Shown here: positions 1-64,000 of the stretch, in pieces
How the letters are laid out: every line of letters begins with the position of its first letter
How positions within the stretch are numbered: position 1 is the first letter of the stretch
Sequence record: PZ509022.1
Origin: a phage
Direction: 5' to 3' (one strand)
DNA length: 64,000 nt
Translations under genes and position numbers: made by a program
The notes under the pieces: model-generated
Told to the model about the DNA's origin: nothing
What the model saw: only the letters and a program-made list of their open reading frames with translations
Databases searched by the model: none

Positions 1-393
1 GTTTGAACTATAAGCTTCCATAAAGGAACGAAGATGTCGCTGAGACTCTGCTAACCCTGAGCGGTCAAATTCATCAATAACGATTACTTTTTGACGACCA
101 TCAAATGAAGCGGCGCTGGCAAAATTAGTCAAAGGACCACGAACGAAATCAATTTTACAATCTGACCCATTCACAAACATCATATCAGCATTTACATCAT
201 GACACAATGCTTTTGCTACAGTTGTTTTACCTGTTCCTGGAGAAGGAGAATGAAGAATAATATGTGGAATCTTACCTTTACTTGTAATAGATTTAAAGGT
301 TTCTTTATCAAAGGCGGGAAGAATACATTCATCGATAGTAGATGGACGATATTTCTGTTCAAGAATGTGTTCTTTTTCATTTACGGTAATCAT
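1..393 (-). CDS. 44: Clamp loader large subunit gp44, N-terminal 131 codons; gene continues past the window start
   Basis: Reverse complement of 1-393 reads MITVNEKEHILEQKYRPSTIDE...SPSPGTGKTTVAKA with Walker A; ATG at 393-391; sits directly downstream of gene 45 as in T4. Confidence 0.88.
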   Translation of the reverse strand, partial: MITVNEKEHILEQKYRPSTIDECILPAFDKETFKSITSKGKIPHIILHSPSPGTGKTTVAKALCHDVNADMMFVNGSDCKIDFVRGPLTNFASAASFDGRQKVIVIDEFDRSGLAESQRHLRSFMEAYSSN

Positions 394-428
394 AATTTCC
401 TCATTCAAGTTTTAGTGTAAATTATAAA

Positions 429-440
429 GGGCCGAAGCCC
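429..440 (-). terminator. GC hairpin GGGCCGAAGCCC (UUCG tetraloop on the minus-strand RNA) between genes 45 and 44; RNA stability or attenuator element
   Basis: Perfect 4-bp GC stem with tetraloop immediately downstream of the gene 45 stop; same motif recurs at several gene ends. Confidence 0.4.
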
Positions 441-444
441 TCTA

Positions 445-1131
445 TTAAAAATCGTGGGTAGAATCAGCTTCAAGAGCTACTACATAATTCGCGTGTTCAC
501 CTTCAAATTTAGCAGCGCCTTGTTTACCTTTTGCCCAGAGCAGAAGTTTATAATTTCCTGGTTGCATTTTCATATTTGCCATATTGATAATGAAATTAAA
601 TGTGTTTTCACCATCATAATCACCAAGAGTCAAAGAATATTTAACACGAGTCAAAGCAGAATCTTCTACTTTATTAAAACCGTTAATTACGATTTTACCT
701 TCTTTTACCGTGATAGCAATTGTATCAATTTGCAGACCACGAGATACACGCAACAGTTGTTGAAGGTCTTCAGCTTTAATTTCAGTAACAACAGATGCTA
801 CCGGGAATGGAATTGGTTTATTAGGAGCAACTACTGTACTCGGATCGGCTGCTGGCCAAAAAATTGTTGAGCGGGCATCAGCAATTTTAATATTTCCATC
901 TTCTGACTGGGAAATTTCTGCATCATCATTAACTAGAGACAGAATACCGAGAAAACCGTTCAAATCGTAAATTGCTACATCAAAATCAATAACGTCAGAA
1001 ATATTTGCTTCCGCATAAGTTGTACCATTAACTGCGCGAGTCATAATAAATTGACCGGATTTAAGCATAATACCAGAGTTAATAGTAGCGAAATTTTTGA
1101 GCAGAGCAGTAGTATCTTTAGACAGTTTCAT
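445..1131 (-). CDS. 45: DNA polymerase sliding clamp gp45
   Basis: 228-aa ORF; translation matches T4 gp45 as I recall it (MKLSKDTTALLKNFATINSGIMLKSGQF...). Confidence 0.96.
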   Translation of the reverse strand: MKLSKDTTALLKNFATINSGIMLKSGQFIMTRAVNGTTYAEANISDVIDFDVAIYDLNGFLGILSLVNDDAEISQSEDGNIKIADARSTIFWPAADPSTVVAPNKPIPFPVASVVTEIKAEDLQQLLRVSRGLQIDTIAITVKEGKIVINGFNKVEDSALTRVKYSLTLGDYDGENTFNFIINMANMKMQPGNYKLLLWAKGKQGAAKFEGEHANYVVALEADSTHDF

Positions 1132-1186
1132 GTAATTTCCTTCAATTCAAATGAGATTTAATTTTATAACTAATTTAATAAAGCAA

Positions 1187-1576
1187 TTAACGATTAAAAT
1201 CAGCCGCAATTGTTTCCGCAACAATTTGAGCAGCAACAATTAGACGTTCATCTGCATTACCGCAATAATCATCTTCAAGACGTTCACCACATGAAGTCAT
1301 AATAAATTTAGCACCGGCGTTTAGGGATTCTGTAGTATGTTTGCGCATTAGTTCAATCCATTTATTACTTACTTCACGATCGATAGCTTCATAATACGCA
1401 TGACGAGCAGGTGCAGATTTAATTTTGTTCTGAATAACTTCCATTGCGTTATCAGAAAGAGACAAAACCCATGCTCGACGAATTTTATTTTGGTTTTGTG
1501 GATTTGATTCAGAACGCACGTGTTTTGGCTGAATATCTTTTACATCAACGTTATAATTCACAGTAATTTTAGTCAT
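1187..1576 (-). CDS. rpbA: RNA polymerase-binding protein RpbA
   Basis: 129-aa ORF between genes 45 and 46, same size and position as T4 rpbA. Confidence 0.8.
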
Positions 1577-1585
1577 AATACACCT

Positions 1586-1774
1586 TTAGTCATAATAATC
1601 AGTAACAGTCCAAGCTTCATTTCTATTGGACATTATTTTTGTATATTCTGCTTTAAATGCATTCCTAAGCATAGATTCAGTAACTATATGCTCTTCATTA
1701 GAAAAATTATTTCTCAGAATATATCGTTTTATTTCAGGAATAGTTAATAGATGCTGTCCAGTTGAATATTCCAT
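1586..1774 (-). CDS. 45.2: Small hypothetical protein (position of T4 45.2)
   Basis: 62-aa ORF tightly packed between rpbA and gene 46. Confidence 0.6.
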   Translation of the reverse strand: MEYSTGQHLLTIPEIKRYILRNNFSNEEHIVTESMLRNAFKAEYTKIMSNRNEAWTVTDYYD

Positions 1775-1829
1775 GTTTTTCCTCCATAGAGATTATACTC
1801 TAATAAATTAAAGCATAATCTCTTATAAA

Positions 1830-3512
1830 TTAAACCATTACAGTAAATCGACCAACTTTCTTCATTTGAAGATGCTGACCGTATGCTTGTGGGTCATGGT
1901 CTCTATGCGAAATAACAAAAACATTAGTATTTTTTAAACTATCTAAAATAGTTGAAATAGCTTTTACACCTTCAACGTCGGTCGCTGAATCAAAAACTTC
2001 ATCAAGAATTAGTGTGTTTATTTTAACACCTGAAACTTTTTCAGCAATATCACGCCAAGTAAATAAAATAGCAATATCAATTCGTGCTTTTTCACCTTGA
2101 CTGAATGAAGCATAACTAAAATCTTCACGACCACGGGATTTAATTGTCTCATTAAATTCTTCATCTAATGTAAACACATAATCCGCTTCCATTATTTTAA
2201 GATAATAGTTAATCTGCTTATTAAATAATGGAATGTACTTTTTAATAATAGCACCTTTAATACCAGAATCTTTGAGCATATCAGTCAAAATTCCTCGGTG
2301 GTATTTTTCCATTACTAAATTAGTTTTTGTCTTAACAATTTTATCAAGTTCTTCTTGAAGCAGTGCTATTTCATCAGCATGGTCAATAAACTCAGAAGAT
2401 GCTTTTTCTATAGCCGCTTTAACTTTTTTAGCTTTATCTACTGCTGCGATCAGAGATTGCTTTTTATTGCGAATATCATTTGCCAACGACTGCTGAGTTT
2501 TAATATTATCTCGGTATTCATCAACAAGAACTTTTAAATTATCACGATGTGTTGAAAGCTGTTCAAACGAATGCGTGCATTCAGAAACTTTATCTTTAAT
2601 TTTAGAAACAACTTTATCACCGGAACTCAATTGTGACAAACAGGTTGGACATAATCCACCTTCGTGATACATATTAATGACTTTATTATACGAGTCAATT
2701 TTTGATTTAATTAAAACTGCTTCTTGACCGATTTTATTAAATGCATCAGTCGGGTCTTCATCTAAAACAATATTAACTAATCTTTCATTAGCTTCTTCTA
2801 TTTCCGATTTTAGCGTTCTAGCTTCTTTTGCCAAATCATCATACATATTTTGCAGACGAGTAAGGTTGTCACCAGTTAATTTTTTCTGGCGTTCAACATT
2901 ATCATTATATATTTTAATTTGTTGGATAATACTATCTTTTTTAACATCAAGCACTTGGTTTTGTGAATTTAATTCACGTATTAGTGCTTTATTAAGCTTA
3001 TCCATTTCAGCTAATGTTCCTACCTCAAGCAGGTCTTCCACAAGCTTTCTTCGTGCAGGGGTCGACAAACCCATGAAAGGGGTATACCCTGCTGTACCAA
3101 GGACAACAATCTGCTTGAAACTGGCATATGACATTCCGATAAGCTGTTCAAATTCTGCTTGGAAATCTTTACTGCTGGCAGATTCATTAAGACGTGTACC
3201 GTTAACGGTGATTTCAAAAACGTTCGGTTTTTGTCCTCTTTTGATATAGTACTTTTTCTCATCATATTCCATCCACAGTTCAACTAAAAGTTCTTTCTTA
3301 TTTGTGCTGTTTATTAATTGACCTTTCTTTACATCACGAAATGGCTTGCCAAAAAGCCCAAATGTGATGGCTTCTAACATAGTAGACTTACCACCGCCAT
3401 TTCGGCCAGTAATAAGAGTTTTTTGAACCTTATCTAATTGAATGTCAATCCCATTTTGACCAACTGACATTATATTTTTATATTTTACTCTATTAAGTTT
3501 AAAATTCTTCAC
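1830..3512 (-). CDS. 46: Recombination endonuclease subunit gp46 (Rad50/SbcC-like ATPase)
   Basis: 560-aa ORF; N-terminal Walker A GRNGGGKST, long central coiled coil with CPTC zinc hook, C-terminal signature and Walker B (LILDEVFD). Confidence 0.95.
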   Translation of the reverse strand: MKNFKLNRVKYKNIMSVGQNGIDIQLDKVQKTLITGRNGGGKSTMLEAITFGLFGKPFRDVKKGQLINSTNKKELLVELWMEYDEKKYYIKRGQKPNVFEITVNGTRLNESASSKDFQAEFEQLIGMSYASFKQIVVLGTAGYTPFMGLSTPARRKLVEDLLEVGTLAEMDKLNKALIRELNSQNQVLDVKKDSIIQQIKIYNDNVERQKKLTGDNLTRLQNMYDDLAKEARTLKSEIEEANERLVNIVLDEDPTDAFNKIGQEAVLIKSKIDSYNKVINMYHEGGLCPTCLSQLSSGDKVVSKIKDKVSECTHSFEQLSTHRDNLKVLVDEYRDNIKTQQSLANDIRNKKQSLIAAVDKAKKVKAAIEKASSEFIDHADEIALLQEELDKIVKTKTNLVMEKYHRGILTDMLKDSGIKGAIIKKYIPLFNKQINYYLKIMEADYVFTLDEEFNETIKSRGREDFSYASFSQGEKARIDIAILFTWRDIAEKVSGVKINTLILDEVFDSATDVEGVKAISTILDSLKNTNVFVISHRDHDPQAYGQHLQMKKVGRFTVMV

Positions 3513-3724
3513 AAAAGATTCCTTTTAATGTATCTTTTAGACCATTCTATCATATCATCATAATCTAAAAAGTATTCATCAAATTCAGCCATGCAAACAA
3601 CACCTTGTGCTGCTTTTGATGTGATATAAATTATTCCAACATATCTAGAATCTTCTTCGGTATAATCAATATTTGCTATGAATTCATCATTAATGTCAAA
3701 TGTCGAAAACTTCACAGTATGCAT
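3509..3724 (-). CDS. Small hypothetical protein (46.1-like)
   Basis: ORF between 46 and 47; start taken at the internal Met (MHTVKF...) to limit overlap with the upstream ORF; start uncertain. Confidence 0.5.
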   Translation of the reverse strand: MHTVKFSTFDINDEFIANIDYTEEDSRYVGIIYITSKAAQGVVCMAEFDEYFLDYDDMIEWSKRYIKRNLL

Positions 3725-3959
3725 CCTTAATACAAGATACAGCCATATCTCGTAATGATTTAGGCGTGTCATTATCTAAAATGTTGAAGTTAAAAGATAC
3801 AGCCCAGTCAGTGCAGACTGTAACCTTTTTAATACAATTATCTTCAACCTCTAGTGGTTCAAACCAATATTCAATAATTTCTTTATGACCAATATCATCT
3901 TTTACTTCACATTCAAAATGCTGACTCATCACAACATTTTTAAATTCATCAAAAGTCAT
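3696..3959 (-). CDS. Small hypothetical protein (46.2-like)
   Basis: 87-aa ORF; start overlaps the gene 47 stop. Confidence 0.55.
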   Translation of the reverse strand: MTFDEFKNVVMSQHFECEVKDDIGHKEIIEYWFEPLEVEDNCIKKVTVCTDWAVSFNFNILDNDTPKSLRDMAVSCIKDAYCEVFDI

Positions 3960-4975
3960 TGTGTTGCCTCTACATATAACTGATTTGCATATTGAATAAG
4001 TGCTTCACGGTCAGAATCAGTGATGTCTGGAATTGCATTAATGTATTCTTCCATCAATGTCTGAAGAGATTGAACTTCAACTTCTTCACTGTCATCTGAC
4101 TCGACAGAGTTATCAATTTTTGACACAACTCGTAATGAATGCACAACTTTTTCTAGTTCAGATTCGAACTTCGTCAGATTTTTGTCTACCTCAGTTACTA
4201 TAACACGTACTGATAGATTTGTAAAATCTTTATAGTCAATTTTTCCTTTAAATGGATAATGAATTCTACGATGCCAGGTAGTATTGTTTGGAATAAATTC
4301 CATTCGTTCTGTTTCTGTATCAAACATCCAGAACCCACGAGGGTCATTCTCGTCACCTGCAGTTAGTGTCCATGGTGTCCCAATGTATCTGACGTTTGCA
4401 GCCTCAGAGATAGTATGGAAGTGACCAGACCACACCTCTTTATAAGTCTTAAGGAAATCAGGTTCAAGACCGTGAGATTTCATTCCTTTATAAAAATAAA
4501 ATCCATTCAGTTCCCAGTGACCAACACAAAAAGAAGCAGATGAAGTTTTGATGTGCTCAAGAATTTCACCAGTATTTTCTTCGCACATCCAAGGAATTAA
4601 ATCAATTAAACATCCGTCAAAATCGACTGTAGTAGGCTTATCATATACTTTAACATTAGGATATTTAGCCAAAAGCTCAGTAGAAGCATTTGGGGTTAAA
4701 GTATTTTTAAAGTGCATATCATGGTTTCCTACAACAGTATGTAGGGTAATACCAGCATCATCAAGCATTTGAACTATTTCACGGGCGAACTCCATAGTTT
4801 TATGTGTGATTGCTTTTCGCACATCAAAAATATCGCCATATTGAATCCATGTAGTAATTCCATTTTTCTTAGAATATTCTATTGCTTGTTTAATTCCATC
4901 CAACTGAATAGATTGAACCCACTCATCATCGGCTTTAACGCCTAAATGCCAATCACCTAAATTTAAAATTTTCAT
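3956..4975 (-). CDS. 47: Recombination endonuclease subunit gp47 (Mre11/SbcD-like phosphoesterase)
   Basis: 339-aa ORF; metallophosphoesterase motifs (GDWH, GDIFD, GNHD, GHFH). Confidence 0.95.
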   Translation of the reverse strand: MKILNLGDWHLGVKADDEWVQSIQLDGIKQAIEYSKKNGITTWIQYGDIFDVRKAITHKTMEFAREIVQMLDDAGITLHTVVGNHDMHFKNTLTPNASTELLAKYPNVKVYDKPTTVDFDGCLIDLIPWMCEENTGEILEHIKTSSASFCVGHWELNGFYFYKGMKSHGLEPDFLKTYKEVWSGHFHTISEAANVRYIGTPWTLTAGDENDPRGFWMFDTETERMEFIPNNTTWHRRIHYPFKGKIDYKDFTNLSVRVIVTEVDKNLTKFESELEKVVHSLRVVSKIDNSVESDDSEEVEVQSLQTLMEEYINAIPDITDSDREALIQYANQLYVEATQ

Positions 4976-5112
4976 ATATCAAGAACCGTCATTGAAATGC
5001 AAAATAAAATTATTGAAATAAATCCATCTGGAGTGCTAAAGAACCCAATCCAACATGCTCTAGTGAATAGATAAAATGCAAGAAAAAGTATCACATATCC
5101 AAGAAATATCAT
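4972..5112 (-). CDS. Small hydrophobic protein (47.1-like), about 46 aa
   Basis: Hand-translated ORF MIFLGYVILFLAFYLFTRACWIGFF..., ATG at 5112-5110, stop overlaps the gene 47 start (ATGA); below the ORF-track size cutoff. Confidence 0.45.
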   Translation of the reverse strand: MIFLGYVILFLAFYLFTRACWIGFFSTPDGFISIILFCISMTVLDI

Positions 5113-5138
5113 TATATCAAACTCCGTATAAAGCTAAA

Positions 5139-5150
5139 GGGCCGAAGCCC
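5139..5150 (-). terminator. GC hairpin GGGCCGAAGCCC at the 3' end of a-gt
   Basis: 4-bp GC stem with UUCG tetraloop on the minus-strand RNA, flanked by AAA/TTT, overlapping the a-gt stop. Confidence 0.45.
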
Positions 5151-5151
5151 T

Positions 5152-6354
5152 TTATTTTGTAATAATGTCAAACTGTTCTTTAAAGCAGAAGCTTGAATCT
5201 TGATGCTGATACAAAAATTCATATGCTTTTTCTCGCTCACGGTCATAAAGAGCTCTGTCAGATGACAGTTCTTTAATACGCTCGAATGTTGATTCCATGT
5301 CATTTTCATCAAACCAAATGATACCGCTATCATGCGAGGTCAAAGGAGTATTATCAACACGGAATTTTAAATTTTCGCCAGTAGATTTCCAGAAAACAGG
5401 AATTGTACCGCAAGCACCTAATTCAAGATGAGTATATTCTAGTGAGCGTTGTAAGTATTTCTGGTTAAGTTTACTCAACTGATATCCAAAGCCAGATTTA
5501 CTCATTCGTTCAAGCATTTCACTATTAATATAACAATCTAGGATTTGTGCCGGTTGATTCGGCGTGAGATTCATTTTATCGATCTCACGATTACCGTAAT
5601 ATTCATACGGAATACCTTTTTCCTTAATTGCAATAAAAGCAGGGGAACGTTCAAGACCTTCCATTACAGTGGATTTACCAGCAGGTTTTAAGAATTTTTC
5701 ATGAAAATCAAACATCTGATAAAAACCTTTCCATGTAGTCGTACGACCAATCCAACGGTTGATGTTCATGTTAATTTCAGAAACATCTTTCCAATAAGTT
5801 GACCGAACCTTCGCAATATCCATAGGAGGCTGAAAGTTATATACTGTTGGTGCTTCTTCAATATCATCAAACAGAGAAACAGTTTCTGGATACCATTCTT
5901 TCATCAAAACTTTATTAAAATCGCCATTATCAGAATGACTAAAAATAACATCAGCTCGACGAACAGTTTCTTCTAATCCCAAATTTCGACGCAAAGAAAG
6001 AACAGAATGATCATGCTGATAAACTACAACACGAATAGAAGGTTTAATATTATCTAAAAGTTTTTTATAGTTATTAATCGTGGCTTCTTGAACGGAAGTA
6101 GCAGGAACAGAATTAATAATTAGAATATCACAATCATTTACCAGCTTAAGTGCTTTATCGTATTCTTTAGCTAAAATAACTGGAATTGAAAATGATTTGT
6201 GGTCATGAGAACTTGTACGAGTAAATGATTTATCTTTAGCATAAACCAAAGTTACTTCATGACCATTTTTAATAAACCAATCACGCTGCTCAAGAGAAAA
6301 TTTAGTTACACCGCAACCTTCAAGACCTCGAGCCATAAAAATACATACTTTCAT
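5152..6354 (-). CDS. a-gt: DNA alpha-glucosyltransferase
   Basis: 400-aa ORF in the T4 a-gt position between 47 and 55; translation consistent with the T4 AGT sequence as I recall it. Confidence 0.88.
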   Translation of the reverse strand: MKVCIFMARGLEGCGVTKFSLEQRDWFIKNGHEVTLVYAKDKSFTRTSSHDHKSFSIPVILAKEYDKALKLVNDCDILIINSVPATSVQEATINNYKKLLDNIKPSIRVVVYQHDHSVLSLRRNLGLEETVRRADVIFSHSDNGDFNKVLMKEWYPETVSLFDDIEEAPTVYNFQPPMDIAKVRSTYWKDVSEINMNINRWIGRTTTWKGFYQMFDFHEKFLKPAGKSTVMEGLERSPAFIAIKEKGIPYEYYGNREIDKMNLTPNQPAQILDCYINSEMLERMSKSGFGYQLSKLNQKYLQRSLEYTHLELGACGTIPVFWKSTGENLKFRVDNTPLTSHDSGIIWFDENDMESTFERIKELSSDRALYDREREKAYEFLYQHQDSSFCFKEQFDIITK

Positions 6355-6406
6355 TTAATATCCTCTTTGTTTTGGTTTATTTTACCAAAAATTTATAAAG
6401 CAATAT

Positions 6407-6420
6407 AGGAGCCGAAGCTC
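6407..6420 (-). terminator. GC hairpin GGAGCCGAAGCTCC upstream of a-gt
   Basis: 5-bp stem with CGAA/UUCG tetraloop directly after the stop of the upstream small ORF. Confidence 0.4.
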
Positions 6421-6612
6421 CTATCCGCATAATACGCCATACAGAGGCTCATTAGAACTTCTAAATTTTATGCGCTTATATGTTATAGTTCCTTCTGCTT
6501 TAGCTTTATCGTAAGACTCTTGAAAGCGTCTCATCATTTCTACTTTAGAGGAACGAATTTTATTATAATCTATTTCAGAAGTCTGGTGTTCATCTTTCAT
6601 AACTGCCACCAT
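6421..6612 (-). CDS. Small hypothetical protein
   Basis: 63-aa ORF, tightly packed in the a-gt to 55 interval. Confidence 0.5.
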   Translation of the reverse strand: MVAVMKDEHQTSEIDYNKIRSSKVEMMRRFQESYDKAKAEGTITYKRIKFRSSNEPLYGVLCG

Positions 6613-6803
6613 TTTTTAACTTGATAAGAATCAACCCACACTTTCATATTAGGGTCTGCTCTTACAATAGGAGGATTAACTTCTTTAATTGAACTATCAT
6701 GGTATTCTTTTTCAGAAATTTTCACACAAAGATGACCATTCAAAGATTCAGTAAATCCTGCATTAATTTTAAGACGCTTGAATTTTACGTGTGTAAGCAT
6801 CAA
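6597..6803 (-). CDS. Small hypothetical protein
   Basis: 68-aa ORF overlapping its neighbours by a few codons. Confidence 0.5.
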   Translation of the reverse strand: MMLTHVKFKRLKINAGFTESLNGHLCVKISEKEYHDSSIKEVNPPIVRADPNMKVWVDSYQVKKWWQL

Positions 6804-7086
6804 TCATATCCTCAATCTGCGATCTAGTAGTCTTCCAAAGAATACTGATGAGTTCATCGTTATATGGCTGTTTTAGAATATCCCGACTTTTCTTGATAGC
6901 ATATTCGTATTGAGCAAAATTATTATTTTCAGCCGCAATCTGAGCGTGCTTATAAAGACGATTCAGTTCGCGTTTATTTTTAGACAATAACTTATTTGCT
7001 TTTCTTTCTGCTTCAAGACGGTTCTTTTCTTCAATAGAAGAAATAAGCTTTTCCACTTCATCATTAATTTCGGGTTTATCAGTCAT
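6769..7086 (-). CDS. Hypothetical coiled-coil protein
   Basis: 105-aa ORF, charged helical sequence. Confidence 0.55.
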   Translation of the reverse strand: MTDKPEINDEVEKLISSIEEKNRLEAERKANKLLSKNKRELNRLYKHAQIAAENNNFAQYEYAIKKSRDILKQPYNDELISILWKTTRSQIEDMIDAYTRKIQAS

Positions 7087-7087
7087 A

Positions 7088-7306
7088 TTATTTCTCTAAT
7101 ATAAAATAAAAATCATCATCTGTTAAATGATACCGATAGTTTAATTCTACACCATTAGATTTAAAAGCGGTATCATACGGATTTTCTGGATCAATATCAA
7201 TGTCAAGAGCTAAAACTTCCCTGAGATACATTTTAAGTAAATAGGGAATAGCTTCAACTTCAGGTATTTCTTCCAAGAATCCGGAGAGGTTAATCGTTAG
7301 CCTCAT
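7088..7306 (-). CDS. Small hypothetical protein
   Basis: 72-aa ORF immediately downstream of gene 55. Confidence 0.5.
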
Positions 7307-7847
7307 ATAAAAAATCCAAACTAGGAGAATCGTCTACAACACTTTTCTTTTCAGCCCCTGGTGTTCTATAGGTTGATTCTTCGTAATGCGTCATTTTATC
7401 GTAGATGTCTTGAATAAAAGTTTCATCTACTAACGCAACCATATCGTCGTCACGGCTGTCATAGACATTGTGAACGAAGTAACTATATTTCTTTGCAACT
7501 TCCTTACGTTCTTTTTTAATACGTTGGACGAATGCATTAAAACAAGCTTGAGTTATATACGCATGTGGGTTTTTATATTTCGTTTCATCAAAATTGTGAA
7601 GTCCCTTAATAGAAGCTTCTATACCATCTGCAATCATTTCTTGTTTCCAAGACTGGGTGTATCCTGAAAAGTTGAAACGTTTAGATAAGCCTTCTGCAAT
7701 AAGCATAATGGCTAATCCGATAGTATCATTCTGACGAACTACTTTATTTGGGTCTTTATTATTTGCTAATTCTGTTTTCCAATCAATAATAGCTTGTAAA
7801 AGCTCTTTATTGTTTACGTAATTATATTTAGGCTTAGTTTCTGACAT
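7290..7847 (-). CDS. 55: Late transcription sigma factor gp55
   Basis: [28 protein letters not shown]...; start set at the second Met to give 185 aa as in T4 gp55; the first Met at 7853 is also possible. Confidence 0.9.
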
Positions 7848-8190
7848 TTTCACCTCTTAGCTCAATTCATAGATCTATTATATCATAATATTTGAAGATC
7901 TATCTTAAAGCATAGAGGATATCAGTTATCTAAGTAAACAGTATGCTTGGAACACTTTTTCCATCATCTTTTTAAATTCATGAATATCTATGTAATGACT
8001 AGTTAAATCAGCATGATATAAAAAGTCTAAAACTTTTCATGTGTACTAACATATTCACTTTCATTTAATTCAGAAACATGGCTTTCCCAATATCCAACAC
8101 CAGTCTTATTTGGGAAAAATGAAATTTTCATGTATTGGTCAACATAGAAAATGCCATAATTTTCAATAGTAATAGAAATATTAATAAATT

Positions 8191-8406
8191 TCATACATTC
8201 ATCAACTTAGCCGCTTCAAGAGCTGCATCTAGTGAATCAAATTGATCGACATATTCAATCAGTTCGCCATAATTGGCATATAACCACCATTGGCTAAATT
8301 CATACTCAAGGATGAATCCATTTCCTTCAATTTGAGTTAAACCAATGCCATTTGTATTTACTTCATATCCAGCAAGACGCAAATCGTTAATAAGAGCTTC
8401 GTTCAT
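8191..8406 (-). CDS. Small hypothetical protein
   Basis: 71-aa ORF. Confidence 0.5.
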   Translation of the reverse strand: MNEALINDLRLAGYEVNTNGIGLTQIEGNGFILEYEFSQWWLYANYGELIEYVDQFDSLDAALEAAKLMNV

Positions 8407-8408
8407 AA

Positions 8409-8735
8409 TTATACCTTAGTAATTTTCAGGTCTGCAAATTTTTTCTTGCGTTGATTTTTCATACGACGAATAGTTTTATCGGAAATTTCATGCTTTTGAT
8501 AAGCTTTAGATTCTACGCCAAAAGCTTTAACATCAAATTCTGACAAGATATATTGAACCAACAATTCACGGACAGTGTTGCGTCCAATCTTCTGATCATT
8601 CTGTTTCATCGTCTGATGAAGCTCTTTTTCCCATTTATCCAAAATTTGAGGAGTTACAATATCGCCTTTTTCTAGCAAAGAAACTACTTTATCGTATGCG
8701 TAAGAATTAATGACGTTTTTAATTTGAATAGTCAT
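8409..8735 (-). CDS. Hypothetical protein
   Basis: 108-aa ORF with basic C-terminus. Confidence 0.55.
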   Translation of the reverse strand: MTIQIKNVINSYAYDKVVSLLEKGDIVTPQILDKWEKELHQTMKQNDQKIGRNTVRELLVQYILSEFDVKAFGVESKAYQKHEISDKTIRRMKNQRKKKFADLKITKV

Positions 8736-8773
8736 ACATTATCCTCAATTACGTTAAAATTTTATTATCCAAA

Positions 8774-8789
8774 AAGGGCCGAAGCCCTT
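8774..8789 (-). terminator. GC hairpin AAGGGCCGAAGCCCTT
   Basis: Stem-loop with CGAA/UUCG tetraloop at the stop of the 8788-8988 ORF. Confidence 0.4.
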
Positions 8790-8988
8790 AGCTAAACTTT
8801 TTGGCACCCTTCCAGCCTTCGTACATCATTGCGGCTGATATTAATATTGCTCCTGAGCAACTTGAATATTTGTGATTCCAAAACCAGTTCAGAAAAACTT
8901 CGTCATCAATACCTTGGGCTATCATATTTTCAAAGAACTGACGACGAGCTTCGGCAATTCGCTGCGATAATTTAGATTCAGGATTCAT
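8788..8988 (-). CDS. Small hypothetical protein
   Basis: 66-aa ORF. Confidence 0.5.
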   Translation of the reverse strand: MNPESKLSQRIAEARRQFFENMIAQGIDDEVFLNWFWNHKYSSCSGAILISAAMMYEGWKGAKKFS

Positions 8989-9204
8989 TTAAATTTTCCA
9001 GTTACCGTTTTCATCAATAAATTTAATCCAGTCATTTACTGACCACTTGGTCGTATCGCCTTTTGGAGCAATATTTAAAGTGTATAATCCTTGTTTAAAA
9101 AGCATGCGTTTGATATTCATATTTTCCTCAGCTGTAACGATAGCACTCGTTTGATTTACGCTTAGCAACTCGTTGAGAAGTATTGTAATCAAAATCATCG
9201 TCAA
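8989..9204 (-). CDS. Small hypothetical protein (start uncertain, possibly the internal Met at 9120)
   Basis: 71-aa ORF that overlaps the next ORF unless the later start is used. Confidence 0.4.
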   Translation of the reverse strand: MTMILITILLNELLSVNQTSAIVTAEENMNIKRMLFKQGLYTLNIAPKGDTTKWSVNDWIKFIDENGNWKI

Positions 9205-9421
9205 TGTAAACTGATTTTTTCAACTTTCTTACTTCACCGCGTAATTGACGATTTAGCTCATCTTTAACTTCTGAATCAATGCCTTTCATTCTACGCCATT
9301 TATCTGAGCGAAAAATGTTTTCAACCATATCTTTATGACTTACCCCATCAGGAGCTTTACGCTTTCCGAAATAGTCATAATCACGCACTTTTAAGTCTTT
9401 ACGACGATACGTTTTACCCAT
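9128..9421 (-). CDS. Basic hypothetical protein
   Basis: ORF 9128-9466 trimmed to the Met of MGKTYRRKDLK... Confidence 0.45.
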   Translation of the reverse strand: MGKTYRRKDLKVRDYDYFGKRKAPDGVSHKDMVENIFRSDKWRRMKGIDSEVKDELNRQLRGEVRKLKKSVYIDDDFDYNTSQRVAKRKSNECYRYS

Positions 9422-9596
9422 GGAGTTTAATTTTCTTAGCAACTGAACTAAATACAGCACGATCACAAATCATGCGTTTATGTAACTTGAGTATAATATA
9501 GCAAACTTCAAAACTATTTACATGAGTAACACGAACAGCATTACCATTAATGAGATAATACTGTCCCTTTTTAATTTCTTTATCAACCATAACCAT
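9414..9596 (-). CDS. Small hypothetical protein
   Basis: 60-aa ORF preceded by an early-type promoter and a GAGGAA ribosome-binding site. Confidence 0.45.
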   Translation of the reverse strand: MVMVDKEIKKGQYYLINGNAVRVTHVNSFEVCYIILKLHKRMICDRAVFSSVAKKIKLHG

Positions 9597-9624
9597 ATCA
9601 ATTCCTCAAAGGCAATTCATATGT

Positions 9625-9657
9625 TAATAATACCACAGTTTGAGCTCGTTGTAAACA
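9625..9657 (-). promoter_or_regulatory. Sigma70-type early promoter (TTTACA -35, 17-bp spacer, TGnTATTAT extended -10) on the minus strand
   Basis: Plus strand shows gtaaac at 9651-9656 and ataata at 9627-9632; the architecture is shared with about 13 other sites in the window. Confidence 0.5.
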
Positions 9658-9737
9658 ACTTTGTGAAAATTATTTTAGGGAATGATAAGAAAGGAACGAT
9701 AGCTTAGAATGGTAATATACAGAATGCGAGAAAGAAA

Positions 9738-9750
9738 GGCCCAGAGGGCC
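9738..9750 (-). terminator. GC hairpin followed by a U-run on the minus strand, downstream of nrdH
   Basis: GGCCC-AGA-GGGCC stem-loop; the minus-strand RNA continues UUUCUUUCU. Confidence 0.45.
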
Positions 9751-9754
9751 CGTC

Positions 9755-10063
9755 TTAGTCTTCTATGATATCTCTATCATATCCAAGTGAAATGAGAGTT
9801 TCTTTGAAGTGTTTAATGTTCTTTTGTCTAGAATCATTAATGAAAATGACTGGATAACGAATGTTAAGAGATGTGAATCCAGCGCGTTTAGCAAGAGATA
9901 CAATCAGTGGACGATCATACTCAATCTTACCGTTATTTGTAAGAACTTTATAGAAAGTAAAAGGAGCATTGAGCTCCTTTAGAAGTTTTGTAACTGATTG
10001 ACATCCAGGACAACGACCAACTTCATCTGGAATTCCATAGACTTCAATCTTATTTTGTTTCAC
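9755..10063 (-). CDS. nrdH: Glutaredoxin-like protein NrdH
   Basis: 102-aa ORF with a CPGC redox motif near the N-terminus; located next to nrdG/nrdD. Confidence 0.8.
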   Translation of the reverse strand: MKQNKIEVYGIPDEVGRCPGCQSVTKLLKELNAPFTFYKVLTNNGKIEYDRPLIVSLAKRAGFTSLNIRYPVIFINDSRQKNIKHFKETLISLGYDRDIIED

Positions 10064-10065
10064 AA

Positions 10066-10278
10066 CTATTCCTTACTAAGAGCAGCATTCAGCTTGTTAG
10101 TAATTTTATCCAGACGCTCATTGAACTCACTAGAAGATAAGCCCTTTTCTGGAGAAATCAAACTAATCACGAAAAATATAGCAATAAAAGGAATAAGGAA
10201 AATAGCTCCAACTGCCATAAACAGAAAGAATGTTACAGATGTAAGAAAATCAGCTAAACCTTTACGAAATTTATACAT
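10066..10278 (-). CDS. Small membrane protein
   Basis: 70-aa ORF with a hydrophobic helix (FFLFMAVGAIFLIPFIAIFFVISLI). Confidence 0.55.
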   Translation of the reverse strand: MYKFRKGLADFLTSVTFFLFMAVGAIFLIPFIAIFFVISLISPEKGLSSSEFNERLDKITNKLNAALSKE

Positions 10279-10393
10279 ATTTTACCCTTAATTGATTAAC
10301 CAAGCATTGATAAGCACTAAACTATATTGGGAATAAAATTCTGGACCAAAATGAAAAATCATATCATTTATAGTATCCATAATGTAATTCAAT

Positions 10394-10864
10394 TTAATCA
10401 TGTTTCCACACCCCATCGGTATTTGACCAAAGCCGCTGATTATCTGATCCTCGCCACAGCTTTTTAGTCGGAAGATTTTTCTCATACTTCCCATCAATAA
10501 TAACATCAACATATTTAAGCATTTCTAGCTGTTTAACATCTTCAAACTTATATCCTGTCCACAACCAAATGCTTTTATTGGGATAAAGATTTTTTACTGT
10601 TTGAACAATGCAATGAATAACATCTCGGTTATCAGGATAGAGAGGGTCACCTCCAGTTATAGTCAATCCTTCTATATAATCATTATTCAAACATTCAATT
10701 AATTGTTCTAGTGTTTCACCAGTGAATGGAATACCATTTCTAGCATTCCATGTTGATTTATTATAACACCCTTCGCATTTATGCAAACAACCTGTAACGA
10801 AAAGAACGACCCTGCAACCAGGGCCATTCACAAAATCGCAAGGATAAAATCTATCATAATTCAT
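10394..10864 (-). CDS. nrdG: Anaerobic ribonucleotide reductase activating protein NrdG (radical SAM)
   Basis: 156-aa ORF with the CxxxCxxC cluster (GCLHKCEGCYN); overlaps the nrdD stop. Confidence 0.9.
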   Translation of the reverse strand: MNYDRFYPCDFVNGPGCRVVLFVTGCLHKCEGCYNKSTWNARNGIPFTGETLEQLIECLNNDYIEGLTITGGDPLYPDNRDVIHCIVQTVKNLYPNKSIWLWTGYKFEDVKQLEMLKYVDVIIDGKYEKNLPTKKLWRGSDNQRLWSNTDGVWKHD

Positions 10865-12678
10865 TGGTGTTTAACCCTATGCATGATTTCTTTATTTTTA
10901 CCGAGATTAAATCCGCGTTCGTTCGGATTTCCCAAATAACCACATGTTCTTCTTATTGTGTTCATCTTTTTAGGATCAGTTTCTCCACAAATAGAACAAA
11001 CAAATCCGTTTTCAGTAGGAGTCATTTCATGGGTACTTCCGCATGTAAAACATTTATCTACTGGCATATTAACACCAAAATAATCTAAATGTTGTGCAGC
11101 ATAATCCCATACGGCCTCAAGGCCTTTTAAGTTATTTTTCATATCAGGAAGTTCAACATAAGAAATGTGACCACCTGTCGCAATGAAATGATATGGCGCT
11201 TCACGAGAAATCTTTTCAAACGGAGTAATATTTTCTTCTACTGAAACATGGAAACTATTAGTGTACCAGCCTTTATCAGTAACATCCTTTACACTTCCAT
11301 ATTTCTCAGTATCAAGTTTACAGAAGCGATAGCACAGGTTTTCAGCAGGAGTAGAATACAAGCTAAAAGCAAAACCAGTTCTTTCAGTCCACTGCTTAAG
11401 ACGAGCATTCATTTTAGTTAAAATTTCTTGTCCAATATCACGACCGACAAGAATATTCAATTCGTGAATACCAATGTATCCTAGGGACACTGAACTTCTA
11501 CCGTTTTTAAATAACTCAATTATGTCGTCATCAGGTTTAAGACGAACCCCGAATGCACCTTCTTGGTAAAGAATAGGAGCAACAGTAGCTTTAACTCCTT
11601 TTAAGGAACTAATTCTACACATCAAAGCTTCAAAACATAAATCCATTCGTTCATTAAATAGCTCAACAAATTTCTGTTCATTGAATTGTGTTCCAATATA
11701 AGAATCTAACGCGATGCGAGGAAGATTCAGTGTTACAACACCAAGATTATTACGTCCATCAAGAATTTCATTACCAGTCGAATCTTTCCATACGCTCAAG
11801 AAACTACGGCAACCCATTGGAGAAACAGGAACAGATGAACCAGTGATAGCTTTATTGTTCTTAGCTGAAATAATATCAGGATACATCCTTTTGCTTGCAC
11901 ACTCTAGAGCAAGCTGCTTAATATCATAGTTCGGATCGTCTTTGTAAAGATTAACGCCTTCTTCGACGAACATAACAAGCTTAGGGAAAATAGGAGTTAT
12001 CCCATCACGACCGAGACCTTTAATACGATTTTTCAGAATTGCTTTCTGAATCATTCGTTCAGTCCAGTCAGTTCCCGTACCAAATGTAATTGTTACAAAA
12101 GGCGTTTGTCCGTTTGAACTAAAGAGAGTATTTACTTCATATTCATAAGCTTGGAATGCATCGTATACGTCTTTTTCTGTTTTAGATTGAGCATAATTCA
12201 ACGCATCAGCGATTTGCCATTTTTCTGCATCCTCAATATGTTTTGCATATGTGCGTTTAACATAAGGAGAAAGTACTTTATCTACATTAGCAAAAGTCGT
12301 TCCGCCGTATTGGTGAGAAGCAACCTGTGCAGTAATTTGTGCCATAATTGCAGTAGCAACGCCAATTGATTTAGGAGTTTCAATTTGAGCATTGCCTAAT
12401 TTAAATCCATTCTCAAGCATTCCTTTTAAATCTACTAAACAGCAATTAGTAAAAGGCAATGATATACTGTAATCTAAATCGTGAAAATGAATTAATCCGA
12501 CATTATGAGCATTTACAATATGGCTCGGAAGAATACTACAAGCGATATGTTTAGAAACAATACCGGCCATTAAATCTCTTTTTGTTGGAAAGACACGAGA
12601 ATCTTTGTTGGCATTTTCGGTATTTAATTCTTTATCTTTATTTGAAATAAAATTTAAAACATCTTTCTCTAAAGACAT
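10861..12678 (-). CDS. nrdD: Anaerobic ribonucleoside-triphosphate reductase NrdD, uninterrupted
   Basis: 605-aa continuous ORF with the C-terminal glycyl radical motif RRTCGYLG and zinc-ribbon cysteines; no intron-like interruption. Confidence 0.95.
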   Translation of the reverse strand: MSLEKDVLNFISNKDKELNTENANKDSRVFPTKRDLMAGIVSKHIACSILPSHIVNAHNVGLIHFHDLDYSISLPFTNCCLVDLKGMLENGFKLGNAQIETPKSIGVATAIMAQITAQVASHQYGGTTFANVDKVLSPYVKRTYAKHIEDAEKWQIADALNYAQSKTEKDVYDAFQAYEYEVNTLFSSNGQTPFVTITFGTGTDWTERMIQKAILKNRIKGLGRDGITPIFPKLVMFVEEGVNLYKDDPNYDIKQLALECASKRMYPDIISAKNNKAITGSSVPVSPMGCRSFLSVWKDSTGNEILDGRNNLGVVTLNLPRIALDSYIGTQFNEQKFVELFNERMDLCFEALMCRISSLKGVKATVAPILYQEGAFGVRLKPDDDIIELFKNGRSSVSLGYIGIHELNILVGRDIGQEILTKMNARLKQWTERTGFAFSLYSTPAENLCYRFCKLDTEKYGSVKDVTDKGWYTNSFHVSVEENITPFEKISREAPYHFIATGGHISYVELPDMKNNLKGLEAVWDYAAQHLDYFGVNMPVDKCFTCGSTHEMTPTENGFVCSICGETDPKKMNTIRRTCGYLGNPNERGFNLGKNKEIMHRVKHQ

Positions 12679-13490
12679 AATTCTAATTTATCCTTTTGAA
12701 ATTCTTCGTCTAAATATGGGTTCCAACCCATTTTAAACCTTTTGATGAAATTATCAATTCTAAATTTCGGTAAATTTAACTCCGCAAAAATAGATGATTT
12801 ACTTTTAAAATCTGGACCTAAATAATCATATAAAATTTCTGCGTATTTTAACCATAATATATAAGTACCAGATTTAATTGCTCTAGGAGTTTTCCAAGGT
12901 TTTACGCCGTACATCGGATTTCCACTTCCTTTATGCCTGATAGAAGATGAAATTCCAATTTTAATTTTAGCTTCCTTTGTGTGCGAAAATCCATGATGTG
13001 GATTTTCTTTCCAGTATTTTTTAGAAGCTTCTGATATTTTCTTTCTGGCTAAATTAGTATGATGCTTTCCATAAAATCCATGATTTTTACCTTTATTACG
13101 ATTTCTTTTAATCATGGTTATTGATTGCTTTTCTCTAGTTTCTTTAGAAGGGGAAACACCGTACGTTGTAAATTGACCATTAGCATATGCTAAATTAAAA
13201 TACTCTTTATTCCATATATCTTTTTCTATATTCTTTTGAAATTCAGCTTCAATGCTAGTTATTTGTTCATCTCCGACTAATTGAAAATATAATATTTCAA
13301 CTTTCGGTGTTTCTTTCAACAGAGCTTTTTGAAATTCGGAAGATGACGAAGACGAATAATAAAATTTACCATTTTTATCAATAATATTCGTTCCGTCAAA
13401 AGTGCAATTGGTTTTACTTCCAATATAATAATATGGCGGGGTTTTAGCATTAATTCTACTAATAAATGATAGTTTATATACTACATTCAT
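12669..13490 (-). CDS. Seg-like GIY-YIG family homing endonuclease (freestanding)
   Basis: 273-aa ORF; N-terminus VVYKLSF...YYYIGSKTN resembles the GIY-YIG motif; C-terminal basic repeats (GKHHTNLARKKISEA, GFSHTKEAKIKIG) resemble NUMOD3 DNA-binding modules; stop overlaps the nrdD start. Confidence 0.65.
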   Translation of the reverse strand: MNVVYKLSFISRINAKTPPYYYIGSKTNCTFDGTNIIDKNGKFYYSSSSSSEFQKALLKETPKVEILYFQLVGDEQITSIEAEFQKNIEKDIWNKEYFNLAYANGQFTTYGVSPSKETREKQSITMIKRNRNKGKNHGFYGKHHTNLARKKISEASKKYWKENPHHGFSHTKEAKIKIGISSSIRHKGSGNPMYGVKPWKTPRAIKSGTYILWLKYAEILYDYLGPDFKSKSSIFAELNLPKFRIDNFIKRFKMGWNPYLDEEFQKDKLELCL

Positions 13491-13960
13491 TTTAAACTCT
13501 TTCTAAGCTGCTTCTTAAATGAAGCTATTAACTGTGTTTTGGTGTCAGATTCATTATATTCAAATCCTCTTTGAAGCATCTCAGCCATCATTTCCTCTTT
13601 TCCTAAACGAGAAAATTCCTTTGATTTATCTCCAACAAAGTTAGGGTGAATATTATTTTGGGTGTAATCGGATTTTAAATAAGTAAGTAAATTTTCTAAC
13701 CATTCAAGATAATCAACACCTTGACCCTTTAAGCCAGAACGATTAAATTTATGCTTCATTTGACCTTCCGCTGCATTGCAGAGATTACAGAGCAATCCAC
13801 GTACCTTTCCTGCTTTTGGTCCATTTAATTCATGATCATGGTCAAGGTGATTAGCTTGAACATCAGGATTTAGTTCTCGTTGGCAAATTAAGCATTTACC
13901 GTTTTGTGCATCATAAAATTTCTGTTTTTCTTCTTTATATAATTTGCCAGTCAATAACAT
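13487..13960 (-). CDS. 49: Endonuclease VII (Holliday junction resolvase) gp49
   Basis: 157-aa ORF; matches T4 endo VII including the zinc-binding cysteines (CLICQ...CNLCN). Confidence 0.92.
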   Translation of the reverse strand: MLLTGKLYKEEKQKFYDAQNGKCLICQRELNPDVQANHLDHDHELNGPKAGKVRGLLCNLCNAAEGQMKHKFNRSGLKGQGVDYLEWLENLLTYLKSDYTQNNIHPNFVGDKSKEFSRLGKEEMMAEMLQRGFEYNESDTKTQLIASFKKQLRKSLK

Positions 13961-14001
13961 AATAAACCCTTACCTTAAATAGATAAGGGTATTTATTATT
14001 T

Positions 14002-14505
14002 TCAAGTATTGTAAAACATTTGATTCAATCGCTTATATTGCCGAATCTTTTGGTCAGAAAAAGAAATTTGGGTTTCAAGCCATTCAATATATTCTGCCGC
14101 AGCTTGCATCAAATTTCCTTCATAGCCATCGTTATTTTCTTGTGCAGCTAATTTAGCTAATGCGTATGGAATACGTTCACCTTGAAAATCGGCTTTAGGC
14201 TTCTGAACAACTTGATTAGTTCTCTCTACAACTTCTTCAATTTCACCATTTTCTACTGATTCAGTATTCCACAAGCACCAATACGTAGTTGGCTTATCGT
14301 AGATGTTAATAATCTTTCCATCAGAAAGTTCAATTTCAATAATTCCAGTATCAGGTTCTATATCATCTTCACATTCTTTTGCAAGTTCACGAACTTTAAA
14401 GACAGTACCTGCACTAAGTTCCGGCCAGTAATTACATAGCTCTTTATCAGCACGATTAATTCTAAACCACTTATCTACTGTAATCATGTCCCATCTCCAT
14501 ATCAA
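14002..14505 (-). CDS. Hypothetical protein in the position of T4 pin (protease inhibitor)
   Basis: 167-aa ORF between 49 and nrdC; naming rests on position only. Confidence 0.5.
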   Translation of the reverse strand: MIWRWDMITVDKWFRINRADKELCNYWPELSAGTVFKVRELAKECEDDIEPDTGIIEIELSDGKIINIYDKPTTYWCLWNTESVENGEIEEVVERTNQVVQKPKADFQGERIPYALAKLAAQENNDGYEGNLMQAAAEYIEWLETQISFSDQKIRQYKRLNQMFYNT

Positions 14506-14609
14506 TTAAGTCATTTATCGTTGGTTCATTATATATTGTTTCTTCATCAGTGTAAACCGGTTCTTCCGGCTCTGGCTCTACAGTTTCCCATCTAACCGCC
14601 CACCAAGGT

Positions 14610-14819
14610 TTAACCCCGAAGCTTATTAAGTTCTTCATAATCAATCCAGGATTCTAATCCTGATGGCAAATCAGATTCAATTTCCCAAAGAAGTTCTTCA
14701 ATTTTCTGAAGACGATCTAGTTCTTCGGCTGGAATAGTAACCATTGACGGAGCTCGTGATACATTAATATCGTAAATCATATTTACCCCAGTTTGACCAT
14801 GCAATCGCCGTATTTCCAC
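14610..14819 (-). CDS. Small hypothetical protein
   Basis: 69-aa ORF. Confidence 0.5.
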   Translation of the reverse strand: MEIRRLHGQTGVNMIYDINVSRAPSMVTIPAEELDRLQKIEELLWEIESDLPSGLESWIDYEELNKLRG

Positions 14820-14998
14820 TTAGAAATAGACTTTTCACCGTTAGAATAATAAACTTCGAGTTTAGCACGATTATTTTTAATTTGAATAACCTTTGCTGTC
14901 ATCAAAGTTCCATACCCATAGTAAACTGCAACTTCATCACCTACATATACCGCGCTTCCGCGGTAATCGTGAATATAGTCAGTTCCTTCGAGCATCAT
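14783..14998 (-). CDS. Small hypothetical protein
   Basis: 71-aa ORF; start overlaps the nrdC stop. Confidence 0.5.
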   Translation of the reverse strand: MMLEGTDYIHDYRGSAVYVGDEVAVYYGYGTLMTAKVIQIKNNRAKLEVYYSNGEKSISKWKYGDCMVKLG

Positions 14999-15258
14999 TT
15001 AAAATATTCTCGCAGTTGGTCAAATCCACCAATATGACTTCCATCAGGAGCAAATACCTGAGGCATTGTCAAGCCGATTTGAGTATCACGACCTAGTTTA
15101 GTCAGAAGCTCAGCGATTTTCTCATCATCAAAAACACCTTTTTCCGGCATAATGTTGATAAATTCAAACGGCTGTTTCTTCACGGTCAAAAGACGTTTTG
15201 CATTATCGCAATACACACATTTATGGATGTTGCTATCATAACCATATACTTTAAACAT
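14995..15258 (-). CDS. nrdC: Thioredoxin/glutaredoxin NrdC
   Basis: 87-aa ORF with the CVYC active site; matches T4 thioredoxin. Confidence 0.9.
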   Translation of the reverse strand: MFKVYGYDSNIHKCVYCDNAKRLLTVKKQPFEFINIMPEKGVFDDEKIAELLTKLGRDTQIGLTMPQVFAPDGSHIGGFDQLREYFK

Positions 15259-15259
15259 A

Positions 15260-15502
15260 TTATTCCTTAATTCCTAGTACTTGTTTAAAAGTCTCGTCGT
15301 AATCAAGACTTTGGCCCGTTTGTTCTTTATGTTTGTATATAATATCACTTACTTCTGATAGCATATTTTTATATGAACGAGTTAAAGCAGATTTAAGCAC
15401 GCTGTATCTATCAGGAAATTTACCGTGTTCATTATAATAAGCTATTGCTAATTCACGGACTGCCTTTTCAGCAGTCTCCATATATTCTTTACGCTTGGCC
15501 AT
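15260..15502 (-). CDS. Small hypothetical protein
   Basis: ORF 15260-15661 trimmed to the Met of [13 protein letters not shown]...; the N-terminal extension overlaps the next gene. Confidence 0.45.
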
Positions 15503-15806
15503 TTTCTTCTCGGTCAAATCGGTGTTTACAATGGCGACATTTATAACGAAGATTACTAGTCTGCCAATGGACCAATTGCACCTGTTCAGTTCCACATTCA
15601 GGGCAATTAGGAACGTTTTTAGAAGCGCGTTCGCGGCGTTCAACCATAACCATAATGGCATACCAAGCAGGAGGTTTAAAATCTAAATCATCACAACCAT
15701 GAATCTTTCCGCGCATTTCCAGATCGTCTTCTTCACCAGCCATAATAATTTTAATTAGACTGGAATTACTTGAAGCTGCAATATCTTCTAATAGACGCTT
15801 TTTCAT
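15489..15806 (-). CDS. Small zinc-ribbon protein
   Basis: 105-aa ORF with CPECG...CRHCKH, a four-cysteine/histidine ribbon. Confidence 0.55.
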
Positions 15807-16732
15807 TTCAATACCTCAATAGCATTACGTAAACCATTTGCTTTTGCATTAAGAGCTTTTAACAATTTAGTGTGTTCGGCAATCTGAGCTTCAACTTCAA
15901 CTAGTCGAGATTTGAGGTATTCACGTTCTTCGCTCAAGTTATCAATCTTTTCTACTTTAGGCTCTTTTACAACTGTCTTATATGTATTAGGGTTCTTCAG
16001 TTTAATTAAAATGCGTGAACTGTATAACATTGAACCATTATCTTCGGTTTCGTCATACATTTCTACTACATCCATAATTTTTAACATCATGCGGAGTTTA
16101 TAAGACAACGAACGAATAGTTTTGTTGTGCTTATTAATTTCTTTAGCTGTCATGGTGCCGAGATTACGTGAGTAATAATAAGGAACCTGGATATTAATTA
16201 ATACTGATGAACCACCTGGCTTGTGTGTTACTTCATCAGCAATAACCCAATCTTTAACATGAACTTTATTTGTACGATTATCGCCACCTGTGAATAATTT
16301 ACAAGAATGTTTAAAAAGCATATTCACTTGGTTATTGAATTCACAAGCAAATTTATCAGCAAATTTAGTTTCAGGAATGGTAGATAACCAATCAGCTAAA
16401 TGAGTCTTTTTAACATCGTTAATAATAGTAAATTCAACCAAATCGGTTATAGATGTCGCAGTTTTAATGAAGCTCGGCTTCATAAAGTTTTTAATGTTAT
16501 CACGAGCTACAGTAGAAGATAACATACGAGAACGTTTGAACCATTGAAGCAACGTCCCTAACGAATGAGAATAAGCGTTTTGAGTATCTTTACAGATATG
16601 ATTTTCCTGGCCAACATATTGAAGGAAATCACGAAGAATATTATTGATTACTGCTCTGTGTCCGATCTGATAATTACGGTGTTTAGTAATAAGACTGTCA
16701 AAATAATCAATATAATGTTTACGAGTTTTCAT
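15803..16732 (-). CDS. Hypothetical protein, paralog family member 1 (globular N-domain plus C-terminal coiled coil)
   Basis: 309-aa ORF; begins MKTRKHY; C-terminal roughly 45 aa is heptad-like ([44 protein letters not shown]). Confidence 0.7.
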   Translation of the reverse strand: MKTRKHYIDYFDSLITKHRNYQIGHRAVINNILRDFLQYVGQENHICKDTQNAYSHSLGTLLQWFKRSRMLSSTVARDNIKNFMKPSFIKTATSITDLVEFTIINDVKKTHLADWLSTIPETKFADKFACEFNNQVNMLFKHSCKLFTGGDNRTNKVHVKDWVIADEVTHKPGGSSVLINIQVPYYYSRNLGTMTAKEINKHNKTIRSLSYKLRMMLKIMDVVEMYDETEDNGSMLYSSRILIKLKNPNTYKTVVKEPKVEKIDNLSEEREYLKSRLVEVEAQIAEHTKLLKALNAKANGLRNAIEVLK

Positions 16733-16784
16733 GTTCTTCTCACTTGGTTAATGATTTATACTCCGAGCCATCCTTGGCTTTAAA

Positions 16785-17786
16785 TTACTTAATTAACTGT
16801 AAAGCTTGTTCCAGACGATCAAGACGATTAACAGATTCTTCCCAAATCCTTTTAGCCTGCTCATATTCTTTCTGCGCTTTATTAGAAATTTCTAGAACTT
16901 CTTTATAAGCTTTTTCTAGTGCAATAACTTCTGGACGAATTTCTACCGGTTCAGGTGAATCGTCAAGACATTCCATTAGTTCCTCAAGGGTAGTTTCTTC
17001 TTTAGGAGTATTCACAATTTCATCACATTTTTGTTGGTAAATTTCTTTATCAGTAGGTGAATAAGCACATTTCACTTCACGAAGGCTAATTACGAGTTTA
17101 TATCCTTCCCAACCGCATATATTCTTAAAAGGATATGTATGAATATTTTCTACTGTTTCCATACAAAGTAATGCGGTCTCTAATTGACGAGTTATAGTGC
17201 TAGCAATTGAGAAAAATTTATTAATATTCTTTTGGTTAGTTTCTGGTGTAAAAAATCCATAATTCACAAAAATAGATACTTTATTTTTATCAAGTTCATA
17301 TTCTTTTATGATAATCATATCAGAAGCCAAAGGATGAATTTGACGATAATCGCCATAACATAATTTAGAAGCTGATTTTAGAATCTGTCCTTTGAAAAGT
17401 CTGAAATTACTAATCCAACGACGAGTAAAAATATTCTCAGGGTCTTCTTTATTATTAAGATGATAAGAATTAACATCACCGAACCAATTATATCCTACTA
17501 CATCTTTGGTTCGTTTAATTTCTTTCCCAAAATTACCAAGAATATCCCGATTAACCAAATATGAAAGAAGACGAGACTCTTTAAAGGTTTTCTTGATAAC
17601 ATCTTTATCTACACGACTAGAAATTTTACGAATTTCATGAATAAATTTAGTAGAAGAAACAATACTTGCATCAACACTATTGAGCCATTGATTGATAATA
17701 GAAAGAACGATATTTTGACCAAACATCGGTATAGCTTTATCATCAATAACGCTATTGAATGATTTGATATATTCGTTACGAGTCAT
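16785..17786 (-). CDS. Hypothetical protein, paralog family member 2
   Basis: Start placed at the Met of MTRNEY (17786): GAGGAG ribosome-binding site and an early promoter lie just upstream; C-terminal coiled coil. Confidence 0.65.
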   Translation of the reverse strand: MTRNEYIKSFNSVIDDKAIPMFGQNIVLSIINQWLNSVDASIVSSTKFIHEIRKISSRVDKDVIKKTFKESRLLSYLVNRDILGNFGKEIKRTKDVVGYNWFGDVNSYHLNNKEDPENIFTRRWISNFRLFKGQILKSASKLCYGDYRQIHPLASDMIIIKEYELDKNKVSIFVNYGFFTPETNQKNINKFFSIASTITRQLETALLCMETVENIHTYPFKNICGWEGYKLVISLREVKCAYSPTDKEIYQQKCDEIVNTPKEETTLEELMECLDDSPEPVEIRPEVIALEKAYKEVLEISNKAQKEYEQAKRIWEESVNRLDRLEQALQLIK

Positions 17787-17812
17787 ATTAATCTCCTCAG
17801 TAGAAAGTAAGA

Positions 17813-17846
17813 ACATTATACCACATCCTTGTGGCAAAGTAAACTA
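17813..17846 (-). promoter_or_regulatory. Sigma70-type early promoter (TTTACT, 17 bp, TATAAT) on the minus strand
   Basis: Plus strand shows gtaaac at 17839-17844 and attata at 17815-17820; overlaps the stop of the upstream paralog. Confidence 0.5.
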
Positions 17847-18869
17847 GTTCAGTGCATTTAGTGCATTGTTCAGTTTAGAACGTTGCTTTGTCAGATTTTG
17901 AACCCTTGACTGAGCTTGTTCTAACGCTTTTTCAGCTTCTAGCACTTCATTGGTCGCTTTAACGAGTTCATCATCTACTGCCTTAAGGGACTTCTCAATC
18001 GCATCCGCGTGCCATTTTTCAACAGGTTTAAGACTCGGATTTTCAATAGGAAGAAAATTCACTTTATTGAATTTCCATGCATCATTATTACCTGAACTAT
18101 ACATCCAAAATTTAGAATCGTTTGATGAGTAATTGGATAAATTTAAATTTAAGTTATCTTGCACTTCTTGCTTTTTCTCTTGCGGGACTTCGTCCTTTCT
18201 CAAAAATTCATATTTAAATGAAACAATCATATCAAGTTCATATGTTGTTGTATCTAACTTAAATCGTTCAAAACGAGGTAAAATCTTAGATTGAACAGCA
18301 GCAACAACATCCATATACTTAAATGCTTCTGTCAACTGTGATTTAAGGCATTCACAAATTGAAAGAGAATTTTTTGTATTAGGTTTAAAGCTAATTCGTG
18401 CAGTTCTATTATTTTCTTTTAACGGTCTTACTTCCATCTGAAGAGTATAACCATCAAATTTCAGATTCTTTAAGTTAATATCAGAACCTTTTAATCGACT
18501 AGCCGTAGACAAAATTTGCTTTAATTGTTTACGGAATAGAGCAATAAATCTCCATTCAAGACGATAATGATTTGGATTAAAAAATCCTGTTGATAAATCA
18601 ACCTTACTCTGACCAACGCCTTGAACAAATAGAGGATTTTTATAATCAATAGTTTTACAGAAATCGGTGAGCTGCTCACGAGCAGTCATTTGTGTAATAT
18701 ATCCCGCTTTACTAAAATGACGTAACCATTCACTGCTATTCATATACTTAAAGTGAATGGAACTATTAACTCTATCAGGGTCTAAATTATTTTGGCACAA
18801 AAATGTCATAACATTACGGGTATAGCTAGCATTACGAACCATATCTTCAATTTGAGAACGAGTTTTCAT
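17844..18869 (-). CDS. Hypothetical protein, paralog family member 3
   Basis: 341-aa ORF; begins MKTRSQ like member 1; shares the SLS...YMDVV block; C-terminal coiled coil. Confidence 0.7.
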   Translation of the reverse strand: MKTRSQIEDMVRNASYTRNVMTFLCQNNLDPDRVNSSIHFKYMNSSEWLRHFSKAGYITQMTAREQLTDFCKTIDYKNPLFVQGVGQSKVDLSTGFFNPNHYRLEWRFIALFRKQLKQILSTASRLKGSDINLKNLKFDGYTLQMEVRPLKENNRTARISFKPNTKNSLSICECLKSQLTEAFKYMDVVAAVQSKILPRFERFKLDTTTYELDMIVSFKYEFLRKDEVPQEKKQEVQDNLNLNLSNYSSNDSKFWMYSSGNNDAWKFNKVNFLPIENPSLKPVEKWHADAIEKSLKAVDDELVKATNEVLEAEKALEQAQSRVQNLTKQRSKLNNALNALN

Positions 18870-18877
18870 GGTGTTCC

Positions 18878-19786
18878 TTAAGATTTAAGTAAATCAACGA
18901 TTTTAATTAATTTTTCACGCTCAGATTTAGCTTTACTACTCAATCCAGATAGTCTGAAAATTTCATCATCATATTGCTGAATAGAAATATTTAGCTCTTC
19001 AATCTGCTTATTAAAATAAGCAATTTGTTCAGAATGTTTTTCATTACTGCGAACTGGTACAGGTTTTGTAGGTAATTTAGTTGAACTGGATTCATCTGGG
19101 CGATAAATTAAAATGCAATTTGAACCAATCGGACATTTAGCACCAGACACATATTCTAATATTCCGGCTTCTTTTAAAACTTCAAAAGCTAAACAGAGAT
19201 GATGCCCCATATTAACATAATCTGTAGAGCGAGCTCTGATGTAATAATCATCTCCACGAGTACTAAATTTAAAGCATTTAAGGTCTTCTGTATTATTGGT
19301 CTTAAAAATCATTTGTTTATCTAGACCTTTAGCTAATCGAGCGCCTAATGCTAATAATCGTCTTTGATTTTCCCACAAATCTGCGATCATTTGGTCAAAT
19401 GATAATTTCGGCATTAGTCGACCATAAAGGTCGTATCCTTTATTATAATTGCGAAGGATTTCACTCGCATTAATACGAGACAATGCTCCAATTTTATTAA
19501 GGGCTTTCATAATGCGATTAGATAAACCCATTCCAGACCCGTTTGTTCGCTGCAAATGTTTTTCTAATCCAAATCCAATATCAACTTTAAACTTATCTAA
19601 AATTTCTGCATGAACATCTCTGTCAATAACATTCAAATCCAAAGTTGGGTTAAATCTATGAAAAAATTTATCTGGCTCTCCACGACGAAGTACAGTCCAT
19701 TCATTTGATTTTTTATTAACTAAAGATTTAATTACTGCATTGACATTATTAATTACTACTGACATATTTTCCTCACTCAATTTCAA
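18878..19786 (-). CDS. Hypothetical protein, paralog family member 4
   Basis: 302-aa ORF; C-terminal coiled coil (QIEELNISIQQYDDEIFRLSGLSSKAKSEREKLIKIVDLLKS). Confidence 0.65.
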   Translation of the reverse strand: MKLSEENMSVVINNVNAVIKSLVNKKSNEWTVLRRGEPDKFFHRFNPTLDLNVIDRDVHAEILDKFKVDIGFGLEKHLQRTNGSGMGLSNRIMKALNKIGALSRINASEILRNYNKGYDLYGRLMPKLSFDQMIADLWENQRRLLALGARLAKGLDKQMIFKTNNTEDLKCFKFSTRGDDYYIRARSTDYVNMGHHLCLAFEVLKEAGILEYVSGAKCPIGSNCILIYRPDESSSTKLPTKPVPVRSNEKHSEQIAYFNKQIEELNISIQQYDDEIFRLSGLSSKAKSEREKLIKIVDLLKS

Positions 19787-20186
19787 TTTTAATTTTACTA
19801 AATACGCAGAATATGATGGAAAAGACTATATAAGCACCACACACAGATTGAACTAATACCATTCCAAAGAACCAAACAATATTATCAAACAATGTCTGTT
19901 TTACGTCGAAAGGACGTAAACTTACAGTAATATTATCGCCTTTTTCTATTGATGAATACATCTCTGGGGAAATATATTCACTAAATCTATAACCGTCTTT
20001 GAGTTCATATACGGCAATAAACGATAAACTAGACCCCTTTCCTTGAGTTCCTGTAAGGGTATTAACTACAGTAACATCATAATCTTTATAATGCATATAA
20101 TCATTAATTGCGTAATAACCATATGCAACTACTACGCATAAACAACATATCAATAAATTCAATCTTTTAATTATCAACTGTTTCAT
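19773..20186 (-). CDS. Membrane protein
   Basis: 137-aa ORF with hydrophobic segments at both ends. Confidence 0.6.
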   Translation of the reverse strand: MKQLIIKRLNLLICCLCVVVAYGYYAINDYMHYKDYDVTVVNTLTGTQGKGSSLSFIAVYELKDGYRFSEYISPEMYSSIEKGDNITVSLRPFDVKQTLFDNIVWFFGMVLVQSVCGAYIVFSIIFCVFSKIKIEIE

Positions 20187-20241
20187 AATAATCTCAATTA
20201 AAAGGGCTTAGAACCATTATACCATCCTTGGTATAAAGCGG

Positions 20242-20769
20242 TTATGCGAGTACCGTCTTTAACCGTTCTTCAAACTTCCGAAGAGTATTTTGGCGTTCAG
20301 CTCTTTGCTTTTTGTAAGTTTCAATACGCTCTGAAATGAGAGTGTATCGTTCATTTACTGATTCTTTCATAAAATCAGGAATTTCACGAGAAGCTTTAAT
20401 CTCATCAAATTTATCAATAACAGCTTGCTCTTCAGCAATTAAGTTATCATACATCAAAATATCTTTCTTGATGAACTCAATATCTTCTTGAGTTACACGA
20501 GATAATTTAGATGCTTTATCCTTTTTGTACTGTTCGTTAGTATCACGAGACCAGTGCAATGTACGATTTTTATTCGTATTTTTGTAAATTTCTACAATAC
20601 CAATCTCATCGATAATAACGATCCAATTCCAACGAGATTTGTAAATTTGTCCTCCGTCAACCGTGATTTCACCTCCGATTGAGATGTCATTAAAGAACTT
20701 ACTTTGTGCTTCAGATTTAAATTTACCATCGTTGTAATTTACCAGGTTGAAAATATCTTTAGCGTTCAT
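20242..20769 (-). CDS. Hypothetical protein
   Basis: 175-aa ORF with upstream early promoter and GGAGG ribosome-binding site. Confidence 0.6.
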   Translation of the reverse strand: MNAKDIFNLVNYNDGKFKSEAQSKFFNDISIGGEITVDGGQIYKSRWNWIVIIDEIGIVEIYKNTNKNRTLHWSRDTNEQYKKDKASKLSRVTQEDIEFIKKDILMYDNLIAEEQAVIDKFDEIKASREIPDFMKESVNERYTLISERIETYKKQRAERQNTLRKFEERLKTVLA

Positions 20770-20795
20770 TTTCTGTTCCTCCGTAGTTGATAGGG

Positions 20796-20828
20796 TAATA
20801 ATACCACGGAAGAACAGTCTTGTAAACC
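20796..20828 (-). promoter_or_regulatory. Sigma70-type early promoter on the minus strand
   Basis: Plus strand shows gtaaac at 20822-20827, a 17-bp spacer, and ataata at 20798-20803. Confidence 0.5.
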
Positions 20829-20829
20829 A

Positions 20830-21144
20830 CTAAAAGAAACTTCTTTCACAATTTTTTCCACTGAACCATGCGCTTACCGCTTTCTTAGTCTCAGGAGCAG
20901 TGTTATCCATAAACCATTCAAAGGCAGCCTTTTTATGATTCTGGAGGGCTTCTCGGGCTTTAATCTGCTCACGGTCTATTAACACTAACATATGAGCCTT
21001 TCTTGTCACCATGGGCTTCTTATGATTTTTTGAATACTCCCAGTCATTTGTCCATCGCATTGTCGTTGCGAACTTAAATACTGCTTCTTTAATTTTAGTT
21101 TCGTAAATTTCACGAGCCTTTGAGTATAACATCATTACCTCCAT
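20830..21144 (-). CDS. Hypothetical protein
   Basis: 104-aa ORF. Confidence 0.55.
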   Translation of the reverse strand: MEVMMLYSKAREIYETKIKEAVFKFATTMRWTNDWEYSKNHKKPMVTRKAHMLVLIDREQIKAREALQNHKKAAFEWFMDNTAPETKKAVSAWFSGKNCERSFF

Positions 21145-21233
21145 TCACCAGTTTAATTCTAGTCATCTTTTTAATGGCAGTCCATATAATCTATTTCTGA
21201 ACTGCCTTTTTGTCATAGAAGTCCTCTTATGAA

Positions 21234-22202
21234 TTATTTCAGAAGAGTAACCTCAGCAATTTCTTCCCAACCGTTTTTGTCGGTCATAATAAAGTCAGCA
21301 AGATAAAGAGCAGTACGCAGTGAAACATTGCGTAAACGGTTAACATTGACTTTCATCCATGATAATGCTTTATAAGTTTCTTCATCAGAAAGACCACGCT
21401 TTTGCATCATGTCGGTTGAAAGAATAACATCTTCAACCCTGACCATAATTTCTTCATTAGTGTGAACACCCAAATCCAAATAAACTGAGCGGGACACTAA
21501 TGCTTGTAAATGTGGAGCAAGTTTAGTACCACGGTCTAATTCGCGGTCAATGTCAACGTTTGTGATAAAAACAATCGTTCCTTTAAATTCAAACTCACGC
21601 TCAATGCCTTTTTCTTCTAAGTAAGAAGATGCAGTGCTCCAGCAGACTTTACGGGTCTCTCCAGTGTCCAGAGCAGCTTTCAGAAGATTAAGAATGTCCA
21701 TATCAGAGAAAACATCCACATCATCAATCAAAAGGACAGAATTCTCTTCACGATTATTCCAAAGCTGTTCATAAAGACCGATACCGGAGATTTTACCGTT
21801 AATGCTTTTATATTCAATGTATCCATTGTCATTTGCTTTATTTAAAGCTTTATCTAAAGAATACGTTTTACCAATACCCGCCGCACCAGAGATAATTAAT
21901 GAACGAATGTTTCCGTTAATAATACCATTCGTCATCATTCCCATAACATTAAATCTTTTATTAATGCGGGTTTTCATATCTTCATACGATTCTTTAACTT
22001 CTTCAACTTTTACACCATCATATGAAATGTCTGATTTGTAAACCCAAACGCCGCGACGCTTACCGTCAATTTCAACAAAAACTTTACCATCTCCTTGTGC
22101 ATCTACCGGAGCATTATCTGGGAACCATTCGCCTAAGAGCTCAAAAGTTCCAGAGATTTCTTTACCGAAGTAGATACCCTTATTGATAGTTACAGTTTTC
22201 AT
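21234..22202 (-). CDS. AAA+/P-loop ATPase
   Basis: 322-aa ORF; Walker A GAAGIGKT and Walker B VLLIDDVD. Confidence 0.7.
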   Translation of the reverse strand: MKTVTINKGIYFGKEISGTFELLGEWFPDNAPVDAQGDGKVFVEIDGKRRGVWVYKSDISYDGVKVEEVKESYEDMKTRINKRFNVMGMMTNGIINGNIRSLIISGAAGIGKTYSLDKALNKANDNGYIEYKSINGKISGIGLYEQLWNNREENSVLLIDDVDVFSDMDILNLLKAALDTGETRKVCWSTASSYLEEKGIEREFEFKGTIVFITNVDIDRELDRGTKLAPHLQALVSRSVYLDLGVHTNEEIMVRVEDVILSTDMMQKRGLSDEETYKALSWMKVNVNRLRNVSLRTALYLADFIMTDKNGWEEIAEVTLLK

Positions 22203-22259
22203 TTTATTCTCCTTTGATTTGATAGGACTACTATAACATAATCCTATCAGTTTGTATAC

Positions 22260-22460
22260 TTATTTTGACATTTCTTCGATGTCACGACGATACCCGTCAC
22301 GAACTTCACGAAGAGCTTCAAGGCCACACATAGGCTCGATACCTGTAATGTGAACTTGATTAATCTGATACTCTACATCTTCTAACTGAGCGAAAACATA
22401 ACGACGTTCAGCTGCACAACCAGATTTAGCTTTACCGAAACGCTTATTCAAAGTAGTCAT
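22260..22460 (-). CDS. Small hypothetical protein
   Basis: 66-aa ORF with an early promoter upstream. Confidence 0.5.
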   Translation of the reverse strand: MTTLNKRFGKAKSGCAAERRYVFAQLEDVEYQINQVHITGIEPMCGLEALREVRDGYRRDIEEMSK

Positions 22461-22496
22461 TTTGTATCTCCAATTTACTCATTTGTTTTGATAGGT

Positions 22497-22529
22497 CTAT
22501 AGTATCAACAACTACAGACCATGTAAACA
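22497..22529 (-). promoter_or_regulatory. Sigma70-type early promoter on the minus strand
   Basis: Plus strand shows gtaaac at 22523-22528, a 17-bp spacer, and atagta at 22499-22504. Confidence 0.5.
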
Positions 22530-22531
22530 AT

Positions 22532-22795
22532 TTATTTTAATTTTCGCCAAATTTTTACTGCTTCTCGCCTCGATACTTCTACGGCGCCAAGTTCTATAGC
22601 TTTTTGACGACGACTTGCACGTAAGTCATAATGTTTAATGCGTTTATCTTGAAACCAAGAACGTTTCATTCCTATTGCTTCTGCCATTTCGTGAAGCTCT
22701 TCAATATCTCCATCAGTGAACATATGACAATTTTTAGTTGGATGACCGCGAAGTTTCCATCCATGATTCATTAAAACATCTACGTAAACTGTCAT
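22532..22795 (-). CDS. Hypothetical protein
   Basis: 87-aa ORF. Confidence 0.55.
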   Translation of the reverse strand: MTVYVDVLMNHGWKLRGHPTKNCHMFTDGDIEELHEMAEAIGMKRSWFQDKRIKHYDLRASRRQKAIELGAVEVSRREAVKIWRKLK

Positions 22796-22941
22796 TGATT
22801 CTTCTCCAAATAAGTTTCGATAATTTTCTGGGCGAGATAAACCGCGTTATCTTCAGTTGCGTCTTCTAAGAAACTTTCAAAACACTCTGAAATTTCTTCT
22901 GTATCAATCAACTTTTTTACTTCAATTGGTGTAATTTTCAT
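22792..22941 (-). CDS. Small acidic hypothetical protein, about 49 aa
   Basis: Hand-translated ORF MKITPIEVKKLIDTEEISECFESF...; stop overlaps the downstream start (ATGA); early promoter just upstream. Confidence 0.4.
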   Translation of the reverse strand: MKITPIEVKKLIDTEEISECFESFLEDATEDNAVYLAQKIIETYLEKNQ

Positions 22942-22974
22942 TTTGTTTTCCGTTTAAGTGTTTGTTTTGATAGT

Positions 22975-23008
22975 TGTATAGTACCATAAAGCTTTATGCT
23001 TGTAAACA
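22975..23008 (-). promoter_or_regulatory. Sigma70-type early promoter on the minus strand
   Basis: Plus strand shows gtaaac at 23002-23007, a 17-bp spacer, and atagta at 22978-22983. Confidence 0.5.
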
Positions 23009-23037
23009 ACTTTGTGAAAAATTTTTGAAATAAAAAA

Positions 23038-23053
23038 GGAGCCCGAAGGCTCC
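23038..23053 (-). terminator. Rho-independent terminator (minus strand)
   Basis: GGAGCC-CGAA-GGCTCC hairpin followed on the minus strand by UUUUUU; directly after the stop of the 23057-24070 gene. Confidence 0.65.
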
Positions 23054-23056
23054 CTA

Positions 23057-24070
23057 TCATTTATAATAACTTCGATGGTTTTCGAGATACACCTTCTCAA
23101 GGAAGTCATCCCAGAAACTCATGTCTACTTTTTGCTGCATACCGTTCTTAGAAGCTTCAGTAGATGCTGCTTCTACTTGATCGACCACATCTTCCAAAAA
23201 CTCTTGAACCGTTTTAAATGGATGTTTACCCAACTTCACGTCGAGAATAAATGGAGCGTCTTGAAGTGGATAAACCAAGTCACCAGTTTTGTAAATTTCC
23301 AATAGTTGAAGTCCACCACGGCATGCATGGCTCAGAGCTTTCCAGTCAATGCCTTCATTGGCTTCGGCCTTACGAGCGCGTTCACCGTATTCAGCATCTA
23401 ATTTGTTCAGTGACTGCTTAAGCTCAATAAGAGAAAGCGTTGTCTGATATTTACGACCCAACACAGTGTAGAACGTTTGTGGGCCTGTTTTCTCATGATT
23501 ATGGAACACCCATTCACAGAATTCGTTTTCTGGAAGACGATGCTTAATATCTTCAACTTTAGTACGACGCTGCTTAATAGAACCATCTTCTTGGTAATCA
23601 ATCCATTGCTCAGGGATTTGATTAACTACTTTCAATACATCACGTAATGCAGCCAAACGAGAACCCTTGACGCCATATTTAGAAGCTTGCTTACGGACAT
23701 ATCCTAAATAGGATTTCATGTTAGTCGTATAAAAACGAGAACGGTTGTCTTGAATAAACTTCCACACATCAGGCAAATCAGATTTAACCACTAGTTCAGG
23801 TGGAGTGTGAAGCATATCCAATGCTACAGTTTCACCATCTGCTGCTAATTTAAAGAAATATTTAAGACTGTATAGTTCATGGTCAATATCATCTTTAGTG
23901 TTTTTAGATGATGTGTTGTTAGTGTTTTTACTCATGTGCTCTTTAACATTTCCGATAAGAATATCACGAGCAGGAGGAACAAAGATTTCTTTAAAATCTA
24001 CATCAGATTCTGGGGTAGAAGTTCCATAAAGATGACTACCAAAATAGCTTTTCATTACTGTTTTCATCAT
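23057..24070 (-). CDS. Pol-beta-superfamily nucleotidyltransferase-domain protein
   Basis: 337-aa ORF; N-terminal GS-x8-SDVD motif (YFGSHLYGTSTPESDVDF) typical of minimal NTase folds, followed by a roughly 250-aa helical region. Confidence 0.7.
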   Translation of the reverse strand: MMKTVMKSYFGSHLYGTSTPESDVDFKEIFVPPARDILIGNVKEHMSKNTNNTSSKNTKDDIDHELYSLKYFFKLAADGETVALDMLHTPPELVVKSDLPDVWKFIQDNRSRFYTTNMKSYLGYVRKQASKYGVKGSRLAALRDVLKVVNQIPEQWIDYQEDGSIKQRRTKVEDIKHRLPENEFCEWVFHNHEKTGPQTFYTVLGRKYQTTLSLIELKQSLNKLDAEYGERARKAEANEGIDWKALSHACRGGLQLLEIYKTGDLVYPLQDAPFILDVKLGKHPFKTVQEFLEDVVDQVEAASTEASKNGMQQKVDMSFWDDFLEKVYLENHRSYYK

Positions 24071-24528
24071 TCAGCCTTATATTCAATAACAGGACATACT
24101 TTAGCTTTACGAGCTTTTAAAAATTCGACGATAATCGATTTCTTGGGTTGAATAGGAGGTAAACCTTTATACGCCCTATCAATATTTTCTACGTGTAAAG
24201 CATAATCCTTTTTCCATTTATAATCTTTATATTTTTCACGCAGTTGTGCAGGAATAACAAATGAACCGATAATAAGTAAAACAAGCAAAATGGCAAGTAT
24301 AAATGCTGATGGAATAAGAGTCCATAAACTACCAAAAATAAGCCATTTCTGCATGATTTCTGCGCAGATAATAGTTAGACCTGCGAGTATAGTACATCCG
24401 AAAAAAGAAACGAAAAATGTAGGAATAACAATAGACCAAAAATACGCGCACAGTGTCTTAGGTCGTTGCCATTCATCGTTAAACAATTTGAATAATTTAT
24501 AGTGCCAAGAGTTTTCATTAATAATCAT
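24067..24528 (-). CDS. Small integral membrane protein
   Basis: 153-aa ORF with two or three predicted transmembrane helices; 4-nt overlap with the NTase gene suggests translational coupling. Confidence 0.6.
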   Translation of the reverse strand: MIINENSWHYKLFKLFNDEWQRPKTLCAYFWSIVIPTFFVSFFGCTILAGLTIICAEIMQKWLIFGSLWTLIPSAFILAILLVLLIIGSFVIPAQLREKYKDYKWKKDYALHVENIDRAYKGLPPIQPKKSIIVEFLKARKAKVCPVIEYKAE

Positions 24529-24530
24529 AA

Positions 24531-25052
24531 TTATCCTTTCATTGAAGGTGTAACAGTTGTTAAATACTTAATCATAGCTTCAGCTTCTGATTTTGATAAT
24601 GAAATTTCTCCATTGTTTTGACGAATAGAAATAAAATCCGGATGACGGTCACCACCAGCTTTTAAAACACACATATAAGTATCAACTTCATCTTCAATAT
24701 TTGAAATGATTGAAGCAGTTCCACATGAATGCGGTTTTTGATAAATCAATACAGCTTTTCTTCCACCGTTTGACTGTTCATAAACTTTTAACACATCAAA
24801 CAAATCACTTCTTTTATCAATAGCTAAAATGTTGTTTTCATCTTCAATGTTAAATCCTTCGGATACTTCATAAAGTGTCACCCATAAATCACCTATATCG
24901 ATAGTAGCATTTTCCTTTCCATGACTTTCAAGAGCATGACAAATTTTCTTGATTTCGTCATAACTCATTTTAATAATATCATCTCCTTGACTAAGGAAGA
25001 TGTCATTTTTAAATTCAACACGAATTAAACCACTTTCACTTGAAATAAACAT
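24531..25052 (-). CDS. Hypothetical protein
   Basis: 173-aa ORF. Confidence 0.6.
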   Translation of the reverse strand: MFISSESGLIRVEFKNDIFLSQGDDIIKMSYDEIKKICHALESHGKENATIDIGDLWVTLYEVSEGFNIEDENNILAIDKRSDLFDVLKVYEQSNGGRKAVLIYQKPHSCGTASIISNIEDEVDTYMCVLKAGGDRHPDFISIRQNNGEISLSKSEAEAMIKYLTTVTPSMKG

Positions 25053-25273
25053 ATTTCCTCACTTTGAAATCATAGTTGGAATAACAGAATCAAGATAAGT
25101 CTTTAGTGCAATAGCTTCGTCTTTGGTAAATGTGACAATATGTGCTCGAAAATCGTCAATTTGACGAATAGTTAAGACGTCTCCATCTTCATAGCATTTT
25201 GAAACATTTAAAATAGTTTCATCATTATGATTACAGGAGTTAGTAATAATAGCATTGCAATTTTTAAGCCATT

Positions 25274-25612
25274 TTAAACTATGTTTTCTTTCATTAGAAT
25301 AATAAAATATTTAATCTTAGTTATAAAATTATCCCAATTGTTAATTGATAAGCATATTGACTCGCTTTCAATATTAAATCCTAGGCATAAAGAATAGAAA
25401 TGAATTTTATGCTCATCATTAATGCTTACAATTTTATCAGTATAAGGTTTTTCAATTTGGGTTAAATGAATAATTTCGCTAGGCGTAAAATATAGCATAT
25501 CGTCTTCTTGCGTCAAACGATACATATTATTTACTTTTTCTATAGCCAATTCACCAAAAAATGAACTAACTTCTAATACTAATCGTTTCATATTAATCCT
25601 TTTTATTGGCAC
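25274..25612 (-). CDS. Hypothetical protein
   Basis: 112-aa ORF. Confidence 0.5.
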   Translation of the reverse strand: MPIKRINMKRLVLEVSSFFGELAIEKVNNMYRLTQEDDMLYFTPSEIIHLTQIEKPYTDKIVSINDEHKIHFYSLCLGFNIESESICLSINNWDNFITKIKYFIILMKENIV

Positions 25613-25871
25613 GAATTTGTTCTAAAATTTTAGAATATTCCTTTGTATCAGATTTACGTACAATTGATACACTATAAGGCATACTATCGGTGTCTTTTAT
25701 AAAGCGTTCCAAATGACACTCTAACAAAATTTCTGGATTATAAATCGTGTACATCAAATTACCTGTTGCTCCACGATATTGGCAGATTTCTACTGATTGA
25801 ACACCATTCCATAATTTTGTTAAAACTAAATCACCTACTTCTAATTTAGGAAAGCCCATGTTATTCACCAA
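25593..25871 (-). CDS. Hypothetical protein
   Basis: 92-aa ORF. Confidence 0.5.
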   Translation of the reverse strand: MVNNMGFPKLEVGDLVLTKLWNGVQSVEICQYRGATGNLMYTIYNPEILLECHLERFIKDTDSMPYSVSIVRKSDTKEYSKILEQIRANKKD

Positions 25872-26046
25872 TTAAAGTTTCAATATAAGAATCAAGATTT
25901 ACTTTAGCTTCTTCCATAAGAGTTTTGTATTTAATCTTGTTAGCATGTCCGGAGAAAGCTGATTCATCAATAATTGTTGATGTATGAACAGCTTTACTAT
26001 ACGTCTCAATTAATTCTCTTAATTTAAAAGCCTGCTCACTTGTCAT
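25861..26046 (-). CDS. Small hypothetical protein
   Basis: 61-aa ORF. Confidence 0.45.
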   Translation of the reverse strand: MTSEQAFKLRELIETYSKAVHTSTIIDESAFSGHANKIKYKTLMEEAKVNLDSYIETLIGE

Positions 26047-26176
26047 TACATACTCCTTTGAATAATATCAATAATGTTGTTCACCAGATTATAAGTAAAC
26101 ATTGGGTAATTATATTGAATCATCACATACACAACAAACAAAACTTTCATTCTCTTCTCCTTGGCAGTTGACAAGA

Positions 26177-26209
26177 TTACTATACCATAACCTTGTCAAC
26201 TTGTAAACC
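26177..26209 (-). promoter_or_regulatory. Sigma70-type early promoter on the minus strand
   Basis: Plus strand shows gtaaac at 26203-26208, a 17-bp spacer, and actata at 26179-26184 (TGGTATAGT extended -10 on the minus strand). Confidence 0.5.
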
Positions 26210-26210
26210 A

Positions 26211-26384
26211 TTAAATGGCGTTTTCAATAAAATTCTGAAGCTTTGTGTGAGCATCAACCATGATTTTCATTTCTTCTTTTGCGAAAGCTGTACCTCTTTC
26301 CCGAGCAGAATACTCATAGTCAGAAACTGCGTTAGCATATTCTTCAATTAGTTTCATTAAAAACATCTGCTTTTCAGTTTTCAT
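26211..26384 (-). CDS. Small hypothetical protein, about 57 aa
   Basis: Hand-translated ORF MKTEKQMFLMKLIEEYANAVSDYEY...; start overlaps the upstream stop. Confidence 0.35.
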   Translation of the reverse strand: MKTEKQMFLMKLIEEYANAVSDYEYSARERGTAFAKEEMKIMVDAHTKLQNFIENAI

Positions 26385-26568
26385 TATTCCACCTAATCAT
26401 TTCAAGATATTGAACTAACTTAGCTTTGGATTTATCCAAATCCTTTTTAGCTGCTTCTATACCGTCGTATGAATATCCTTCACAATGCTCAACTGCTAAT
26501 TGATATGAATCTATTTCAATATCACGTGCTAATTTAATGATTTTTTCAAACTGTTCGCGTGTTAGCAT
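26374..26568 (-). CDS. Small hypothetical protein
   Basis: 64-aa ORF. Confidence 0.5.
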   Translation of the reverse strand: MLTREQFEKIIKLARDIEIDSYQLAVEHCEGYSYDGIEAAKKDLDKSKAKLVQYLEMIRWNNEN

Positions 26569-26570
26569 AC

Positions 26571-26774
26571 TTAAACTCTCGTATTATGATCGATAATTTC
26601 ATCAAGAAACATATCTAACGCTTCTACAGCATTATTAACTTTATCTTCAAGTTCTTCAATACTTTTATTTGCAATTCCTGACGAAAACCAAGCAAAGTCA
26701 CTAAGTTCCTCATCTGCTTTACGAATTAAAGCTACCAATTCCTTAATTTTATCCGCTTGTTCGATACTAATCAT
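26571..26774 (-). CDS. Small hypothetical protein
   Basis: ORF trimmed to the Met of [14 protein letters not shown]... Confidence 0.45.
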   Translation of the reverse strand: MISIEQADKIKELVALIRKADEELSDFAWFSSGIANKSIEELEDKVNNAVEALDMFLDEIIDHNTRV

Positions 26775-26959
26775 TATTCTACCACATATGAAAGAGAGAA
26801 TATTGCACACGCCATGTGAGTTGCAACTTCATCACACATATTATAACGTTTCTTAAGAAGTTCTACAAGTTCTTCACTAGTAACTTCATCCATGTCGACG
26901 AAAAAATCACCATTAATGATGACGTAGATATTTCCTTCTTGATTGAGTGCTTCAATTTT
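26774..26959 (-). CDS. Small hypothetical protein
   Basis: ORF trimmed to the Met of MKIEALNQ...; AGGAG ribosome-binding site and promoter upstream. Confidence 0.45.
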
Positions 26960-26988
26960 CATGATGTTCTCCTCTTTATCTGATAGTT

Positions 26989-27021
26989 GTATAGTACCAC
27001 AACTCAAACGGAAAGTAAACC
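26989..27021 (-). promoter_or_regulatory. Sigma70-type early promoter on the minus strand
   Basis: Plus strand shows gtaaac at 27015-27020, a 17-bp spacer, and atagta at 26991-26996. Confidence 0.5.
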
Positions 27022-27035
27022 GGTAAAATGAAAAA

Positions 27036-27053
27036 AGTCTCCCGAAGGAGACT
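27036..27053 (-). terminator. Rho-independent terminator (minus strand)
   Basis: AGTCTCC-CGAA-GGAGACT hairpin followed on the minus strand by UUUUUU. Confidence 0.6.
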
Positions 27054-27057
27054 AATG

Positions 27058-27444
27058 TTATTCGAGGGAAAGAAGATACTTACTCTGGTAAAACATTCCA
27101 GTAATATCATCTATCGTGCTTTGAATGGCTGGAGGCATTTCTTTATAAATGCTGTTAGATTGGTCTAGTATGCGATCAATCATTTTAATTGTGTCGGTAG
27201 GAAGTTTACTGGCATCTGGAATTGAAGGTGTGTATTTTCTACCAGAATACCCCAAATATTGCTCACCAAATTTATCAATCAAATCTGGCAACTCGGAGAA
27301 AATAAAATCGTATGCTTTGTGTCTAGCATAATTTTTAGTTTCAAAATGTGCAGAATGAAAATAAGCTTGTGCAGCCATTAATAAACCTAAGTATTCATCT
27401 GCCTTTGAAGGTTTTCCACTTTGTGAAAAGTCGCTGAATTTCAT
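27058..27444 (-). CDS. Hypothetical protein (position of T4 rI.-1)
   Basis: 128-aa ORF directly downstream of rI. Confidence 0.55.
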
Positions 27445-27734
27445 TCAGTCTCCAATTTAATGTTCATAATTCTAGCGTATGATTGTGCCATCTCCGCGCC
27501 TCGCTCTATACATTCAAAATCAGAAGAGCACGGGTCATTTTTATAGGTCGTTCTCATAAAACTATAGAATTGTTCAGACGATTCTACGCTTTTATTTTCA
27601 AAAAGTGTATAAACGTGCCTAATACCAGATTCCATAAATTTATCAAAATGAGGATCGACATTCGCTTCAATCGGTGGAGATAAAGCAAACGCTAATCCTA
27701 GCATGGCAAATAGTGCCGTTGCTTTTAAGGCCAT
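27441..27734 (-). CDS. rI: Lysis inhibition regulator rI (periplasmic antiholin)
   Basis: 97-aa ORF with an N-terminal signal-anchor (MALKATALFAMLGLAFALSPPIEA) and conserved cysteines; matches T4 RI. Confidence 0.85.
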   Translation of the reverse strand: MALKATALFAMLGLAFALSPPIEANVDPHFDKFMESGIRHVYTLFENKSVESSEQFYSFMRTTYKNDPCSSDFECIERGAEMAQSYARIMNIKLETE

Positions 27735-27746
27735 AAAGGCCTCCTA

Positions 27747-27959
27747 TCATTTTTGTCCTGTATTTACTTTATGCCGATGCACGGCCTTAACTTTATCAAG
27801 GTATTTTTCAAAATTTCGCAATCTAGTATAGTCTGCCGGAGATTGGTTGAGTGATACTTCTCGACGCAAAGCTGAAATGATATTTCCAACTTCCCTACGA
27901 ATTTCATCTAATTGAAGAACAGTAAGATTGCGAAGTTGCTTTTCAGTTAATTGTAGCAT
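27747..27959 (-). CDS. Small hypothetical protein (rI.1-like)
   Basis: 70-aa ORF between tk and rI. Confidence 0.5.
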
Positions 27960-28001
27960 ATATACCCCTTTAGTTAGATAAACCTATTTATAACTTTTGC
28001 A

Positions 28002-28583
28002 CTAACCGAGCTTTTTAGTTAATTCGTTCCAATGTTTTCTACACAAAGAAACATAAATTTCATCACCAATACAGATTTGATTACCTTCTTTAACTGGTGT
28101 TCCATCTTCCATTAATCGAGCTGTCATAATAGCTTTTTTACCACAATGACAAACTGCCTTTAGTTCAATAAGTTTATCTGCAATCGCCAAAAGTTCTTTA
28201 GAACCTTCAAATAATTTTCCAGCGAAATCAGTCCTTAGCCCATAAGCCATAACAGGAACATTATATGTATCAACAATTCGACTTAATTGATGCACCTGTT
28301 CAGTTTTTAAAAACTGAGCTTCATCTACAAATACACAATGAATATCTTTTTGTGCTTCAGCCCATTTATAGAACTCAAAAATATCCATATCATCCGTAAT
28401 AATATTCGCTTCCTGCTTAATTCCAATGCGAGAAACGACTTCACAGACAGAATCGCGAGTATCAATAGCAGGCTTAAGAACTAATACACCCATTCCGCGT
28501 TCTTTATAATTATGTGCAGCAGTCAAAAGAGAAGCAGATTTTCCAGCATTCATTGCTGCGTAAGTAAAAATTAAACTCGCCAT
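28002..28583 (-). CDS. tk: Thymidine kinase
   Basis: 193-aa ORF; P-loop MNAGKS, Walker B VFVDEAQF, C-terminal zinc cysteines (CHCGK...CRKH). Confidence 0.92.
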   Translation of the reverse strand: MASLIFTYAAMNAGKSASLLTAAHNYKERGMGVLVLKPAIDTRDSVCEVVSRIGIKQEANIITDDMDIFEFYKWAEAQKDIHCVFVDEAQFLKTEQVHQLSRIVDTYNVPVMAYGLRTDFAGKLFEGSKELLAIADKLIELKAVCHCGKKAIMTARLMEDGTPVKEGNQICIGDEIYVSLCRKHWNELTKKLG

Positions 28584-28592
28584 ATCACCTTC

Positions 28593-28784
28593 TTAAAGCA
28601 TATTCACATAAGCTATTAATTCGTTTTCTTTCTTATCAAACCGATCAGCAAATTCTTCTTGCTGTTCGGGAGATAGCGGGCCGTATTCATCATAAAAGGT
28701 GTTTGCTTCTGTATGCTCATCTAGAAGTTCATGGATAAGCTCAAACAATTTATCTTTTTGTTCTTTACTCAGACTCATAACCAT
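28593..28784 (-). CDS. Small acidic hypothetical protein
   Basis: 63-aa ORF. Confidence 0.5.
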   Translation of the reverse strand: MVMSLSKEQKDKLFELIHELLDEHTEANTFYDEYGPLSPEQQEEFADRFDKKENELIAYVNML

Positions 28785-29002
28785 GTCACCTTTAAGCAGT
28801 ATTCTTCTACATGCTGTTTACGACCTTTCTTATCAATAAAGGTATATTCAACGAATGTTCCAATGTAGTCTTTATCTACATCATGTGGACTATTAATTGG
28901 ACATTTAGTACGGCAAATGCGTTCCCATTGACGAATAATTACTGCCTTATTCTTTGGGTCATACGGATGTGGATAATGTATATTCATAATAACGGTTCCC
29001 AA
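28775..29002 (-). CDS. Small hypothetical protein
   Basis: 75-aa ORF. Confidence 0.5.
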   Translation of the reverse strand: MGTVIMNIHYPHPYDPKNKAVIIRQWERICRTKCPINSPHDVDKDYIGTFVEYTFIDKKGRKQHVEEYCLKVTWL

Positions 29003-29451
29003 TCAACAATCACAATTTCTAATTTAGAGGAATATGTATCTAAAATCCCCTCAATAATATCCCAGTTCCCTTTACCTATGGCTGCTCCAATCCTAGGCAT
29101 ATAGATTGTAGGTTTAATCAGTTTATTTTCACCAAACTCATTTAATTCTAACATACAATTCATTAAAGCGGAATACTCAAAATTTGGCCCTGGTTGAAAT
29201 TGAGTATAAAGATTAAAGCAGTAAGCTTTATGAGTCCTAAAGTATTTTTCATAGACTGAGTAAGAACCGAGTTTAGTTACATCGCCCCATTCTGTCTGTA
29301 ATTTATCAGCTTCCAAAATTTTAGGGAAAGCTTTGGTTAATTGACCCGCTACGCCTGAACCCATAGTATGAAAACAATTGCATCCATGCGCAATATTTTT
29401 ACCTTCAGCGAAAAGGGCGACAATATCGCCCTTGATATATTTTACAATCAT
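28984..29451 (-). CDS. Macro-domain (ADP-ribose binding/processing) protein
   Basis: 155-aa ORF; KGDIVALFAEGKNIAHGCNCFHTMGSGVAGQL resembles the macrodomain nucleotide-binding loop. Confidence 0.6.
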   Translation of the reverse strand: MIVKYIKGDIVALFAEGKNIAHGCNCFHTMGSGVAGQLTKAFPKILEADKLQTEWGDVTKLGSYSVYEKYFRTHKAYCFNLYTQFQPGPNFEYSALMNCMLELNEFGENKLIKPTIYMPRIGAAIGKGNWDIIEGILDTYSSKLEIVIVDWEPLL

Positions 29452-29789
29452 CTAGTACTCAATCCTCGATTATAAGAATCTACCAAACGGTCAACCATTG
29501 AATGACAAGCGGCTTTATCTTTCTCCTCCGCAACTGAACATTCTAAGGTATTCCACTTTTTAGCATATCGTTTTAATAATGTATCGTTTTTGTATCTGCT
29601 TGATTTATCTCTTTCTCCGTCTTTATATGCATATATTAATTTCTGTGCAAATTCAGCTTGGCATGCTTTATTTTTCCCACAATAATCTGCCGCAGTGCGG
29701 TTTACATATTCTCTAATTTCAGTATATGATGTATCTGCTAACGCAGAAAATGAAATTAATCCTATACATAAAACCAAAATTTTAGTCAT
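29448..29789 (-). CDS. Secreted hypothetical protein
   Basis: 113-aa ORF with a classical signal peptide (MTKILVLCIGLISFSALA-DTS) and several cysteines. Confidence 0.55.
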   Translation of the reverse strand: MTKILVLCIGLISFSALADTSYTEIREYVNRTAADYCGKNKACQAEFAQKLIYAYKDGERDKSSRYKNDTLLKRYAKKWNTLECSVAEEKDKAACHSMVDRLVDSYNRGLSTR

Positions 29790-30327
29790 TTACTATTTCC
29801 AAAAGTTTATTATTTTTAAGGTAATTAGCCTTTTCTAGGACTTCAGAAGCATATTTAGAACCAGCTTTAACATTCCATCCCGAATTATAAGAGGATATTG
29901 CTTTTCTTATATCGCCCTTATGTATATTTAACCAATAAGAAAGTTCAATGTACGCCCAGGAAGCTGAATTGGACCGTTTATTCAACATTCTTTTTATTTC
30001 AGCATCGGTCATATTATAACCAAGTTCCTTAACTCTCGCTCGCATAGTAGGCAAATAATTTTGGAACATTCCGTAGGCGTGATGCTTTGGTTTAGATTTT
30101 AAATTAACTCCGCCAGAGCTTTCTTGCCATAAAATGGCTGCCATTATATGACCTAATCCGCTCTTGTGGATATTTTTGTGTGTTTTATATTTTCCATCCT
30201 TAGAAAATTGTTCCCCGAATTGATACGCGTAACGCATGTTATCGAGTTGGACATTACTGAAAGTATGCTCGGAGCTATGCGCCATCATTGAAATGGCCAA
30301 TAGACCAGCGAGTAGTGCTTTTCTCAT
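29782..30327 (-). CDS. Secreted lytic-transglycosylase-like protein
   Basis: 181-aa ORF with a signal peptide (MRKALLAGLLAISMMAHS) and an SLT-like catalytic region (ILWQESSGG). Confidence 0.6.
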   Translation of the reverse strand: MRKALLAGLLAISMMAHSSEHTFSNVQLDNMRYAYQFGEQFSKDGKYKTHKNIHKSGLGHIMAAILWQESSGGVNLKSKPKHHAYGMFQNYLPTMRARVKELGYNMTDAEIKRMLNKRSNSASWAYIELSYWLNIHKGDIRKAISSYNSGWNVKAGSKYASEVLEKANYLKNNKLLEIVND

Positions 30328-30334
30328 GCTTACC

Positions 30335-30796
30335 TCATTGAGTTTTAATTACTGCTTTAGAAGCCTTTCCTGGTAAACGACGACTGTTGATAATTGCCAT
30401 CCTACATTGAAGTGACGGGTCTTTGAACTTCGCGTTAGGTTTACAAACTGTAAATCCAAGCCAAAGATTTCCATCTGTGATTTCTAAACGTCCAGGACGA
30501 TATTCAACCCCATCAATAAAATCCTCGTCAATGTCAGGACGCGGAGGCATACTCAGGAATTCATTAACTTCTAAAACATGGTCTTTTATTTTATGGAATA
30601 ATTCAAAAACATATGTCTCATCAATCTCCCGTTGAATTGCACGATCAAGAAGATGTTGAGAATATTTTAGATGAAACGATGAGACTCCTGCTGCTTTTGA
30701 TGCCTCACGAATCTCATTGTTAATTTGACGAAACTCCGACTCAAAGTGACGACGAAGCTTATTTCGACGGATAAAAACTTCTGTATTGATAGTCAT
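30335..30796 (-). CDS. regB: Site-specific endoribonuclease RegB
   Basis: 153-aa ORF; same length and position as T4 RegB (between tk and denV); translation consistent with RegB as I recall it. Confidence 0.88.
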   Translation of the reverse strand: MTINTEVFIRRNKLRRHFESEFRQINNEIREASKAAGVSSFHLKYSQHLLDRAIQREIDETYVFELFHKIKDHVLEVNEFLSMPPRPDIDEDFIDGVEYRPGRLEITDGNLWLGFTVCKPNAKFKDPSLQCRMAIINSRRLPGKASKAVIKTQ

Positions 30797-30821
30797 GTTA
30801 TTCTCCTCTTAACTGATAGAA

Positions 30822-30854
30822 AAATTATACCACAGTCAAGAGGAAAAGTAAACA
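30822..30854 (-). promoter_or_regulatory. Sigma70-type early promoter upstream of regB
   Basis: Plus strand shows gtaaac at 30848-30853, a 17-bp spacer, and attata at 30824-30829. Confidence 0.5.
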
Positions 30855-30855
30855 G

Positions 30856-31176
30856 TTATTCTTTAAATCTAATCAATTTATTCATAGACTTTGAAACTTC
30901 TGCACGAACCTCATGTAGATTTTTGAGCTGTTCAAGACGCTGCTCATAGTAAGCAATTTCATCTTCTTCGAGACAGTCCTGTGAATCTTCTTTAAGATAA
31001 CGTGCATAGTCCTGGAAAGCGTTACGAACTACTTCCTGGAAGTCATCAAGACTTTGAATTTTCTTAGGAGCAACAGATACACGACGAGGGGCAGTATAAT
31101 ACTCATAACCAAACCCTGCGCTTAATTGAGCCATTAGTATTTTTCCTCTGGTTGGAACACTGCGCGACAAGCCCAC
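30856..31176 (-). CDS. Hypothetical protein
   Basis: 106-aa ORF. Confidence 0.5.
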
Positions 31177-31400
31177 ATACTGGCTTCTTTGAGTTTCATT
31201 TTAGCAATAGTTAACTGATCGAGGCTTTCGGCGTAATTCTTCGCGAGTTCATCATCTTCACAGCTATCAAATGCTTCCCAGAATTCATCATATAAAGCAT
31301 CAAAGATAAGCCCTAAACGAACTTCAGCATCTTTGATAGCATTCACTTTACTGATTTTATCGTCAGTATGTGGTTTATAACCTTTAATGTCTTCAATCAT
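31134..31400 (-). CDS. Small acidic hypothetical protein
   Basis: 88-aa ORF. Confidence 0.5.
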
Positions 31401-31614
31401 ATTTTACTTCCTCACCTGTTCCCAAATCATATTCAACTAAACGAATAGGTTCATGAATGCCATATCCTTGAACAGAAATTTCTGTCGTAGGATAAATTCC
31501 ATTAATATCACCCATGTTCCATGCTTCGTTAAATTGCTGTTCGCCTGAATTACTAAACCACTCGGCGAAAGCATTTAGCACATCTTCAGAACCTTCAATA
31601 ATTATCTTTGCCAT
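31393..31614 (-). CDS. Small hypothetical protein
   Basis: 73-aa ORF. Confidence 0.5.
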   Translation of the reverse strand: MAKIIIEGSEDVLNAFAEWFSNSGEQQFNEAWNMGDINGIYPTTEISVQGYGIHEPIRLVEYDLGTGEEVKYD

Positions 31615-31976
31615 TACAAACTCTCGGTGAAGGTACGAGCGATAACGTCGCGCTGCTGTTCCGGAGTCAGAGAGTTAAAGCGAACTGCATAACCGGATAC
31701 ACGGATGGTCAGCTGCGGATATTTTTCCGGATGCTTAACTGCATCTTCCAGAGTTTCACGACGCAGAACGTTAACGTTCAGGTGTTGACCACCTTCAATT
31801 TTAACTGTAGGCTGTTGCTCAATTTCAATTTCACGGGCATGCAAACCATAGAAAATTTCTGGGTCTACAAAAGAGTCCTCTTTAAAGGTTTTAGAGACAA
31901 TAATTCGTGCTTGAATACCATCTTCAAAATAAATAGTACCTTTATGTGTGCCTTCAAGAATTTGATATGCTTTCAT
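31614..31976 (-). CDS. Autonomous glycyl radical cofactor (GrcA/YfiD-like; T4 Y06I type)
   Basis: 120-aa ORF; the C-terminal roughly 60 aa ([63 protein letters not shown]) matches E. coli GrcA as I recall it, including the glycyl radical motif RVSGY. Confidence 0.85.
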
Positions 31977-31982
31977 ATAACC

Positions 31983-32363
31983 TCAATTAAAAAATAAATT
32001 TATCCAAGATTGTTCTTTAATTAAAAATGGCTCAGAATCATATGCCATTAAACTCTGTGTGATTAGTCCTTTAAAAGGCCCATCAATAAATTCCATGGTA
32101 AAATATGGAATTTTATTCATTAGCCGTGCATTAGGAGCCGTGCACAAAACTCTGCATCCTTTGAATACGCCTTTTTGTAATTTGTATTGCTTGGGATAAA
32201 ATTCGCTCAAAATGTTATTTTTTGCCAAAATTTCAAAATGATTCACCAATTTATTTTTAATAGTTTTTGGCGAAAAATAAAGATATTCGAAAAGCTGAGT
32301 GTCTGTCATCATTGCATTCCGATTACGAAAAACTGTGGACGAGTAATACCACCAATGCAACAT
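31983..32363 (-). CDS. Hypothetical protein (start uncertain, possibly 32312)
   Basis: 126-aa ORF overlapping the upstream gene unless the internal Met is used. Confidence 0.45.
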   Translation of the reverse strand: MLHWWYYSSTVFRNRNAMMTDTQLFEYLYFSPKTIKNKLVNHFEILAKNNILSEFYPKQYKLQKGVFKGCRVLCTAPNARLMNKIPYFTMEFIDGPFKGLITQSLMAYDSEPFLIKEQSWINLFFN

Positions 32364-32896
32364 TTAATATTACAGCAGCAGTGTACAGTGTCAATATGGA
32401 CACTATAAATCTTATCCATATCAGGAGATTTGACAGGCTCATCAATTATATACAAAATTCGCGAAAGCGATAAACCTCTGAACTTGCTTCCTTTATTACC
32501 AATAAAACTGCGCACAGAATCAGTAAATAAACGAAAACGTATATCATCATTAGAATAACGCGAAAATTCCTTTTTAATATTATCTGCGGAAATTTTAGCG
32601 TAAGCTGAAGTATTAGAAAGAACAATAACTGTTCCACCGTCATACAACCAATTAGCGGCAAAATTAGTTACTGCAGTTGATTTACCAGATTGACGCCCAC
32701 CATCTAGTCGAAGTGTACAATACTGTTTAAGTAAGTCTTCAAATGGCGGGATATATTCGTTTTTACAAATTTCTTCTACTCTAGCATCAGAATGGTGTGT
32801 AAAAGCATTCATCAGGGATAGATAAGGACCAGTTAAAAATGTTCTCATTTTGTTCTCTCTAGGTTTGGGCCATTCCATGGCGCATGAATTGTCCAT
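32309..32896 (-). CDS. P-loop NTPase-like hypothetical protein
   Basis: 195-aa ORF; Walker A-like GGRQSGKST and Walker B-like LYIIDEP. Confidence 0.55.
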   Translation of the reverse strand: MDNSCAMEWPKPRENKMRTFLTGPYLSLMNAFTHHSDARVEEICKNEYIPPFEDLLKQYCTLRLDGGRQSGKSTAVTNFAANWLYDGGTVIVLSNTSAYAKISADNIKKEFSRYSNDDIRFRLFTDSVRSFIGNKGSKFRGLSLSRILYIIDEPVKSPDMDKIYSVHIDTVHCCCNIKCCIGGITRPQFFVIGMQ

Positions 32897-32993
32897 TTCT
32901 GTATTTACCCATTACCGCACTTGGGCTCGACCTTATTACAGGTTGGCGGGAATCCCTCACAGAATCATGAGGTCCAGGTTATTCCCATGTTAT

Positions 32994-33410
32994 TTAAATG
33001 TAAATATTTTTGCCGTAATACTTATACCAGTGTGGCTTCATTAAAATTTTTTCATCGAGTCGTTGTTGACTCAACTTAATAGCTGATTTGCATGGATTAT
33101 AATCATTTTTCCATTCTACTGGAATATCGCTGATGTCAGGAACTTCAGTATCTTTTATACTGAACCCGCGTTTTAAGCATTCCGTTATAATGTCCGATTG
33201 ACGCTTTCGCAAAAATTCTAACTTATCGTAAAAGAAAGTAACATGACCAGAACCTAAAATAAATTTAGAAGATATTTTAAAATCTTTAACACGCTTACCA
33301 TTTGCCACATGCTTACGAACTATACCAAAAACACGCGGCAATTCACGGTATTCTGCGATTAAATGTTGATCAGCAAGTTCAGATACTAAAGTCAAATTAA
33401 TACGAGTCAT
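32994..33410 (-). CDS. denV: Endonuclease V (pyrimidine dimer DNA glycosylase) DenV
   Basis: 138-aa ORF starting [17 protein letters not shown]..., matching T4 endonuclease V. Confidence 0.93.
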
Positions 33411-33433
33411 TTTATCCCTCCAAGTAACTGTGA

Positions 33434-33466
33434 ATATACTATCACAATTCTAGGAGAAAGTAAACA
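33434..33466 (-). promoter_or_regulatory. Sigma70-type early promoter upstream of denV
   Basis: Plus strand shows gtaaac at 33460-33465, a 17-bp spacer, and atacta at 33436-33441. Confidence 0.45.
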
Positions 33467-33469
33467 ACT

Positions 33470-34000
<531 letters not shown>

Positions 34001-34456
34001 TTAAAAGAGGCTGTTCATTATTCGGTAAAGTGAAGGACCCATCACATATTGCCACTGAGTACGAGGAATAAGAGCAAAAGCATCCATCTCTGGAATCATA
34101 ACGCCATCTTTATTTTCAAAATAAGACTCGCAATGGCAATTTCTAAACATCTCATGCTCTACTGGAATCGTATAATAAAATAACTGTAAGTCTTTATTAC
34201 TAGAATATTTAAATACACCTAGGTCTTCTAGAAGGTCTGGATTATAATTGCTAAAACCGGTCTCTTCTAAGCATTCTCTTTTTGCAGCTTCCAGTGCATT
34301 CAAATCAGAACTTTCTACACGTCCCTTTGGAATATCCCAGCGATGTGCCATCATTCCAGGCTTACGAGAACCAGTAACCCGACCCATAAATAAATCTTTA
34401 TCTTCTGTCATGAAGATAATACCAGCTGATAATGTTTTCATTTTAATTTCCTGCAT
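34001..34456 (-). CDS. nudE: Nudix hydrolase NudE (e.1)
   Basis: 151-aa ORF with a Nudix box (GRVESSDLNALEAAKRECLEETGF). Confidence 0.85.
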   Translation of the reverse strand: MQEIKMKTLSAGIIFMTEDKDLFMGRVTGSRKPGMMAHRWDIPKGRVESSDLNALEAAKRECLEETGFSNYNPDLLEDLGVFKYSSNKDLQLFYYTIPVEHEMFRNCHCESYFENKDGVMIPEMDAFALIPRTQWQYVMGPSLYRIMNSLF

Positions 34457-34926
34457 TCAGTGATAAAGTTATTTAAATTTTGAGTATATTTCTTTTCATC
34501 AAAAATCTTTTGTTGTCTGCGTAGCCGCCATGGCATTTCAATGAACGTGTACCATATCCCAGATAATATTGATGCTGTAAAAATATTAACAAGTATGGTT
34601 AAAAGAATCCAATCTCCTATTCTGTCCATTGGATTTTTTATAAAAAAGTAAAATACGAATGATGACACAGGAAGACTAATGATATACCACAGAATCATAA
34701 TCTTATCTGTGAACCATTCAGCATTCGTTAACTTAGCACGACCATTATGAATACACACGAATTTATCATCTGTTACAGTAGATGGCTTAACTGCTTGATA
34801 TCCCATTCTAAACTCCCTAATTAATCGTTTCTTTGTATCTTCAGAACAGCCGCTCCAGTCAACTCTATCAACTGAAATGCCATCGTCCCCATCATCTAAA
34901 TCATACCAGCGAGTTTTTAAAATCAT
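34438..34926 (-). CDS. Membrane protein (e.2-like)
   Basis: 162-aa ORF with two hydrophobic helices. Confidence 0.55.
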   Translation of the reverse strand: MILKTRWYDLDDGDDGISVDRVDWSGCSEDTKKRLIREFRMGYQAVKPSTVTDDKFVCIHNGRAKLTNAEWFTDKIMILWYIISLPVSSFVFYFFIKNPMDRIGDWILLTILVNIFTASILSGIWYTFIEMPWRLRRQQKIFDEKKYTQNLNNFITECRKLK

Positions 34927-35285
34927 TTAATTTTCCTACAATCACTCACAAACTCTTCCATTGATTCTTTTTCAATATAAGACATATAGCTATTATATTC
35001 CTTTAATTGTATTTTGTAATCCTTTTTTCTTTGCCAATTTATTTTAAAATTATCATAATGAAAATATAACATGGTACCAAAGAATGAAAATAATGAAATC
35101 GCTATAGTAAAACGAAGTTCACTCCAAACCTCTGTTATAATTACTGTGCCGTCGATATTTAAAATAAAACAGTCAATTAACAATCCAATAAGACTACCCG
35201 CAAGAGCTGTAAATACTGATACAGCAAGAATTAATAGTGCCTCAGGAAACGAATATTTGACTTTATTTAGTTTTGGCTTTTGCAT
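34923..35285 (-). CDS. Membrane protein (e.3-like)
   Basis: 120-aa ORF with two transmembrane segments. Confidence 0.55.
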   Translation of the reverse strand: MQKPKLNKVKYSFPEALLILAVSVFTALAGSLIGLLIDCFILNIDGTVIITEVWSELRFTIAISLFSFFGTMLYFHYDNFKINWQRKKDYKIQLKEYNSYMSYIEKESMEEFVSDCRKIK

Positions 35286-35680
35286 CGTGATTCCTTAACA
35301 AATTTCATAATTTCATCAAATTCATACATATCTAGCTTAAGCTGGTGTTCCTTTTTAATCTTTTTACACTGAGCTTTCCAATCACGTACACGTTTACGAT
35401 AATGTCTTCCTTGATACCAGTATCCTACCCAATTTACGGGTACTAATAAAAGTGGAACTATTAATGGAAGAATTAGCATTAACACAAGTATTTCGCCAGA
35501 ATCAATATCAGTCATAACATCTAAAACACCTCCAATAATCAATAGAATTACAAATGATATGAGTATAACAGGACCTATTAACACATCAGTAGAAATTATC
35601 TGACGCTTTGGTTCATACTTCACAGGTTTACTTGGAAGGTATAGTGATGGTTTTGACATATTCTCTACATTCCTTAACAA
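35267..35680 (-). CDS. Membrane protein (e.4-like)
   Basis: 137-aa ORF with two transmembrane segments. Confidence 0.55.
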   Translation of the reverse strand: MLRNVENMSKPSLYLPSKPVKYEPKRQIISTDVLIGPVILISFVILLIIGGVLDVMTDIDSGEILVLMLILPLIVPLLLVPVNWVGYWYQGRHYRKRVRDWKAQCKKIKKEHQLKLDMYEFDEIMKFVKESRCKSQN

Positions 35681-36242
35681 ATTTTTCTAGTAATAAATCA
35701 CTTTCAAAATTGGGATTTTCTACAAATTTATCAAAAAGATCATCAACAATAGTTAAGATATTCTTTTTACTAAGAATACGTTTATTTTCATGCTTCGTTT
35801 CAGAATCAACTATAAGAGTAAAGAAATATTTCTTGCCCTGAAATTTTACAGTAGTATCAATATAAAATAAATTTGACTTTTGTAAATTACGTTTAAACCA
35901 TGCGTCACTTAAACTATAAACACCGAGATAATCAAAATCGTCGTTTAAATAACAAACCGTCCATTCAGGAGAAATGAAATCAGTAAATTCAACATCAAAA
36001 TCACACGTCAATGAATGAATTGATTCAATACTGTTAATGAGTATTCCAGGACGTATTAAAGACTTTTTACCTCTAGAAAATCTTCCGGAAAGGCTTTCAT
36101 CAGTTTCATATGAAGACCCCCAATAGTAATTACGTCCTTCTGCCATGCGTTTAAGAGCATTTAGTAATTGGTCTGGAACATCAACCTGTCTTTGGAACTC
36201 TTCAAACATTGAATTGAAATCACTTTGCATTTTCATTTTCAT
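35628..36242 (-). CDS. Hypothetical protein (e.5-like)
   Basis: 204-aa ORF. Confidence 0.55.
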   Translation of the reverse strand: MKMKMQSDFNSMFEEFQRQVDVPDQLLNALKRMAEGRNYYWGSSYETDESLSGRFSRGKKSLIRPGILINSIESIHSLTCDFDVEFTDFISPEWTVCYLNDDFDYLGVYSLSDAWFKRNLQKSNLFYIDTTVKFQGKKYFFTLIVDSETKHENKRILSKKNILTIVDDLFDKFVENPNFESDLLLEKFVKECREYVKTITIPSK

Positions 36243-36261
36243 TCCTATTTACTCCAAGTAT

Positions 36262-36279
36262 AAGGGGCCGAAGCCCCTT
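36262..36279 (-). terminator. GC hairpin AAGGGGCCGAAGCCCCTT
   Basis: 5-bp GC stem with tetraloop at the stop of the 36284-36877 gene. Confidence 0.5.
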
Positions 36280-36283
36280 ATCA

Positions 36284-36877
36284 TTATTTCAGAGAATTAA
36301 TGTATTCCTGAACATCGGCAGAGGTAGTTTCAACCCCAGAAATATTACCGTTAAAGGTTTCAACTCGAGCAAGGGTATCTTCAATATCAACCTTAGTCAG
36401 TGCTGCAATTTCAACTACATCATCAGCAGTACTAATTCCAAGGGCATTTGCTGCACGAGTTTCACGGATATATTCCAATTTAACCGCAAGTTCTTGACGA
36501 GCATCATCTAACTCAACTACTTTCTTGGCGATTTCAATTCGCATTTCAGCATAACCGTCAGCCTTAGTAGTCAACTGCTCAGCTGTTCGACGATATAGTA
36601 AACCGAGTTTAGCATGCATTGTTACATCTTGGCCTTCGGAAAGAAGTTTACGAATTTCACGCTCTTTTGATTCGGCCTGTCGATTCTTTTCGATAACAAG
36701 TTCACGAATACGTTTTTCTTCGTTAATAGATTTAACAGAAGCAGTTTTTAGATCTTTAATTTTATCAAGTAGTTTTGCTGCTGCAGCAGTATACTGTTCT
36801 TCGACAGATAGATTTTTAGCCATAGCAGAACCAAGTTTAGTGCGAATAAACTCAACAATTTTCTTCAGTGTGTTCAT
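36284..36877 (-). CDS. Coiled-coil hypothetical protein (e.6-like)
   Basis: 197-aa ORF, predominantly charged helical sequence. Confidence 0.6.
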
Positions 36878-36978
36878 AGTATTTCCTTAGGTTAATTGAG
36901 ATTTAAAATCCGTAGGAGTATAATACTCTATCGTCAAATTATAGGCTCATAATATCTCAATCATGAGCCTGCGTAAAC

Positions 36979-37242
36979 TTATTTCATATTATTGAAATAT
37001 TCTTCTGCGATTTCGTCGTTATCATGGTAAACTTTAGAAGACAGTTTAACATAACCTTCTGCTGTGAACATATTAATCACAACTTTTACAGTATACCACT
37101 GACCGTCTTCATTACCCATTACTGCGTAAGTTTCAAACATCGGATGATCAGGACCGATAACTTTAATATCATTCACTGTACGACCGAAATATTCTGAAAC
37201 GCATTTCATAAAGAAGTTGAACAGTTCGCCGTAATTATCCAT
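36979..37242 (-). CDS. Hypothetical protein (start at the internal Met)
   Basis: Start placed at MDNYGELFNFF (37242) because an early promoter (-10 at 37286-37291) lies inside the longer ORF; GGAG ribosome-binding site upstream. Confidence 0.5.
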   Translation of the reverse strand: MDNYGELFNFFMKCVSEYFGRTVNDIKVIGPDHPMFETYAVMGNEDGQWYTVKVVINMFTAEGYVKLSSKVYHDNDEIAEEYFNNMK

Positions 37243-37283
37243 TTCATTCTCCAAGTTGTTTTCTGTATCAGTAGTTGATAGTT

Positions 37284-37316
37284 GTATAGTACCATGGAAG
37301 AACAGAGATGTAAACA
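37284..37316 (-). promoter_or_regulatory. Sigma70-type early promoter on the minus strand
   Basis: Plus strand shows gtaaac at 37310-37315, a 17-bp spacer, and atagta at 37286-37291. Confidence 0.5.
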
Positions 37317-37444
37317 GTTTTGTGAAAAAATTTTTAGGGAATTCTAGGGCAGGGATGGGCAATTAAAGGATAGGATAATATATTATAAAGGGTATAAACT
37401 AAATGATGCCTAGAGAGGTCCAGAAAGGCCTAGATACCAAAAAG

Positions 37445-37463
37445 CCCTATCATTTAGATAGGG
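37445..37463 (-). terminator. Rho-independent terminator (minus strand) after the internal-protein gene
   Basis: CCCTATC-ATTTA-GATAGGG hairpin followed on the minus strand by UUUUU. Confidence 0.55.
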
Positions 37464-37471
37464 ATTTAAAA

Positions 37472-38035
37472 TTATTTACCTAGTTTACTTATTATAGCTT
37501 CTGCAGCAGCTTTTAGCTTAGATGCAGTGTTAATACGATTTTTAATTTCAGTATACGCATCGCCAAGAACATCAAGGCTATCAGAATAAACACTTACACT
37601 ATTGCGTTCGCTATTTGAAATAGAACCTTTAGTTTTGCGGTCAAAATCGGTGTACACGTCTTGAAGATCGCGGGCTGCCTTCTTTGCATCATCCAATGCA
37701 TCAAGAGCTTTATTCAAAGCATTAACGTATTTTTTAGTGTCGAACATATTCTTAGAAATTTTAACAGGTGCGCGTTCAGGAGTAGCTAACACAGATTTAG
37801 GAACCTGAGCGCCAGATGCCAATTTCTTAGAAATTTTGAAAAATGCTTTATTGAATTTATTTTCTTGACTCATTGTAAAAGAACTATTATCGATGTTGTA
37901 CATTTCAATAGCTTTAGCTTTCCACTTAAGAAAATCGCCGCGGTCTTTTGGGTCCAATTGGAAGAATACTTTAGTAAGATCTGCTTCAGATGGTAATTTT
38001 GCTGCTTCGGTTAAAAATTCGGCATAGGTTTTCAT
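37472..38035 (-). CDS. Capsid-targeted internal protein (IPIII-like)
   Basis: 187-aa ORF beginning MKTYAEFLTEA-AKLP: MKTY capsid-targeting start with an L-x-E prohead-protease site; basic, Ala/Lys-rich. Confidence 0.65.
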   Translation of the reverse strand: MKTYAEFLTEAAKLPSEADLTKVFFQLDPKDRGDFLKWKAKAIEMYNIDNSSFTMSQENKFNKAFFKISKKLASGAQVPKSVLATPERAPVKISKNMFDTKKYVNALNKALDALDDAKKAARDLQDVYTDFDRKTKGSISNSERNSVSVYSDSLDVLGDAYTEIKNRINTASKLKAAAEAIISKLGK

Positions 38036-38130
38036 TTAAAATCCTTGAAATAATTTATCGGTTGGTTATTAATTATTTATTACTTTGTTACTATCCGTAA
38101 CAGCGTTATCCGAGTGATTCAAACTAAAAA

Positions 38131-38152
38131 GCCCCAACCTTTCGGTCGGGGC
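38131..38152 (-). terminator. Rho-independent terminator (minus strand) ending the tRNA/stable-RNA transcription unit
   Basis: GCCCC-GACC-GAAA-GGTT-GGGGC hairpin followed on the minus-strand RNA by UUUUU. Confidence 0.55.
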
Positions 38153-38460
38153 TAAGCCTTGCGGCAACCTTGTCGGGGTTCCACCTGCTAAGGCAAGTGT
38201 TTGTACGAAACGCCGGGATTCGAACCCGGTTATTAAGCAGTTGACGCTACTCAATATTTTTAAAAGGCCATATCTCGACCATATCCGAACGTTCCGTCAA
38301 AAACGCTACTCGGCTTACGGCAAAGATATTTCCTCGAATCGATAATTCGGTGCGCCGTTTCTGCTGTGATGTAAGGGGATATTAACAAATCGTAAAGATT
38401 TGTTAAGACCAGTCCTTACTCAGGGAACATCAGTCCGACGACTTACCGGTAGCGACCCGG
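38153..38460 (-). ncRNA. Structured non-coding RNA region, possibly T4-type stable RNAs (species 1/2); exact ends undetermined
   Basis: No credible ORF; T-arm-like element CCGGGTTCGAATCCCGG, GNRA hairpins (GCCGCAAGGC); sits where T4 carries rnaC/rnaD next to the tRNAs. Confidence 0.35.
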
Positions 38461-38464
38461 TTTC

Positions 38465-38815
38465 TTAATATTCTTTTAAAGCATCAATCTGTTCACGGCG
38501 TTTACGCCATAAATCAATTGCTTCATACGCAGATTCAGCATTTCGAATTAGACGGCATTTATATAAAGACTCGTGATTTTGATATTGCGTAGATAACGTA
38601 ATTTTATCTAAAAGGTCTTTACGTTCAAAGTATTCGTAACCATCTAAGCCAAATGAACGATTTTTGAGAAATTGCCAATGACCATATTCGTTTTCGACAT
38701 AAACATAATCCGCGTGTTGATAAAGCAAATTAATTACACGTTCAGAAATAACAGTGTCATTGTGATTAAAATAAAATGTTAAATCATGAACTACTAAATA
38801 AACATTACCTTTCAT
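38465..38815 (-). CDS. Hypothetical protein
   Basis: 116-aa ORF starting 16 nt downstream of tRNA-Arg. Confidence 0.55.
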   Translation of the reverse strand: MKGNVYLVVHDLTFYFNHNDTVISERVINLLYQHADYVYVENEYGHWQFLKNRSFGLDGYEYFERKDLLDKITLSTQYQNHESLYKCRLIRNAESAYEAIDLWRKRREQIDALKEY

Positions 38816-38831
38816 ATTTTCCTCACTTAAT

Positions 38832-38907
38832 TGGTCGAGGCAGTAGGGATCGAACCTACGACCTAGGACTTAGAAGGTCCTTGCTCTTCCTTCTGAGCTA
38901 TGCCCCG
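38832..38907 (-). tRNA. tRNA-Arg (anticodon UCU)
   Basis: Hand-folded 76-nt cloverleaf: acceptor CGGGGCA, anticodon loop CTTCTAA, T-arm GTAGG-TTCGATC-CCTAC, encoded CCA. Confidence 0.8.
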
Positions 38908-38911
38908 TAAT

Positions 38912-38987
38912 TGGGGTGACCGATGGGAGTCGAACCCATGACTACGAGAATCACAATCTCGAGTTCTACCAACTGAACTACGGCCAC
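38912..38987 (-). tRNA. tRNA-His (anticodon GUG)
   Basis: Hand-folded 76-nt cloverleaf: acceptor GTGGCCG, anticodon stem CGAGA/TCTCG, loop TTGTGAT, T-loop TTCGACT, CCA. Confidence 0.7.
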
Positions 38988-39081
38988 ATTAATACCTACT
39001 CCAACAATCAAGATGTCTTCACACGAAATTAAGAGAAGAGTGATCAGTTCAACCCCGATAATCGCGTCAAGTAGATATTAA

Positions 39082-39097
39082 TGTGACAATTGTCACA
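39082..39097. promoter_or_regulatory. Perfect 16-bp palindrome TGTGACAATTGTCACA (CRP-consensus-like half sites TGTGA-N6-TCACA)
   Basis: Read directly in the spacer between tRNA-Asn and tRNA-His. Confidence 0.3.
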
Positions 39098-39101
39098 AAT
39101 T

Positions 39102-39176
39102 TGGCGGACGTGATAGGATTCGAACCTATAACCAATCGCTTAACAGGCGATCGCTCTGCCATTGAGCTACACATCC
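39102..39176 (-). tRNA. tRNA-Asn (anticodon GUU)
   Basis: Hand-folded 75-nt cloverleaf: acceptor GGATGTG, anticodon stem ATCGC/GCGAT, loop CTGTTAA, T-loop TTCGAAT, CCA. Confidence 0.7.
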
Positions 39177-39180
39177 AAAT

Positions 39181-39267
39181 TGGTGGGGAGTGATGGAGTC
39201 GAACCACCCGAGTCGCAATGACAATGGATTTACAGTCCACACCGCTACCTCTACGGGATAACTCCCC
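39181..39267 (-). tRNA. tRNA-Tyr (anticodon GUA), type II with long variable arm
   Basis: 87-nt: acceptor GGGGAGT, anticodon loop CTGTAAA, long variable arm, T-loop TTCGACT, CCA. Confidence 0.6.
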
Positions 39268-39280
39268 TTAATTCTTAATT

Positions 39281-39355
39281 TGGTGGCCCTGGGTGGAATT
39301 GAACCACCATCTGGCGATTATGAGTCGCTTGCTTGAACCTTCCAGCTACAGGGCC
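39281..39355 (-). tRNA. tRNA with CAU anticodon (Met, or Ile if lysidine-modified)
   Basis: 75-nt: acceptor GGCCCTG/CAGGGCC, anticodon loop CTCATAA, T-arm GGTGG-TTCAATT-CCACC, CCA. Confidence 0.6.
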
Positions 39356-39356
39356 T

Positions 39357-39432
39357 TGGTGCTGATTGACGGAATCGAACCGCCGACCTTCTCATTACAA
39401 GTGAGTTGCTCTACCTACTGAGCTAAATCAGC
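39357..39432 (-). tRNA. tRNA-Thr (anticodon UGU)
   Basis: 76-nt: acceptor GCTGATT/AATCAGC, anticodon loop CTTGTAA, T-loop TTCGATT, CCA. Confidence 0.7.
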
Positions 39433-39437
39433 AAAAC

Positions 39438-39527
39438 TGGCGGAGGCGATAGGATTTGAACCTATGAGTCGCCGGAGCGACTGCCGGTTTTCAAGACCGG
39501 TGCATTAAACCACTCTGCCACGCCTCC
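39438..39527 (-). tRNA. tRNA-Ser (anticodon UGA), type II
   Basis: 90-nt: acceptor GGAGGCG, anticodon stem CCGGT/ACCGG, loop CTTGAAA, long variable arm, T-loop TTCAAAT, CCA. Confidence 0.75.
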
Positions 39528-39530
39528 AAA

Positions 39531-39538
39531 TATTTATA
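39531..39538 (-). promoter_or_regulatory. Late-promoter-like TATAAATA box (minus strand) at the segB 3' end / tRNA-Ser 5' junction
   Basis: Plus strand tatttata at 39531-39538, about 4-11 nt upstream of the tRNA-Ser 5' end. Confidence 0.35.
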
Positions 39539-40184
39539 TATTGTTAATTTGATTTAGAATTCTTTTTGCTTGAGTATGACTTACACCAATATGCTTAGCA
39601 TATTTAGATAATTCACCACGCTTAGAAAAATCATATAATTTAGAAATTTCTATTCTTCTTTTTCTTTCATCCGCCGAAACTTTTGCTTCGTTTGCTTTTG
39701 CTATTTTACGTTTAGCTTCTTGAGAGTGAGTTTTACCAGCAAAGCCATTCTTCATTAATCCATTTGAAGACCATCCTTTTAATTTTCCGTTAGAATGTGC
39801 CTTTTTAACACCCAATGAAATTAATTCGCGTTGCTGGTCTGTCATAGGATAATTATTTATATGATCCCATCCACCTTCACCACCAAGTTTTAAATTATAC
39901 ACATCTGGTCTATTTAAAAACTCTTCCGTGACAATATTTTTCTCGGCTTCAAGCATAGATTCTTTATCATCAAAATACTCTAATATTTCTTTAGAAAAAT
40001 TTTCTATACCATACTTATCTTGGGCTCTTTTTAATAATTTACCAGAACCCATATATCCATCATCTAAATTTTCGGTAGAATGCACACCAATATAAATTTT
40101 ATTATTAATTTTATTTGTTATTTTATAAAGATAAAAATGCATATCAGTCCCTAATAAAGAACTGAGCGTCTCACGACGAGTCAT
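39534..40184 (-). CDS. segB: GIY-YIG homing endonuclease SegB, inserted within the tRNA cluster
   Basis: 216-aa ORF; N-terminal GIY-YIG motif (YLYKITNKINNKIYIGVHS); occupies the gap between tRNA-Gly and tRNA-Ser as segB does in T4. Confidence 0.85.
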   Translation of the reverse strand: MTRRETLSSLLGTDMHFYLYKITNKINNKIYIGVHSTENLDDGYMGSGKLLKRAQDKYGIENFSKEILEYFDDKESMLEAEKNIVTEEFLNRPDVYNLKLGGEGGWDHINNYPMTDQQRELISLGVKKAHSNGKLKGWSSNGLMKNGFAGKTHSQEAKRKIAKANEAKVSADERKRRIEISKLYDFSKRGELSKYAKHIGVSHTQAKRILNQINNI

Positions 40185-40187
40185 AAA

Positions 40188-40261
<74 letters not shown>

Positions 40262-40266
40262 CAAAT

Positions 40267-40353
40267 TTGGTGCGAGAAGTGGGACTCGAACCCACAAGGA
40301 AATCATTCCGCAGCATTTTAAGTGCTGTGCCTTTACCAATTTGACCATTCTCG
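40267..40353 (-). tRNA. tRNA-Leu (anticodon UAA), type II
   Basis: 87-nt: acceptor GCGAGAA, anticodon stem CAGCA/TGCTG, loop CTTAAAA, long variable arm, T-arm GTGGG-TTCGAGT-CCCAC, CCA. Confidence 0.8.
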
Positions 40354-40354
40354 C

Positions 40355-40427
40355 GCTGGGAATAAAGGACTCGAACCTTTGCATCCTGGAATCAAAATCC
40401 AGTGCCTTACCAACTTGGCTAATTCCC
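40355..40427 (-). tRNA. tRNA-Gln (anticodon UUG), CCA not encoded
   Basis: Acceptor TGGGAAT/ATTCCCA, anticodon stem CTGGA/TCCAG, loop TTTTGAT, T-arm AAAGG-TTCGAGT-CCTTT; 1-nt spacer to tRNA-Leu (dimeric precursor arrangement). Confidence 0.75.
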
Positions 40428-40525
40428 AATTATTAACAAAGGCTCTCAAGCAAGAACCCTTGATGATAGAGGGTATTAATCAGTGCGATATGAGTTAATA
40501 ATAACAAATAATTCTTAAAGCATAT

Positions 40526-40813
40526 TTACCATTTATGATAATACATATTTATGATGCATTCAAGACCCAAAGGATTCTTGAAAATATCATATTCAAGAGG
40601 ACCTTTTTCTGTTTCAATAAAGAAATCAAAATTTACTGTATTAAATTTACGATCTTCCTTTACTAATTTAACCTGCGAAGATGAACGATCAATGTAAACC
40701 TTTTCAACTTCAAAACATGTTAAAATGCCATAATCATTAATCAAGGCTTTAGCTGCTTCTTGATCATATTTATATCCATTTTCAACAGACGATACTTTTG
40801 CATAAAGAATCAT
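40526..40813 (-). CDS. Hypothetical protein
   Basis: 95-aa ORF. Confidence 0.5.
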   Translation of the reverse strand: MILYAKVSSVENGYKYDQEAAKALINDYGILTCFEVEKVYIDRSSSQVKLVKEDRKFNTVNFDFFIETEKGPLEYDIFKNPLGLECIINMYYHKW

Positions 40814-40815
40814 TA

Positions 40816-41220
40816 TTAACCTTTATCAACAATAGTGTGAGTATGGGCATTTACAATTTGCCACCAATCGAAACTATCGCCAAATCGTTTTGATTTATTG
40901 TCTTCAATAATTTGACGTAATTCATCTTCTGTTTCAGCATACGCAATCAAATCATCATATCCACCGCAAGGATAATAATTATCGCCTGCAAACAAAAGAA
41001 AATTTACTTTAGATGGGTCTACATAATAATGCTCTTTAGGATATTTAGTTCCTTTCCAATCAGTTACTTCAACATAACGGTAAGAAAATCCATTTTTACT
41101 TTCAACCCAACTCCACGCTTCAAAAGGAGTATTAAAAACTCTATCAGGTATTAAATTACCTTCAAAATGAGAAGGATTTGCATAATCCCCAGCATAAACA
41201 TAATATTCGTTAATATTCAT
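40816..41220 (-). CDS. Hypothetical protein
   Basis: 134-aa ORF, aromatic-rich. Confidence 0.55.
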   Translation of the reverse strand: MNINEYYVYAGDYANPSHFEGNLIPDRVFNTPFEAWSWVESKNGFSYRYVEVTDWKGTKYPKEHYYVDPSKVNFLLFAGDNYYPCGGYDDLIAYAETEDELRQIIEDNKSKRFGDSFDWWQIVNAHTHTIVDKG

Positions 41221-41406
41221 TTATTCACCTTTAGAAATTTTATCCATAACGATAGCAATTAAACCAATTAAAAATGCTACTACAAGTGAAAAAACATTTT
41301 CTGCTGTAGTCAATAATCCGCATATAAATCCAACAAACATTGAAAAACTAAAAGCAGAAGCAGAAATTGCAATAGCAACATTTCGAATTAATTCACAACG
41401 TTTCAT
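41221..41406 (-). CDS. Small membrane protein
   Basis: 61-aa ORF with two hydrophobic helices; early promoter and GGAG ribosome-binding site upstream. Confidence 0.55.
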   Translation of the reverse strand: MKRCELIRNVAIAISASAFSFSMFVGFICGLLTTAENVFSLVVAFLIGLIAIVMDKISKGE

Positions 41407-41432
41407 TTTATTCTCCTCGGTAGTTGATAGGG

Positions 41433-41465
41433 TAATAGTATCACAACTAAAACCCTATGTAAACA
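41433..41465 (-). promoter_or_regulatory. Sigma70-type early promoter on the minus strand
   Basis: Plus strand shows gtaaac at 41459-41464, a 17-bp spacer, and atagta at 41435-41440. Confidence 0.5.
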
Positions 41466-41482
41466 ACTTTGTGAAATATTTA

Positions 41483-41770
41483 TTACAAAAGATTTTTAGC
41501 AATAATCTTGAGATGTGCTGCAGAAATGTGTTTAGCTTTAAACAACGCAGTTTCTTCGGCAGGAGAGATAACGATTGTAGCACCATCCTTTTTAGCAGAC
41601 CACCCATCACCTAGGTAAACAGTACCTTTGATTTCTTCGCCATCAACCAAGCTAATCATTGGTTTACCTTCTCGTCCTTTATTTGCTTTAATAACTTCAG
41701 AAGTAAGAGTAGCCTCGGTAATGGTAGAAACCGGGGTAGTTGTAGAAGTAAATTCTTTAAATGTTTTCAT
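41483..41770 (-). CDS. ipI: Internal protein I (capsid-packaged, injected with the DNA)
   Basis: 95-aa ORF starting MKTFKEF with an ITEA prohead-protease site; size and position match T4 ipI. Confidence 0.8.
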   Translation of the reverse strand: MKTFKEFTSTTTPVSTITEATLTSEVIKANKGREGKPMISLVDGEEIKGTVYLGDGWSAKKDGATIVISPAEETALFKAKHISAAHLKIIAKNLL

Positions 41771-41798
41771 TTTATTTTCCTAATTAATTTTGATGAGA

Positions 41799-41831
41799 TA
41801 ATAGTATCACTACCTCATCAACGTGTAAACA
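41799..41831 (-). promoter_or_regulatory. Sigma70-type early promoter upstream of ipI
   Basis: Plus strand shows gtaaac at 41825-41830, a 17-bp spacer, and atagta at 41801-41806. Confidence 0.5.
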
Positions 41832-41842
41832 ACTTTGTGAAA

Positions 41843-42539
<697 letters not shown>

Positions 42540-42540
<1 letters not shown>

Positions 42541-43265
42541 TATAGTACCTTTAGTGTATTTTTAATTTTAGAAAAAAGTTCTTCAAGAGAACCATCGTTT
42601 GTAATTACTAAATCGCCATCACGAATTGGCAATCCAGCTTCTGTAATATGAGTATCATTGGATTTTTGACCAGGACGAACTACATGAATTACTGTAGCAC
42701 CCATCGCCCTAGCCGCATCCATTTCATGATCTTGACGAGTATCAGGAACGATATAATAATCATAACCTGAGTTAAATTTATCAAGATAATCTAAAGCAAA
42801 TAATTTTACCCAATACATGCGGTCGAAGTTATTAACAATCAAATCCGTACCTAGGGCTTGCATCAGACGACGGACTGACCATTGATCTTCAATATTATTT
42901 ATAACGTCAGTAATTTTGTTAAATGCTACGAAATTAACTGATTCTTTTCCTTCGTCATCAAAAACAAACACACCTTTAATTGGGCTTTTGCCGTTAAGAT
43001 AGCAAAATGCTTGTTCCATAATCGTGATTACTTCTAATTTAGTCAGATTTAAATTAGTCTCACGATCATAGTCAATTCCTTCAAACTCTTTACGAGTCAA
43101 GCAAGGATAGTCGGTGTTTGCTGCAAATACTCCCCATGCATAAGCCAATGCATCCTTAATAGGGCCAGCAAGTTGGTATTTAACTGCAGAATAATTACTC
43201 ATGATAAAATCAGCAGTAGTATCTTTTCCACTACGCTTTACACCGCTTAAAAAGATTAGTTTCAT
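42540..43265 (-). CDS. 1: Deoxynucleoside monophosphate kinase gp1
   Basis: ORF trimmed to MKLIFLSGVKRSGKDT (241 aa) with a P-loop; the ORF-track start at 43304 is 13 codons longer. Confidence 0.88.
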
Positions 43266-43314
43266 GTGTTTCTCCTCAAATTTAATTAAGATTATAACAC
43301 ACAAAACTGAAGCA

Positions 43315-43845
43315 TTAAACTTCTGCTATAATTTTACCATCTTTTTCTACTTGAAAATAGGTGTAAGGAATCGTTGCTGTACATACTAAAGCCGGGTCTG
43401 AATCTTCCGTGTAGCTAAATTCTACTTCAGATAGGTCAGAAACCCAAGGCTTATAAAAATTTATTGACATCACGATTTCAGTTTTACTATTATCTAAAAT
43501 GTAAAGCGTAATGTATTCAGGACCTGTTTTTTGGGCAGTATTTTCGCCTGTAAGATAGTTACTAGTTCCTAGCATCCATTCATACATTCCTATCCACGAC
43601 TTAAGCTCTTCGTCAACTATAAATCTCACGATGAGTGGATCGTACTCAAATGTAACACCTGGACGTTGTGCTCGACCAAGTCCAAACGGCCCAGTCACGG
43701 TATCAGTAACAGGTATTCTAATTCCTGGAATAGGAACTGACTGAGCATTTAAAGTAAAAGCAGATGTAGTATTACTATGTGGTATTGATACTACAAAGTT
43801 AGTTGTATTTGCTTGGTTAAAAATTTGTTGCAGTGCTTGCGACAT
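43315..43845 (-). CDS. 3: Tail completion / sheath stabiliser gp3
   Basis: ORF trimmed to MSQALQQIFNQANTT (176 aa, the T4 gp3 length). Confidence 0.8.
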   Translation of the reverse strand: MSQALQQIFNQANTTNFVVSIPHSNTTSAFTLNAQSVPIPGIRIPVTDTVTGPFGLGRAQRPGVTFEYDPLIVRFIVDEELKSWIGMYEWMLGTSNYLTGENTAQKTGPEYITLYILDNSKTEIVMSINFYKPWVSDLSEVEFSYTEDSDPALVCTATIPYTYFQVEKDGKIIAEV

Positions 43846-43951
43846 ATATTCCTCATAATGCTTTATAAATGTTGGTGGTATAATGGGTCTAAGTCCCTTC
43901 CATTCAATTCCAATTAGAACAAACAATAGAAAAGAATGGAAGATAATAGAA

Positions 43952-44776
43952 TTAGATATTTGACCAGACTTTGTTTGCAGAGAAACGTTTTCCTTTTGAA
44001 ACGAACTGCTGAAGTGGCATTAACACAACGTTCGCCCAGTCTTTCGGGGCGATTTCAACAAGGCTACCCATAATATTACCAGGTATATATGCCTTAATCA
44101 TTTGGTCTGCACCCCTAAATCCTTTCACTTGACTCCAATCAATTTTTAATTTCGTTTTATTAGTAATAGTAGGTGTATTTGAATATTGCTTTAAAAGCTC
44201 TTCTAGAAACTGTTGACGAGCTTTAGGTGGAATATAGTGCAAGTTCAATCCGTGCATTAAATTATGCTTACCTAAACCAAGGTAAATTATCAAAGGAAAT
44301 TTATCCCAGTAAGGAAGAGTTTCCTTGTGTTTAGCATCATAAGCAAAAGCATATATTCGTCCCGGCTGCGGGCGAACAACCTTATGTCCTTTTACTTGCT
44401 TAATAGTTTCAGCAAACCATTTTCTGGTTTTATTATTAATTGCTGCGCCTTCATTACGAATTTTATCGCGCAATGTTTGTCTGAATGAATTTATCATAAG
44501 CAGTTGTCTTTCTTGCTTATTGAGTTTATTCATTGGTTTTGATTCAAGCTTTTGAATCTTTTCAGCCGTTTTAATTCCTGAAGCATATTTTGACATTGCT
44601 GAAGTAAACGTAGAGTATTTGATTCCTCTTTCTTCAGCAAATTGCTTTCCTGTCATTCCTTTTGCTTTGGCCTTTTTATATTCAAGACCTATCTGAATCC
44701 ATTTCTTTTCGTTTAATGATTGCTTAACTTTTGGAACTTGGGGAGTGCTTTCATTAATTATTTGAAAAATAGCCAT
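43952..44776 (-). CDS. 2: DNA end-protector protein gp2
   Basis: 274-aa ORF in the T4 gene 2 position; stop overlaps the gene 4 start. Confidence 0.85.
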
Positions 44777-45228
44777 TATGCCCCCTTAAAGCCAAGAGCT
44801 CGTAATCCATCTTCTGTTAGAATTCTAAATTTTATTCCACGCTTTTCAGCTAAAGATTGTGCTGCTTTCCATTTGTCAGTATTAACGGAATATGTATAAA
44901 TTTCATTCATAAATCTTTTCTTCGCTGCAGTTGTTAGATGTGCTGGTTTAACCGGTGGTTGTGTTTCTTTTTTAGGTTTTATTTCAATAAAAAATTCTTG
45001 TCCAGAAGAATCTTTCATCCAAATATCCATGAAGTATCTACGTTTTTTCCCTTCTGCATTACAAAAATAAGGAATTACTGCTGTTTCACTACCCCATGCA
45101 ATAATTTCTGGATTTTTATCTAACCATTCAAAAAAGAATTTTTCCCAATTTGATCTATACGTAATTTTTTTAGGGTCACCTCTATACTTTGATATATTTT
45201 TAGGAACCCATTTTCCAGAATATGCCAT
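44776..45228 (-). CDS. 4: Head completion protein gp4
   Basis: 150-aa ORF with a late promoter box upstream. Confidence 0.85.
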
Positions 45229-45239
45229 TGGATTCTCCT

Positions 45240-45247
45240 TATAAATA
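45240..45247 (+). promoter_or_regulatory. Late promoter box TATAAATA for gene 53
   Basis: Exact TATAAATA about 29 nt upstream of the gene 53 ATG; GGAGG ribosome-binding site follows. Confidence 0.65.
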
Positions 45248-45254
45248 GATAATA

Positions 45255-45262
45255 TATTTATA
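45255..45262 (-). promoter_or_regulatory. Late promoter box TATAAATA (minus strand) for gene 4
   Basis: Plus strand tatttata at 45255-45262, about 27 nt upstream of the gene 4 ATG; divergent from the gene 53 promoter. Confidence 0.6.
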
Positions 45263-45275
45263 AACAGGAGGGCCC

Positions 45276-45866
45276 ATGCTCTTTACATTTTTTGATCCGA
45301 TTGAATATGCGGCCAAAACGGTGAATAAAAACGCGCCGACTATTCCTATGACAGATATTTTTAGAAACTATAAAGACTATTTTAAACGCGCTCTTGCGGG
45401 ATACCGCTTACGTACTTACTATATTAAAGGTTCACCACGCCCGGAAGAATTAGCAAATACTATATATGGAAATCCACAGCTGTATTGGGTTTTATTGATG
45501 TGTAATGATAATTATGATCCATATTATGGATGGATTACTTCACAAGAAGCAGCTTATCAAGCATCTATACAAAAATACAAAAATGTGGGTGGAGACCAGA
45601 TAGTATATCATGTGAATGAGAACGGTGAAAAATTTTATAATTTAATATCATACGATGATAATCCATATGTTTGGTATGATAAAGGTGATAAAGCTAGAAA
45701 ATATCCTCAATATGAAGGAGCACTTGCTGCGGTCGATACGTATGAAGCGGCTGTTCTTGAAAATGAAAAACTTCGTCAAATAAAAATAATAGCAAAATCA
45801 GACATTAATTCATTTATGAACGACCTTATACGTATAATGGAGAAATCTTATGGAAATGATAAGTAA
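45276..45866 (+). CDS. 53: Baseplate wedge protein gp53
   Basis: 196-aa ORF, same length and position as T4 gp53. Confidence 0.9.
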   Translation: MLFTFFDPIEYAAKTVNKNAPTIPMTDIFRNYKDYFKRALAGYRLRTYYIKGSPRPEELANTIYGNPQLYWVLLMCNDNYDPYYGWITSQEAAYQASIQKYKNVGGDQIVYHVNENGEKFYNLISYDDNPYVWYDKGDKARKYPQYEGALAAVDTYEAAVLENEKLRQIKIIAKSDINSFMNDLIRIMEKSYGNDK

Positions 45867-47577
45867 TAACCTTAATTGGTTTGTTGGTGTTGTTGAAGAT
45901 AGAATGGACCCATTAAAATTAGGTCGTGTTCGTGTTCGTGTGGTTGGTTTGCATCCACCTCAAAGAGCACAAGGTGATGTAATGGGTATTCCAACTGAAA
46001 AATTACCATGGATGTCAGTTATTCAACCTATAACTTCTGCAGCAATGTCAGGAATTGGAGGTTCTGTTACAGGGCCAGTAGAAGGAACTAGAGTTTATGG
46101 TCATTTTTTAGACAAATGGAAAACTAACGGAATTGTCCTTGGCACGTATGGTGGAATAGTTCGCGAAAAACCGAATAGACTTGAAGGATTTTCTGACCCA
46201 ACTGGGCAGTATCCTAGACGTTTAGGAAATGATACGAACGTACTAAACCAAGGCGGAGAAGTAGGATATGATTCGTCTTCTAACATTATCCAAGATAGTA
46301 ACTTAGACACCGCAATAAATCCCGATGATAGACCACTATCAGAGATTCCAACCGATGATAATCCAAATATGTCAATGGCTGAAATGCTTCGCCGTGATGA
46401 AGGATTAAGACTAAAAGTTTATTGGGATACCGAAGGATATCCGACAATTGGTATTGGTCATCTTATCATGAAGCAGCCAGTTCGTGATATGGCTCAAATT
46501 AATAAAGTTTTATCAAAACAAGTTGGTCGTGAAATTACAGGAAATCCAGGTTCTATTACAATGGAAGAAGCGACAGCTTTATTTGAGCGTGATTTGGCTG
46601 ATATGCAACGTGACATTAAATCACATTCTAAAGTAGGACCAGTCTGGCAAGCTGTCAACCGTTCTCGTCAAATGGCATTAGAAAATATGGCATTTCAGAT
46701 GGGTGTTGGCGGTGTAGCTAAATTTAACACAATGTTAACTGCTATGTTAGCCGGAGATTGGGAAAAAGCATATAAAGCCGGTCGTGATTCATTGTGGTAT
46801 CAACAAACAAAAGGCCGTGCATCCCGTGTTACCATGATTATTCTTACGGGGAATTTGGAATCATATGGTGTTGAAGTGAAAACTCCAGCTAGGTCTTTAT
46901 CGGCAATGGCTGTGACTGTAGCTAAATCTTCTGACCCTGCTGACCCTCCTATTCCAAATGACTCGAGAATTTTATTCAAAGAACCAGTTTCTTCATATAA
47001 AGGCGAATATCCTTATGTGCATACAATGGAAACTGAAAGCGGACATATTCAGGAATTTGACGATACCCCGGGACAAGAACGATACAGATTAGTTCATCCG
47101 ACTGGAACTTATGAAGAAGTATCACCATCAGGAAGAAGAACAAGAAAAACTGTTGATAATTTGTATGATATAACAAATGCTGATGGTAATTTTTTGGTAG
47201 CCGGTGATAAAAAGACTAACGTCGGTGGATCAGAAATTTATTACAACATGGATAATCATCTTCACCAGATAGATGGAAGTAATACAATATTTGTACGTGG
47301 CGACGAAACGAAAACTGTTGAAGGTAATGGAACTATCCTAGTTAAAGGTAATGTTACTATTATAGTTGAAGGTAATGCTGACATTACAGTTAAAGGAGAT
47401 GCTACCACTTTAGTTGAAGGTAATCAAACTAATACAGTAAATGGAAATCTTTCTTGGAAAGTTGCTGGGACAGTTGATTGGGACGTTGGTGGCGATTGGA
47501 CAGAAAAAATGGCATCTATGAGTTCTATTTCATCTGGTCAATACACAATTGATGGATCGAGGATTGACATTGGCTAA
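45850..47577 (+). CDS. 5: Baseplate hub and tail lysozyme gp5
   Basis: 575-aa ORF; N-terminal OB domain, central lysozyme domain related to e (EMLRRDEGLRLKVYWDTEGYPTIGIGH), C-terminal VxGxxxxx beta-helix repeats. Confidence 0.96.
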   Translation: MEMISNNLNWFVGVVEDRMDPLKLGRVRVRVVGLHPPQRAQGDVMGIPTEKLPWMSVIQPITSAAMSGIGGSVTGPVEGTRVYGHFLDKWKTNGIVLGTYGGIVREKPNRLEGFSDPTGQYPRRLGNDTNVLNQGGEVGYDSSSNIIQDSNLDTAINPDDRPLSEIPTDDNPNMSMAEMLRRDEGLRLKVYWDTEGYPTIGIGHLIMKQPVRDMAQINKVLSKQVGREITGNPGSITMEEATALFERDLADMQRDIKSHSKVGPVWQAVNRSRQMALENMAFQMGVGGVAKFNTMLTAMLAGDWEKAYKAGRDSLWYQQTKGRASRVTMIILTGNLESYGVEVKTPARSLSAMAVTVAKSSDPADPPIPNDSRILFKEPVSSYKGEYPYVHTMETESGHIQEFDDTPGQERYRLVHPTGTYEEVSPSGRRTRKTVDNLYDITNADGNFLVAGDKKTNVGGSEIYYNMDNHLHQIDGSNTIFVRGDETKTVEGNGTILVKGNVTIIVEGNADITVKGDATTLVEGNQTNTVNGNLSWKVAGTVDWDVGGDWTEKMASMSSISSGQYTIDGSRIDIG

Positions 47578-48106
47578 TATACTTCCAATGAGCGCTGATT
47601 TAGGAGAATCCATGGAAGGTTCTTCTATCGACGTCACCTTTACCGCTCAATTAGAAACAGGTGAAACGTTAGTATCTATAAATATAACTAGTTACGAAGA
47701 AACTCCTGGGGTTTTAGTAGAAGAAAATCGTTTATATGGAACGTATGAATCTGTATTTGGATTTGGAAATGATGCGTTGAAATATCGTTTAGATAATGAA
47801 TTTAAAACTGCTGCTTCATGGGAAGACCTTCCAACTGATTCTAATACTCAGTTATATTTATGGAAAGCTCCTCAAAACCTCCAGAAGACATTCACTTACG
47901 AAGTAACATTAATATATGACTACCAAGAACAAGGTGAATCTGGAGGTTCTGGCAGTAATTCTAGGTCATCTTCTGATACTACTGAACCGACGAATCCTCC
48001 AGCTCCAATAAGAAAAACTCTTGTTAAAAATTATACAAAAACTATAGTTGGAAATTGGAGTCGTTGGGCTAATAAATTGAGAAGCTACGTGTATGAGAGG
48101 CCATAA
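47549..48106 (+). CDS. 5.1: gp5.1-like hypothetical protein
   Basis: 185-aa ORF between genes 5 and 5.4; start uncertain. Confidence 0.65.
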
Positions 48107-48400
48107 ATGTCAGGATTGAGTTATGATAAGTGTGTTACTGCCGGCCATGAAGCATGGCCTCCAACAGTTGTGAATGCTACACAAAGTAAAGTATTCACTG
48201 GAGGAATTGCTGTTCTCGTAGCAGGCGATCCAATTACAGAACATACAGAAATTAAAAAGCCATATGAAACACATGGCGGAGTGACACAACCTAGAACTTC
48301 TAAGGTATATGTCACTGGAAAGAAAGCTGTTCAAATGGCTGATCCAATATCATGCGGTGATACTGTGGCTCAGGCATCATCTAAAGTATTCATTAAATAG
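48107..48400 (+). CDS. 5.4: gp5.4 PAAR-repeat spike-tip protein
   Basis: 97-aa ORF directly after 5.1 and before gene 6. Confidence 0.8.
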
Positions 48401-48408
48401 GATTTAAA

Positions 48409-50391
48409 ATGGCAAATACCCCTGTAAATTATCAATTAACAAGAACAGCAAATGCTATTCCCGAGATATTCGTCGGGGGTACGTTTGCTGAAATAAAACA
48501 AAACCTCATTGAATGGCTTAATGGTCAAAATGAATTTTTGGATTATGATTTTGAAGGCTCAAGATTAAACGTTCTGTGTGACCTTTTGGCTTATAATACG
48601 CTGTACATTCAACAGTTTGGTAATGCTGCTGTGTATGAAAGCTTTATGCGTACTGCTAACTTACGAAGTTCAGTTGTTCAAGCTGCACAAGATAACGGAT
48701 ATTTACCTACTTCAAAATCCGCTGCGCAGACCGAAATTATGTTAACATGCACAGATGCATTGAATAGAAATTACATTACTATTCCTCGCGGTACTCGCTT
48801 TTTAGCATATGCAAAGGATACTTCTGTTAATCCTTATAACTTTGTATCTACCGAAGATGTTATTGCTATTCGTGATAAAAATAACCAATATTTTCCGCGT
48901 TTAAAATTGGCCCAGGGGCGTATAGTAAGAACTGAAATCATTTATGATAAGTTAACACCTATTATCATTTATGATAAAAATATTGATAGAAACCAGGTTA
49001 AATTATATGTTGATGGAGCGGAATGGATTAACTGGACGAGAAAGTCAATGGTTCATGCTGGTTCAACATCAACGATTTACTATATGCGTGAAACTATTGA
49101 TGGAAACACTGAATTCTATTTTGGCGAAGGTGAAATTTCTGTTAATGCTTCTGAAGGAGCTTTGACCGCTAATTATATCGGAGGTCTTAAACCTACCCAG
49201 AACTCTACGATTGTTATTGAGTACATCAGTACTAACGGTGCAGATGCGAATGGCGCAGTCGGATTTTCATATGCAGATACATTAACAAATATAACTGTCA
49301 TCAATATTAATGAAAATCCAAACGACGACCCAGATTTTGTCGGAGCAGATGGCGGCGGTGATCCAGAAGATATTGAGCGTATTCGCGAATTGGGTACTAT
49401 TAAACGCGAAACTCAGCAACGATGCGTAACTGCGACTGACTACGATACATTCGTTTCAGAGAGATTTGGTTCTATTATTCAAGCTGTTCAAACTTTCACT
49501 GATTCTACTAAACCTGGGTATGCATTTATTGCTGCTAAACCTAAATCAGGACTGTATTTAACTACTGTACAACGTGAAGATATTAAAAATTATCTCAAAG
49601 ACTATAATTTAGCTCCTATTACGCCATCAATTATTTCTCCTAATTATCTTTTTATTAAGACTAATTTAAAAGTCGCATATGCTTTAAATAAGCTGCAAGA
49701 ATCCGAACAGTGGCTCGAAGGTCAAATAATTGATAAAATTGATCGCTATTATACCGAAGATGTAGAAATTTTTAACTCGTCTTTCGCTAAATCTAAGATG
49801 TTAACTTATGTAGATGATGCAGATCATTCTGTCATTGGTTCATCAGCGACTATTCAAATGGTTCGTGAAGTACAAAACTTCTATAAAACACCTGAAGCAG
49901 GTATTAAATACAATAATCAAATAAAAGATCGTTCTATGGAATCTAATACGTTTTCATTTAATTCTGGACGAAAGGTTGTAAATCCTGATACTGGTTTAGA
50001 AGAAGATGTATTATATGATGTTCGTATAGTATCAACAGACCGAGATTCTAAAGGAATTGGTAAAGTTATTATTGGTCCATTTGCTTCTGGCGATGTTACA
50101 GAAAATGAAAACATTCAGCCATATACAGGCAATGATTTTAATAAATTAGCAAATTCTGATGGACGCGACAAATACTATGTTATCGGTGAAATAAATTATC
50201 CGGCTGACATGATTTATTGGAATATCGCTAAAATTAATTTAACATCTGAAAAATTTGAGGTTCAGACTATTGAATTATATTCTGACCCAACCGATGATGT
50301 TATCTTTACCCGTGATGGTTCACTGATTGTATTTGAAAATGATTTACGTCCGCAATACTTAACTATCGATTTGGAGCCTATATCACAATGA
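48409..50391 (+). CDS. 6: Baseplate wedge protein gp6
   Basis: 660-aa ORF, T4 gp6 length and position. Confidence 0.93.
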   Translation: MANTPVNYQLTRTANAIPEIFVGGTFAEIKQNLIEWLNGQNEFLDYDFEGSRLNVLCDLLAYNTLYIQQFGNAAVYESFMRTANLRSSVVQAAQDNGYLPTSKSAAQTEIMLTCTDALNRNYITIPRGTRFLAYAKDTSVNPYNFVSTEDVIAIRDKNNQYFPRLKLAQGRIVRTEIIYDKLTPIIIYDKNIDRNQVKLYVDGAEWINWTRKSMVHAGSTSTIYYMRETIDGNTEFYFGEGEISVNASEGALTANYIGGLKPTQNSTIVIEYISTNGADANGAVGFSYADTLTNITVININENPNDDPDFVGADGGGDPEDIERIRELGTIKRETQQRCVTATDYDTFVSERFGSIIQAVQTFTDSTKPGYAFIAAKPKSGLYLTTVQREDIKNYLKDYNLAPITPSIISPNYLFIKTNLKVAYALNKLQESEQWLEGQIIDKIDRYYTEDVEIFNSSFAKSKMLTYVDDADHSVIGSSATIQMVREVQNFYKTPEAGIKYNNQIKDRSMESNTFSFNSGRKVVNPDTGLEEDVLYDVRIVSTDRDSKGIGKVIIGPFASGDVTENENIQPYTGNDFNKLANSDGRDKYYVIGEINYPADMIYWNIAKINLTSEKFEVQTIELYSDPTDDVIFTRDGSLIVFENDLRPQYLTIDLEPISQ

Positions 50392-53300
50392 CAGTAAAAG
50401 CACCTTCAGTCACTAGTCTCAGAATTTCCAAGTTATCCGCAAATCAGGTGCAAGTACGCTGGGATGACGTTGGTGCTAATTTCTACTATTTTGTAGAAAT
50501 CGCTGAGACAAAAACAGACTCGGGGGAAAATCTCCCGAGTGATCAATATCGTTGGATTAATTTAGGATATACAGCAAACAATAGTTTCTTTTTTGATGAT
50601 GCTGATCCACTAACATCATACATCATTAGAGTAGCTACAGCTGCACAAGATTTTGAGCAATCTGATTGGGTTTATACGGAAGAGTTTGAAACTTTTGCTA
50701 CGAATGCTTACACATTTCAAAACATGATTGAAATGCAATTAGCCAATAAATTCATTCAGGAAAAATTTACTCTTAACAATTCTAATTATGTCAATTTTAA
50801 TAATGACACTATAATGGCTGCATTGATGAATGAATCGTTCCAATTCAGCCCATCATATGTTGATGTTTCATCAATCAGTAATTTTATTATTGGTGAAAAT
50901 GAGTATCATGAAATACAAGGTTCCATTCAGCAAGTATGTAAGGATATTAACCGAGTTTATTTGATGGAATCAGAAGGGATTCTATATCTTTTTGAGCGTT
51001 ATCAACCCGTGGTTAAAGTATCTAATGATAAAGGACAAACCTGGAAAGCTGTGAAGCTCTTCAATGACCGTGTAGGATATCCTTTATCTAAGACAGTATA
51101 TTACCAATCTGCGAACACAACATACGTTCTAGGATACGACAAGATTTTCTATGGCCGTAAATCGACTGACGTTAGATGGTCAGCAGATGATGTCAGATTC
51201 AGTTCGCAGGATATAACATTTGCTAAACTTGGCGACCAGTTACATTTAGGATTTGATGTAGAAATCTTTGGTACTTATGCGACTTTACCAGCGAATGTAT
51301 ATCGTATAGCTGAAGCCATTACTTGTACGGATGATTATATCTATGTTGTTGCCAGAGATAAAGTTAGATATATAAAAACGAGTAATGCACCTATAGATTC
51401 TGACCCGTTATCACCAACATACTCGGAAAGACTTTTTGAACCTGATACAATGACTATAACTGGAAATCCTAAAGCAGTATGCTATAAAATGGATTCTATC
51501 GGTGATAAAGTTTTTGCTCTTATTATTGGTGAAGTTGAAACATTAAATGCCAATCCGAGAACTTCAAAAATAATTGATTCTGCTGATAAAGGAATATATG
51601 TTTTAAATCATGACGAAAAAACATGGAAAAGAGTTTTCGGTAATACCGAAGAAGAAAGAAGACGTATTCAACCTGGATACGCAAACATGTCAACTGACGG
51701 TAAATTAGTTTCTCTGTCTTCGAGTAATTTTAAATTTTTAAATGATAACGTTGTTAATGACCCTGAAACTGTAGCAAAATATCAGTTAATCGGTGCCGTT
51801 AAATATGAATTTCCTCGTGAATGGTTAGCTGATAAGCATTATCATATGATGGCATTTATAGCAGATGAAAAGTCTGATTGGGAAACTTTTACGCCTCAGC
51901 CAATGAAATACTATGCAGAACCATTCTTTAACTGGTCTAAAAAGTCTAATACACGGTGCTGGATAAACAACTCTAATAGGGCTGTGGTAGTTTATGCAGA
52001 TTTAAAATATACTAAAGTTATTGAAAATTTTCCAGAAACATCGCCAGATAGATTAGTTCATGAATACTGGGATGACGGCGATTGCACTATAGTAATGCCA
52101 AACGTTAAATTCACGGGATTTAAAAAATATGCGTCTGGGATGCTTTTTTATAAATCCTCTGGTGAAATAATTTCTTATTACGATTTTAACTATCGAGTGA
52201 GAGACACGGTTGAAATAATTTGGAAGCCAACTGGAATATTTTTAAAAGCATTTTTACAAAACCAAGAGCATGAAACTCCTTGGGCACCAGAAGAAGAGCA
52301 CGGATTAGCTGACCCTGATTTAAGACCATTGATTGGCACAATGATGCCTGATTCTTATTTACTACAAGATTCGAATTTTGAGGCATTTTGCGAAGCATAT
52401 ATTCAATATCTTTCTGATGGATATGGAACTCAGTATAACAATTTACGAAATTTAATTCGTAACAAATATCCACGAGAAGAGCATGCATGGGAATATTTGT
52501 GGTCAGAGATATATAAAAGAAACATTTATTTAAATGCTGACAAACGTGATGCTGTTGCAAGATTTTTTGAATCACGTAGCTATGATTTTTATTCTACTAA
52601 AGGAATTGAAGCATCATACAAATTTCTTTTTAAAGTTCTTTATAATGAAGAAGTTGAAATTGAAATTGAATCTGGTGCTGGTACTGAATACGATATAATC
52701 GTTCAATCTGATTCTTTAACTGAAGATTTGGTAGGACAAACGATTTATACATCTACAGGAAGATGTAATGTTACTTATATAGAAAGAAGTTATTCTAATG
52801 GTAAATTGCAATGGACCGTAACTATTCATAATCTTTTGGGAAGATTAATTGCTGGTCAAGAAGTTAAAGCAGAAAGACTTCCGAGTTTTGAAGGCGAAAT
52901 TATTCGTGGTGTTAAAGGAAAGGATTTGCTTCAAAATAATATAGACTATATTAATAGAAGCCGATCATATTATGTAATGAAAATTAAATCCAATTTACCT
53001 TCTTCTCGCTGGAAATCTGACGTTATTCGTTTTGTTCATCCAGTAGGATTTGGATTTATAGCAATTACCCTTTTAACGATGTTTATTAATGTTGGTTTAA
53101 CTCTTAAACACACAGAGACTATAATTAATAAATACAAAAACTACAAATGGGATTCTGGATTGCCTACTGAATATGCTGATAGAGTAGCTAAATTAACTCC
53201 AACTGGCGAAATTGAACATGATTCAGTGACAGGAGAAGCAATTTATGAACCTGGCCCAATGGCTGGTGTAAAATATCCTCTTCCTGATGACTATAATGCT

Positions 53301-53486
53301 GAAAATAGTAATTCAATATTTCAAGGTCAATTGCCTTCTGAACGACGCAAGTTAATGAGTCCTCTATTTGACGCATCTGGAACAACATTTGCACAGTTTA
53401 GGGATTTAGTTAATAAACGTCTAAAAGATAATATAGGAAATCCAAGAGACCCTGAAAATCCAACACAGGTTAAAATAGATGAATGA
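50388..53486 (+). CDS. 7: Baseplate wedge protein gp7
   Basis: 1032-aa ORF, T4 gp7 length and position; start overlaps the gene 6 stop. Confidence 0.93.
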   Translation: MTVKAPSVTSLRISKLSANQVQVRWDDVGANFYYFVEIAETKTDSGENLPSDQYRWINLGYTANNSFFFDDADPLTSYIIRVATAAQDFEQSDWVYTEEFETFATNAYTFQNMIEMQLANKFIQEKFTLNNSNYVNFNNDTIMAALMNESFQFSPSYVDVSSISNFIIGENEYHEIQGSIQQVCKDINRVYLMESEGILYLFERYQPVVKVSNDKGQTWKAVKLFNDRVGYPLSKTVYYQSANTTYVLGYDKIFYGRKSTDVRWSADDVRFSSQDITFAKLGDQLHLGFDVEIFGTYATLPANVYRIAEAITCTDDYIYVVARDKVRYIKTSNAPIDSDPLSPTYSERLFEPDTMTITGNPKAVCYKMDSIGDKVFALIIGEVETLNANPRTSKIIDSADKGIYVLNHDEKTWKRVFGNTEEERRRIQPGYANMSTDGKLVSLSSSNFKFLNDNVVNDPETVAKYQLIGAVKYEFPREWLADKHYHMMAFIADEKSDWETFTPQPMKYYAEPFFNWSKKSNTRCWINNSNRAVVVYADLKYTKVIENFPETSPDRLVHEYWDDGDCTIVMPNVKFTGFKKYASGMLFYKSSGEIISYYDFNYRVRDTVEIIWKPTGIFLKAFLQNQEHETPWAPEEEHGLADPDLRPLIGTMMPDSYLLQDSNFEAFCEAYIQYLSDGYGTQYNNLRNLIRNKYPREEHAWEYLWSEIYKRNIYLNADKRDAVARFFESRSYDFYSTKGIEASYKFLFKVLYNEEVEIEIESGAGTEYDIIVQSDSLTEDLVGQTIYTSTGRCNVTYIERSYSNGKLQWTVTIHNLLGRLIAGQEVKAERLPSFEGEIIRGVKGKDLLQNNIDYINRSRSYYVMKIKSNLPSSRWKSDVIRFVHPVGFGFIAITLLTMFINVGLTLKHTETIINKYKNYKWDSGLPTEYADRVAKLTPTGEIEHDSVTGEAIYEPGPMAGVKYPLPDDYNAENSNSIFQGQLPSERRKLMSPLFDASGTTFAQFRDLVNKRLKDNIGNPRDPENPTQVKIDE

Positions 53487-54483
53487 TTCAAGTGTTATCT
53501 ATCGTGCGATAGTTACTTCAAAATTTAGAACAGAAAAAATGTTGAATTTTTATAATTCAATTGGGAGTGGTCCGGATAAAAACACTATCTTTATCACATT
53601 TGGAAGATCAGAACCGTGGTCATCAAATGAAAATGAGGTGGGCTTTGCTCCACCTTATCCAACTGATTCTGTATTGGGTGTAACTGACATGTGGACTCAT
53701 ATGATGGGAACCGTAAAGGTTCTTCCATCTATGCTTGATGCAGTTATTCCTCGCAGAGATTGGGGAGATACTAGATATCCGGATCCATACACATTTAGAA
53801 TTAACGATATTGTAGTGTGTAACTCAGCTCCTTACAATGCTACTGAATCAGGCGCAGGATGGCTAGTATATCGTTGTTTAGATGTTCCTGACACAGGAAC
53901 ATGCTCAATAACATCTTTGACTGACAAGGATGAATGTATTAAGTTAGGTGGAAAATGGACTCCTTCTGCTAGGTCAATGACTCCTCCTGAAGGTCGAGGA
54001 GATGCTGAAGGAACAATTGAACCTGGGGACGGGTATGTGTGGGAATATCTATTTGAGATTCCGCCTGATGTATCTATAAATAGATGCACGAATGAATATA
54101 TCGTGGTTCCTTGGCCTGAGGAATTAAAAGAAGACCCGACTAGATGGGGGTATGAAGATAATCTCACTTGGCAGCAAGATGATTTTGGATTAATTTACCG
54201 TGTTAAGGCAAATACTATCCGTTTTAAAGCATATTTAGATTCAGTTTATTTTCCTGAAGCTGCATTGCCAGGAAATAAAGGATTTAGACAAATATCAATA
54301 ATCACGAATCCTCTTGAAGCTAAAGCTCATCCAAATGACCCAAACGTTAAAGCTGAAAAGGATTATTATGATCCGGAAGATTTAATGAGGCATTCGGGCG
54401 AAATGATTTATATGGAAAATAGGCCACCTATTATTATGGCAATGGATCAGACAGAAGAAATCAATATTCTGTTTACATTTTAA
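53479..54483 (+). CDS. 8: Baseplate wedge protein gp8
   Basis: 334-aa ORF, T4 gp8 length and position. Confidence 0.93.
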   Translation: MNDSSVIYRAIVTSKFRTEKMLNFYNSIGSGPDKNTIFITFGRSEPWSSNENEVGFAPPYPTDSVLGVTDMWTHMMGTVKVLPSMLDAVIPRRDWGDTRYPDPYTFRINDIVVCNSAPYNATESGAGWLVYRCLDVPDTGTCSITSLTDKDECIKLGGKWTPSARSMTPPEGRGDAEGTIEPGDGYVWEYLFEIPPDVSINRCTNEYIVVPWPEELKEDPTRWGYEDNLTWQQDDFGLIYRVKANTIRFKAYLDSVYFPEAALPGNKGFRQISIITNPLEAKAHPNDPNVKAEKDYYDPEDLMRHSGEMIYMENRPPIIMAMDQTEEINILFTF

Positions 54484-54488
54484 ATTAA

Positions 54489-54506
54489 GGGAGCCCATGG
54501 GCTCCC
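54489..54506 (+). terminator. Rho-independent terminator after gene 8
   Basis: Palindrome GGGAGCCCATGGGCTCCC followed by TTTTT. Confidence 0.65.
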
Positions 54507-54514
54507 TTTTTCTT

Positions 54515-54522
54515 TATAAATA
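54515..54522 (+). promoter_or_regulatory. Late promoter box TATAAATA for gene 9
   Basis: Exact TATAAATA about 25 nt upstream of the gene 9 ATG. Confidence 0.65.
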
Positions 54523-54546
54523 CTATAAACTCATAAGGAAACCGCT

Positions 54547-55413
54547 ATGTTCATTCAAGAACCAAAGAAATTGATTGATACCGGCGAAATTGGTAACGCT
54601 TCTACTGGTGATATCTTATTCGACGGTGGTAATAAAATTAATAGTGATTTTAACGCAATTTATAATGCGTTTGGCGATCAGCGCAAAATGGCAGTAGCAA
54701 ATGGCACTGGAGCAGATGGTCAAATTATCCATGCTACTGGGTATTATCAAAAACACTCTATTACAGAGTACGCAACTCCAGTGAAAGTTGGCACTAGACA
54801 TGATATTGATACCTCTACTGTAGGTGTTAAAGTTATTATTGAAAGAGGCGAACTCGGCGATTGTGTTGAATTCATTAACTCTAATGGATCAATATCAGTT
54901 ACTAATCCTTTAACAATTCAAGCTATTGATTCAATTAAAGGTGTTTCAGGTAATTTAGTAGTAACTAGCCCATATAGTAAAGTAACTTTACGCTGTATTT
55001 CATCTGATAATTCTACATCGGTTTGGAATTATTCTATTGAAAGTATGTTTGGACAAAAGGAATCACCAGCTGAAGGTACATGGAATATTTCTACATCCGG
55101 ATCAGTTGATATTCCACTATTTCATCGCACTGAATACAATATGGCTAAATTGTTAGTTACGTGCCAATCGGTAGATGGAAGAAAAATTAAAACAGCAGAA
55201 ATAAATATTCTTGTGGATAATGTTAATTCAGAGGTCATTTCTTCTGAATATGCTGTCATGCGAGTTGGGAATGAAACTGAAGAAGACGAAATCGCTAATA
55301 TTGCATTTAGTATTAAAACAAATTATGTAACAGCGACTATAAGTTCTTCAACTGTCGGTATGAGAGCAGCAGTTAAAGTTATCGCTACGCAGAAAATCGG
55401 GGTGGCTCAATAA
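54547..55413 (+). CDS. 9: Baseplate wedge / long tail-fibre attachment protein gp9
   Basis: 288-aa ORF starting MFIQEPKKLIDTGEIGNASTGD, matching T4 gp9. Confidence 0.93.
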   Translation: MFIQEPKKLIDTGEIGNASTGDILFDGGNKINSDFNAIYNAFGDQRKMAVANGTGADGQIIHATGYYQKHSITEYATPVKVGTRHDIDTSTVGVKVIIERGELGDCVEFINSNGSISVTNPLTIQAIDSIKGVSGNLVVTSPYSKVTLRCISSDNSTSVWNYSIESMFGQKESPAEGTWNISTSGSVDIPLFHRTEYNMAKLLVTCQSVDGRKIKTAEINILVDNVNSEVISSEYAVMRVGNETEEDEIANIAFSIKTNYVTATISSSTVGMRAAVKVIATQKIGVAQ

Positions 55414-57221
55414 TGAAACAAAATATTAATATCGGTAATGTTGTTGATGATGGTACCGGTGACTACCTGCGTAAAGGTGGTATAAAAATAAATGAAAACT
55501 TTGATGAACTTTATTATGAACTTGGCGATGGAGATGTTCCATATTCAGCCGGTGCCTGGAAAACTTATAATGCTTCATCCGGTCAAACATTAAAAGCTAA
55601 GTGGGGAAAATCATACGCTATTAATACCTCTTCTGGAAGAGTAACTTTACAACTTCCTAAAGGAACTGTTAATGATTATAATAAAGTAATTAGAGCTAGG
55701 GATGTATTTGCAACATGGAACATTAATCCAGTTACTTTAGTAGCTGCTTCTGGGGATACAATTAAAGGGTCGTCATCGTCAGTTGAAATTAATATTCAAT
55801 TTAGTGATTTAGAGCTCGTTTATTGCGCTCCAGGACGTTGGGAGTATGTCAAAAACAAACAAATTGATAAAATTATTAGTTCAGATATTAGTAATGTAGC
55901 TCGCAAAGAATTTTTAGTAGAAGTTCAAGGACAAACTGACTTTTTAGATGTTTTCCATGGAACTAGTTATAATGTCAATAACATCAGAGTAAAACACCGC
56001 GGTAACGAATTATATTACGGCGATGTATTTAGTGAAAACAGTGACTTTGGCTCTCCGGGCGAAAATGAAGGAGAACTAGTTCCTCTTGATGGATTTAATA
56101 TTCGATTAAGACAGCCTTGTAATATTGGCGACACTGTTCAAATTGAAACGTTTATGGATGGTGTATCACAATGGAGAAGTTCATATACAAGACGTCAAAT
56201 TAGATTGTTAGATTCAAAATTAACGTCAAAAACTTCTTTAGAAGGAAGCATTTACGTTACTGATTTATCAACAATGAAATCAATTCCATTTTCTGCTTTT
56301 GGATTAATTCCAGGAGAACCTATTAATCCTAACTCTCTTGAGGTTCGTTTTAATGGAATTTTGCAGGAATTAGCTGGCACAGTTGGAATGCCATTATTTC
56401 ATTGTGTTGGTGCCGATTCAGACGATGAAGTAGAATGCTCTGTTTTAGGTGGAACTTGGGAACAATCTCATACCGATTATTCAGTTGAAACTGATGAAAA
56501 CGGCATACCTGAAATTTTACATTTCGATAGAGTATTTGAGCATGGTGACATTATCAATATCACCTGGTTTAATAATGATTTGGGTACATTATTAACAAAA
56601 GACGAGATTATTGATGAAACTGATAATCTTTATGTATCGCAAGGACCAGGGGTAGATATTTCCGGTGATGTAAATTTAACAGACTTCGATAAAATTGGTT
56701 GGCCAAATGTAGAAGCAGTTCAATCTTATCAACGCGAATTTAATGCTGTTTCAAATATCTTTGATACGATTTATCCTATTGGAACTATATATGAAAACGC
56801 TGTTAATCCAAACAACCCTGTTACATATATGGGATTTGGCTCATGGAAATTATTTGGGCAAGGAAAAGTTTTAGTTGGATGGAATGAAGATATTTCGGAT
56901 CCGAATTTTGCTCTAAATAACAACGATTTAGATTCTGGCGGAAATCCTTCGCATACTGCAGGTGGAACAGGTGGTTCTACTTCTGTTACATTGGAAAATG
57001 CTAATCTTCCTGCAACTGAAACAGATGAAGAAGTTCTAATAGTTGATGAAAATGGATCAGTCATTGTTGGTGGGTGTCAATACGATCCAGATGAATCCGG
57101 TCCAATTTACACTAAATACCGTGAAGCTAAAGCATCTACTAACTCTACTCACACTCCGCCAACATCAATAACTAACATTCAACCGTATATTACAGTTTAT
57201 CGTTGGATAAGGATTGCATAA
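55413..57221 (+). CDS. 10: Baseplate wedge / short tail-fibre attachment protein gp10
   Basis: 602-aa ORF, T4 gp10 length and position. Confidence 0.93.
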
Positions 57222-57880
57222 TGAGTTTACTTAATAATAAAGCGGGAGTTATTTCCCGCTTAGCCGATTTTCTTGGTTTTAGACCTAAAGCTGGTAATAT
57301 AGATGTAATGAATCGTCAATCAGTTGGGTCAGTGACAATTTCTCAATTAGCGAAAGGTTTTTATGAACCAAACGTAGAATCAGCTATTAATGACGTTCAT
57401 AATTTTTCTATAAAAGACGTTGGTACAATTATTACTAATAAAACTGGTGTTTCTCCTGAGGGTGTTTCTCAAACTGATTATTGGGCATTTTCTGGAACTG
57501 TAACAGACGATTCTCTTCCTCCGGGTTCTCCTGTTACGGTATTAGTATTTGGTCTTCCAGTTTCAGCAACAACTGGAATGACGGCAATTGAGTTTGTTGC
57601 AAAAGTTCGTGTTGCCATTCAAGAAGCTATTGCGTCATTTACTGCTATCAACTCATATAAAGACCATCCAACAGATGGTAGTAAATTAGAAGTTACTTAT
57701 TTAGATAATCAAAAACATGTATTAAGCACATATTCTACATATGGAATAACTATTTCACAGGAAATTATTTCTGAGTCTAAACCTGGCTACGGTACATGGA
57801 ATTTATTAGGCGCACAAACGGTAACTTTAGATAATCAGCAGACTCCTACAGTATTTTATCATTTTGAGAGAACAGCATGA
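57221..57880 (+). CDS. 11: Baseplate wedge protein gp11
   Basis: Start placed at [10 protein letters not shown] (219 aa), overlapping the gene 10 stop as TAATG; the ORF-track start is 6 codons longer. Confidence 0.9.
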
Positions 57881-59460
57881 GTAATAATACATATCAACAC
57901 GTTTCTAATGAATCTCGTTATGTAAAATTTGATCCAACTGGTACAAATTTTCCGGAAGAGATTACTGATGTTCAGGCTGCTATAGCAGCCATTTCTCCTG
58001 CTGGCGTAAATGGAGTTCCTGATGCATCGTCAACAACAAAGGGAATTTTATTTCTTGCCACTGAACAGGAAGTTATAGATGGAACTAATAATACCAAAGC
58101 AGTTACACCGGCAACGTTGGCAACAAGATTATCATATCCAAATGCTACCGAAGAAGTTTATGGACTTACACGTTATTCAACAGACGATGAAGCTGTAGCT
58201 GGTGTTAATAATGAATCATCTATAACTCCGGCTAAATTTACTACAGCAATTAATCACATTTTTGATACACGAATTTCTTCTGAAAGTTCACTTGGCGTTA
58301 TTAAGTTATCATCTCTACCGCAAGCATTAGCTGGTGCAGATGATACTACTGCAATGACTCCATTAAAAACGCAGCAGTTAGCTATTAAATTAATTGCGCA
58401 AATTGCTCCTTCTGAAACCACAGCTACCGAATCGGACCAAGGTGTTGTTCAATTAGCAACAGTAGCGCAGGTTCGTCAGGGAACTTTGAGAGAAGGCTAT
58501 GCAATTTCTCCTTATACGCTAATGAATTCTACTGCTACTGAAGAATATAAAGGCGTAATTAAATTAGGAACACAATCAGAAGTTAACTCGAATAATGCTT
58601 CTGTTGCTGTTACTGGTGCAACTCTTAATGGTCGTGGTTCTACAACGTCAATGAGAGGCGTAGTTAAATTAACTACAACTGCCGGCTCACAGAGTGGAGG
58701 TGATGCTTCATCAGCACTAGCTTGGAATGCTGACGTTATCCACCAAAGAGGCGGTCAAACTATCAATGGAACACTTCGCATTAATAACACGCTCACGATA
58801 GCTTCAGGCGGAGCAAATATTACCGGTACAGTTAACATGACCGGTGGTTATATTCAAGGTAAGCGTGTCGTAACACAAAATGAAATTGATAGAACTATTC
58901 CTGTCGGAGCTATTATGATGTGGGCTGCTGATAGTCTTCCTAGTGATGCTTGGCGTTTTTGCCACGGTGGAACTGTTTCAGCGTCAGATTGTCCATTATA
59001 TGCTTCTAGAATTGGAACAAGATACGGCGGAAGCTCATCAAATCCTGGATTGCCTGACATGCGTGGTCTTTTTGTTCGTGGCTCTGGTCGTGGCTCTCAC
59101 TTAACGAATCCAAATGTTAATGGTAATGACCAATTTGGTAAGCCTAGATTAGGTGTAGGTTGTACCGGTGGATATGTCGGTGAAGTACAAAAACAGCAGA
59201 TGTCTTATCATAAACACGCTGGCGGATTCGGTGAGCGTGATGATTCTGGGGCATTCGGTAATACCCGTAGATCAAATTTTGTTGGTACACGTAAAGGACT
59301 TGACTGGGATAACCGTTCATACTTCACCAATGATGGATATGAAATTGACCCGGCATCGCAGCGAAATTCCAAATATACGTTAAATCGCCCTGAATTAATT
59401 GGAAATGAAACACGTCCATGGAACATTTCTTTAAACTACATAATTAAGGTAAAAGAATGA
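57877..59460 (+). CDS. 12: Short tail fibre gp12
   Basis: 527-aa ORF, T4 gp12 length and position; Thr/Ser/Gly-rich repeats. Confidence 0.93.
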
Positions 59461-60920
59461 CAGATATTGTACTGAATGACTTACCATTCGTTGACGGCCC
59501 TCCTGCAGAGGGCCAGAGCCGCATTTCCTGGATTAAAAACGGCGAAGAAATATTAGGAGCTGACACACAATATGGAAGTGAAGGCTCAATGAATAGGCCC
59601 ACAGTTTCTGTATTAAGAAATGTTGAAGTTCTCGATAAAAACATCGGAATACTTAAAACATCTTTAGAAACCGCAAATAGTGATATTAAAACAATTCAGG
59701 GCATCTTAGATGTATCTGGTGATATAGAAGCTTTAGCACAAATAAGTATCAATAAAAAGGATATTTCTGACCTCAAAACGCTAACCAGTGAACATACAGA
59801 AATATTAAATGGAACTAATAGTACAGTTGACAACATTCTTGCTGATATTGGTCCATTTAACTCCGAGGCCAACTCTGTATACAGAACGATCAGAAATGAT
59901 TTACTGTGGATAAAGCGTGAACTTGGACAATACACAGGTCAAGATATTAATGGTCTTCCTGTTGTAGGAAATCCTAGCACAGGAATGAAGCATCGCATCA
60001 TTAATAATACTGATGTCATCACTTCACAGGGAATACGTTTAAGCGAATTAGAAACAAAATTCATTGAATCTGATGTAGGTTCTTTAACTATTGAAGTTGG
60101 TAATCTTCGCGAAGAGCTTGGACCGAAACCACCGTCATTTTCACAAAACATCTACAGTCGTTTAAATGAAATTGACACTAAACAGACAACATTCGAATCT
60201 GACATTAGTGCTATTAAGACCTCAATAGGATATCCAGGAAATAATTCGATTATCACGAGTGTTAATACAAACACTGATAATATTGCATCTATTAATTTAG
60301 AGCTAAATCAAAGTGGAGGTATTAAACAGCGTTTAACAGTTATTGAAACTTCCATTGGTTCAGATGATATTCCTTCGAGTATTAAAGGTCAAATCAAAGA
60401 TAATACAACTTCAATCGAATCTCTGAATGGAATCGTCGGTGAAAACACTTCATCCGGTTTAAGAGCGAATGTTTCGTGGTTAAACCAAATTGTTGGAACT
60501 GATTCTAGCGGTGGACAACCTTCTCCTCCTGGGTCTCTTTTAAACCGAGTTTCTACAATTGAAACTTCTGTTTCAGGTTTGAATAACGATGTTCAGAACC
60601 TACAAGTAGAGATTGGTAATAACAGCACAGGAATTAAAGGGCAAGTTGTAGCGTTAAATACTTTAGTAAATGGAACTAATCCAAACGGTTCAACTGTTGA
60701 AGAGCGCGGATTAACCAATTCAATAAAAGCTAACGAAACCAACATTGCATCAGTTACACAAGAAGTGAATACAGCCAAAGGTAGTATATCTTCTCTGCAA
60801 GGTGATGTTCAAGCTCTACAAGAAGCAGGTTATATTCCTGAAGCTCCAAAAGATGGTCAAGCTTACGTTCGTAAAGACGGCGAATGGGTATTACTTTCTA
60901 CCTTTTTATCACCAGCATAA
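59457..60920 (+). CDS. wac: Fibritin (whisker) wac
   Basis: 487-aa ORF with coiled-coil repeats and the C-terminal foldon [27 protein letters not shown]. Confidence 0.96.
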
Positions 60921-60923
60921 CAT

Positions 60924-60939
60924 GGGGCCGCAAGGCCCC
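60924..60939 (+). terminator. Terminator hairpin after wac
   Basis: GGGGCC-GCAA-GGCCCC stem-loop 4 nt after the wac stop; T-run follows after a short gap. Confidence 0.55.
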
Positions 60940-60952
60940 AAAGGATTTTTAA

Positions 60953-62654
<1,702 letters not shown>

Positions 62655-62695
62655 TAAATATTATAAACTAATTAAAGCCCAGATTAGGAGAAATC

Positions 62696-64000
<1,305 letters not shown>

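Follow-up and report, generated by a model that had tools for sequence, protein, structure and literature searches.

On the minus strand of the 64,000-nucleotide stretch of phage DNA analysed here (sequence record PZ509022.1, in the following termed the window), an intact open reading frame of 273 amino acids at 12669..13490 separates gene 49 from nrdD, and we regard it, with a probability of roughly 75%, as a freestanding homing endonuclease gene of the SegG branch that spreads by intronless homing into the 5' end of nrdD. Its classification as an intact, freestanding gene of the SegG type draws on the open reading frame itself, on a PHROG match, on its occurrence at this site in 50 phage records and on dN/dS values. 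Intronless homing has been described for the seg genes of T4 (PMC2988022). The predicted target of the enzyme would be the 5' end of nrdD in phages that do not carry the gene, possibly near nt 165.

As the sequence-only reading had described it, the gene is wedged between gene 49, encoding endonuclease VII (13487..13960, minus strand), and nrdD (10861..12678, minus strand), the start of which it overlaps, and its coordinates were confirmed. The same is true for the uninterrupted state of nrdD, which forms a single ORF of 605 aa without intron and is directly abutted by nrdG (10394..10864, minus strand), both genes having been identified from the ORF list and by NCBIfam. The ATG of the 273-aa ORF lies on the gene 49 stop in an ATGA overlap, while its final 10 nt overlap the start of nrdD. 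In the empty genomes of T2, KMB38 and T4, the same ATGA coupling links the gene 49 stop with the nrdD ATG, and alignment places the exact start point of the 273-aa ORF at the nrdD ATG position of these genomes. Since the ORF occupies the start position that nrdD has in the empty genomes, its translation by coupling to gene 49 is probable; translation of nrdD would then restart at the ATG inside the last 10 nt of the ORF. A promoter and terminator scan of the locus yielded consensus matches in AT-rich DNA only (17 promoter matches found vs. 10.6 expected) and was not informative. One of these, a sigma-70-like consensus match at 12757-12730, is located within the 273-aa ORF about 50 nt upstream of nrdD. 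The gene has no evident promoter of its own.

The encoded protein consists of three parts. The N-terminal GIY-YIG nuclease domain of the SegG subtype comprises approximately residues 1-105 (13176..13490, minus strand) with Y5, Y22-I-G24, E81 and N99 as well as the family-specific R12, K26 and Y44-x-S47. It is followed by a basic linker at approximately residues 113-199 (12894..13154, minus strand), which contains two or three NUMOD3 repeats and is predicted to bind the DNA minor groove, while the C-terminal module (approximately residues 200-273; 12669..12893, minus strand; PWKTPRA ... GWNPYLDEEFQK), which resembles the C-terminus of the protein P0004, is the presumed determinant of DNA specificity. 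When the 273-aa ORF was searched against Pfam, NUMOD3 alone was matched (E 5e-8, in two stretches). Pfam GIY-YIG (PF01541) was matched neither by the ORF (E up to 10) nor by any of 19 relatives (E up to 1), which reflects the limited sensitivity of this Pfam model towards the SegG branch and does not speak against the fold.

PHROG 7504, annotated as "homing endonuclease", matches the 273-aa ORF with E 1e-33 and T4 SegG over its full length with E 1e-133. In a BLASTP comparison with T4 SegG, identity amounted to 40% across the first 128 aa (E 5e-27), and the motifs MN-VVY, PPYYYIGSK, Y-x-S-S, E and YFNL-YA are common to both proteins. Over its C-terminal 80 residues, the protein shares 41% identity (E 3e-14) with the C-terminal end of P0004, a SegG orthologue whose gene is flanked by gp59 and gp32 in a different T4-like phage. 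The 273-aa protein displays the GIY-YIG alpha/beta fold, and a Foldseek search against viral models returned gp32.1/SegG-like proteins; over the C-terminal module the structure model is of low confidence. Profile-profile comparison with I-TevI, SegA-E and SegH resulted in a probability of 85% (E 6e-6), and the family profile matches the DNA-binding domain of I-TevI (1I3J) via the NUMOD3 region (E 2e-4). Zinc-finger or helix-turn-helix matches were not found in the 273-aa ORF. Judged by these similarities, the protein has the architecture of SegG, extended by two or three NUMOD3 repeats in a stretch that T4 SegG lacks, and it is because of these added repeats that it comprises 273 aa vs. 210 aa in SegG. 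A further relative, P0003, which is encoded between gp5 and 5.1 in another phage, shares a nuclease domain that is 57% identical and has a different tail; this difference is the usual modular shuffling.

In an alignment of 20 family members, E81, N99 and A103 are invariant, while Y5, R12, Y22, I23, G24, S25, K26, Y44 and S47 are nearly so. The first-strand V-V-Y5 and the second-strand Y22-I23-G24 align with Y6 and Y17-V-G19 of I-TevI, N99 aligns exactly with I-TevI N90, and E81 pairs with I-TevI E75 if a helix register shift of one residue is allowed for. I-TevI R27, on the other hand, has no aligned arginine in the 273-aa ORF: the alignment treats the segment carrying R27 as an insertion relative to all Seg proteins, the equivalent helix bears K55, and the nearly invariant basic residues of the family are R12 and K26. 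The alignment that had been recommended from the sequence alone as a check on the catalytic Arg/Glu/Asn triad thus bore out the glutamate and the asparagine and left the arginine without an aligned counterpart, just as in T4 SegA-E and SegG, which exhibit the same gap. Most of these Seg enzymes, SegG included, are listed as active in a review (Edgell, PMC2988022), so that this gap does not indicate decay. In the SegG-type nuclease, R12 or K26 may take the place of the canonical arginine, in which case the GIY-YIG active site would be a variant one.

Selection on the gene was assessed as dN/dS over seven copies. Values were between 0.08 and 0.20 in 19 of the 21 pairs, and the remaining two (0.28 and 0.71) belong to pairs that show no more than 11 differences. 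The ORF is of full length in the window, in phages JK42, G8, MM02 and Lutter as well as in one IMG/VR contig.

With a threshold of at least 96% nucleotide identity to the gene, 50 phage records were identified as carriers, all of them with the gene between 49 and nrdD, while 631 records have an intact empty 49/nrdD junction, which corresponds to an occupancy of about 7%. An IMG/VR scan uncovered only two loci with the gene, one of which is phage G8. The comparison of this junction in relatives had been proposed by the sequence-only reading; the junction is empty in T2, T4 and KMB38, and the sporadic occurrence of the gene (50 occupied vs. 631 empty junctions) sustains the earlier classification as a freestanding seg-like GIY-YIG homing endonuclease gene. 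Copies in a few other phages are damaged. The one in phage Manna has a stop at codon 20 and that in Pu-Krd-SF3 a +1 frameshift near codon 245; the SF4 copy has a 1-nt length anomaly as in Pu-Krd-SF3 and may be affected likewise. In FL18, residues 1-201 are fused to the last ~17 codons of nrdD and are followed by SegH and nrdG, which means that nrdD has been deleted in this phage. In OLB35, a record flagged UNVERIFIED in GenBank, the gene has been lost through a deletion of ~812 nt that fused its first seven codons in frame to codon 8 of nrdD. The coexistence of empty, intact, decayed and deleted states is the classical homing-endonuclease cycle, and the related genomes offer a natural series comprising the empty site, the intact cassette, point-inactivated and truncated copies and a deleted copy that has kept the linked allele.

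Shigella phage JK42 belongs to the genus Mosigvirus. Between 13490 and ~12460, its identity to the window ranges from 96.7 to 100% when compared in blocks of 60 nt, and the cassette that it shares with the window is 99.5-100% identical inside flanks that are otherwise typical of its genus. Its gene 49 is only 63-83% identical to that of the window and there follows the Mosigvirus KMB38, and beyond nrdD nt ~340 identity to the window is ~87%. Since near-identity is confined to the cassette, a segment of about 1.1-1.2 kb has moved between genera, and such a close copy in a second genus points to a recent transfer.

The 273-aa ORF is always accompanied by a diverged patch in nrdD that comprises nt 1-225, i.e., codons 1-75 (12454..12678, minus strand). 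The NrdD protein encoded in the window shares 62% identity with that of T2 over residues 1-75 and 100% over residues 76-200. At the nucleotide level, the first ~60 nt of nrdD cannot be aligned with T2, identity is ~62% over 12460-12580, and it has returned to at least 98% by ~12340. When eight carriers were compared with three non-carriers, 50 fixed differences emerged, all of them located in nrdD nt 63-225. OLB35 matches the carriers at nearly all 50 discriminating positions and has kept the diverged patch despite the loss of the gene, as far as the UNVERIFIED GenBank record can be relied on. The gene 49 side is free of cassette-specific differences. At an identity of at least 90%, carriers, OLB35 and up to two further records are the only ones to have the patch; a search for its donor found none, every nrdD not linked to the gene being at most ~79% identical. 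The nrdD gene of the window is a chimera, with a cassette allele in codons 1-75 and an ordinary Tequatrovirus allele in the remainder. The replacement of the 5' end of nrdD that goes along with the gene had been missed by the sequence-only reading.

We presume the patch to be a cleavage-resistant allele of the target. Its nucleotide divergence of 25-38% forces recombination to resolve beyond it, such that the patch is inherited together with the gene whether or not the target lies inside, and linkage alone is no proof of immunity.

A candidate position for the cut is suggested by L018, a Logan assembly from a single metagenome that represents a more distant T4-like phage (residues 76-200 of its NrdD are 78% identical to those of the window). 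In this contig, gene 49 is followed by a remnant of the native nrdD, comprising 55 codons of its 5' end and still coupled to the gene 49 stop, then by a homologue of the endonuclease gene and finally by a complete nrdD that has a 5' end of its own. The homologue is 58% identical to the 273-aa ORF and has a frameshift that follows residue ~45. The end of the remnant lies at nrdD nt ~165, within the most diverged part of the patch, at an ATGA​A microhomology joined directly to the start codon of the endonuclease gene. The remnant is a possible footprint of a break that was repaired illegitimately on one side, as deduced from this one assembly. Based on where it ends, nt ~150-180 of nrdD is the favoured putative location of the cleavage site in phages without the gene, corresponding to 12499..12529 (minus strand) in the window.

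According to the mechanism that we propose, the enzyme would act during co-infection with a relative lacking the gene and would cut the relative's nrdD within nt 1-225, possibly at ~165. Recombinational repair would then copy the carrier cassette of about 1.1-1.2 kb, consisting of the gene and the diverged nrdD codons 1-75, and the carrier would be protected because the nrdD allele of the cassette is presumably uncuttable. The data document the family and fold of the protein, its conserved catalytic residues, purifying selection, the sporadic occupancy of one site, the linked nrdD patch, the transfer between genera and the decayed or deleted copies; cleavage activity, target position, resistance of the patch and biased inheritance are what we infer. 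A more elaborate version holds that endonuclease and "immunity" codons 1-75 of nrdD form a two-part cassette that has crossed between Tequatrovirus and Mosigvirus, that each spread rewrites ~38% of the first 75 residues of NrdD and that the L018 remnant marks a cut at nt ~165; to this full set of propositions we assign somewhat less than even odds. The sharply delimited nrdD patch and the L018 remnant lead to a specific and cheaply testable prediction of the cut site. If active as proposed, the element would also act as a marker-exclusion locus when therapeutic or model T-even phages are crossed.

It is conceivable that the endonuclease is mobile while the patch is no more than hitch-hiking donor DNA, the cut being made elsewhere, e.g., at the original 49/nrdD junction, or in both alleles. 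The left boundary of the insertion coincides exactly with the nrdD ATG, and nrdD cannot be aligned over its first 60 nt, so that a site spanning the junction would be destroyed by the insertion; in addition, the low homology inside the patch would enforce co-inheritance even if immunity played no part. SegH is reported, reputedly by Sandegren in 2005, to cut the DNA of its own carrier as well as that of non-carriers. This explanation nevertheless appears unlikely to us, since the L018 junction is situated 165 nt inside nrdD and not at the ATG and since no cassette-specific differences are present on the gene 49 side. Moreover, freestanding T4 endonucleases cut hundreds of bp away from their genes and not at the insertion site (PMC2988022).

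Two further explanations have to be weighed. One of them, a decaying and catalytically dead remnant persisting at the site, follows the sequence-only reading, in which the degenerate motif had been taken as a possible symptom of decay. It could invoke the missing Pfam GIY-YIG match, the canonical arginine that cannot be aligned, clearly broken copies in some relatives and the motif itself, which reads YYSSSS in the 273-aa ORF vs. the usual YxGSS of most relatives. Against it stand dN/dS values of ~0.1-0.2, an ORF of full length in the window and several relatives, the invariance of E81 and N99 with Y5 and Y22 nearly invariant, and the near-identical copy in another genus that points to recent transfer. 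The variant motif is shared with T4 SegG, which is listed as active, and is partly matched by YNSSS of I-TevII. It is a normal SegG-type variant with catalytic Tyr/Glu/Asn conserved, the notion of a decaying enzyme finds no support for the copy in the window, and we consider a dead remnant highly improbable. Equally improbable in our view is a protein co-opted for a phage function that does not serve its own spread, e.g., for excluding competitors, for stimulating recombination or amplification near nrdD or as a DNA-binding regulator of nrdD expression. Purifying selection on the gene would fit such a role, as would the start of nrdD translation inside the 3' end of the gene and the sigma-70-like match at 12757-12730 inside the gene, and, according to a 2026 paper, SegB promotes amplification of anti-defence loci. 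However, the promoter match is a mere consensus match in AT-rich DNA, and carriers account for only ~7% of the related genomes while several lineages have lost or broken the gene, which speaks against an important host function.

Further mobile elements are known from the anaerobic ribonucleotide reductase cluster of the T-even phages. In T4, gene 49 abuts nrdD, an intron of ~1033 nt with I-TevII is inserted at nrdD nt ~537, and mobC resides between nrdD and nrdG. In the window, the intron site (nrdD nt ~536-539, at ~12140) is empty and identical to T2 over 90 nt; I-TevII, mobC and SegH were not found there, and nrdD and nrdG abut. A connection between the endonuclease gene and the intron-less state of nrdD, as envisaged by the sequence-only reading, is not supported, since phages Manna and G8 have the I-TevII-bearing nrdD intron in addition to the gene, and the intron site is located ~310 nt past the segment that travels with the gene; a functional link was therefore rejected. 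Identity of the 273-aa ORF with SegH was likewise rejected, as SegH is a different protein, occupies the nrdD/nrdG site and belongs to PHROG 314. The second endonuclease gene of FL18, at the nrdD/nrdG site, is 99.6% identical to segH of RB3 (AY262138.2), and its product shares 26% identity with the 273-aa ORF (E 0.004) in the NUMOD3 region.

Among established systems, SegH (RB3, LZ2, PP01 and others) resembles the gene studied here as a freestanding GIY-YIG endonuclease gene of the anaerobic ribonucleotide reductase cluster, and the two co-occur in several phages; SegH differs in replacing mobC between nrdD and nrdG and in having a canonical domain of the SegA-E type. I-TevII is likewise a GIY-YIG enzyme acting on nrdD, which is the presumed target of the 273-aa protein, and has Y-x-S-S-S after the YIG strand, but is encoded in the group I intron of T4 nrdD and occurs independently of the 273-aa ORF. 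I-TevI is also intron-encoded and possesses the Arg27 helix for which the 273-aa ORF has no aligned counterpart. In the SegF/gene 56 and mobE/nrdB cassettes, the adjacent gene differs between carriers and non-carriers and flanks are co-converted (described in general terms in PMC2988022), as would apply to nrdD here; for these cassettes cut sites have been mapped and inheritance bias has been measured, whereas for the 273-aa ORF both are predictions.

The closest similarity exists to T4 SegG (gene 32.1), with the same variant nuclease motifs, membership in PHROG 7504 and a C-terminal module related via P0004. Both genes apparently are promoter-less cassettes set against the upstream gene (for segG see PMC2988022). 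The SegG gene, in contrast, is located at the 59/32 site with gene 32 as target, while the 273-aa ORF was found between 49 and nrdD in 50 of 50 records, with nrdD as its presumed target. It is thus a paralogue of SegG and not its orthologue. Dozens of GenBank records annotate the gene as "homing endonuclease", the copy in JK42 as "SegG homing endonuclease", and the literature searched, the coverage of which is incomplete, contained no account of an endonuclease gene between 49 and nrdD. The gene is an uncharacterised example of a well-understood class at an apparently undescribed site, and a specialist would find nothing surprising in the element as such. After the nrdD intron with I-TevII, mobC and SegH, it is apparently the fourth independent mobile element in the anaerobic ribonucleotide reductase cluster of T-even phages.

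Among members of the SegG-type branch of GIY-YIG endonucleases, R12, K26 and the motif Y44-x-x-S47 (numbered as in the ORF, the 273-aa homing endonuclease gene between gene 49 and nrdD) are almost invariant in an alignment of 20 family sequences. Neither this alignment nor profile comparison offered any residue in the branch that could be aligned with the canonical GIY-YIG Arg, and Pfam PF01541 matched none of the family members searched. The nuclease domain also occurs in another T4-like phage (ENA contig ERZ13617658, 5001..5822), where a 273-aa protein shares 57% identity with the ORF in this domain and is unrelated in its C-terminal half; its gene is inserted between gp5 and a 5.1 homologue.

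In several relatives the 49/nrdD site has undergone loss or rearrangement. In Escherichia phage FL18 (PP400780.1, 3117..4608), residues 1-201 of the ORF homologue are joined to the final ~17 codons of nrdD, directly followed by SegH, a different freestanding GIY-YIG endonuclease, and nrdG. The two endonuclease genes of FL18, the ORF homologue and SegH, thus flank a position from which nrdD itself has been almost entirely deleted. Escherichia phage OLB35 (MH992122.1, about 2480..2530), a record flagged UNVERIFIED, indicates removal of the ORF itself by a deletion calculated at ~812 nt, which places the first seven codons of the endonuclease gene in frame with nrdD codon 8, so that the NrdD N-terminus reads MNVVYKL-LYFISNKD. 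According to the same record, nrdD is again directly coupled to gene 49, and the diverged nrdD patch (nt 1-225) that accompanies the ORF in carriers is retained despite loss of the endonuclease gene. A more distant T4-like phage (Logan contig SRR27536177, 2188..3180) keeps 55 codons from the 5' end of its native nrdD as a remnant upstream of a frameshifted ORF homologue and a full nrdD downstream of it, such that the 5' part of nrdD occurs twice, an arrangement that may be an assembly artefact.

Other mobile elements reside in the same operon. SegH is present between nrdD and nrdG in the records of the ORF carriers Pu-Krd-SF1/2/5/6/7, Lv5cm, OES_C-3, F26 and fPS-2, while the carriers Manna and G8 also possess the nrdD intron with I-TevII, i.e., at least two mobile elements crowd a single 3-kb operon. 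In the window phage the intron insertion site (nrdD nt about 536-539) is empty, and the surrounding 90 nt (nrdD nt 495-585, window about 12095..12184) are the same as in T2; judged by this identity, the I-TevII homing site appears to be intact.

Immediately upstream of the gene 49 start lies a terminator-like hairpin (window 13966..13990, (-)) with a 10-bp stem and a T-rich tail, and a terminator is annotated at the equivalent position in related phage records.

The window contains a second freestanding GIY-YIG endonuclease gene (39534..40184, (-)), the 216-aa product of which matches T4 SegB at 83% identity over SegB residues 19-117 but differs from the T4 protein in its N-terminal extension and C-terminal tail.

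Follow-up and report, generated by a model that had tools for sequence, protein, structure and literature searches.

Four successive minus-strand genes of a Tequatrovirus genome, the orthologues of T4 nrdC.3, nrdC.4, nrdC.5 and nrdC.6, appear to make up one fast-evolving family found in T4-like phages only, and their products are probably early, dispensable counter-defence (host-range) proteins. The genes are already known, and their family relationship is apparently unreported. In the databases they are split among three families, listed as unrelated and without known function, which the evidence below would merge into one superfamily.

Gene identity and coordinates

The window, meaning the whole 64,000-nucleotide stretch of phage DNA analysed (record PZ509022.1), is from a Tequatrovirus with 97.5% identity to phage slur03. 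The four genes lie in a neighbourhood of nrd and nucleotide-metabolism genes, as follows:

15803..16732, minus strand: nrdC.3 orthologue, 309 aa; PHROG 1435; a duplicate of nrdC.4 specific to Tequatrovirus
16785..17786, minus strand: nrdC.4 orthologue, 333 aa; PHROG 1435; PF26897 on close homologues
17844..18869, minus strand: nrdC.5 orthologue, 341 aa; Pfam DUF7235 (PF23882); orthologous to the T4 gene published as anti-Dsr1
18878..19765, minus strand: nrdC.6 orthologue, 295 aa; PHROG 2257; PF26899 on homologues; the most diverged of the four

A sequence-only reading of the window had described four tandem minus-strand ORFs and ventured that they may correspond to nrdC.x genes. The identification was right and all four ORFs are present, but the last is shorter than the 302 aa it was given. 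TTG 19786 was rejected as the nrdC.6 start in favour of ATG 19765 (295 aa), which has in front of it a GAGG overlapping the nrdC.7 stop codon, and which agrees with the slur03 annotation. The array, taken earlier to end at 19786, therefore spans 15803-19765. TTG 17837 was likewise rejected as the nrdC.4 start; ATG 17786, with GAGGAG in front, fits instead and gives 333 aa. The third member is the direct orthologue of T4 NrdC.5 (PMC9391042): it occupies the same genomic slot, is 94.5% identical to a T4 record and scores 399 bits against DUF7235 (cut-off 30). The curated groupings holding the four proteins are Pfam DUF7235 (PF23882), PF26897 and PF26899 and PHROGs 1435, 2351 and 2257. Searches of PADLOC, NCBIfam and Pfam yielded no functional match, and nothing ties nrdC.3, nrdC.4 or nrdC.6 to a defence system; no match of the family to a known domain or solved structure was found.

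Relationship and architecture of the four proteins

Pairwise BLASTP among the four supports only nrdC.3 versus nrdC.4 (26% over 231 aa, E 5e-7), so the remaining pairs need profile methods. By hhalign, the nrdC.3 and nrdC.4 families match at 98% probability (E 3e-14), and PHROG 1435 contains both. Profile comparison gives 86% (P 5e-6) for nrdC.3 versus nrdC.5 and 89.5% (P 2e-6) for nrdC.4 versus nrdC.5, and the nrdC.5 family against nrdC.3 and nrdC.4 together reaches 95.9% (E 5e-9, 166 columns). Column-shuffle nulls score 14-17 +/- 2-3, and column-shuffle and reversal controls fall far below the true family comparisons. An internal block that the sequence-only reading had noticed in the first three members, SLS..L....MDVV, is in register in the profile alignments of nrdC.3, nrdC.4 and nrdC.5, where it corresponds to the helix within a beta-beta-alpha-beta-beta unit. 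The MKTR start it had seen in the first and third members extends to nrdC.4 as MTR (N-termini MKTRKHYIDY, MTRNEYIKSF and MKTRSQIEDM), with T3 and R4 invariant. Together these comparisons point firmly to nrdC.3, nrdC.4 and nrdC.5 as paralogues.

Compared directly by profile, nrdC.6 is tied to the other members weakly (P 0.009-0.04). It appears to join the family through a bridging homologue and a matching fold topology. The bridge is gene 092 of Pectobacterium phage PM2 (PM2_092), which occupies the nrdC.3 slot of that phage. Its scores are 26.1 bits with the nrdC.6 profile and 22.1 bits with that of nrdC.5; the maxima over 300 shuffles were 6.1 and 8.6 bits, respectively. Conceivably, nrdC.6 is instead an unrelated ORFan adjoining a three-member family, its similar coiled-coil tail having come by convergence or tail exchange. 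Its direct profile-profile probabilities are low (4.4% and 1.2%), it has no BLASTP match to the other members, it has a family of its own in both Pfam and PHROGs, and coiled coils give rise to compositional matches. However, PM2_092 covers nrdC.6 profile positions 25-249, nearly the full length and beyond the tail alone, and it matches the nrdC.5 profile in head and tail, with both scores far over the shuffles. The hhalign comparisons of nrdC.6 with nrdC.3 and with nrdC.5 are colinear and above every column shuffle, that with nrdC.4 being marginal only (20.8 versus a shuffle maximum of 20.1). Two motifs of the head, K-x-G-x-L-S...A...L..F-x-K and L..A-x-R-L, line up in all comparisons, and among 88 window ORFs the top non-self match of the nrdC.6 profile is nrdC.4. 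The AlphaFold2 models of nrdC.5 and nrdC.6 have an identical order of elements (helix, two strands, helix, two strands, linker, tail), and a Foldseek search with the nrdC.6 model matched a BFVD entry (E 1.3e-7, TM 0.52) that agrees with PM2_092 in phage and length (309 aa). We regard a separate origin of nrdC.6 as improbable.

The proteins have a four-part architecture: a helical, basic domain at the N-terminus, a small beta-beta-alpha-beta-beta unit, a linker that is disordered and a tail in the form of a coiled coil or helical hairpin. The architecture read from the sequence alone is right: paralogues in tandem whose heads vary while the coiled-coil tail is conserved, in an early accessory region, one that is non-essential. 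The N-terminal domains carry net charges of +5 to +9; taken over the whole protein, pI is 9.3-9.5 in three of the four. AlphaFold2 models cover nrdC.5, where the model is poor (pLDDT 49.7), and nrdC.6 (pLDDT 79.6, pTM 0.66). The parts located are these:

15806..15946, minus strand: nrdC.3 C-terminal heptad tail, residues 263-309
16788..16931, minus strand: nrdC.4 C-terminal heptad tail, residues 286-333; end RLEQALQLIK
17847..18026, minus strand: nrdC.5 C-terminal heptad tail, residues 282-341; end KLNNALNALN; a single long helix in the model
18881..19042, minus strand: nrdC.6 C-terminal tail, residues 242-295; end KLIKIVDLLKS; a helical hairpin in the model
18216..18449, minus strand: nrdC.5 predicted beta-beta-alpha-beta-beta unit, residues 141-218; holds the shared helix block SLSICECLKSQLTEAFKYMDVV; pLDDT 55-74
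19103..19273, minus strand: nrdC.6 predicted beta-beta-alpha-beta-beta unit, residues 165-221; element order as in nrdC.5

A heptad segment closes all four proteins, running through the last 45-58 residues (earlier put at 40-50) in one unbroken register without helix breakers and scoring above 97.5-100% of whole-protein shuffles. AlphaFold2 predicts confident tail helices at 282-340 in nrdC.5 and at 242-271 and 277-294 in nrdC.6 (block-mean pLDDT about 71-93). The terminal motif [KR]-L-x-x-A-[ILV]-x-x-L-K ends the tails across the families, distant relatives included; among 531 stop-to-stop window ORFs, the pattern matches only nrdC.3, nrdC.5 and nrdC.6, with the nrdC.4 copy here one residue off (I for L). 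Between paralogues the tail is kept as motif and helical character, and sequence identity is not strong; between diverged alleles it is the best-conserved part, and within alleles dN/dS analysis places it under the most constraint. From the heptads we infer that the tail may be an oligomerisation module; the intramolecular hairpin modelled for nrdC.6 counts against this.

Distribution and turnover

By tblastn, nrdC.3 is found in 654 phage records, all T4-like and of coliphage type, and its alleles fall into three classes with identities of about 93%, 78% and 61%. The corresponding search with nrdC.4 gives 554 phage records; the gene is missing from JK45-type Tequatrovirus and frameshift-split in L009 / phage G8. 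For nrdC.5 there are only 13 matching clusters among 1.84 billion representative proteins. The nrdC.6-5-4 cassette occurs in several genera of relatives outside Tequatrovirus, and nrdC.3 is an addition restricted to Tequatrovirus. Inside that one genus, the JK45-type slot alleles have only 25-36% identity, and between genera divergence passes BLAST detection. The family evolves through deep replacement of alleles, through duplication and through loss of genes. Among alleles of one class, dN/dS is 0.12-0.20, indicating purifying selection. The heads that the sequence-only reading called diversifying are so in the sense of allele replacement, but not of ongoing positive selection. The four are real, constrained genes, and dispensable ones: natural isolates show them deleted, frameshifted, chimeric or replaced.

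The spacers hold promoter-like elements:

17815..17843, minus strand: early-promoter-like site TTTACT-N17-TATAAT, TG-extended, in the nrdC.5/nrdC.4 spacer, with internal stem CCACA/TGTGG
16733-16784: related promoter-like element in the nrdC.4/nrdC.3 spacer
20187-20241: related promoter-like element upstream of nrdC.7

As to timing, one early-promoter-like site lies directly upstream of nrdC.4 and another upstream of nrdC.8. The site at 17815..17843 fits TTTACW-N17-TAYWAT, the PeSL promoter form given for the T4/PST pair by Comeau, Arbiol and Krisch (2014, PMC4122927), who describe PeSL promoter/stem-loop cassettes as mediating modular shuffling in hyperplastic regions of T4-like phages. Like these, the short-stem elements here (CCAAGGATGG...TATAAT), upstream of nrdC.7, nrdC.4 and nrdC.3, flank exactly those modules that some relatives have and others lack. 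Unlike PeSLs, they have the stem within the promoter spacer and not upstream of the promoter.

A further parallel is the internal-protein (IP) locus of T-even phages, a shuffling hotspot in which a conserved short targeting sequence is joined to interchangeable bodies (PMC4122927); IPI and IPIII are counter-defence proteins, according to the passages retrieved from PMC9391042. Both loci are polymorphic host-range loci with a small conserved module on highly variable, dispensable bodies. In the IP locus, however, the module is an N-terminal capsid-targeting peptide, whereas here it sits at the C-terminus and forms a coiled coil about 50 residues long. IP targeting sequences follow the consensus MKTYQEFIAE and are cleaved after Glu10; the three N-termini quoted above lack this consensus.

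Counter-defence and its alternatives

In the retrieved passages of Srikant et al. (2022, eLife, PMC9391042), Dsr1 is a bacterial sirtuin defence that T4 nrdC.5 counteracts, and a deletion mutant plates again on Dsr1-carrying cells once nrdC.5 is supplied on a plasmid. In those passages nrdC.5 figures as one early gene, uncharacterised and on its own, and they describe neither paralogy with nrdC.3, nrdC.4 or nrdC.6 nor a coiled-coil tail nor a mechanism; the literature searched held no reported function for the other three. The anti-defence role proposed from the sequence therefore holds for one member, which in the window shares about 94% identity with the T4 protein. Because nrdC.5 is the published anti-Dsr1 gene, nrdC.3, nrdC.4 and nrdC.6 are good candidates for further counter-defence genes, a role that paralogy, dispensability and allele turnover make reasonable to expect. 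Nothing was found in support of the companion suggestion of host-takeover effectors.

In the mechanism we propose, the variable head would bind an immune sensor of the host, for instance the TPR sensor in Dsr1, ahead of triggering by late phage proteins, and the conserved tail would maintain an oligomeric state or attach the protein to a common partner; nrdC.3, nrdC.4 and nrdC.6 would act likewise on other host systems. Blocking of the sensor is plausible because the sensor domain of Dsr1 is reported to recognise the phage major capsid protein (2026 preprint, PMC12803255). Direct binding of nrdC.5 to Dsr1 is presumed here, and the effect could be indirect. A parallel to the proposed mode is DSAD1, a phage inhibitor of DSR2, itself a SIR2-type NAD+-depleting defence; going by the abstracts, DSAD1 reportedly opposes DSR2 activation by a structural phage protein.

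It is also possible, if unlikely, that the family serves phage physiology, for example in nucleic-acid or nucleoid binding, early/middle gene regulation or as a scaffold near the nucleotide-synthesis genes, with an indirect effect of nrdC.5 on Dsr1. The basic heads and high pI would also fit nucleic-acid binding, the neighbouring genes are nrd and nucleotide-metabolism genes, and the three-gene cassette is retained across genera under purifying selection, as arms-race genes need not be. Against this stand the dispensability of the genes, their extreme divergence between genera and, in the retrieved passages of PMC9391042, a specific and defence-dependent nrdC.5 phenotype. Moreover, the domain searches brought up no nucleic-acid-binding domain, the one weak match being to the integrase SAM-like domain in one of 17 members. 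We keep to counter-defence as the preferred reading. Whether the four act separately is a further matter, since their similar tails could form one hetero-oligomer or dock on one partner. Such joint action would suit the common terminal motif, the strong constraint on the tail within and between alleles, and the adjacency of the genes, which are partly co-transcribed or translationally coupled. It is nevertheless quite doubtful: in the passages cited above (PMC9391042), plasmid nrdC.5 alone rescues the deletion mutant, the extent of the deletion being unspecified here, and many phages carry one member only, or three only.

Gene identities and annotated names

The window is a segment of a Tequatrovirus genome. 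Across its 3,984 bases, the array interval shares 97.5% identity with Escherichia phage slur03, and 657 phage records match it. The array is flanked by nrdC.2 and nrdC.7, and comparison to the annotated slur03 and T4 records assigns its members as follows.

15803-16732, minus strand: nrdC.3, 309 aa
16785-17786, minus strand: nrdC.4, 333 aa
17844-18869, minus strand: nrdC.5, 341 aa
18878-19765, minus strand: nrdC.6, 295 aa

The sequence-only reading had guessed at the nrdC.x genes of T-even phages, and that guess is borne out. Two of its starts were wrong. The true start of nrdC.4 is the ATG at 17786, which is preceded by GAGGAG, and nrdC.6 starts instead at the ATG at 19765, after a GAGG that overlaps the nrdC.7 stop codon. 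NrdC.5 matches PF23882 (DUF7235) over its full length at 399.3 bits, where the cut-off is 30. It occupies the slot between nrdC.6 and nrdC.4 and is 94.5% identical to a T4 record; by profile match, position and identity it is classed as a DUF7235 member and the ortholog of T4 NrdC.5. The PF23882 gathering score is not reached by nrdC.3, nrdC.4 or nrdC.6. Of 17 nrdC.3/4 relatives, only two match PF23882, at E ~0.15.

Many GenBank phage records label nrdC.3 to nrdC.6 thioredoxin. We rejected a thioredoxin or glutaredoxin identity: no such family in Pfam or NCBIfam matches at E <= 1, and CxxC is absent from all four sequences. The true NrdC is an 87-aa frame at 14995-15258, and the label appears to stem from the "nrdC.x" locus names. 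One record names nrdC.5 "tail sheath stabilizer and completion protein", and one neighbor is named "Mur ligase domain-containing". Domain searches back none of the thioredoxin, tail sheath stabilizer and Mur ligase labels, and the wrong names on nrdC.3-6 and the neighbor look like propagated errors. Searches of the array proteins with Pfam, NCBIfam and PADLOC return no functional domain, and profile searches against PDB sequences return nothing meaningful. For nrdC.3 alone, there is a match to PF02899, the tyrosine-recombinase N-terminal SAM-like domain (E 0.1; 13.3 bits, below the cut-off of 22.3), which we rejected, and one to NF001399 at E 0.003. The SAM-like integrase reading of nrdC.3 was dropped because the match is found in only one of 17 relatives.

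Just downstream of nrdC.3, nrdC.2 (15489-15806, minus strand) has a zinc-ribbon-like pattern, CPECG ... CRHCKH. Its position beside the last family member is kept in T4-like phages, including Pectobacterium phage PM2, where PM2_091 adjoins PM2_092.

Shared architecture and family relationship

Curated databases place the four genes in three separate families with function unassigned, whereas here they are joined as one superfamily. Paralogy had been proposed for all four; on all-versus-all alignment it is supported for nrdC.3 and nrdC.4 (BLASTP, 26% over 231 aa, E 5e-7), which PHROG 1435 also groups together, and for no other pair. BLASTP is insufficient for this family. For profile comparison, the profiles were enriched beforehand with divergent orthologs from other T4-like genera. 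By this means nrdC.3 and nrdC.4 match at 98% probability with a score of about 100, nrdC.3 and nrdC.5 at 86% (P 5e-6, 231 columns), and nrdC.4 and nrdC.5 at 89.5% (P 2e-6, 232 columns); control profiles, reversed or with shuffled columns, gave scores of 14-17 +/- 2-3. In hhalign, the nrdC.5 family matches nrdC.3 plus nrdC.4 at 95.9% (E 5e-9). The internal block said to be shared by the first three members does lie in register across the nrdC.3/4/5 profile alignments.

The C-terminal heptad segments also hold up. A heptad scan finds one unbroken register through the C-terminal 45-58 residues of all four proteins, scoring above 97.5-100% of whole-protein shuffles (p <= 0.025). The segments have no proline and at most one glycine, and run for at least 4-5 unbroken heptads with a hydrophobic a/d core; those of nrdC.5 and nrdC.6 are modeled as helices (pLDDT 71-93). 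The C-terminus-anchored motif [KR]-L-x-x-A-[ILV]-x-x-L-K closes all four tails as well as those of relatives in other genera. Among the 531 stop-to-stop frames of the window, its strict form is found only in nrdC.3, nrdC.5 and nrdC.6, window nrdC.4 being one residue short (I for L). The AlphaFold2 model of nrdC.6 has a pLDDT of 79.6 and a pTM of 0.66, while that of nrdC.5, built from a shallow alignment, has a pLDDT of 49.7 and is usable for the middle and tail only. The nrdC.5 tail is modeled as a single helix (residues 282-340, pLDDT 77-91) and the nrdC.6 tail as an intramolecular hairpin (242-271 plus 277-294). The architecture shared by the two models is a helical N-domain, a beta-beta-alpha-beta-beta unit whose helix in nrdC.5 is the internal block, a linker, and a C-terminal helical tail with the motif; it rests on the nrdC.6 model and the middle and tail of the nrdC.5 model. 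We do not trust the BFVD matches of the nrdC.5 model, which include several tail-terminator or tail-completion proteins at E ~1e-2, and made no use of them.

NrdC.6 is the member whose kinship is least direct. Its comparisons to the others are weak (P 0.009-0.04), as would be expected if it were an unrelated neighbor with a convergent tail, and its link to the superfamily by profile is only transitive, through PM2_092. The same two head motifs are nevertheless aligned in every comparison, and its model and the usable part of that of nrdC.5 agree in the succession of their elements, with a long helix followed by two strands, a second helix, two more strands, a disordered linker and a helical tail. 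In BFVD, the nrdC.6 model matches uncharacterized proteins of 300-375 aa from many T4-like genera at 11-17% identity with a Foldseek probability of 1.0. One of these matches is a 309-aa protein of phage PM2 (E 1.3e-7, TM 0.52), which we equate by phage and length with PM2_092 (309 aa). PM2_092 lies directly upstream of an nrdC.2-like gene, that is, in the nrdC.3 position. It matches the nrdC.6 profile at 26.1 bits over nearly its whole length (maximum of 300 shuffles, 6.1) and the nrdC.5 profile at 22.1 bits in both head and tail (maximum of 300 shuffles, 8.6). Merlin gene 91 also has a weak sequence link, at E 4e-7 to 0.06 by the profile used, and since its E-value is profile-dependent, the bridge is rested on PM2_092. 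From the profile scores, the matching models, the BFVD matches and this bridge, we therefore take nrdC.3-6 as one superfamily and treat nrdC.6 as its most diverged member; an unrelated nrdC.6 seems very unlikely.

A full-text literature search by gene names and Pfam accessions found no paper describing a family relationship among nrdC.3-6. The genes, and what one of them does, were already known. New here are their joining into one superfamily with a coiled-coil tail, the way that superfamily has expanded and turned over its alleles, and the standing of nrdC.3, nrdC.4 and nrdC.6 as counter-defense candidates.

NrdC.8 (175 aa, 20242-20769, minus strand) also closes with a heptad segment of ~40 residues. 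It was rejected as a family member, having no profile similarity to the four and no terminal motif. In its conserved module and variable bodies, the array parallels the T-even internal-protein locus. In T4 internal proteins, the capsid-targeting consensus is about MKTYQEFIAE and is cleaved by protease behind Glu10. A capsid-targeting reading of the MKTR N-termini was rejected, only M-K-T being common and [LI]-x-E being absent at residues 8-10.

Distribution and turnover of the array

The distribution is restricted: when 1.84 billion representative proteins were searched exhaustively with an nrdC.5 profile, 13 clusters matched, none of them a distant relative. By tblastn, 654 phage records contain nrdC.3, 554 contain nrdC.4 and 582 contain nrdC.5. 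The nrdC.6-5-4 cassette is conserved in the retrieved T4-like loci from outside Tequatrovirus (L010-L018, genomes of 155-172 kb), and nrdC.3 is an extra nrdC.4 duplicate confined to Tequatrovirus. Only one family member is present in the stretches covered for Moonvirus (Merlin) and Mosugukvirus (PM2). A conserved protein of ~261 aa (MLTEII...) adjoins that member in both (Merlin gene 92, L019 11256-12044; PM2_095, L022 8500-9285), and it has no counterpart in the window array.

Within Tequatrovirus, nrdC.3 falls into three allele classes, at ~93%, 78% and 61% identity. JK45-type phages lack nrdC.4 and nrdC.7, and their alleles in the remaining slots are 25% (nrdC.5) and 33-36% (nrdC.6) identical to those of the window. 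Wherever diverged alleles are compared, the tail is best conserved and the strand region least. Within an allele class, dN/dS is 0.15 for nrdC.3, 0.19 for nrdC.4, 0.20 for nrdC.5 and 0.12 for nrdC.6, with nrdC itself at 0.05 and the tails at 0.02 to 0.15; gene-wide positive selection was not found within the classes by this measure. The purifying selection implies that the genes are functional, and values of 0.12-0.20 imply that the diversity arises from replacement and recombination and not from current positive selection.

Three spacers on the minus strand, upstream of nrdC.4 (17787-17843), nrdC.3 (16733-16784) and nrdC.7 (20187-20241), carry a related promoter-like element in which a short internal stem reading CCA(C)AAGGATG(T)GG precedes TATAAT or TATAAA. 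The nrdC.4 and nrdC.7 spacers score 40, where the null gives 16 +/- 3. These elements bracket nrdC.4 and nrdC.7, the modules that JK45-type phages lack, and are similar to the PeSL shuffling cassettes of T4-like hyperplastic regions (PMC4122927).

The array genes are dispensable, and natural isolates carry what are by sequence loss-of-function copies. In ACG-C40 (L005 6805-7216), a deletion from nrdC.5 into nrdC.3 fuses the N-terminus of the one to the C-terminus of the other; a 299-aa nrdC.5/nrdC.3 chimera (protein P0056) has the junction ...KVN/MLFKH. In phage G8 (L009 8950-9982), nrdC.4 is split by a frameshift, and in Ec_YwIITB1 (L020 3938-4779), nrdC.5 is fragmented. In the T4 reference (L002, about 11997-12100; window 18878-19085), a 1-nt deletion in nrdC.6 gives gagct-gatattt against gagctaaatattt in the window, because of which the annotated T4 nrdC.6 is 275 aa and lacks the coiled-coil tail. 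Since an intact tail can still be read from the downstream frame, the deletion either arose very recently in the laboratory or is an error of sequencing. A 173-aa protein from the representative library (P0230) has an unrelated 118-residue head on a near-identical nrdC.5 tail. Apparent partial matches in Ec_YwIITB1 proved to be no more than the frameshifted nrdC.5. As no phage record encodes the P0230 head, this protein could have arisen by a rare recombination or be a chimera created in assembly.

Counter-defense by nrdC.5 and a proposed role for the family

T4 is the best-studied virulent phage, and most of its early accessory genes lack an assigned function. The one characterized gene of this block, nrdC.5, belongs to a family that shares a tail, has expanded in tandem and turns over rapidly. 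According to PMC9391042, a T4 deletion mutant fails to plate on ECOR17 or on MG1655 with ECOR17 dsr1, and plasmid-borne nrdC.5 rescues it, making nrdC.5 a counter-defense gene against the sirtuin system Dsr1; the rescue was shown for the T4 allele only. A literature search turned up no mechanistic study of nrdC.5 after that paper, and a 2026 paper still calls DSR1 poorly characterized. The phage major capsid protein is recognized by the TPR sensor of Dsr1, according to a 2026 preprint (PMC12803255). The anti-defense role suggested from sequence for the whole array thus stands for nrdC.5, through its T4 ortholog (PMC9391042), and would reach nrdC.3, nrdC.4 and nrdC.6 by extension. Because of their kinship to nrdC.5, these three anonymous T4 frames and the divergent alleles in hundreds of therapeutic-type coliphages become counter-defense candidates.

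We think it probable, with moderate confidence, that nrdC.3-6 are early, dispensable counter-defense or host-range proteins. The variable head, a basic helical domain plus the beta-beta-alpha-beta-beta unit, would bind a host immune sensor before it can be triggered by late phage proteins; oligomerization or docking would fall to the conserved tail; and each paralog or allele would have its own target. For NrdC.5 this gives a domain map, with the head as the likely specificity surface and the tail as the likely assembly module, and it predicts that slot allele type contributes to host-range differences among near-identical T4-like phages. The family would then extend phage counter-defense proteins, a known kind, and the proposal is directly testable. 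The proposed action of NrdC.5 on Dsr1 resembles that of DSAD1 on DSR2; we looked for likeness to DSAD1 in sequence or fold and found none.

The basic heads and the conserved cassette would also suit a role in phage physiology or nucleic acid binding, with the Dsr1 effect indirect. We consider this unlikely; if it is true, the family is still a widespread, uncharacterized fold of T4-like phages. The four proteins might also act jointly, their tails hetero-associating. This is compatible with the main proposal, and we regard it as quite unlikely. An equally improbable version makes the tail more than a means of self-association: a common docking or assembly module that would gather paralogs and swappable head alleles into one multi-headed complex or onto one partner. 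Such a modular "anti-immune hub" would have each head block a different host sensor (Dsr1 for nrdC.5) and would gain new specificities by swaps of head cassettes between the tail and the promoter/stem-loop repeats.

In Acinetobacter phage Acj9, the stretch covered contains no family member; within it (L021 1-1345), neighboring genes carry the annotations nicotinate phosphoribosyltransferase and PRPP synthetase. The pair is reminiscent of phage NAD+-reconstitution counter-defense pathways and is unrelated to the window.

What the first reader, a model, noticed from the sequence alone, without database searches (positions are those of the whole stretch)
28984..29451. Macro-domain protein between tk and regB
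The 155-aa ORF has an N-terminal segment (KGDIVALFAEGKNIAHGCNCFHTMGSGVAGQL) resembling the glycine-rich ADP-ribose-binding loop of macrodomains. Phage macrodomains are candidates for reversing ADP-ribosylation of nucleic acids or proteins, or for degrading ADP-ribose-derived immune signals.
Basis: partly seen in the sequence, partly recalled or inferred. Interest (0 to 1): 0.5.

Follow-up and report, generated by a model that had tools for sequence, protein, structure and literature searches.

The report
T4 Tk.4/AdfM anti-DarTG2 macrodomain

Summary

The function is published. A T4 transposon screen (bioRxiv 10.1101/2025.11.20.689424) found tk.4 as the only gene needed on DarTG2 hosts. A clean knockout became sensitive, and the gene was named adfM. 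No biochemistry exists for Tk.4.

What I add:
- Tk.4 is not a DarG-type enzyme. It has Gln84 where DarG, TARG1 and PhiKZ "AdfM" gp104 have the catalytic Lys, and it has no detectable sequence similarity to gp104.
- It groups with BT1257 and SCO6735. SCO6735 cleaves thymidine-linked ADP-ribose from DNA by a Gln-dependent, Lys-independent mechanism.
- The G124A change in the phosphate-binding loop matches none of 240 related phage records.

Verdict: observation confirmed, interpretation supported, already known, low interest.

The parts
28984..29451 (-). tk.4 / adfM coding sequence, 155 aa, a stand-alone macrodomain
   Evidence: ORF list. One residue different from T4 ORF 60.5 / Tk.4. Macro fold confirmed.
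29347..29388 (-). Codons 22-35 (HGCNCFHTMGSGVA): macrodomain loop 1, carrying N25 and the G31-x-G33 motif
   Evidence: N25, G33 and A35 are invariant, and H22 and G31 at least 90% conserved, in 50 homologues. N25 aligns with SCO6735 N27 and PhiKZ AdfM N23, both shown by mutation to matter for activity.
29200..29202 (-). Codon 84 (CAA, Gln), at the position of the catalytic Lys of TARG1 (K84) and DarG (K80)
   Evidence: Read directly from the sequence. Alignments. Q84 is invariant in 50 homologues, and a regular-expression count found a T-Q motif in 98 of 120 hits. The equivalent SCO6735 Gln85 is essential for dT-ADPr hydrolysis.
29062..29097 (-). Codons 119-130 (PRIGAAIGKGNW): phosphate-binding loop 2
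   Evidence: P119, I121, G122, G124, G127 and G128 are at least 90% conserved in the family. The loop aligns with PRIGCGLAGG of BT1257 and SCO6735 and PRIGCGLDRL of TARG1.
29080..29082 (-). Codon 124: GCC (Ala) here, GGC (Gly) in T4, PYPS2T and vB_EcoM_FT. A private G124A change at the position of SCO6735 G128 / TARG1 G123
   Evidence: No exact match of the surrounding 61 bases in 50,697 phage records; the best match is 98.4%. The biochemically active PhiKZ AdfM naturally has Ala at this position.
29448..29451 (-). ATGA overlap: vs stop codon and tk.4 start codon
   Evidence: Sequence and ORF coordinates. That this means translational coupling is my inference.
28984..28987 (-). ATGA overlap: tk.4 stop codon and tk.3 start codon
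   Evidence: Sequence and ORF coordinates. The 70-aa product matches phrog_2008 over its full length.

Best explanation
This is the T4-type anti-DarT factor AdfM (Tk.4). It is a stand-alone macrodomain enzyme made from the regB-vs.1-vs-tk.4-tk.3-tk gene run.

The host DarTG2 toxin DarT2 ADP-ribosylates thymidines in single-stranded phage DNA, which blocks replication. Tk.4 most likely binds the ADP-ribose with its two glycine-rich loops and cleaves the thymidine-ribose bond, restoring the DNA.

What is shown: the identity with T4 Tk.4, the macro fold, the active-site residues, and (from the literature, for T4) that the gene is required on DarTG2 hosts.

What is inferred: that protection works by hydrolysis, and that the chemistry is the Lys-independent, Gln84/Asn25-dependent type described for SCO6735 rather than the Lys-dependent type of DarG and PhiKZ AdfM.
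For: Identity:
- One residue different from T4 Tk.4, with the same gene order.

Genetics, from the literature:
- tk.4 was the only significant hit in a saturated T4 transposon library on a DarTG2 host. A clean knockout was sensitised. The gene was named adfM (bioRxiv 10.1101/2025.11.20.689424).
- T4 lacking adfA and adfN stays DarTG2-resistant, so another factor was expected (PMC11825919).

Fold and class:
- pLDDT 94.7.
- The only matches in PADLOC and NCBIfam are the DarG models, covering the macrodomain part only.

Mechanism:
- Q84 aligns with SCO6735 Gln85, and N25 with Asn27.
- SCO6735 hydrolyses dT-ADPr DNA, rescues cells from DarT toxicity, and loses activity in the Q85A and N27S mutants (PMC9411070).
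- A phage macrodomain of the other lineage, PhiKZ gp104, removes DarT2-made ADP-ribose from TNTC DNA in vitro (PMC13309987).
Against: - There is no biochemical assay of Tk.4 itself. The preprint only says hydrolysis "seems likely".
- Tk.4 lacks two lysines that SCO6735 uses to hold DNA: K34 aligns with S32, and K89 has no counterpart in the loop after Q84.
- The window allele carries G124A at a glycine that is at least 90% conserved. SCO6735 G128E at this position lowers activity. This is softened because active PhiKZ AdfM has Ala there.
- SCO6735 Q85A still inhibits DarT in vitro by binding, so part of the protection could be non-catalytic.
Confidence: 0.8

Rival explanations
1. Tk.4 neutralises DarTG2 mainly by binding and inhibiting the DarT2 toxin, acting as an antitoxin mimic, rather than by cleaning the DNA.
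For: Catalytically dead SCO6735 (Q85A), DarG (K80A) and TARG1 (K84A) all inhibit DarT in vitro, and SCO6735 does so most strongly (PMC9411070). The genetic data for T4 do not separate the two modes.
Against: Tk.4 lacks the C-terminal DarT-binding domain of DarG: it matches only positions 2-146 of the 329- and 338-position DarG models. The strict conservation of the catalytic-site residues N25 and Q84 and of both loops across distant phages argues for selection on enzyme activity.
Confidence: 0.1
2. Tk.4 mainly processes small ADP-ribose derivatives. It could be a Poa1p-like ADP-ribose 1''-phosphate phosphatase, an O-acetyl-ADP-ribose deacetylase, or a degrader of TIR/Thoeris-type signals. This is what the database labels "phosphatase" and "O-acetyl-ADP-ribose deacetylase" suggest.
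Against: The one phenotype found for tk.4 among the six conditions reported in the preprint section I read was with DarTG2, a DNA-modifying system. The closest sequence relatives are BT1257 and SCO6735, not Poa1p. Poa1p has Ser, not Gln, at position 84. The labels were transferred by homology and never tested.
Confidence: 0.07
3. Tk.4 reverses ADP-ribosylation or RNAylation made by the phage's own transferases (Alt, ModA, ModB), tuning the phage takeover of the host.
For: T4 encodes three ADP-ribosyltransferases (established knowledge; cited in the reference list seen). SCO6735 and TARG1 also act on protein glutamate-ADP-ribose.
Against: As far as I know, Alt and Mod mainly modify arginine, which TARG1-class macrodomains are not known to cleave. 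tk.4 is dispensable on plain E. coli K-12 and becomes needed only with DarTG2.
Confidence: 0.03

Closest known systems
Phage T4 Tk.4 = AdfM (anti-DarT factor Macrodomain), HIDEN-SEQ preprint, bioRxiv 10.1101/2025.11.20.689424
   Same: 154 of 155 residues identical. Same position between vs and tk.3, and same ATGA overlaps.
   Different: One substitution, G124A, in the phosphate-binding loop. It matches none of the 240 related phage records that cover this stretch. The window also has one fewer small phrog_653 ORF next to tk than T4.
Streptomyces coelicolor SCO6735 (PDB 5E3B) and Bacteroides BT1257 (PDB 2AFC, 2FG1), the Gln-type branch of the ALC1/TARG1-like macrodomain class
   Different: Only 20-29% identity. 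Tk.4 has Gly23 where SCO6735 has Val25. It lacks K34 and K89 and the longer mobile loop. It is a phage counter-defence gene rather than a bacterial housekeeping or orphan antitoxin gene.
DarG antitoxin macrodomain (T. aquaticus 5M31/5M3E, M. tuberculosis 5M3I) of DarTG2
   Different: No C-terminal DarT-binding domain. Gln84 replaces the catalytic Lys80. No F-P-T-K-x-H-W motif. No adjacent darT gene. NCBIfam DarG score 26.5 bits against a cut-off of 250.
PhiKZ gp104, also named AdfM (Cell Rep 2026, PMC13309987)
   Same: A stand-alone phage macrodomain that counters DarTG2. Shares the conserved loop-1 Asn (N23 / N25).
   Different: No detectable pairwise similarity to Tk.4 (BLASTP E 4.2). gp104 is a close DarG relative (E 9e-25 to 5M3I) and has the catalytic Lys. 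It is imported into the phage nucleus. Its type is found in 276 phage records, against 2,742 for the Tk.4 type. The two proteins share a name but come from different lineages.
Human TARG1/OARD1 and yeast Poa1p
   Different: TARG1's Lys84/Asp125 pair corresponds to Gln84/Gly126 in Tk.4. Poa1p has Ser at position 84 and acts on ADP-ribose 1''-phosphate.

Membership tests
Macrodomain superfamily (Pfam PF01661) | Three-layer alpha/beta/alpha macro fold | tested here: met
Macrodomain superfamily (Pfam PF01661) | Loop 1 with conserved Asn and a G-x-G motif, and a glycine-rich phosphate-binding loop 2 | tested here: met
   N25, G31 and G33 are present and conserved. Loop 2 is PRIGAAIGKG, with G124A private to this window. 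Pfam score 23.3 against a cut-off of 22.
Macrodomain superfamily (Pfam PF01661) | Binds ADP-ribose | not testable with these tools
   Needs ITC, a crystal soak, or a docking and MD study.
ALC1/TARG1-like class, Gln-type branch (SCO6735 / BT1257) | Closest sequence and structure relatives are within this class | tested here: met
ALC1/TARG1-like class, Gln-type branch (SCO6735 / BT1257) | Gln at the position of TARG1 K84 / DarG K80, held by the loop-1 Asn | tested here: met
   Q84 and N25 align with SCO6735 Q85 and N27. Both are invariant in 50 homologues.
ALC1/TARG1-like class, Gln-type branch (SCO6735 / BT1257) | Hydrolyses thymidine-linked ADP-ribose on single-stranded DNA | not testable with these tools
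   Shown for SCO6735. For Tk.4 there is only the genetic requirement on DarTG2 hosts.
T4 AdfM (Tk.4) | Orthology with T4 tk.4: near-identical sequence in the same gene order | tested here: met
   154 of 155 residues identical; flanked by vs and tk.3 as in T4.
T4 AdfM (Tk.4) | Needed for growth on DarTG2-carrying hosts | not testable with these tools
   Shown for T4 in the literature. Not shown for this G124A allele.
DarG antitoxin (NCBIfam NF048014, PADLOC DarG) | Two-domain protein of about 330-340 aa: macrodomain plus C-terminal DarT-binding domain | tested here: not met
   155 aa. Matches only model positions 2-146 of 338. Scores 26.5 bits against a cut-off of 250.
DarG antitoxin (NCBIfam NF048014, PADLOC DarG) | Catalytic Lys (K80) in the F-P-T-K-x-H-W motif | tested here: not met
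   Tk.4 has L-Y-T-Q84-F-Q-P.
DarG antitoxin (NCBIfam NF048014, PADLOC DarG) | Encoded next to a darT toxin gene | tested here: not met
   The neighbours are vs and tk.3.
PhiKZ-type AdfM (gp104) | Detectable sequence homology to gp104 / DarG-type macrodomains | tested here: not met
   BLASTP E 4.2 between Tk.4 and gp104. gp104 matches DarG at E 9e-25, whereas Tk.4 alone matches DarG at E 0.003-0.03.
Poa1p-type ADP-ribose 1''-phosphate phosphatase (source of the 'phosphatase' label) | Poa1p active-site residues (the PDB mutant entries are H23A, S30A, F152A) and phosphatase activity | tested here: inconclusive
   By my count of chain positions in the alignment, which assumes a three-residue tag offset, Poa1p H23 matches H22 and S30 matches T29. 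Position 84 is Ser in Poa1p and Gln here. F152 was not mapped. Activity is not testable.

The most novel reading that the evidence does not exclude
Tk.4 has the Gln-type active site of SCO6735, an enzyme that also removes ADP-ribose from protein glutamates and from uracil in RNA. Tk.4 may therefore be a broad-spectrum eraser that protects T4 against several ADP-ribosylating defences on DNA, RNA and protein, not only DarTG2. Phages would then have recruited two mechanistically different macrodomain lineages (the Gln type here, the Lys type in PhiKZ) for overlapping jobs. The private G124A allele in this window could change that spectrum or weaken activity.
Probability: 0.2. Interest if true: 0.5.

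Novelty: already known. Interest (0 to 1): 0.2.

Why it matters
Tk.4/AdfM completes a picture in which T-even phages carry layered counter-measures against DNA ADP-ribosylation: AdfA, AdfN for guanine, and AdfM for thymine.

The useful point beyond the literature is that two unrelated-looking macrodomains now share the name AdfM. The T4 type carries a Gln, not the DarG Lys, at the catalytic position. It is found in about ten times more phage records than the PhiKZ type (2,742 against 276 of 50,697).

This gives a concrete hypothesis to test: that Tk.4 uses the Lys-independent SCO6735 chemistry. It is also a caution against transferring PhiKZ or DarG mechanistic detail to T4-like phages, or trusting the database label "phosphatase".

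Tried and rejected
- Direct BLASTP of Tk.4 against PhiKZ AdfM gp104 gave no meaningful alignment (E 4.2). I rejected the idea that the two AdfM proteins are orthologues.
- The CmdTAC paper (mRNA ADP-ribosylation) mentions no T4 macrodomain.
- The 2026 Thoeris preprint mentions macrodomains only as the host ThsA sensor.
- The 2021 review of bacterial and viral ADP-ribosylation gave no hit for the phage-macrodomain terms I searched; it cites T4 only in its reference list.
- The promoter and terminator scan of 27900-31500 found no more sites than shuffled controls: 12 against 13.1 promoter-like, 3 against 1.6 terminator-like. I make no claim about transcription signals beyond noting a good sigma-70-like match upstream of regB (30852..30824).
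- I considered filing the protein as DarG because PADLOC and NCBIfam match only DarG models. I rejected this because it lacks the second domain, the catalytic Lys and a neighbouring toxin gene.
- I considered whether G124A marks a dead allele. This cannot be decided here. Active PhiKZ AdfM has Ala at that position, and by a regular-expression reading of loop 2 about 4 of 120 homologues carry T, N or S there.
- An early script compared the wrong record and returned empty difference lists. It was redone correctly.

Full report
**What is in the sequence.** The window is a Tequatrovirus (T4-like) genome. The 2.8 kb around the finding is 99.1% identical to Escherichia phage MLP2 and Yersinia phage PYPS2T, and 818 phage records match it. 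All neighbours are on the same strand. PHROG matches identify them as regB (30335..30796), vs.1 (29782..30327), vs (29448..29789), tk.3 (28775..28987), one phrog_653 small ORF (28593..28784) and tk (28002..28583). The vs stop overlaps the tk.4 start in ATGA, and the tk.4 stop overlaps the tk.3 start in ATGA. I read this as translational coupling in one transcription unit, which is an inference.

**Identity.** By tblastn the protein is 99.4% identical to T4 ORF 60.5, that is Tk.4. The single difference from T4 and PYPS2T is G124A, GGC to GCC, at window 29080..29082. Public records already label this gene macro domain protein, Poa1p-like family protein with Macro domain, ADP-ribose binding module protein, or phosphatase.

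**Is it a macrodomain?** Yes.
- Single-sequence Pfam evidence is marginal: PF01661, 23.3 bits against a cut-off of 22.
- A profile of 50 diverse homologues (A1) matches solved macrodomains strongly: BT1257 5.8e-25, SCO6735 5.7e-20, TARG1 5.6e-18, Poa1p 1.2e-16, M. tuberculosis DarG 4.1e-16, T. aquaticus DarG 3.3e-14. Coronavirus and alphavirus macrodomains score only about 1e-3.
- The AlphaFold2 model is confident, with pLDDT 94.7 and pTM 0.90.

The protein therefore belongs to the ALC1/TARG1-like class.

**What it does, from the literature.**
- The HIDEN-SEQ preprint (bioRxiv 10.1101/2025.11.20.689424, Nov 2025) infected a DarTG2-expressing E. coli with a saturated T4 transposon library. tk.4 was the single significant hit, and a clean deletion sensitised T4 to DarTG2. 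The authors noted structural similarity to DarG and named the gene adfM. They say hydrolysis "seems likely", and the section describing tk.4 reports no enzymology.
- This fits the earlier finding that T4 lacking both adfA and adfN remains DarTG2-resistant (PMC11825919).
- Independently, PhiKZ gp104 was also named AdfM. It was shown to remove DarT2-made ADP-ribose from TNTC DNA, and an N23A mutant was impaired (PMC13309987).

**What I add on mechanism.**
- Tk.4 and PhiKZ gp104 have no detectable pairwise similarity (BLASTP E 4.2).
- gp104 is a close DarG relative (E 9e-25 to 5M3I) with the F-P-T-K-x-x-W catalytic-lysine motif.
- In Tk.4 the aligned residue is Gln84, in L-Y-T-Q-F. It is invariant in 50 homologues, and a regular-expression count found the T-Q motif in 98 of 120 hits.
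- TARG1's second catalytic residue, Asp125, aligns with Gly126.
- This is the active-site pattern of SCO6735 and BT1257, the best profile matches. SCO6735 cleaves thymidine-linked ADP-ribose from DNA and rescues cells from DarT. It lacks the TARG1 and DarG catalytic residues and depends on Gln85 and Asn27: the Q85A mutant is dead and N27S nearly so. A backbone-positioned water was proposed as the proton donor (PMC9411070).
- Tk.4 N25 and Q84 align with these residues.

I therefore infer that Tk.4 is a Gln-type, Lys-independent dT-ADPr DNA glycohydrolase. Three caveats apply. Tk.4 lacks SCO6735's DNA-holding lysines K34 and K89. It has Gly23 where SCO6735 has Val25, although only the backbone is invoked there. 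Inactive SCO6735 still inhibits DarT by binding, so a non-catalytic contribution is possible.

**Family membership.** Tk.4 is not a DarG. It has 155 aa rather than about 335, matches only the macrodomain half of the DarG models (26.5 bits against a cut-off of 250), has no catalytic Lys and has no adjacent darT. It works like the macrodomain half of DarG, but its lineage is the BT1257/SCO6735 branch.

**The G124A allele.** Residue 124 is Gly in at least 90% of homologues. It aligns with SCO6735 G128 and TARG1 G123, and SCO6735 G128E lowers activity. None of the 240 phage records that match the surrounding 61 bases is identical; the best is 98.4%, and the one difference in that record (vB_EcoM_FT) is this base. 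Ala is a mild change, and active PhiKZ AdfM naturally has Ala at the aligned position. By a regular-expression reading of loop 2, a few homologues carry T, N or S there. I expect the allele to work, but this is untested.

**Distribution.** Tk.4-type proteins are found by tblastn in 2,742 of 50,697 phage records, across Escherichia, Klebsiella, Salmonella, Pseudomonas, Vibrio, Acinetobacter and other phages. The PhiKZ/DarG type is found in 276.

**Rivals.** These are binding-only inhibition of DarT2, a Poa1p-like role on small molecules, and reversal of the phage's own Alt/Mod modifications. Each is less likely, for the reasons given in its entry.

**Verdict.** The function is already published for T4, so novelty is "already known" and interest is low. 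The residual value lies in the Gln-type active site, the fact that two distinct lineages share the name AdfM, and the private loop substitution.

Noticed in passing
window 29080-29082 (variable base 29081): Private G124A substitution (GGC to GCC) in the phosphate-binding loop of Tk.4, at a glycine conserved in at least 90% of homologues. No exact match of the surrounding 61 bases in 50,697 phage records.
   Followed up: partly
window 28593-28987; L002 2965-3544; L001 2094-2861: The number of small ORFs between tk and tk.4 varies. The window has two: one phrog_653 ORF and tk.3. T4 has three: tk.1 and tk.2 (both phrog_653) and tk.3. PYPS2T has four. This accounts for the two-piece alignment and the roughly 370-base length difference seen.
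   Followed up: partly
window 29448-29789 (vs) and 29782-30327 (vs.1): Both proteins start with signal-peptide-like hydrophobic N-termini (MTKILVLCIGLISFSALA and MRKALLAGLLAISMMAHS). That is unexpected for a protein annotated as a modifier of the cytoplasmic valyl-tRNA synthetase. The HIDEN-SEQ preprint reports that vs matters for T4 growth in minimal medium.
   Followed up: no
window 29413-29433: A G+C-rich inverted repeat with an 8-pair stem lies inside codons 7-13 of tk.4. The scan flagged it as terminator-like on the opposite strand. The number of such sites in the region is not clearly above chance (3 against 1.6 expected).
   Followed up: no
window 30824-30852, minus strand: Good sigma-70-like promoter match (TTTACT, 17-base spacer, TATAAT, with an upstream TG) just upstream of regB. 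It could drive the regB-to-tk gene run. It is a consensus match only.
   Followed up: no
literature: Two groups independently gave the name AdfM to proteins from different macrodomain lineages: T4 Tk.4 (Gln type) and PhiKZ gp104 (DarG-like, Lys type). This naming collision could mislead annotation transfer.
   Followed up: yes

Follow-up and report, generated by a model that had tools for sequence, protein, structure and literature searches.

The window, by which we mean the whole stretch of 64,000 nucleotides of phage DNA that was analysed, is a segment of a Tequatrovirus (T4-type) genome, and the 24 kb around the gene considered here are ~97% identical to UAB_60 and DalCa. The gene is an open reading frame of 120 amino acids that runs from ATG to TAA on the minus strand (31614..31976). 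It is the Tequatrovirus ortholog of T4 vs.6 (Y06I), which encodes an autonomous glycyl radical cofactor, a homolog of the 'spare part' GrcA/YfiD. The assignment draws on nucleotide identity, the T4 annotation, Pfam and the match to PDB 6owr. In the T4 reference genome vs.6 (NP_049730) carries the annotation autonomous glycyl radical cofactor GrcA, and T4 vs.6 and the window gene share 98.6% nucleotide identity. The vs.6 genes of phages Pinarejo and Lutter are 100% identical in nucleotide sequence to the window ORF, and the Lutter record likewise labels its copy 'autonomous glycyl radical cofactor GrcA'. The gene and its function are already known: vs.6/Y06I is a named and experimentally characterised T4 gene, annotated in T4 for decades, a point apparently missed by an earlier reading of this DNA made from the sequence only.

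The neighbours of vs.6 stand in T4 order, namely e (lysozyme), denV, vs.8, vs.7, vs.5, vs.4, vs.3 and regB. A putative Shine-Dalgarno-like GAGGT, read directly in the sequence, lies 3 nt upstream of the vs.6 ATG and overlaps the vs.7 stop (31980..31984, minus strand), and the TAA of vs.6 in turn overlaps the ATG of vs.5 (TAATG). Upstream of vs.7 a consensus scan found a sigma-70-like match, TTGACA-16-TAATAT (32367..32394, minus strand), which is a candidate early promoter of vs.7-vs.6-vs.5-vs.4-vs.3; the Lutter record also has a promoter annotated upstream of its vs.7 ortholog. The tight block and the upstream promoter match fit early expression of vs.6, although promoter and terminator match counts in the scanned region were not above shuffled expectation. 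A terminator-like match inside vs.6 lies on the wrong strand and was treated as chance.

Two genes downstream of vs.6, in the same tight block, the vs.4 ortholog (88 aa; 31134..31400, minus strand) matches Pfam Acb2_Tad1_hairpin (E=3e-18), which makes it a sponge of the Acb2 type, directed against cyclic-nucleotide (CBASS/Thoeris) defence. On the other side of the block, denV (32994..33410, minus strand) adjoins the lysozyme gene e (33470..33964, minus strand), where the T4 reference has ipII and ipIII between the two. Lutter presents yet another denV-e arrangement, and this internal-protein region is a variable spot.

The search matched vs.6 to 1507 phage records, and in 863 the match spans at least 80% of its length. 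Nolan et al. 2006 (PMC1524935) count it among the ORFs conserved in 6/6 of the T4-like genomes that they compared. As a whole gene, vs.6 is old and conserved across T4-like phages and is no recent capture. The possibility that it is a decaying fragment is contradicted by the intact ORF in hundreds of phages and by its invariant motif block.

Family membership and the glycyl radical domain

The best NCBIfam model for vs.6 is TIGR04365 (spare_glycyl; E=1e-45, aa 20-120). Its score of 154.9 bits falls below the curated equivalog cutoff of 170, because the N terminus is divergent, and compares with 233.9 bits for E. coli GrcA; TIGR04365 is nonetheless the top-scoring family for vs.6 by a wide margin. 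Pfam Gly_radical covers aa 60-101 (E=2.5e-18). The top solved structure is PDB 6owr, that of GrcA (E=9e-42), and the next structure-derived match, to PflB 697-759, is weaker (E=5e-26). BLASTP against E. coli GrcA gave 74/100 identities (E=2e-52), with aa 61-120 of vs.6 identical to GrcA 68-127 at 60/60 positions, RVSGY among them. This bears out the claim, made earlier from the sequence, that the C-terminal ~60 residues are GrcA-like and include the RVSGY site.

The predicted glycyl radical site within RVSGY is Gly95, whose codon lies at 31692..31694 (minus strand). In the BLASTP alignment Gly95 corresponds to GrcA Gly102, an offset of +7, and in the alignment to PflB 697-759 the RVSGY of vs.6 falls on that of PflB itself, whose radical site is Gly734 (PMC8683613). 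All five residues, R92, V93, S94, G95 and Y96, are invariant in an alignment of 17 phage and bacterial sequences.

The vs.6 product belongs to the small, stand-alone class (~14 kDa), with a 120-aa ORF that has its own start, Shine-Dalgarno-like GAGGT and stop. A member of the PFL family would have a full-length catalytic barrel of ~760 aa, with Cys418/Cys419 in its active site. Against the full-length PFL model (TIGR01255), vs.6 covers only positions 680-744 of 744 and scores 89 bits, compared with a cutoff of 994.

The 5' half of the gene (aa 1-59/60; 31799..31976, minus strand) is of phage type in both nucleotide and protein comparison with GrcA. It has 45.8% nucleotide identity to grcA, and the first ~20 aa of vs.6 could not be aligned to GrcA by BLAST. 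When the N-terminal halves were compared alone, 14/39 residues were identical (36%, E=1e-5). The N-terminal half is conserved among T4-like genera in the 17-sequence alignment. By these comparisons, the vs.6 N terminus is a diverged homolog of GrcA's N-terminal half, which is disordered. That it is an unrelated fusion partner is ruled out by the halves-only alignment together with the TIGR04365 match over aa 20-120.

Host-identical DNA in the 3' half

The 3' half of vs.6 carries 169 consecutive nucleotides that are 100% identical to E. coli grcA (gene nt 179-347, aa 60/61-116; 31630..31798, minus strand). Over the last 186 nt of the gene, identity to E. coli grcA is 96.8% (180/186). Over the same stretch a second Escherichia species reaches 95.7% and no further genus in the sample exceeds 90%, the bacterial sample comprising 80 grcA loci with K. 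pneumoniae proper absent. All 5426 of 5426 complete E. coli genomes match this 3' part at 95-99%. Nucleotide identity to a host is unusual for a lytic phage, and nucleotide-level constraint in bacteria does not explain it, because the DNA of bacterial orthologs whose protein is the same, or almost so, has only 84-92% identity to that of E. coli grcA (Citrobacter 92%, Klebsiella 85-86%, Salmonella 84%). The two halves of vs.6 also differ in composition: GC/GC3 is 0.34/0.20 in the 5' half and rises to 0.50/0.46 in the 3' half, the latter in agreement with E. coli grcA. The start of the tract at aa 60/61 coincides with the border between the disordered and structured halves of GrcA (domain border from PMC8683613).

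The donor of the tract is grcA, because the 3' end of pflB is only 78.5% identical to the last 186 nt of vs.6; pflB and tdcE were rejected as donors by this comparison. The similarity to the GrcA and PflB C termini goes far beyond a motif, with grcA the closer of the two genes, and the weak likeness that would have refuted the sequence-only reading was not seen. Several phage records label vs.6 homologs 'Pyruvate formate-lyase'. For phage GrcA genes this is a misnomer, because only the last ~63 residues of PflB are represented and the DNA is nearer to grcA than to pflB (96.8% against 78.5%).

Comparison with the Mosigvirus ChristianSchoenbein places the tract in time. The window gene and its counterpart differ at 21/177 positions in the 5' half and at 3/169 in the tract (Fisher p=2e-4), and in a sliding comparison the tract reaches identities of 0.97-0.99, the 5' half 0.86-0.90 and the flanks 0.45-0.8. 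The tract is younger than the split between Tequatrovirus and Mosigvirus, because it diverges far less than the 5' half and the flanks. Apart from the tract, nothing in the window resembles an E. coli chromosome at megablast level: the remainder of the 64 kb, searched by megablast against all complete E. coli genomes, gave no chromosomal match.

The one other megablast match of the window to E. coli assemblies is to plasmids. A stretch of 158 nt in the phage tRNA cluster (39116..39273, plus strand) is 83-85% identical to plasmids in 255 E. coli genomes and never to a chromosome. It matches tRNA-Tyr/Thr/Asn genes on plasmids of ~97-110 kb, which are probably phage-plasmids.

The nucleotide comparisons indicate that only the 3' half of vs.6 is recently host-derived. 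The sequence-only reading had called the gene as a whole host-derived; in the recent sense this holds for the 3' half, with its perfect run of 169 nt, and fails for the complete gene, which is old (6/6 T4-like genomes, 1507 records). If confirmed, vs.6 would be a warning that 'host-derived' auxiliary genes can be mosaics of old phage and recent host sequence. In the searchable literature, outside which key older papers lie, we found no description of a mosaic structure or of host conversion for vs.6.

Beyond the tract, the 3' terminus of the gene (31612..31629, minus strand) is a patchwork. Its last five sense codons depart from E. coli at five synonymous positions, gene nt 348, 351, 354, 357 and 358, such that vs.6 ends ACC TTC ACC GAG AGT TTG and E. 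coli grcA ends ACC TTT ACT GAA AGC CTG. These terminal differences vary by phage, with five in the window gene, two in T4 vs.6 and a different set of three in Mosigvirus. The pattern could mark variable recombination end points or the tuning of a GAGAG ribosome-binding site for vs.5. As a purpose-made Shine-Dalgarno sequence for vs.5 (GAGAG against GAAAG), the synonymous changes are unconvincing, since the pattern varies between phages.

These features bear on how the tract was acquired. Homologous recombination with E. coli grcA would have overwritten the 3' half of vs.6 recently, and probably more than once, in both Tequatrovirus and Mosigvirus. T4 is known to recombine with homologous DNA that the cell harbours, as in the insertion/substitution vector system. 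At gene nt 219 both T and C occur, in E. coli alleles as well as in phages, and at nt 282 both groups have C or A. In a comparison of ~10 phage and four Escherichia alleles, biased in that one E. coli allele was picked as the best phage match, these shared polymorphisms and the variable 3' end points hint at repeated exchange with different host alleles. That recurrent gene conversion with the host chromosome keeps the 3' half identical to grcA in both genera is quite possible, if still short of probable.

A single event followed by spread could also have produced the tract. Here one phage would have captured grcA sequence recently, and the tract would have passed through Tequatrovirus and Mosigvirus by phage-phage recombination with no ongoing exchange with the host. 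T-even phages recombine freely, and the 5' half, at 0.86-0.90 identity between the two genera, could mediate such exchange; moreover, RB43, RB16, CC31, KP15 and KPV15 carry no recent host tract (77-88% to sampled grcA). However, the T/C at nt 219 and the C/A at nt 282 are shared by different E. coli alleles and different phages, albeit in a small sample with one biased allele, and the 3' end point of host identity differs from phage to phage. We give a single capture somewhat less than an even chance. If recurrent conversion is true, vs.6 would be a natural, ongoing and easily scored reporter of DNA flow from host to virulent phage, in which the phage would be 'updating' a spare part of metabolism to match the host that it currently infects. 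Once confirmed, it would provide a simple natural system in which to measure recombination between a virulent phage and the host chromosome.

Predicted function and the NrdD/NrdG pair

Both YfiD and T4 Y06I acquire a glycyl radical from PFL-AE and then restore activity to O2-cleaved PFL, according to the work of Knappe and co-workers (Wagner et al. 2001, BBRC 285:456) as summarised in Andorfer et al. 2021 (PMC8683613). The earlier proposal of a GrcA/YfiD-like autonomous glycyl radical cofactor agrees with this biochemistry, as far as the summary relates it, and with the RefSeq annotation of T4 vs.6. In GrcA/YfiD, residues 61-127 fold as PFL 693-759 does and slot into the damaged enzyme, and the disordered residues 1-60 are needed for cPFL binding and efficient activation, not for catalysis (PMC8683613). 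Since the inserting domain of the window protein is identical to that of the host, the same mechanism would be expected for it. Radical installation and PFL rescue by the window allele would likewise be expected from T4 Y06I, to which it is identical at 118/120 positions.

The following sequence of events can be proposed. Oxygen that reaches the Gly734 radical of PflB cleaves the chain and inactivates pyruvate formate-lyase. The vs.6 protein would then bind the cleaved PFL, its N-terminal half probably aiding recognition, and aa 61-120 would replace the lost PFL C terminus. Host PflA would put a new radical on Gly95, such that conversion of pyruvate to acetyl-CoA and formate could resume. No PFL activase was seen in the window, where NrdG is the sole radical-SAM activase, and hence host PflA must be present and active. 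T4-type phages stop host transcription and break down host DNA, which leaves the infected host unable to induce grcA itself. A phage copy expressed early may thereby keep up fermentative energy and acetyl-CoA supply under micro-oxic conditions in the gut. We infer both this benefit to the phage in vivo and the timing of vs.6 expression. The literature searched yielded Nolan 2006 and the YfiD biochemistry papers, and no in vivo vs.6 phenotype. In this role, vs.6/Y06I is a standard case of a phage sustaining host fermentation under micro-oxic conditions.

The opposite role, that of a decoy or inhibitor, would have vs.6 titrate PflA or cap PFL, and so shut down or redirect fermentation by way of the divergent N terminus. 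The half that serves binding and activation in GrcA is indeed only 36% identical to its counterpart in vs.6, and the vs.6 score lies under the NCBIfam equivalog cutoff. However, T4 Y06I, with the same N terminus bar Q54P, is reported in the summary cited above to reconstitute PFL activity. Moreover, the catalytic domain is identical to that of the host, as functional replacement requires, and the radical glycine and all motif residues are invariant across phages. A decoy is therefore very unlikely. Nor is any different function for the N terminus supported, because T4 Y06I rescues E. coli PFL with what is essentially the same N terminus. The N terminus had been proposed to mark a specialised phage version; its divergence is real (45.8% nucleotide and 36% amino-acid identity), but we found no sign of specialisation, and T4 Y06I with its near-identical N terminus works in vitro.

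The co-residence of the gene with NrdD/NrdG, to which the sequence-only reading had drawn attention, is correct. The window holds nrdD, for the anaerobic ribonucleotide reductase (10861..12678, minus strand; Pfam NRDD E=6e-171, Gly_radical E=1e-25), and nrdG, for the NrdD activase (10394..10864, minus strand; Pfam Fer4_12 E=4e-48, Radical_SAM). A NUMOD3 motif (E=5e-8), characteristic of homing endonucleases, occurs in a 273-aa ORF (12669..13490, minus strand) that separates nrdD from gene 49 (endonuclease VII) and shares 10 nt with the start of nrdD. The window nrdD is an uninterrupted single ORF of 605 aa, unlike T4 nrdD, which contains an intron.

Both nrd genes lie ~19 kb from vs.6 in other transcription units, and nrdD is context only, without a functional link to vs.6. 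That vs.6 might be a spare part for, or partner of, the phage NrdD is scarcely credible. In its favour, Pfam Gly_radical is matched by vs.6 and NrdD alike, NrdD belongs to the glycyl radical enzymes (the title of a cited paper places the T4 radical at Gly580), oxygen damage of this kind threatens all such enzymes (PMC8683613) and a role in nucleotide metabolism has been speculated (Nolan et al. 2006, PMC1524935). Against it, BLASTP of vs.6 against the window NrdD gave no significant similarity (best E=2.4, away from the NrdD C terminus), whereas the last 60 aa of vs.6 are those of GrcA and match those of PflB 697-759 (E=5e-26). Moreover, 19 kb separate the two loci, which belong to different transcription units, and Y06I works with PFL and PFL-AE in the biochemistry as summarised (PMC8683613). 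A vs.6 ortholog that rescues PFL, encoded by an old gene with a recently overwritten 3' half, is the best joint explanation of the data and in our judgement a highly probable one.

Comparison with other GrcA proteins

GrcA-like genes of other phages (RB43/RB16, CC31, KP15, KPV15 and phages of ~110-120 kb) encode proteins of the same architecture, in which the motif block (10 + 17 residues) is invariant, as in vs.6. Three of the loci, L097, L099 and L101, we take to be those of RB16, RB43 and KP15; the identity of KPV15 was confirmed. The 3' halves of these genes share 70-88% DNA identity with any sampled grcA and lack a recent host tract. Host tracking at the nucleotide level was not found in KPV15/KP15, CC31 and RB43/RB16, at 77-88% to any of the 80 sampled grcA loci. 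At the protein level, the E. coli phages RB16/RB43 have ETLEDAVKH and the Klebsiella phages KP15/KPV15 have ETLLDAVEH, a form likewise present in the GrcA of Klebsiella, Raoultella and Salmonella. In the other T4-like genera, host-type variants are seen at the amino-acid level only.

The KPV15 homolog of vs.6 (L109:1501-1866; KY000080 / NC_055715) has a 1-nt frameshift in its record, and its relatives align with an extra base. KPV15 is without vs.5, and its vs.6 stop overlaps the start of vs.4/Acb2. GC content is 0.56 in the 3' half and 0.36 in the 5' half, which suggests that the KPV15 3' half may be a separate, high-GC host-derived tract. Its donor is not among the 80 sampled species, the best match being Pseudocitrobacter at 88%. 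Salmonella phage Lv5cm (MZ150757) carries a second CDS annotated as 'autonomous glycyl radical cofactor' (61 aa; L166:1338-1523). This CDS lies directly upstream of the full vs.6 and overlaps its start, giving two match places in the record; it could reflect a partial duplication or be an artefact of annotation.

Among IMG/VR contigs of 32-154 kb (L102-L107, L119 and L121), some GrcA 3' halves are closest to grcA of Pasteurellaceae (Haemophilus parainfluenzae). Most of these contigs are 80-84% identical to grcA, with perfect runs of up to 53 nt; the exceptions, L106 and L107, have their nearest match in a locus of Pantoea (78-80%). The contigs fit a resemblance of phage GrcA C-terminal domains to those of the likely host family.

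The window protein is identical to T4 Y06I (GRCA_BPT4) at 118/120 residues. T4 Y06I has P54 and H73 where the window protein has Q54 and R73, the latter as in E. coli GrcA. Both genes sit in the same vs.7-vs.6-vs.5-vs.4 block, between regB and denV. With E. coli GrcA (YfiD, PDB 6OWR) the phage protein shares a two-part build of an N-terminal half and a glycyl radical domain, but it is 7 aa shorter, and whereas the E. coli gene lies between ung and eamB, vs.6 is part of a phage operon. The C-terminal domain of PflB (residues 693-759) is homologous to vs.6, with a 13-residue stretch identical, yet it is only to the last ~63 residues of this 760-aa enzyme that vs.6 corresponds.

Follow-up and report, generated by a model that had tools for sequence, protein, structure and literature searches.

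The region around the tRNA genes of the phage in sequence record PZ509022.1 raises the question of which internal head proteins are encoded there, and whether one of them is the familiar IPIII in an unfamiliar place. The window analysed is a stretch of 64,000 nt from this record, with the region in question at 36979-41770. A first-pass annotation had pointed to two ORFs with an MKT(Y/F)xEF start followed by an L/I-x-E site for the prohead protease, and both were found on the minus strand exactly where it had placed them (Table 1). All six frames of the 64,000 nt were scanned for MK[TS][YFW]x[ED][FLIM], with exactly two matches, a 187-aa ORF and ipI; a looser leader pattern returned the same two ORFs and no others, and both matches coincide with ORF starts. 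By chance 0.05 matches would be expected (the mean of 200 shuffles), and none of the 200 shuffles produced two. [quoted passage not shown] Among 73 capsid-targeted ORFs in 16 genomes, residue 4 is Y or F and residue 7 is F in every one (73/73).

Table 1. Features of the internal protein genes and their surroundings, in positions of the 64,000 nt window
Feature	Position	Strand	Remarks
denV	32994-33410	-	adjacent to e
e	33470-33964	-	adjacent to denV
e.8 homologue, 87 aa	36979..37242	-	PHROG 2678; conserved right-hand neighbour of the locus
Early-type promoter of e.8	37314-37286	-	
Intrinsic terminator directly after the 187-aa gene	37445..37463	-	terminator scan; downstream boundary of the cassette
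187-aa ORF, candidate head-packaged internal protein	37472..38035	-	ORF and leader; family without such annotation
Predicted capsid-targeting leader MKTYAEFLTE, codons 1-10 of the 187-aa ORF	38035-38006	-	
Shine-Dalgarno AAGGA	38042..38046	-	6 nt before the 187-aa ATG; read from the sequence
Late-promoter-like motif AATAAATA	38074..38081	-	first base 46 nt upstream of the 187-aa ATG
Intrinsic terminator closing the tRNA/rnaC unit	38130..38153	-	10-bp stem, then a T run; upstream boundary of the cassette
rnaC-like and rnaD-like small stable RNAs	38204..38465	-	coordinates approximate, transferred from T4
ipI	41483..41770	-	precursor 95 aa; mature IPI* 76 aa
ipI leader, residues 1-19	41770-41714	-	
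Early-type promoter TTTACA-17-TACTAT with overlapping stem-loop, upstream of ipI	41801..41829	-	

The ipI assignment proved exact, with 95 of 95 residues identical to T4 IPI (100%). The protein starts MKTFKEF...STITE and has a putative gp21 site at I17-T18-E19 / A20; the Pfam domain IPI_T4 (PF11634; score 180 bits, gathering cutoff 25, E 7e-54) spans residues 20-95 and so begins precisely after the predicted cut. With trna.4 and 57B as its neighbours, as in T4, it is the same protein in the same place as T4 IPI, which inhibits the GmrSD of E. coli CT596, and no difference was seen, so that GmrSD inhibition can be expected of it because of its identity to the characterised protein. The early promoter and stem-loop in front of it form the module described for the classical IP loci (PMC2839356), and in each of the ipI-locus arrays sampled GTTTAC[AT] lies 60-68 nt before the leading gene, and in some before the second gene too. 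The 187-aa product has only the MKT(Y/F)xEF start in common with T4 IPI.

In the 187-aa ORF, Y4, F7, L8 and E10 are all present, which is every functionally mapped position of IPIII, and Ala11 provides a small residue after the putative gp21 cut at L8-T9-E10 / A11. The predicted mature product of 177 aa (19.6 kDa, pI 9.54, 14.7% Lys, net charge +9) is small and basic, as T-even internal proteins are, and would begin with the semi-tryptic peptide AAKLPSEADLTK; no further L/I-x-E sites were found inside the mature parts of this product and ipI. Comparison with the L009 copy gives a pN/pS of 0.10, indicating purifying selection, and with its presence in 165 phage records this makes the ORF a real gene. 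It matches PHROG 2280 ("unknown function", E 2e-53) and has no match in Pfam. The structure model is all-helical and of modest quality (pLDDT 66), and a fold search of it in BFVD and PDB gave no informative match, so no target is suggested by structure. Packaging in the head and processing by gp21 are strongly predicted and quite probable, and the product is proposed to be one of the head's internal proteins, from a family that has yet to be annotated in this way.

The first-pass description of this protein as IPIII-like holds for its leader, size and charge. T4 IPIII (Ip3), which inhibits GmrSD from E. coli ECOR17, likewise has a ten-residue leader with a gp21 site after Glu10, and its mature form (IPIII*, 183 aa, pI 9.65, 13.7% Lys, net +10) is close to that predicted here: both are basic, lysine-rich proteins of around 20 kDa, non-essential and variably present in T-even phages. 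The mature parts, however, have no detectable similarity, and residue 8 is Ile in IPIII and Leu in the 187-aa protein. BLASTP against T4 aligned residues 1-12 with IPIII and 1-11 with IPII and nothing further, and the 187-aa ORF is therefore not an IPIII homologue.

The T4 gene order given in the first-pass annotation, denV-ipII-ipIII-e, is correct according to the T4 reference record and differs from that of the window, where denV and e are contiguous, 59 nt apart, with neither ipII nor ipIII between them. The absence of ipIII from its usual site, together with a similar leader, length (187 versus 193 aa) and charge, might suggest that the 187-aa gene is T4 ipIII transposed to a new site, as was implied. 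This reading is refuted at the sequence level and is exceedingly improbable, since similarity to IPIII stops at residue 12, the protein falls in a separate PHROG with no assigned function and without a Pfam match, and its gene has a late promoter motif in place of the early promoter with stem-loop of ipIII. Relocation was ruled out by ECML-134 and L009, which carry an IPIII homologue next to denV as well as the 187-aa gene next to e.8. A tblastn search with IPIII found 261 records; in those checked (ECML-134, L007, L009, L012-L014) the homologue is at the denV locus and never at the e.8 site. The arrangement is also not special to this phage, as the contiguous denV-e junction occurs in about 255 phage records and among T-even relatives a capsid-targeted ORF at the e.8 site is the rule, T4 being the exception. 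Thus the leaders, ipI and the difference in gene order from T4 stand from the earlier interpretation, and the kinship to IPIII and the peculiarity of the arrangement do not. Transcription here runs along the minus strand, which puts the 187-aa gene upstream of e.8 and not, as had been noted, downstream of the e.x genes.

Late-promoter motif, 187-aa gene and terminator together make up a self-contained cassette, located just past the rnaC terminator. The motif, a one-mismatch variant of TATAAATA and a putative promoter, sits in a 94-nt gap behind a strong terminator, and only 11 such motifs occur on the same strand in the 64 kb; late promoters of the T4 type often have an A at -13 (PMC1524935). 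The upstream terminator aligns with the T4 rnaC terminator, and T4 homology picks up again from the downstream one, at the equivalent position of which the DalCa record annotates a terminator. The alignment with T4 shows the terminator duplicated at the two cassette boundaries, and recombination between these repeats is the probable route by which e.8-site cassettes come and go. There is a likeness to the promoter-early stem-loop (PeSL-like) cassettes of the two classical loci (Repoila 1994, as relayed in PMC2839356), where single genes are bracketed by promoter/terminator repeats that could, in that account, likewise mediate insertion and deletion by homologous recombination. The PeSL repeat is there given as an early promoter overlapped by an AT-rich stem-loop, and genes at the classical loci are preceded by such early-promoter modules, whereas the e.8 site has a promoter motif of the late (gp55) type and its repeated element, an intrinsic terminator rich in GC, is a copy of the one that ends rnaC.

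The prevalence of such cassettes could be appreciated from a survey of 16 genomes, the window phage and 15 other T-even genomes including T4. A capsid-targeted ORF is present upstream of e.8 in every one but T4, whose rnaC-e.8 site is empty. These ORFs, probably all related, are of 153-157, 187 or 205 aa, with one or two per site (DalCa, L008, L009 and L015 have the 187-aa and 157-aa families side by side), and all those surveyed have Leu at leader position 8. The sequence [AT]ATAAATA lies 34-48 nt upstream of 23 of the 23 genes at the site in the 16 genomes. The e.8-site ORFs were found in 165, 512 and 144 phage records, and wherever a listed record carries an annotation it is "hypothetical". 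For the 187-aa family, identity over its 165 records is 85-100% (at least 95% in 164 of the 165), and among the 60 records listed every annotated one reads "hypothetical" or "Phage protein". RB69, from a different genus, has a copy with 89-96% identity over two frames; this reference copy is frameshifted, and the gene is consequently dispensable, at least in that laboratory strain.

The other ORFs at this site (RB32ORF132c/133c, AR1 ar1_137 and fD1 g140, of 153-157 aa, and the 205-aa ORF of JS98) have the late-promoter motif, the leader MK(T/S)Yx(E/Q)FLxE with Leu8, and an architecture in common with the 187-aa protein, namely a helical N-domain, a Pro/Lys/Ala-rich linker and a C-terminal helical hairpin. 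They differ from it in length, with no more than about 25-30% identity. A weak similarity recurs in each comparison: E 3.5e-8 for 205 against 187 aa, E 4e-11 for 205 against 157 aa, and a profile-profile probability of 76% for the families with the leader removed. The 187-aa and 157-aa families are probably homologous. The 157-aa g140 of the Yersinia phage fD1, at the e.8 site, was detected by LC-MS/MS in purified virions, in an unspecific dataset that also scored DenV, lysozyme e and NudE as particle-associated (PMC8309999 supplement).

Many IP genes are similar in the DNA of their first 33 nt, which could therefore serve as a recombination linker, and the leader-like start might then be a by-product of recombination at conserved DNA, on an ordinary cytoplasmic late protein that is not packaged. 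This is very improbable, given that homologues whose bodies have fallen to 28-36% identity still preserve the leader as a protein sequence (MITFNEFLNES in P0013, MKTYNEFLNES in the JS98-type 205-aa protein), the changes in it being synonymous or conservative, and that all four functionally mapped positions are retained. Since residues 1-10 of IPIII suffice for packaging, a late-made protein bearing them should be packaged, whatever its purpose.

It has been stated that IP genes are absent outside two loci in T-even genomes (PMC2839356). The polymorphic loci described are 57B-trna.4 and the surroundings of denV-e; ipI lies in one of them, with its early-promoter/stem-loop flanks, and the 187-aa gene instead lies between rnaC and e.8, in neither. 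The two-locus criterion is a feature of the published description and not of the mechanism. The evidence tips slightly towards rnaC-e.8 being a third IP locus, home to a distinct superfamily of late-expressed, injected proteins with targets other than those of Ip1-3, in most Tevenvirinae and across several genera. In that reading the locus escaped notice because it is empty in T4, the notion of just two sites for IP genes gets corrected, and the published view would, if the reading is true, be contradicted.

In the account favoured here, the 187-aa gene would be transcribed late from its own gp55-type promoter and the leader would take the precursor into the scaffolding core of the prohead, where gp21 is expected to cut after Glu10 and leave a basic, all-helical product. 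This would remain in the DNA-filled head, be ejected with the DNA into the next host, and there most probably counter a "first-response" defence. Ip1, Ip2 and Ip3 are inhibitors, each of its own GmrSD variant (PMC12373910). Another protein from the ipI locus, Bas37_0260, is required on E. coli K-12 BW25113 and not on K-12 without McrA, McrBC and Mrr, and is under test as an inhibitor of these type IV systems (bioRxiv 10.1101/2025.11.20.689424). By analogy, a specific anti-restriction role may tentatively be considered for the 187-aa product, and the best guess at its target would be a subtype of GmrSD-like type IV restriction enzyme that attacks glucosyl-hmC DNA.

With its high conservation and near-universal occupancy of the site, the family resembles a head component of general use more than a hypervariable factor of an arms race. 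The protein could be packaged and yet act mainly as a structural or physico-chemical component that substitutes for the absent IPII and IPIII, through DNA charge neutralisation or help with the scaffold, as is partly so for IPIII, rather than in anti-defence. The resemblance to IPIII* in mature size, pI and lysine content fits such a role, as do the lack of ipII and ipIII in the window, the unusual conservation of the family, the filling of the site in nearly all relatives and an expression that is seemingly late only; in IPIII mutants head assembly is slowed and bursts are smaller (PMC9026906), and internal-protein lysines contact DNA phosphates in solid-state NMR (PMC3012670). However, with both genes present in ECML-134 and L009 the 187-aa gene is not simply a substitute for IPIII, T4 thrives with an empty site, the RB69 copy is frameshifted, and all three T4 IPs are specific restriction inhibitors although basic. 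A mainly structural role is on this evidence unlikely.

Host immunity encounters injected internal proteins before any other phage molecule, and the three IPs of T4 were recognised as specific type IV restriction inhibitors only following decades of search. Among sequenced T-even phages, therapeutic and model ones, hundreds carry capsid-targeted "hypothetical proteins", and those of the e.8 site are candidates for new anti-defence functions or host-range determinants; leader, late promoter and position together give a rule for annotating their genes. As T4 is naturally without the locus, gain-of-function tests are straightforward.

On one side of the cassette, the rnaC/rnaD region has 94% DNA identity to T4 70827-71168, which contains rnaC and rnaD, RNAs for which Rfam holds no family. 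On the other side, an ORF at 36979-37362 was rejected as the extent of e.8, being a spurious TTG extension of a gene whose true start is the ATG at 37242.

Two ORFs in the window open with the capsid-targeting start of the T-even internal proteins (IPs), as the first-pass annotation had stated, and a six-frame scan of the whole window with MK[TS][YFW]x[ED][FLIM] found exactly two matches, both at those ORF starts. A looser pattern returned the same two, and the chance expectation was a mean of 0.05, with at least two matches in 0 of 200 block shuffles. One of the two, ipI, was rightly named: its product and T4 IPI are 100% identical over all 95 aa, and the Pfam IPI_T4 match begins at residue 20, where mature IPI* is known to start. 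The gene is flanked by trna.4 and 57B, as in T4, and is preceded by an early-type promoter with an overlapping stem-loop, the hallmark of the classical IP loci. The ipI of the window is nothing new. With 57B/Acb1 directly upstream of ipI, two anti-defence genes stand side by side.

The window is collinear with T4 from denV to gene 2, with every gene of the region on the minus strand (see the table), and the genes were identified by listing ORFs, scanning them against Pfam and PHROG and setting them against the T4 annotation. Most of the more than 1,100 related phage records found by megablast are Tequatrovirus; the best reach about 96–97% identity, and none is an exact match. The gene order does depart from T4 as first described, the T4 record reading denV-ipII-ipIII-e whereas denV and e are neighbours here. 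The broader claim, that the capsid-targeted IPs are arranged differently from T4, is sound, but the arrangement is common in T-even relatives and is no peculiarity of this phage. Position 36979, from which the IP region had been reckoned, belongs to no IP gene: since the real start of e.8 is its ATG, that coordinate marks the e.8 stop. A mechanical ORF listing starts e.8 at a TTG 40 codons further upstream (36979-37362).

Features of the denV to gene 2 region of the window, and leader-bearing ORFs beyond denV in other T-even phage loci (coordinates of those loci)
Feature	Position	Strand	Remarks
denV	32994-33410	-	
e	33470-33964	-	
nudE	34001-34456	-	
e.2 to e.6	between nudE and e.8	-	
e.8	36979-37242	-	start is ATG at 37242, by comparison with T4, DalCa and teqdroes
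187-aa ORF	37472-38035	-	
rnaC-like and rnaD-like RNAs	between 187-aa ORF and 116-aa ORF	-	
116-aa ORF	38465-38815	-	PHROG 3355, function not assigned; without capsid-targeting leader
tRNA cluster	38832-40428	-	ten genes: Arg, His, Asn, Tyr, Met, Thr, Ser, then Gly, Leu, Gln
segB-like GIY-YIG homing endonuclease gene	39534-40184	-	splits tRNA cluster
trna.2, trna.3, trna.4	between tRNA cluster and ipI	-	
ipI	41483-41770	-	
57B (Acb1 homologue)	41843-42298	-	Pfam Acb1 (anti-CBASS nuclease), E 2.6e-60
57A, genes 1, 3, 2	beyond 57B, in that order	-	
Far-side denV ORFs	L005 17558-18552; L007 14553-15453; L009 18479-19381		
Far-side denV ORFs	L010/L011/L014 about 19000-19800; L015 14262-14735; L016 (fD1) g129		

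The second leader-bearing ORF, of 187 aa, had been called IPIII-like, and as a statement of homology this fails. BLASTP aligns only residues 1-12 with T4 IPIII and 1-11 with IPII, and both were rejected as homologues. ECML-134 and L009, another of the loci compared, carry an IPIII homologue next to denV together with the 187-aa gene next to e.8, and the two genes are therefore independent. The 187-aa protein does resemble IPIII in its leader and, once mature, in its physical properties: 177 aa against 183 aa for T4 IPIII*, 19.6 against 20.4 kDa, a pI of 9.54 against 9.65, 14.7% against 13.7% Lys and a net charge of +9 against +10.

A survey anchored on e.8 took in the full set of ten e.8-encoding IMG/VR loci, along with T4, RB69, teqdroes, DalCa and fD1. 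Directly upstream of e.8, every genome but T4 has one or more leader-bearing ORFs (153, 154, 157, 187 or 205 aa); a capsid-targeted ORF at this position is thus the common T-even arrangement, and T4 is the exception among the surveyed genomes. All 23 third-site genes, including that of the window and a frameshifted copy in RB69, have [AT]ATAAATA 34–48 nt ahead of the ATG, and the early-promoter motif GTTTAC[AT] lies upstream of 0 of the 23. That early motif is found 60–68 nt upstream of ipI-locus genes and at 81–84 nt, or not at all, for genes around denV, while the late motif occurs within 110 nt of just 2 of the 50 remaining leader-bearing ORFs. Late promoters in relatives of T4 frequently carry an A where the first T would stand (PMC1524935). 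Leader position 8 is always Leu at the third site and mostly Ile in classical IPs. [quoted passage not shown]

The boundaries of the insertion became apparent when the window was aligned with T4, teqdroes and DalCa. The rnaC terminator of T4, GCCCCGACCGAAAGGTTGGGGCTTTTT, directly meets the spacer leading to the e.8 promoter, and it is exactly at this join that the window carries some 660 bp more, consisting of a 94-nt leader region, the 187-aa gene and a second terminator (CCCTATC-TAAAT-GATAGGG-CTTTTT). The leader region holds a late-promoter-like motif, AATAAATA, and an AAGGA ribosome-binding site. At the same site teqdroes has another cassette, a 157-aa ORF starting MKSYAQFLNEA with a perfect TATAAATA ahead and a repeat of the rnaC terminator behind, and DalCa has the 187-aa and 157-aa cassettes in tandem. 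Homologous recombination between the duplicated terminators could delete the 157-aa cassette, which would leave exactly the T4 arrangement. A junction query for "empty" T4-like sites bridges gaps of up to about 610 nt and may score 157-aa insertions as contiguous, and its count was discarded.

The third site holds a widespread family that goes under the name "hypothetical" wherever an annotated record was examined. By tblastn the 187-aa family is present in 165 phage records, 164 at 95% identity or more and one at 85%, and all annotated rows among the 60 listed read "hypothetical protein" or "Phage protein" (e.g., RB14ncORF136c). The 157-aa family occurs in 512 records of the phage collection and the 205-aa family in 144, the latter from Dhakavirus, Mosigvirus and phages of Enterobacter, Kosakonia, Erwinia, Serratia and Klebsiella; both are "hypothetical" in every annotated row among those listed. 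The 187-aa gene is under purifying selection, with 21 synonymous and 8 non-synonymous differences from the L009 copy (pN/pS 0.10). Its product belongs to PHROG 2280, a family of unassigned function, and Pfam gave sub-threshold noise only (cytochrome b562, 17.7 bits, cutoff 30). A word-indexed search of 5.8 billion proteins found near-identical relatives only, and exhaustive HMMER against 1.84 billion representatives found a sole informative distant relative, P0013, 204 aa long and 31% identical (E 2.6e-6 in that search), whose gene lies on a short contig of T4-like sequence. An 869-aa repetitive HMMER match was regarded as spurious. The P0013 locus (Logan contig SRR28624380_555336, 1419-2526; L004) has a differing context, close to a gene 30.3 homologue, and the gene after P0013 has the ART-PolyVal/DUF3990 domains of an ADP-ribosyltransferase-like protein.

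The 205-aa protein matches the 187-aa protein (E 3.5e-8), the 157-aa protein (E about 4e-11) and P0013 (E 8e-31), and the three families have a common plan of a helical N-domain, a Pro/Lys/Ala-rich linker and a long C-terminal helical hairpin. They are probably related to one another. A profile-profile comparison with the leader removed gave 76% probability; homology between the 187-aa and 157-aa families is likely but unproven.

In RB69, of another genus (L005; NC_004928, 11429-11991), the 187-aa cassette is frameshifted into ORF148c and ORF149c, which show 96% and 89% amino acid identity to the window in the two reading frames, and its flanking terminators and leader region closely match those of the window. 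The cassette thus seems to have passed horizontally from one genus to another in recent times. The frameshift marks a pseudogene or else an error of sequencing, and it points to the gene being dispensable in that strain.

Mutational work on IPIII showed that the first ten residues suffice to bring even foreign proteins into the head, with targeting governed by residues 4 and 7 and cleavage by residues 8 and 10 (PMC9026906). The 187-aa ORF has Tyr4, Phe7, Leu8 and Glu10, then Ala, and its one L/I-x-E site is at the leader end; the mature protein is predicted to begin AAKLPSEADLTK. The leader is kept in P0013 (MITFNEFLNES) and in the JS98-type 205-aa protein (MKTYNEFLNES), 28% identical to the 187-aa protein. 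Packaging of the 187-aa protein into the head is strongly predicted. The 157-aa third-site protein g140 was detected in purified virions of the Yersinia phage fD1 (PMC8309999), a result of low specificity because DenV, lysozyme and NudE are also on the particle list (PMC8309999), and one that lends weak support to the sister 157-aa family only, not to the 187-aa family. As for virion proteomics in other papers, that on fPS-90 contains none and that on UFV13 identifies only four gel bands.

Each of Ip1, Ip2 and Ip3 blocks its own GmrSD-type enzyme (PMC12373910), and leaderless Ip3 acts in the cytoplasm (PMC9391042). Bas37_0260, an ipI-locus protein, is required on E. coli K-12 BW25113 and not on a K-12 strain without McrA, McrBC and Mrr, and was under test as an inhibitor of these type IV systems (bioRxiv 10.1101/2025.11.20.689424). 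The AlphaFold model of the 187-aa protein is all-helical and of modest to moderate confidence (pLDDT 66); Foldseek against viral models returned its own family and one Yersinia phage protein, and neither Foldseek nor sequence search gave a meaningful match in the PDB. With no informative structural neighbour, it is from precedent that we infer a possible anti-restriction role. The high conservation of the 187-aa family and the near-universal occupancy of the third site would also fit a broader function in the head or in condensing the DNA.

The literature consulted does not mention the site upstream of e.8, and searches for the ORF names and the leader peptides found nothing. Comeau 2007 is reportedly the source for "more than 30 IP variants"; it may include third-site ORFs and so have priority in describing them.

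Many relatives also have leader-bearing ORFs beyond denV, towards vs.8, where the window has none; the denV-side IP locus therefore exceeds the denV-e gap. The window also lacks e.7, with about 100 nt (36878-36978) between e.6 and e.8; the gene occupies this gap in T4 and teqdroes, and DalCa is without it, like the window. Rfam offers no family for rnaC or rnaD. The 116-aa ORF, between the rnaD-like RNA and tRNA-Arg, is missing from T4 and present in RB69 (ORF150c), DalCa, teqdroes and several IMG/VR loci. The T4 tRNA cluster has eight genes (Arg, Ile, Thr, Ser, Pro, Gly, Leu, Gln), and the segB-like gene interrupts the cluster of the window at another point than in T4.
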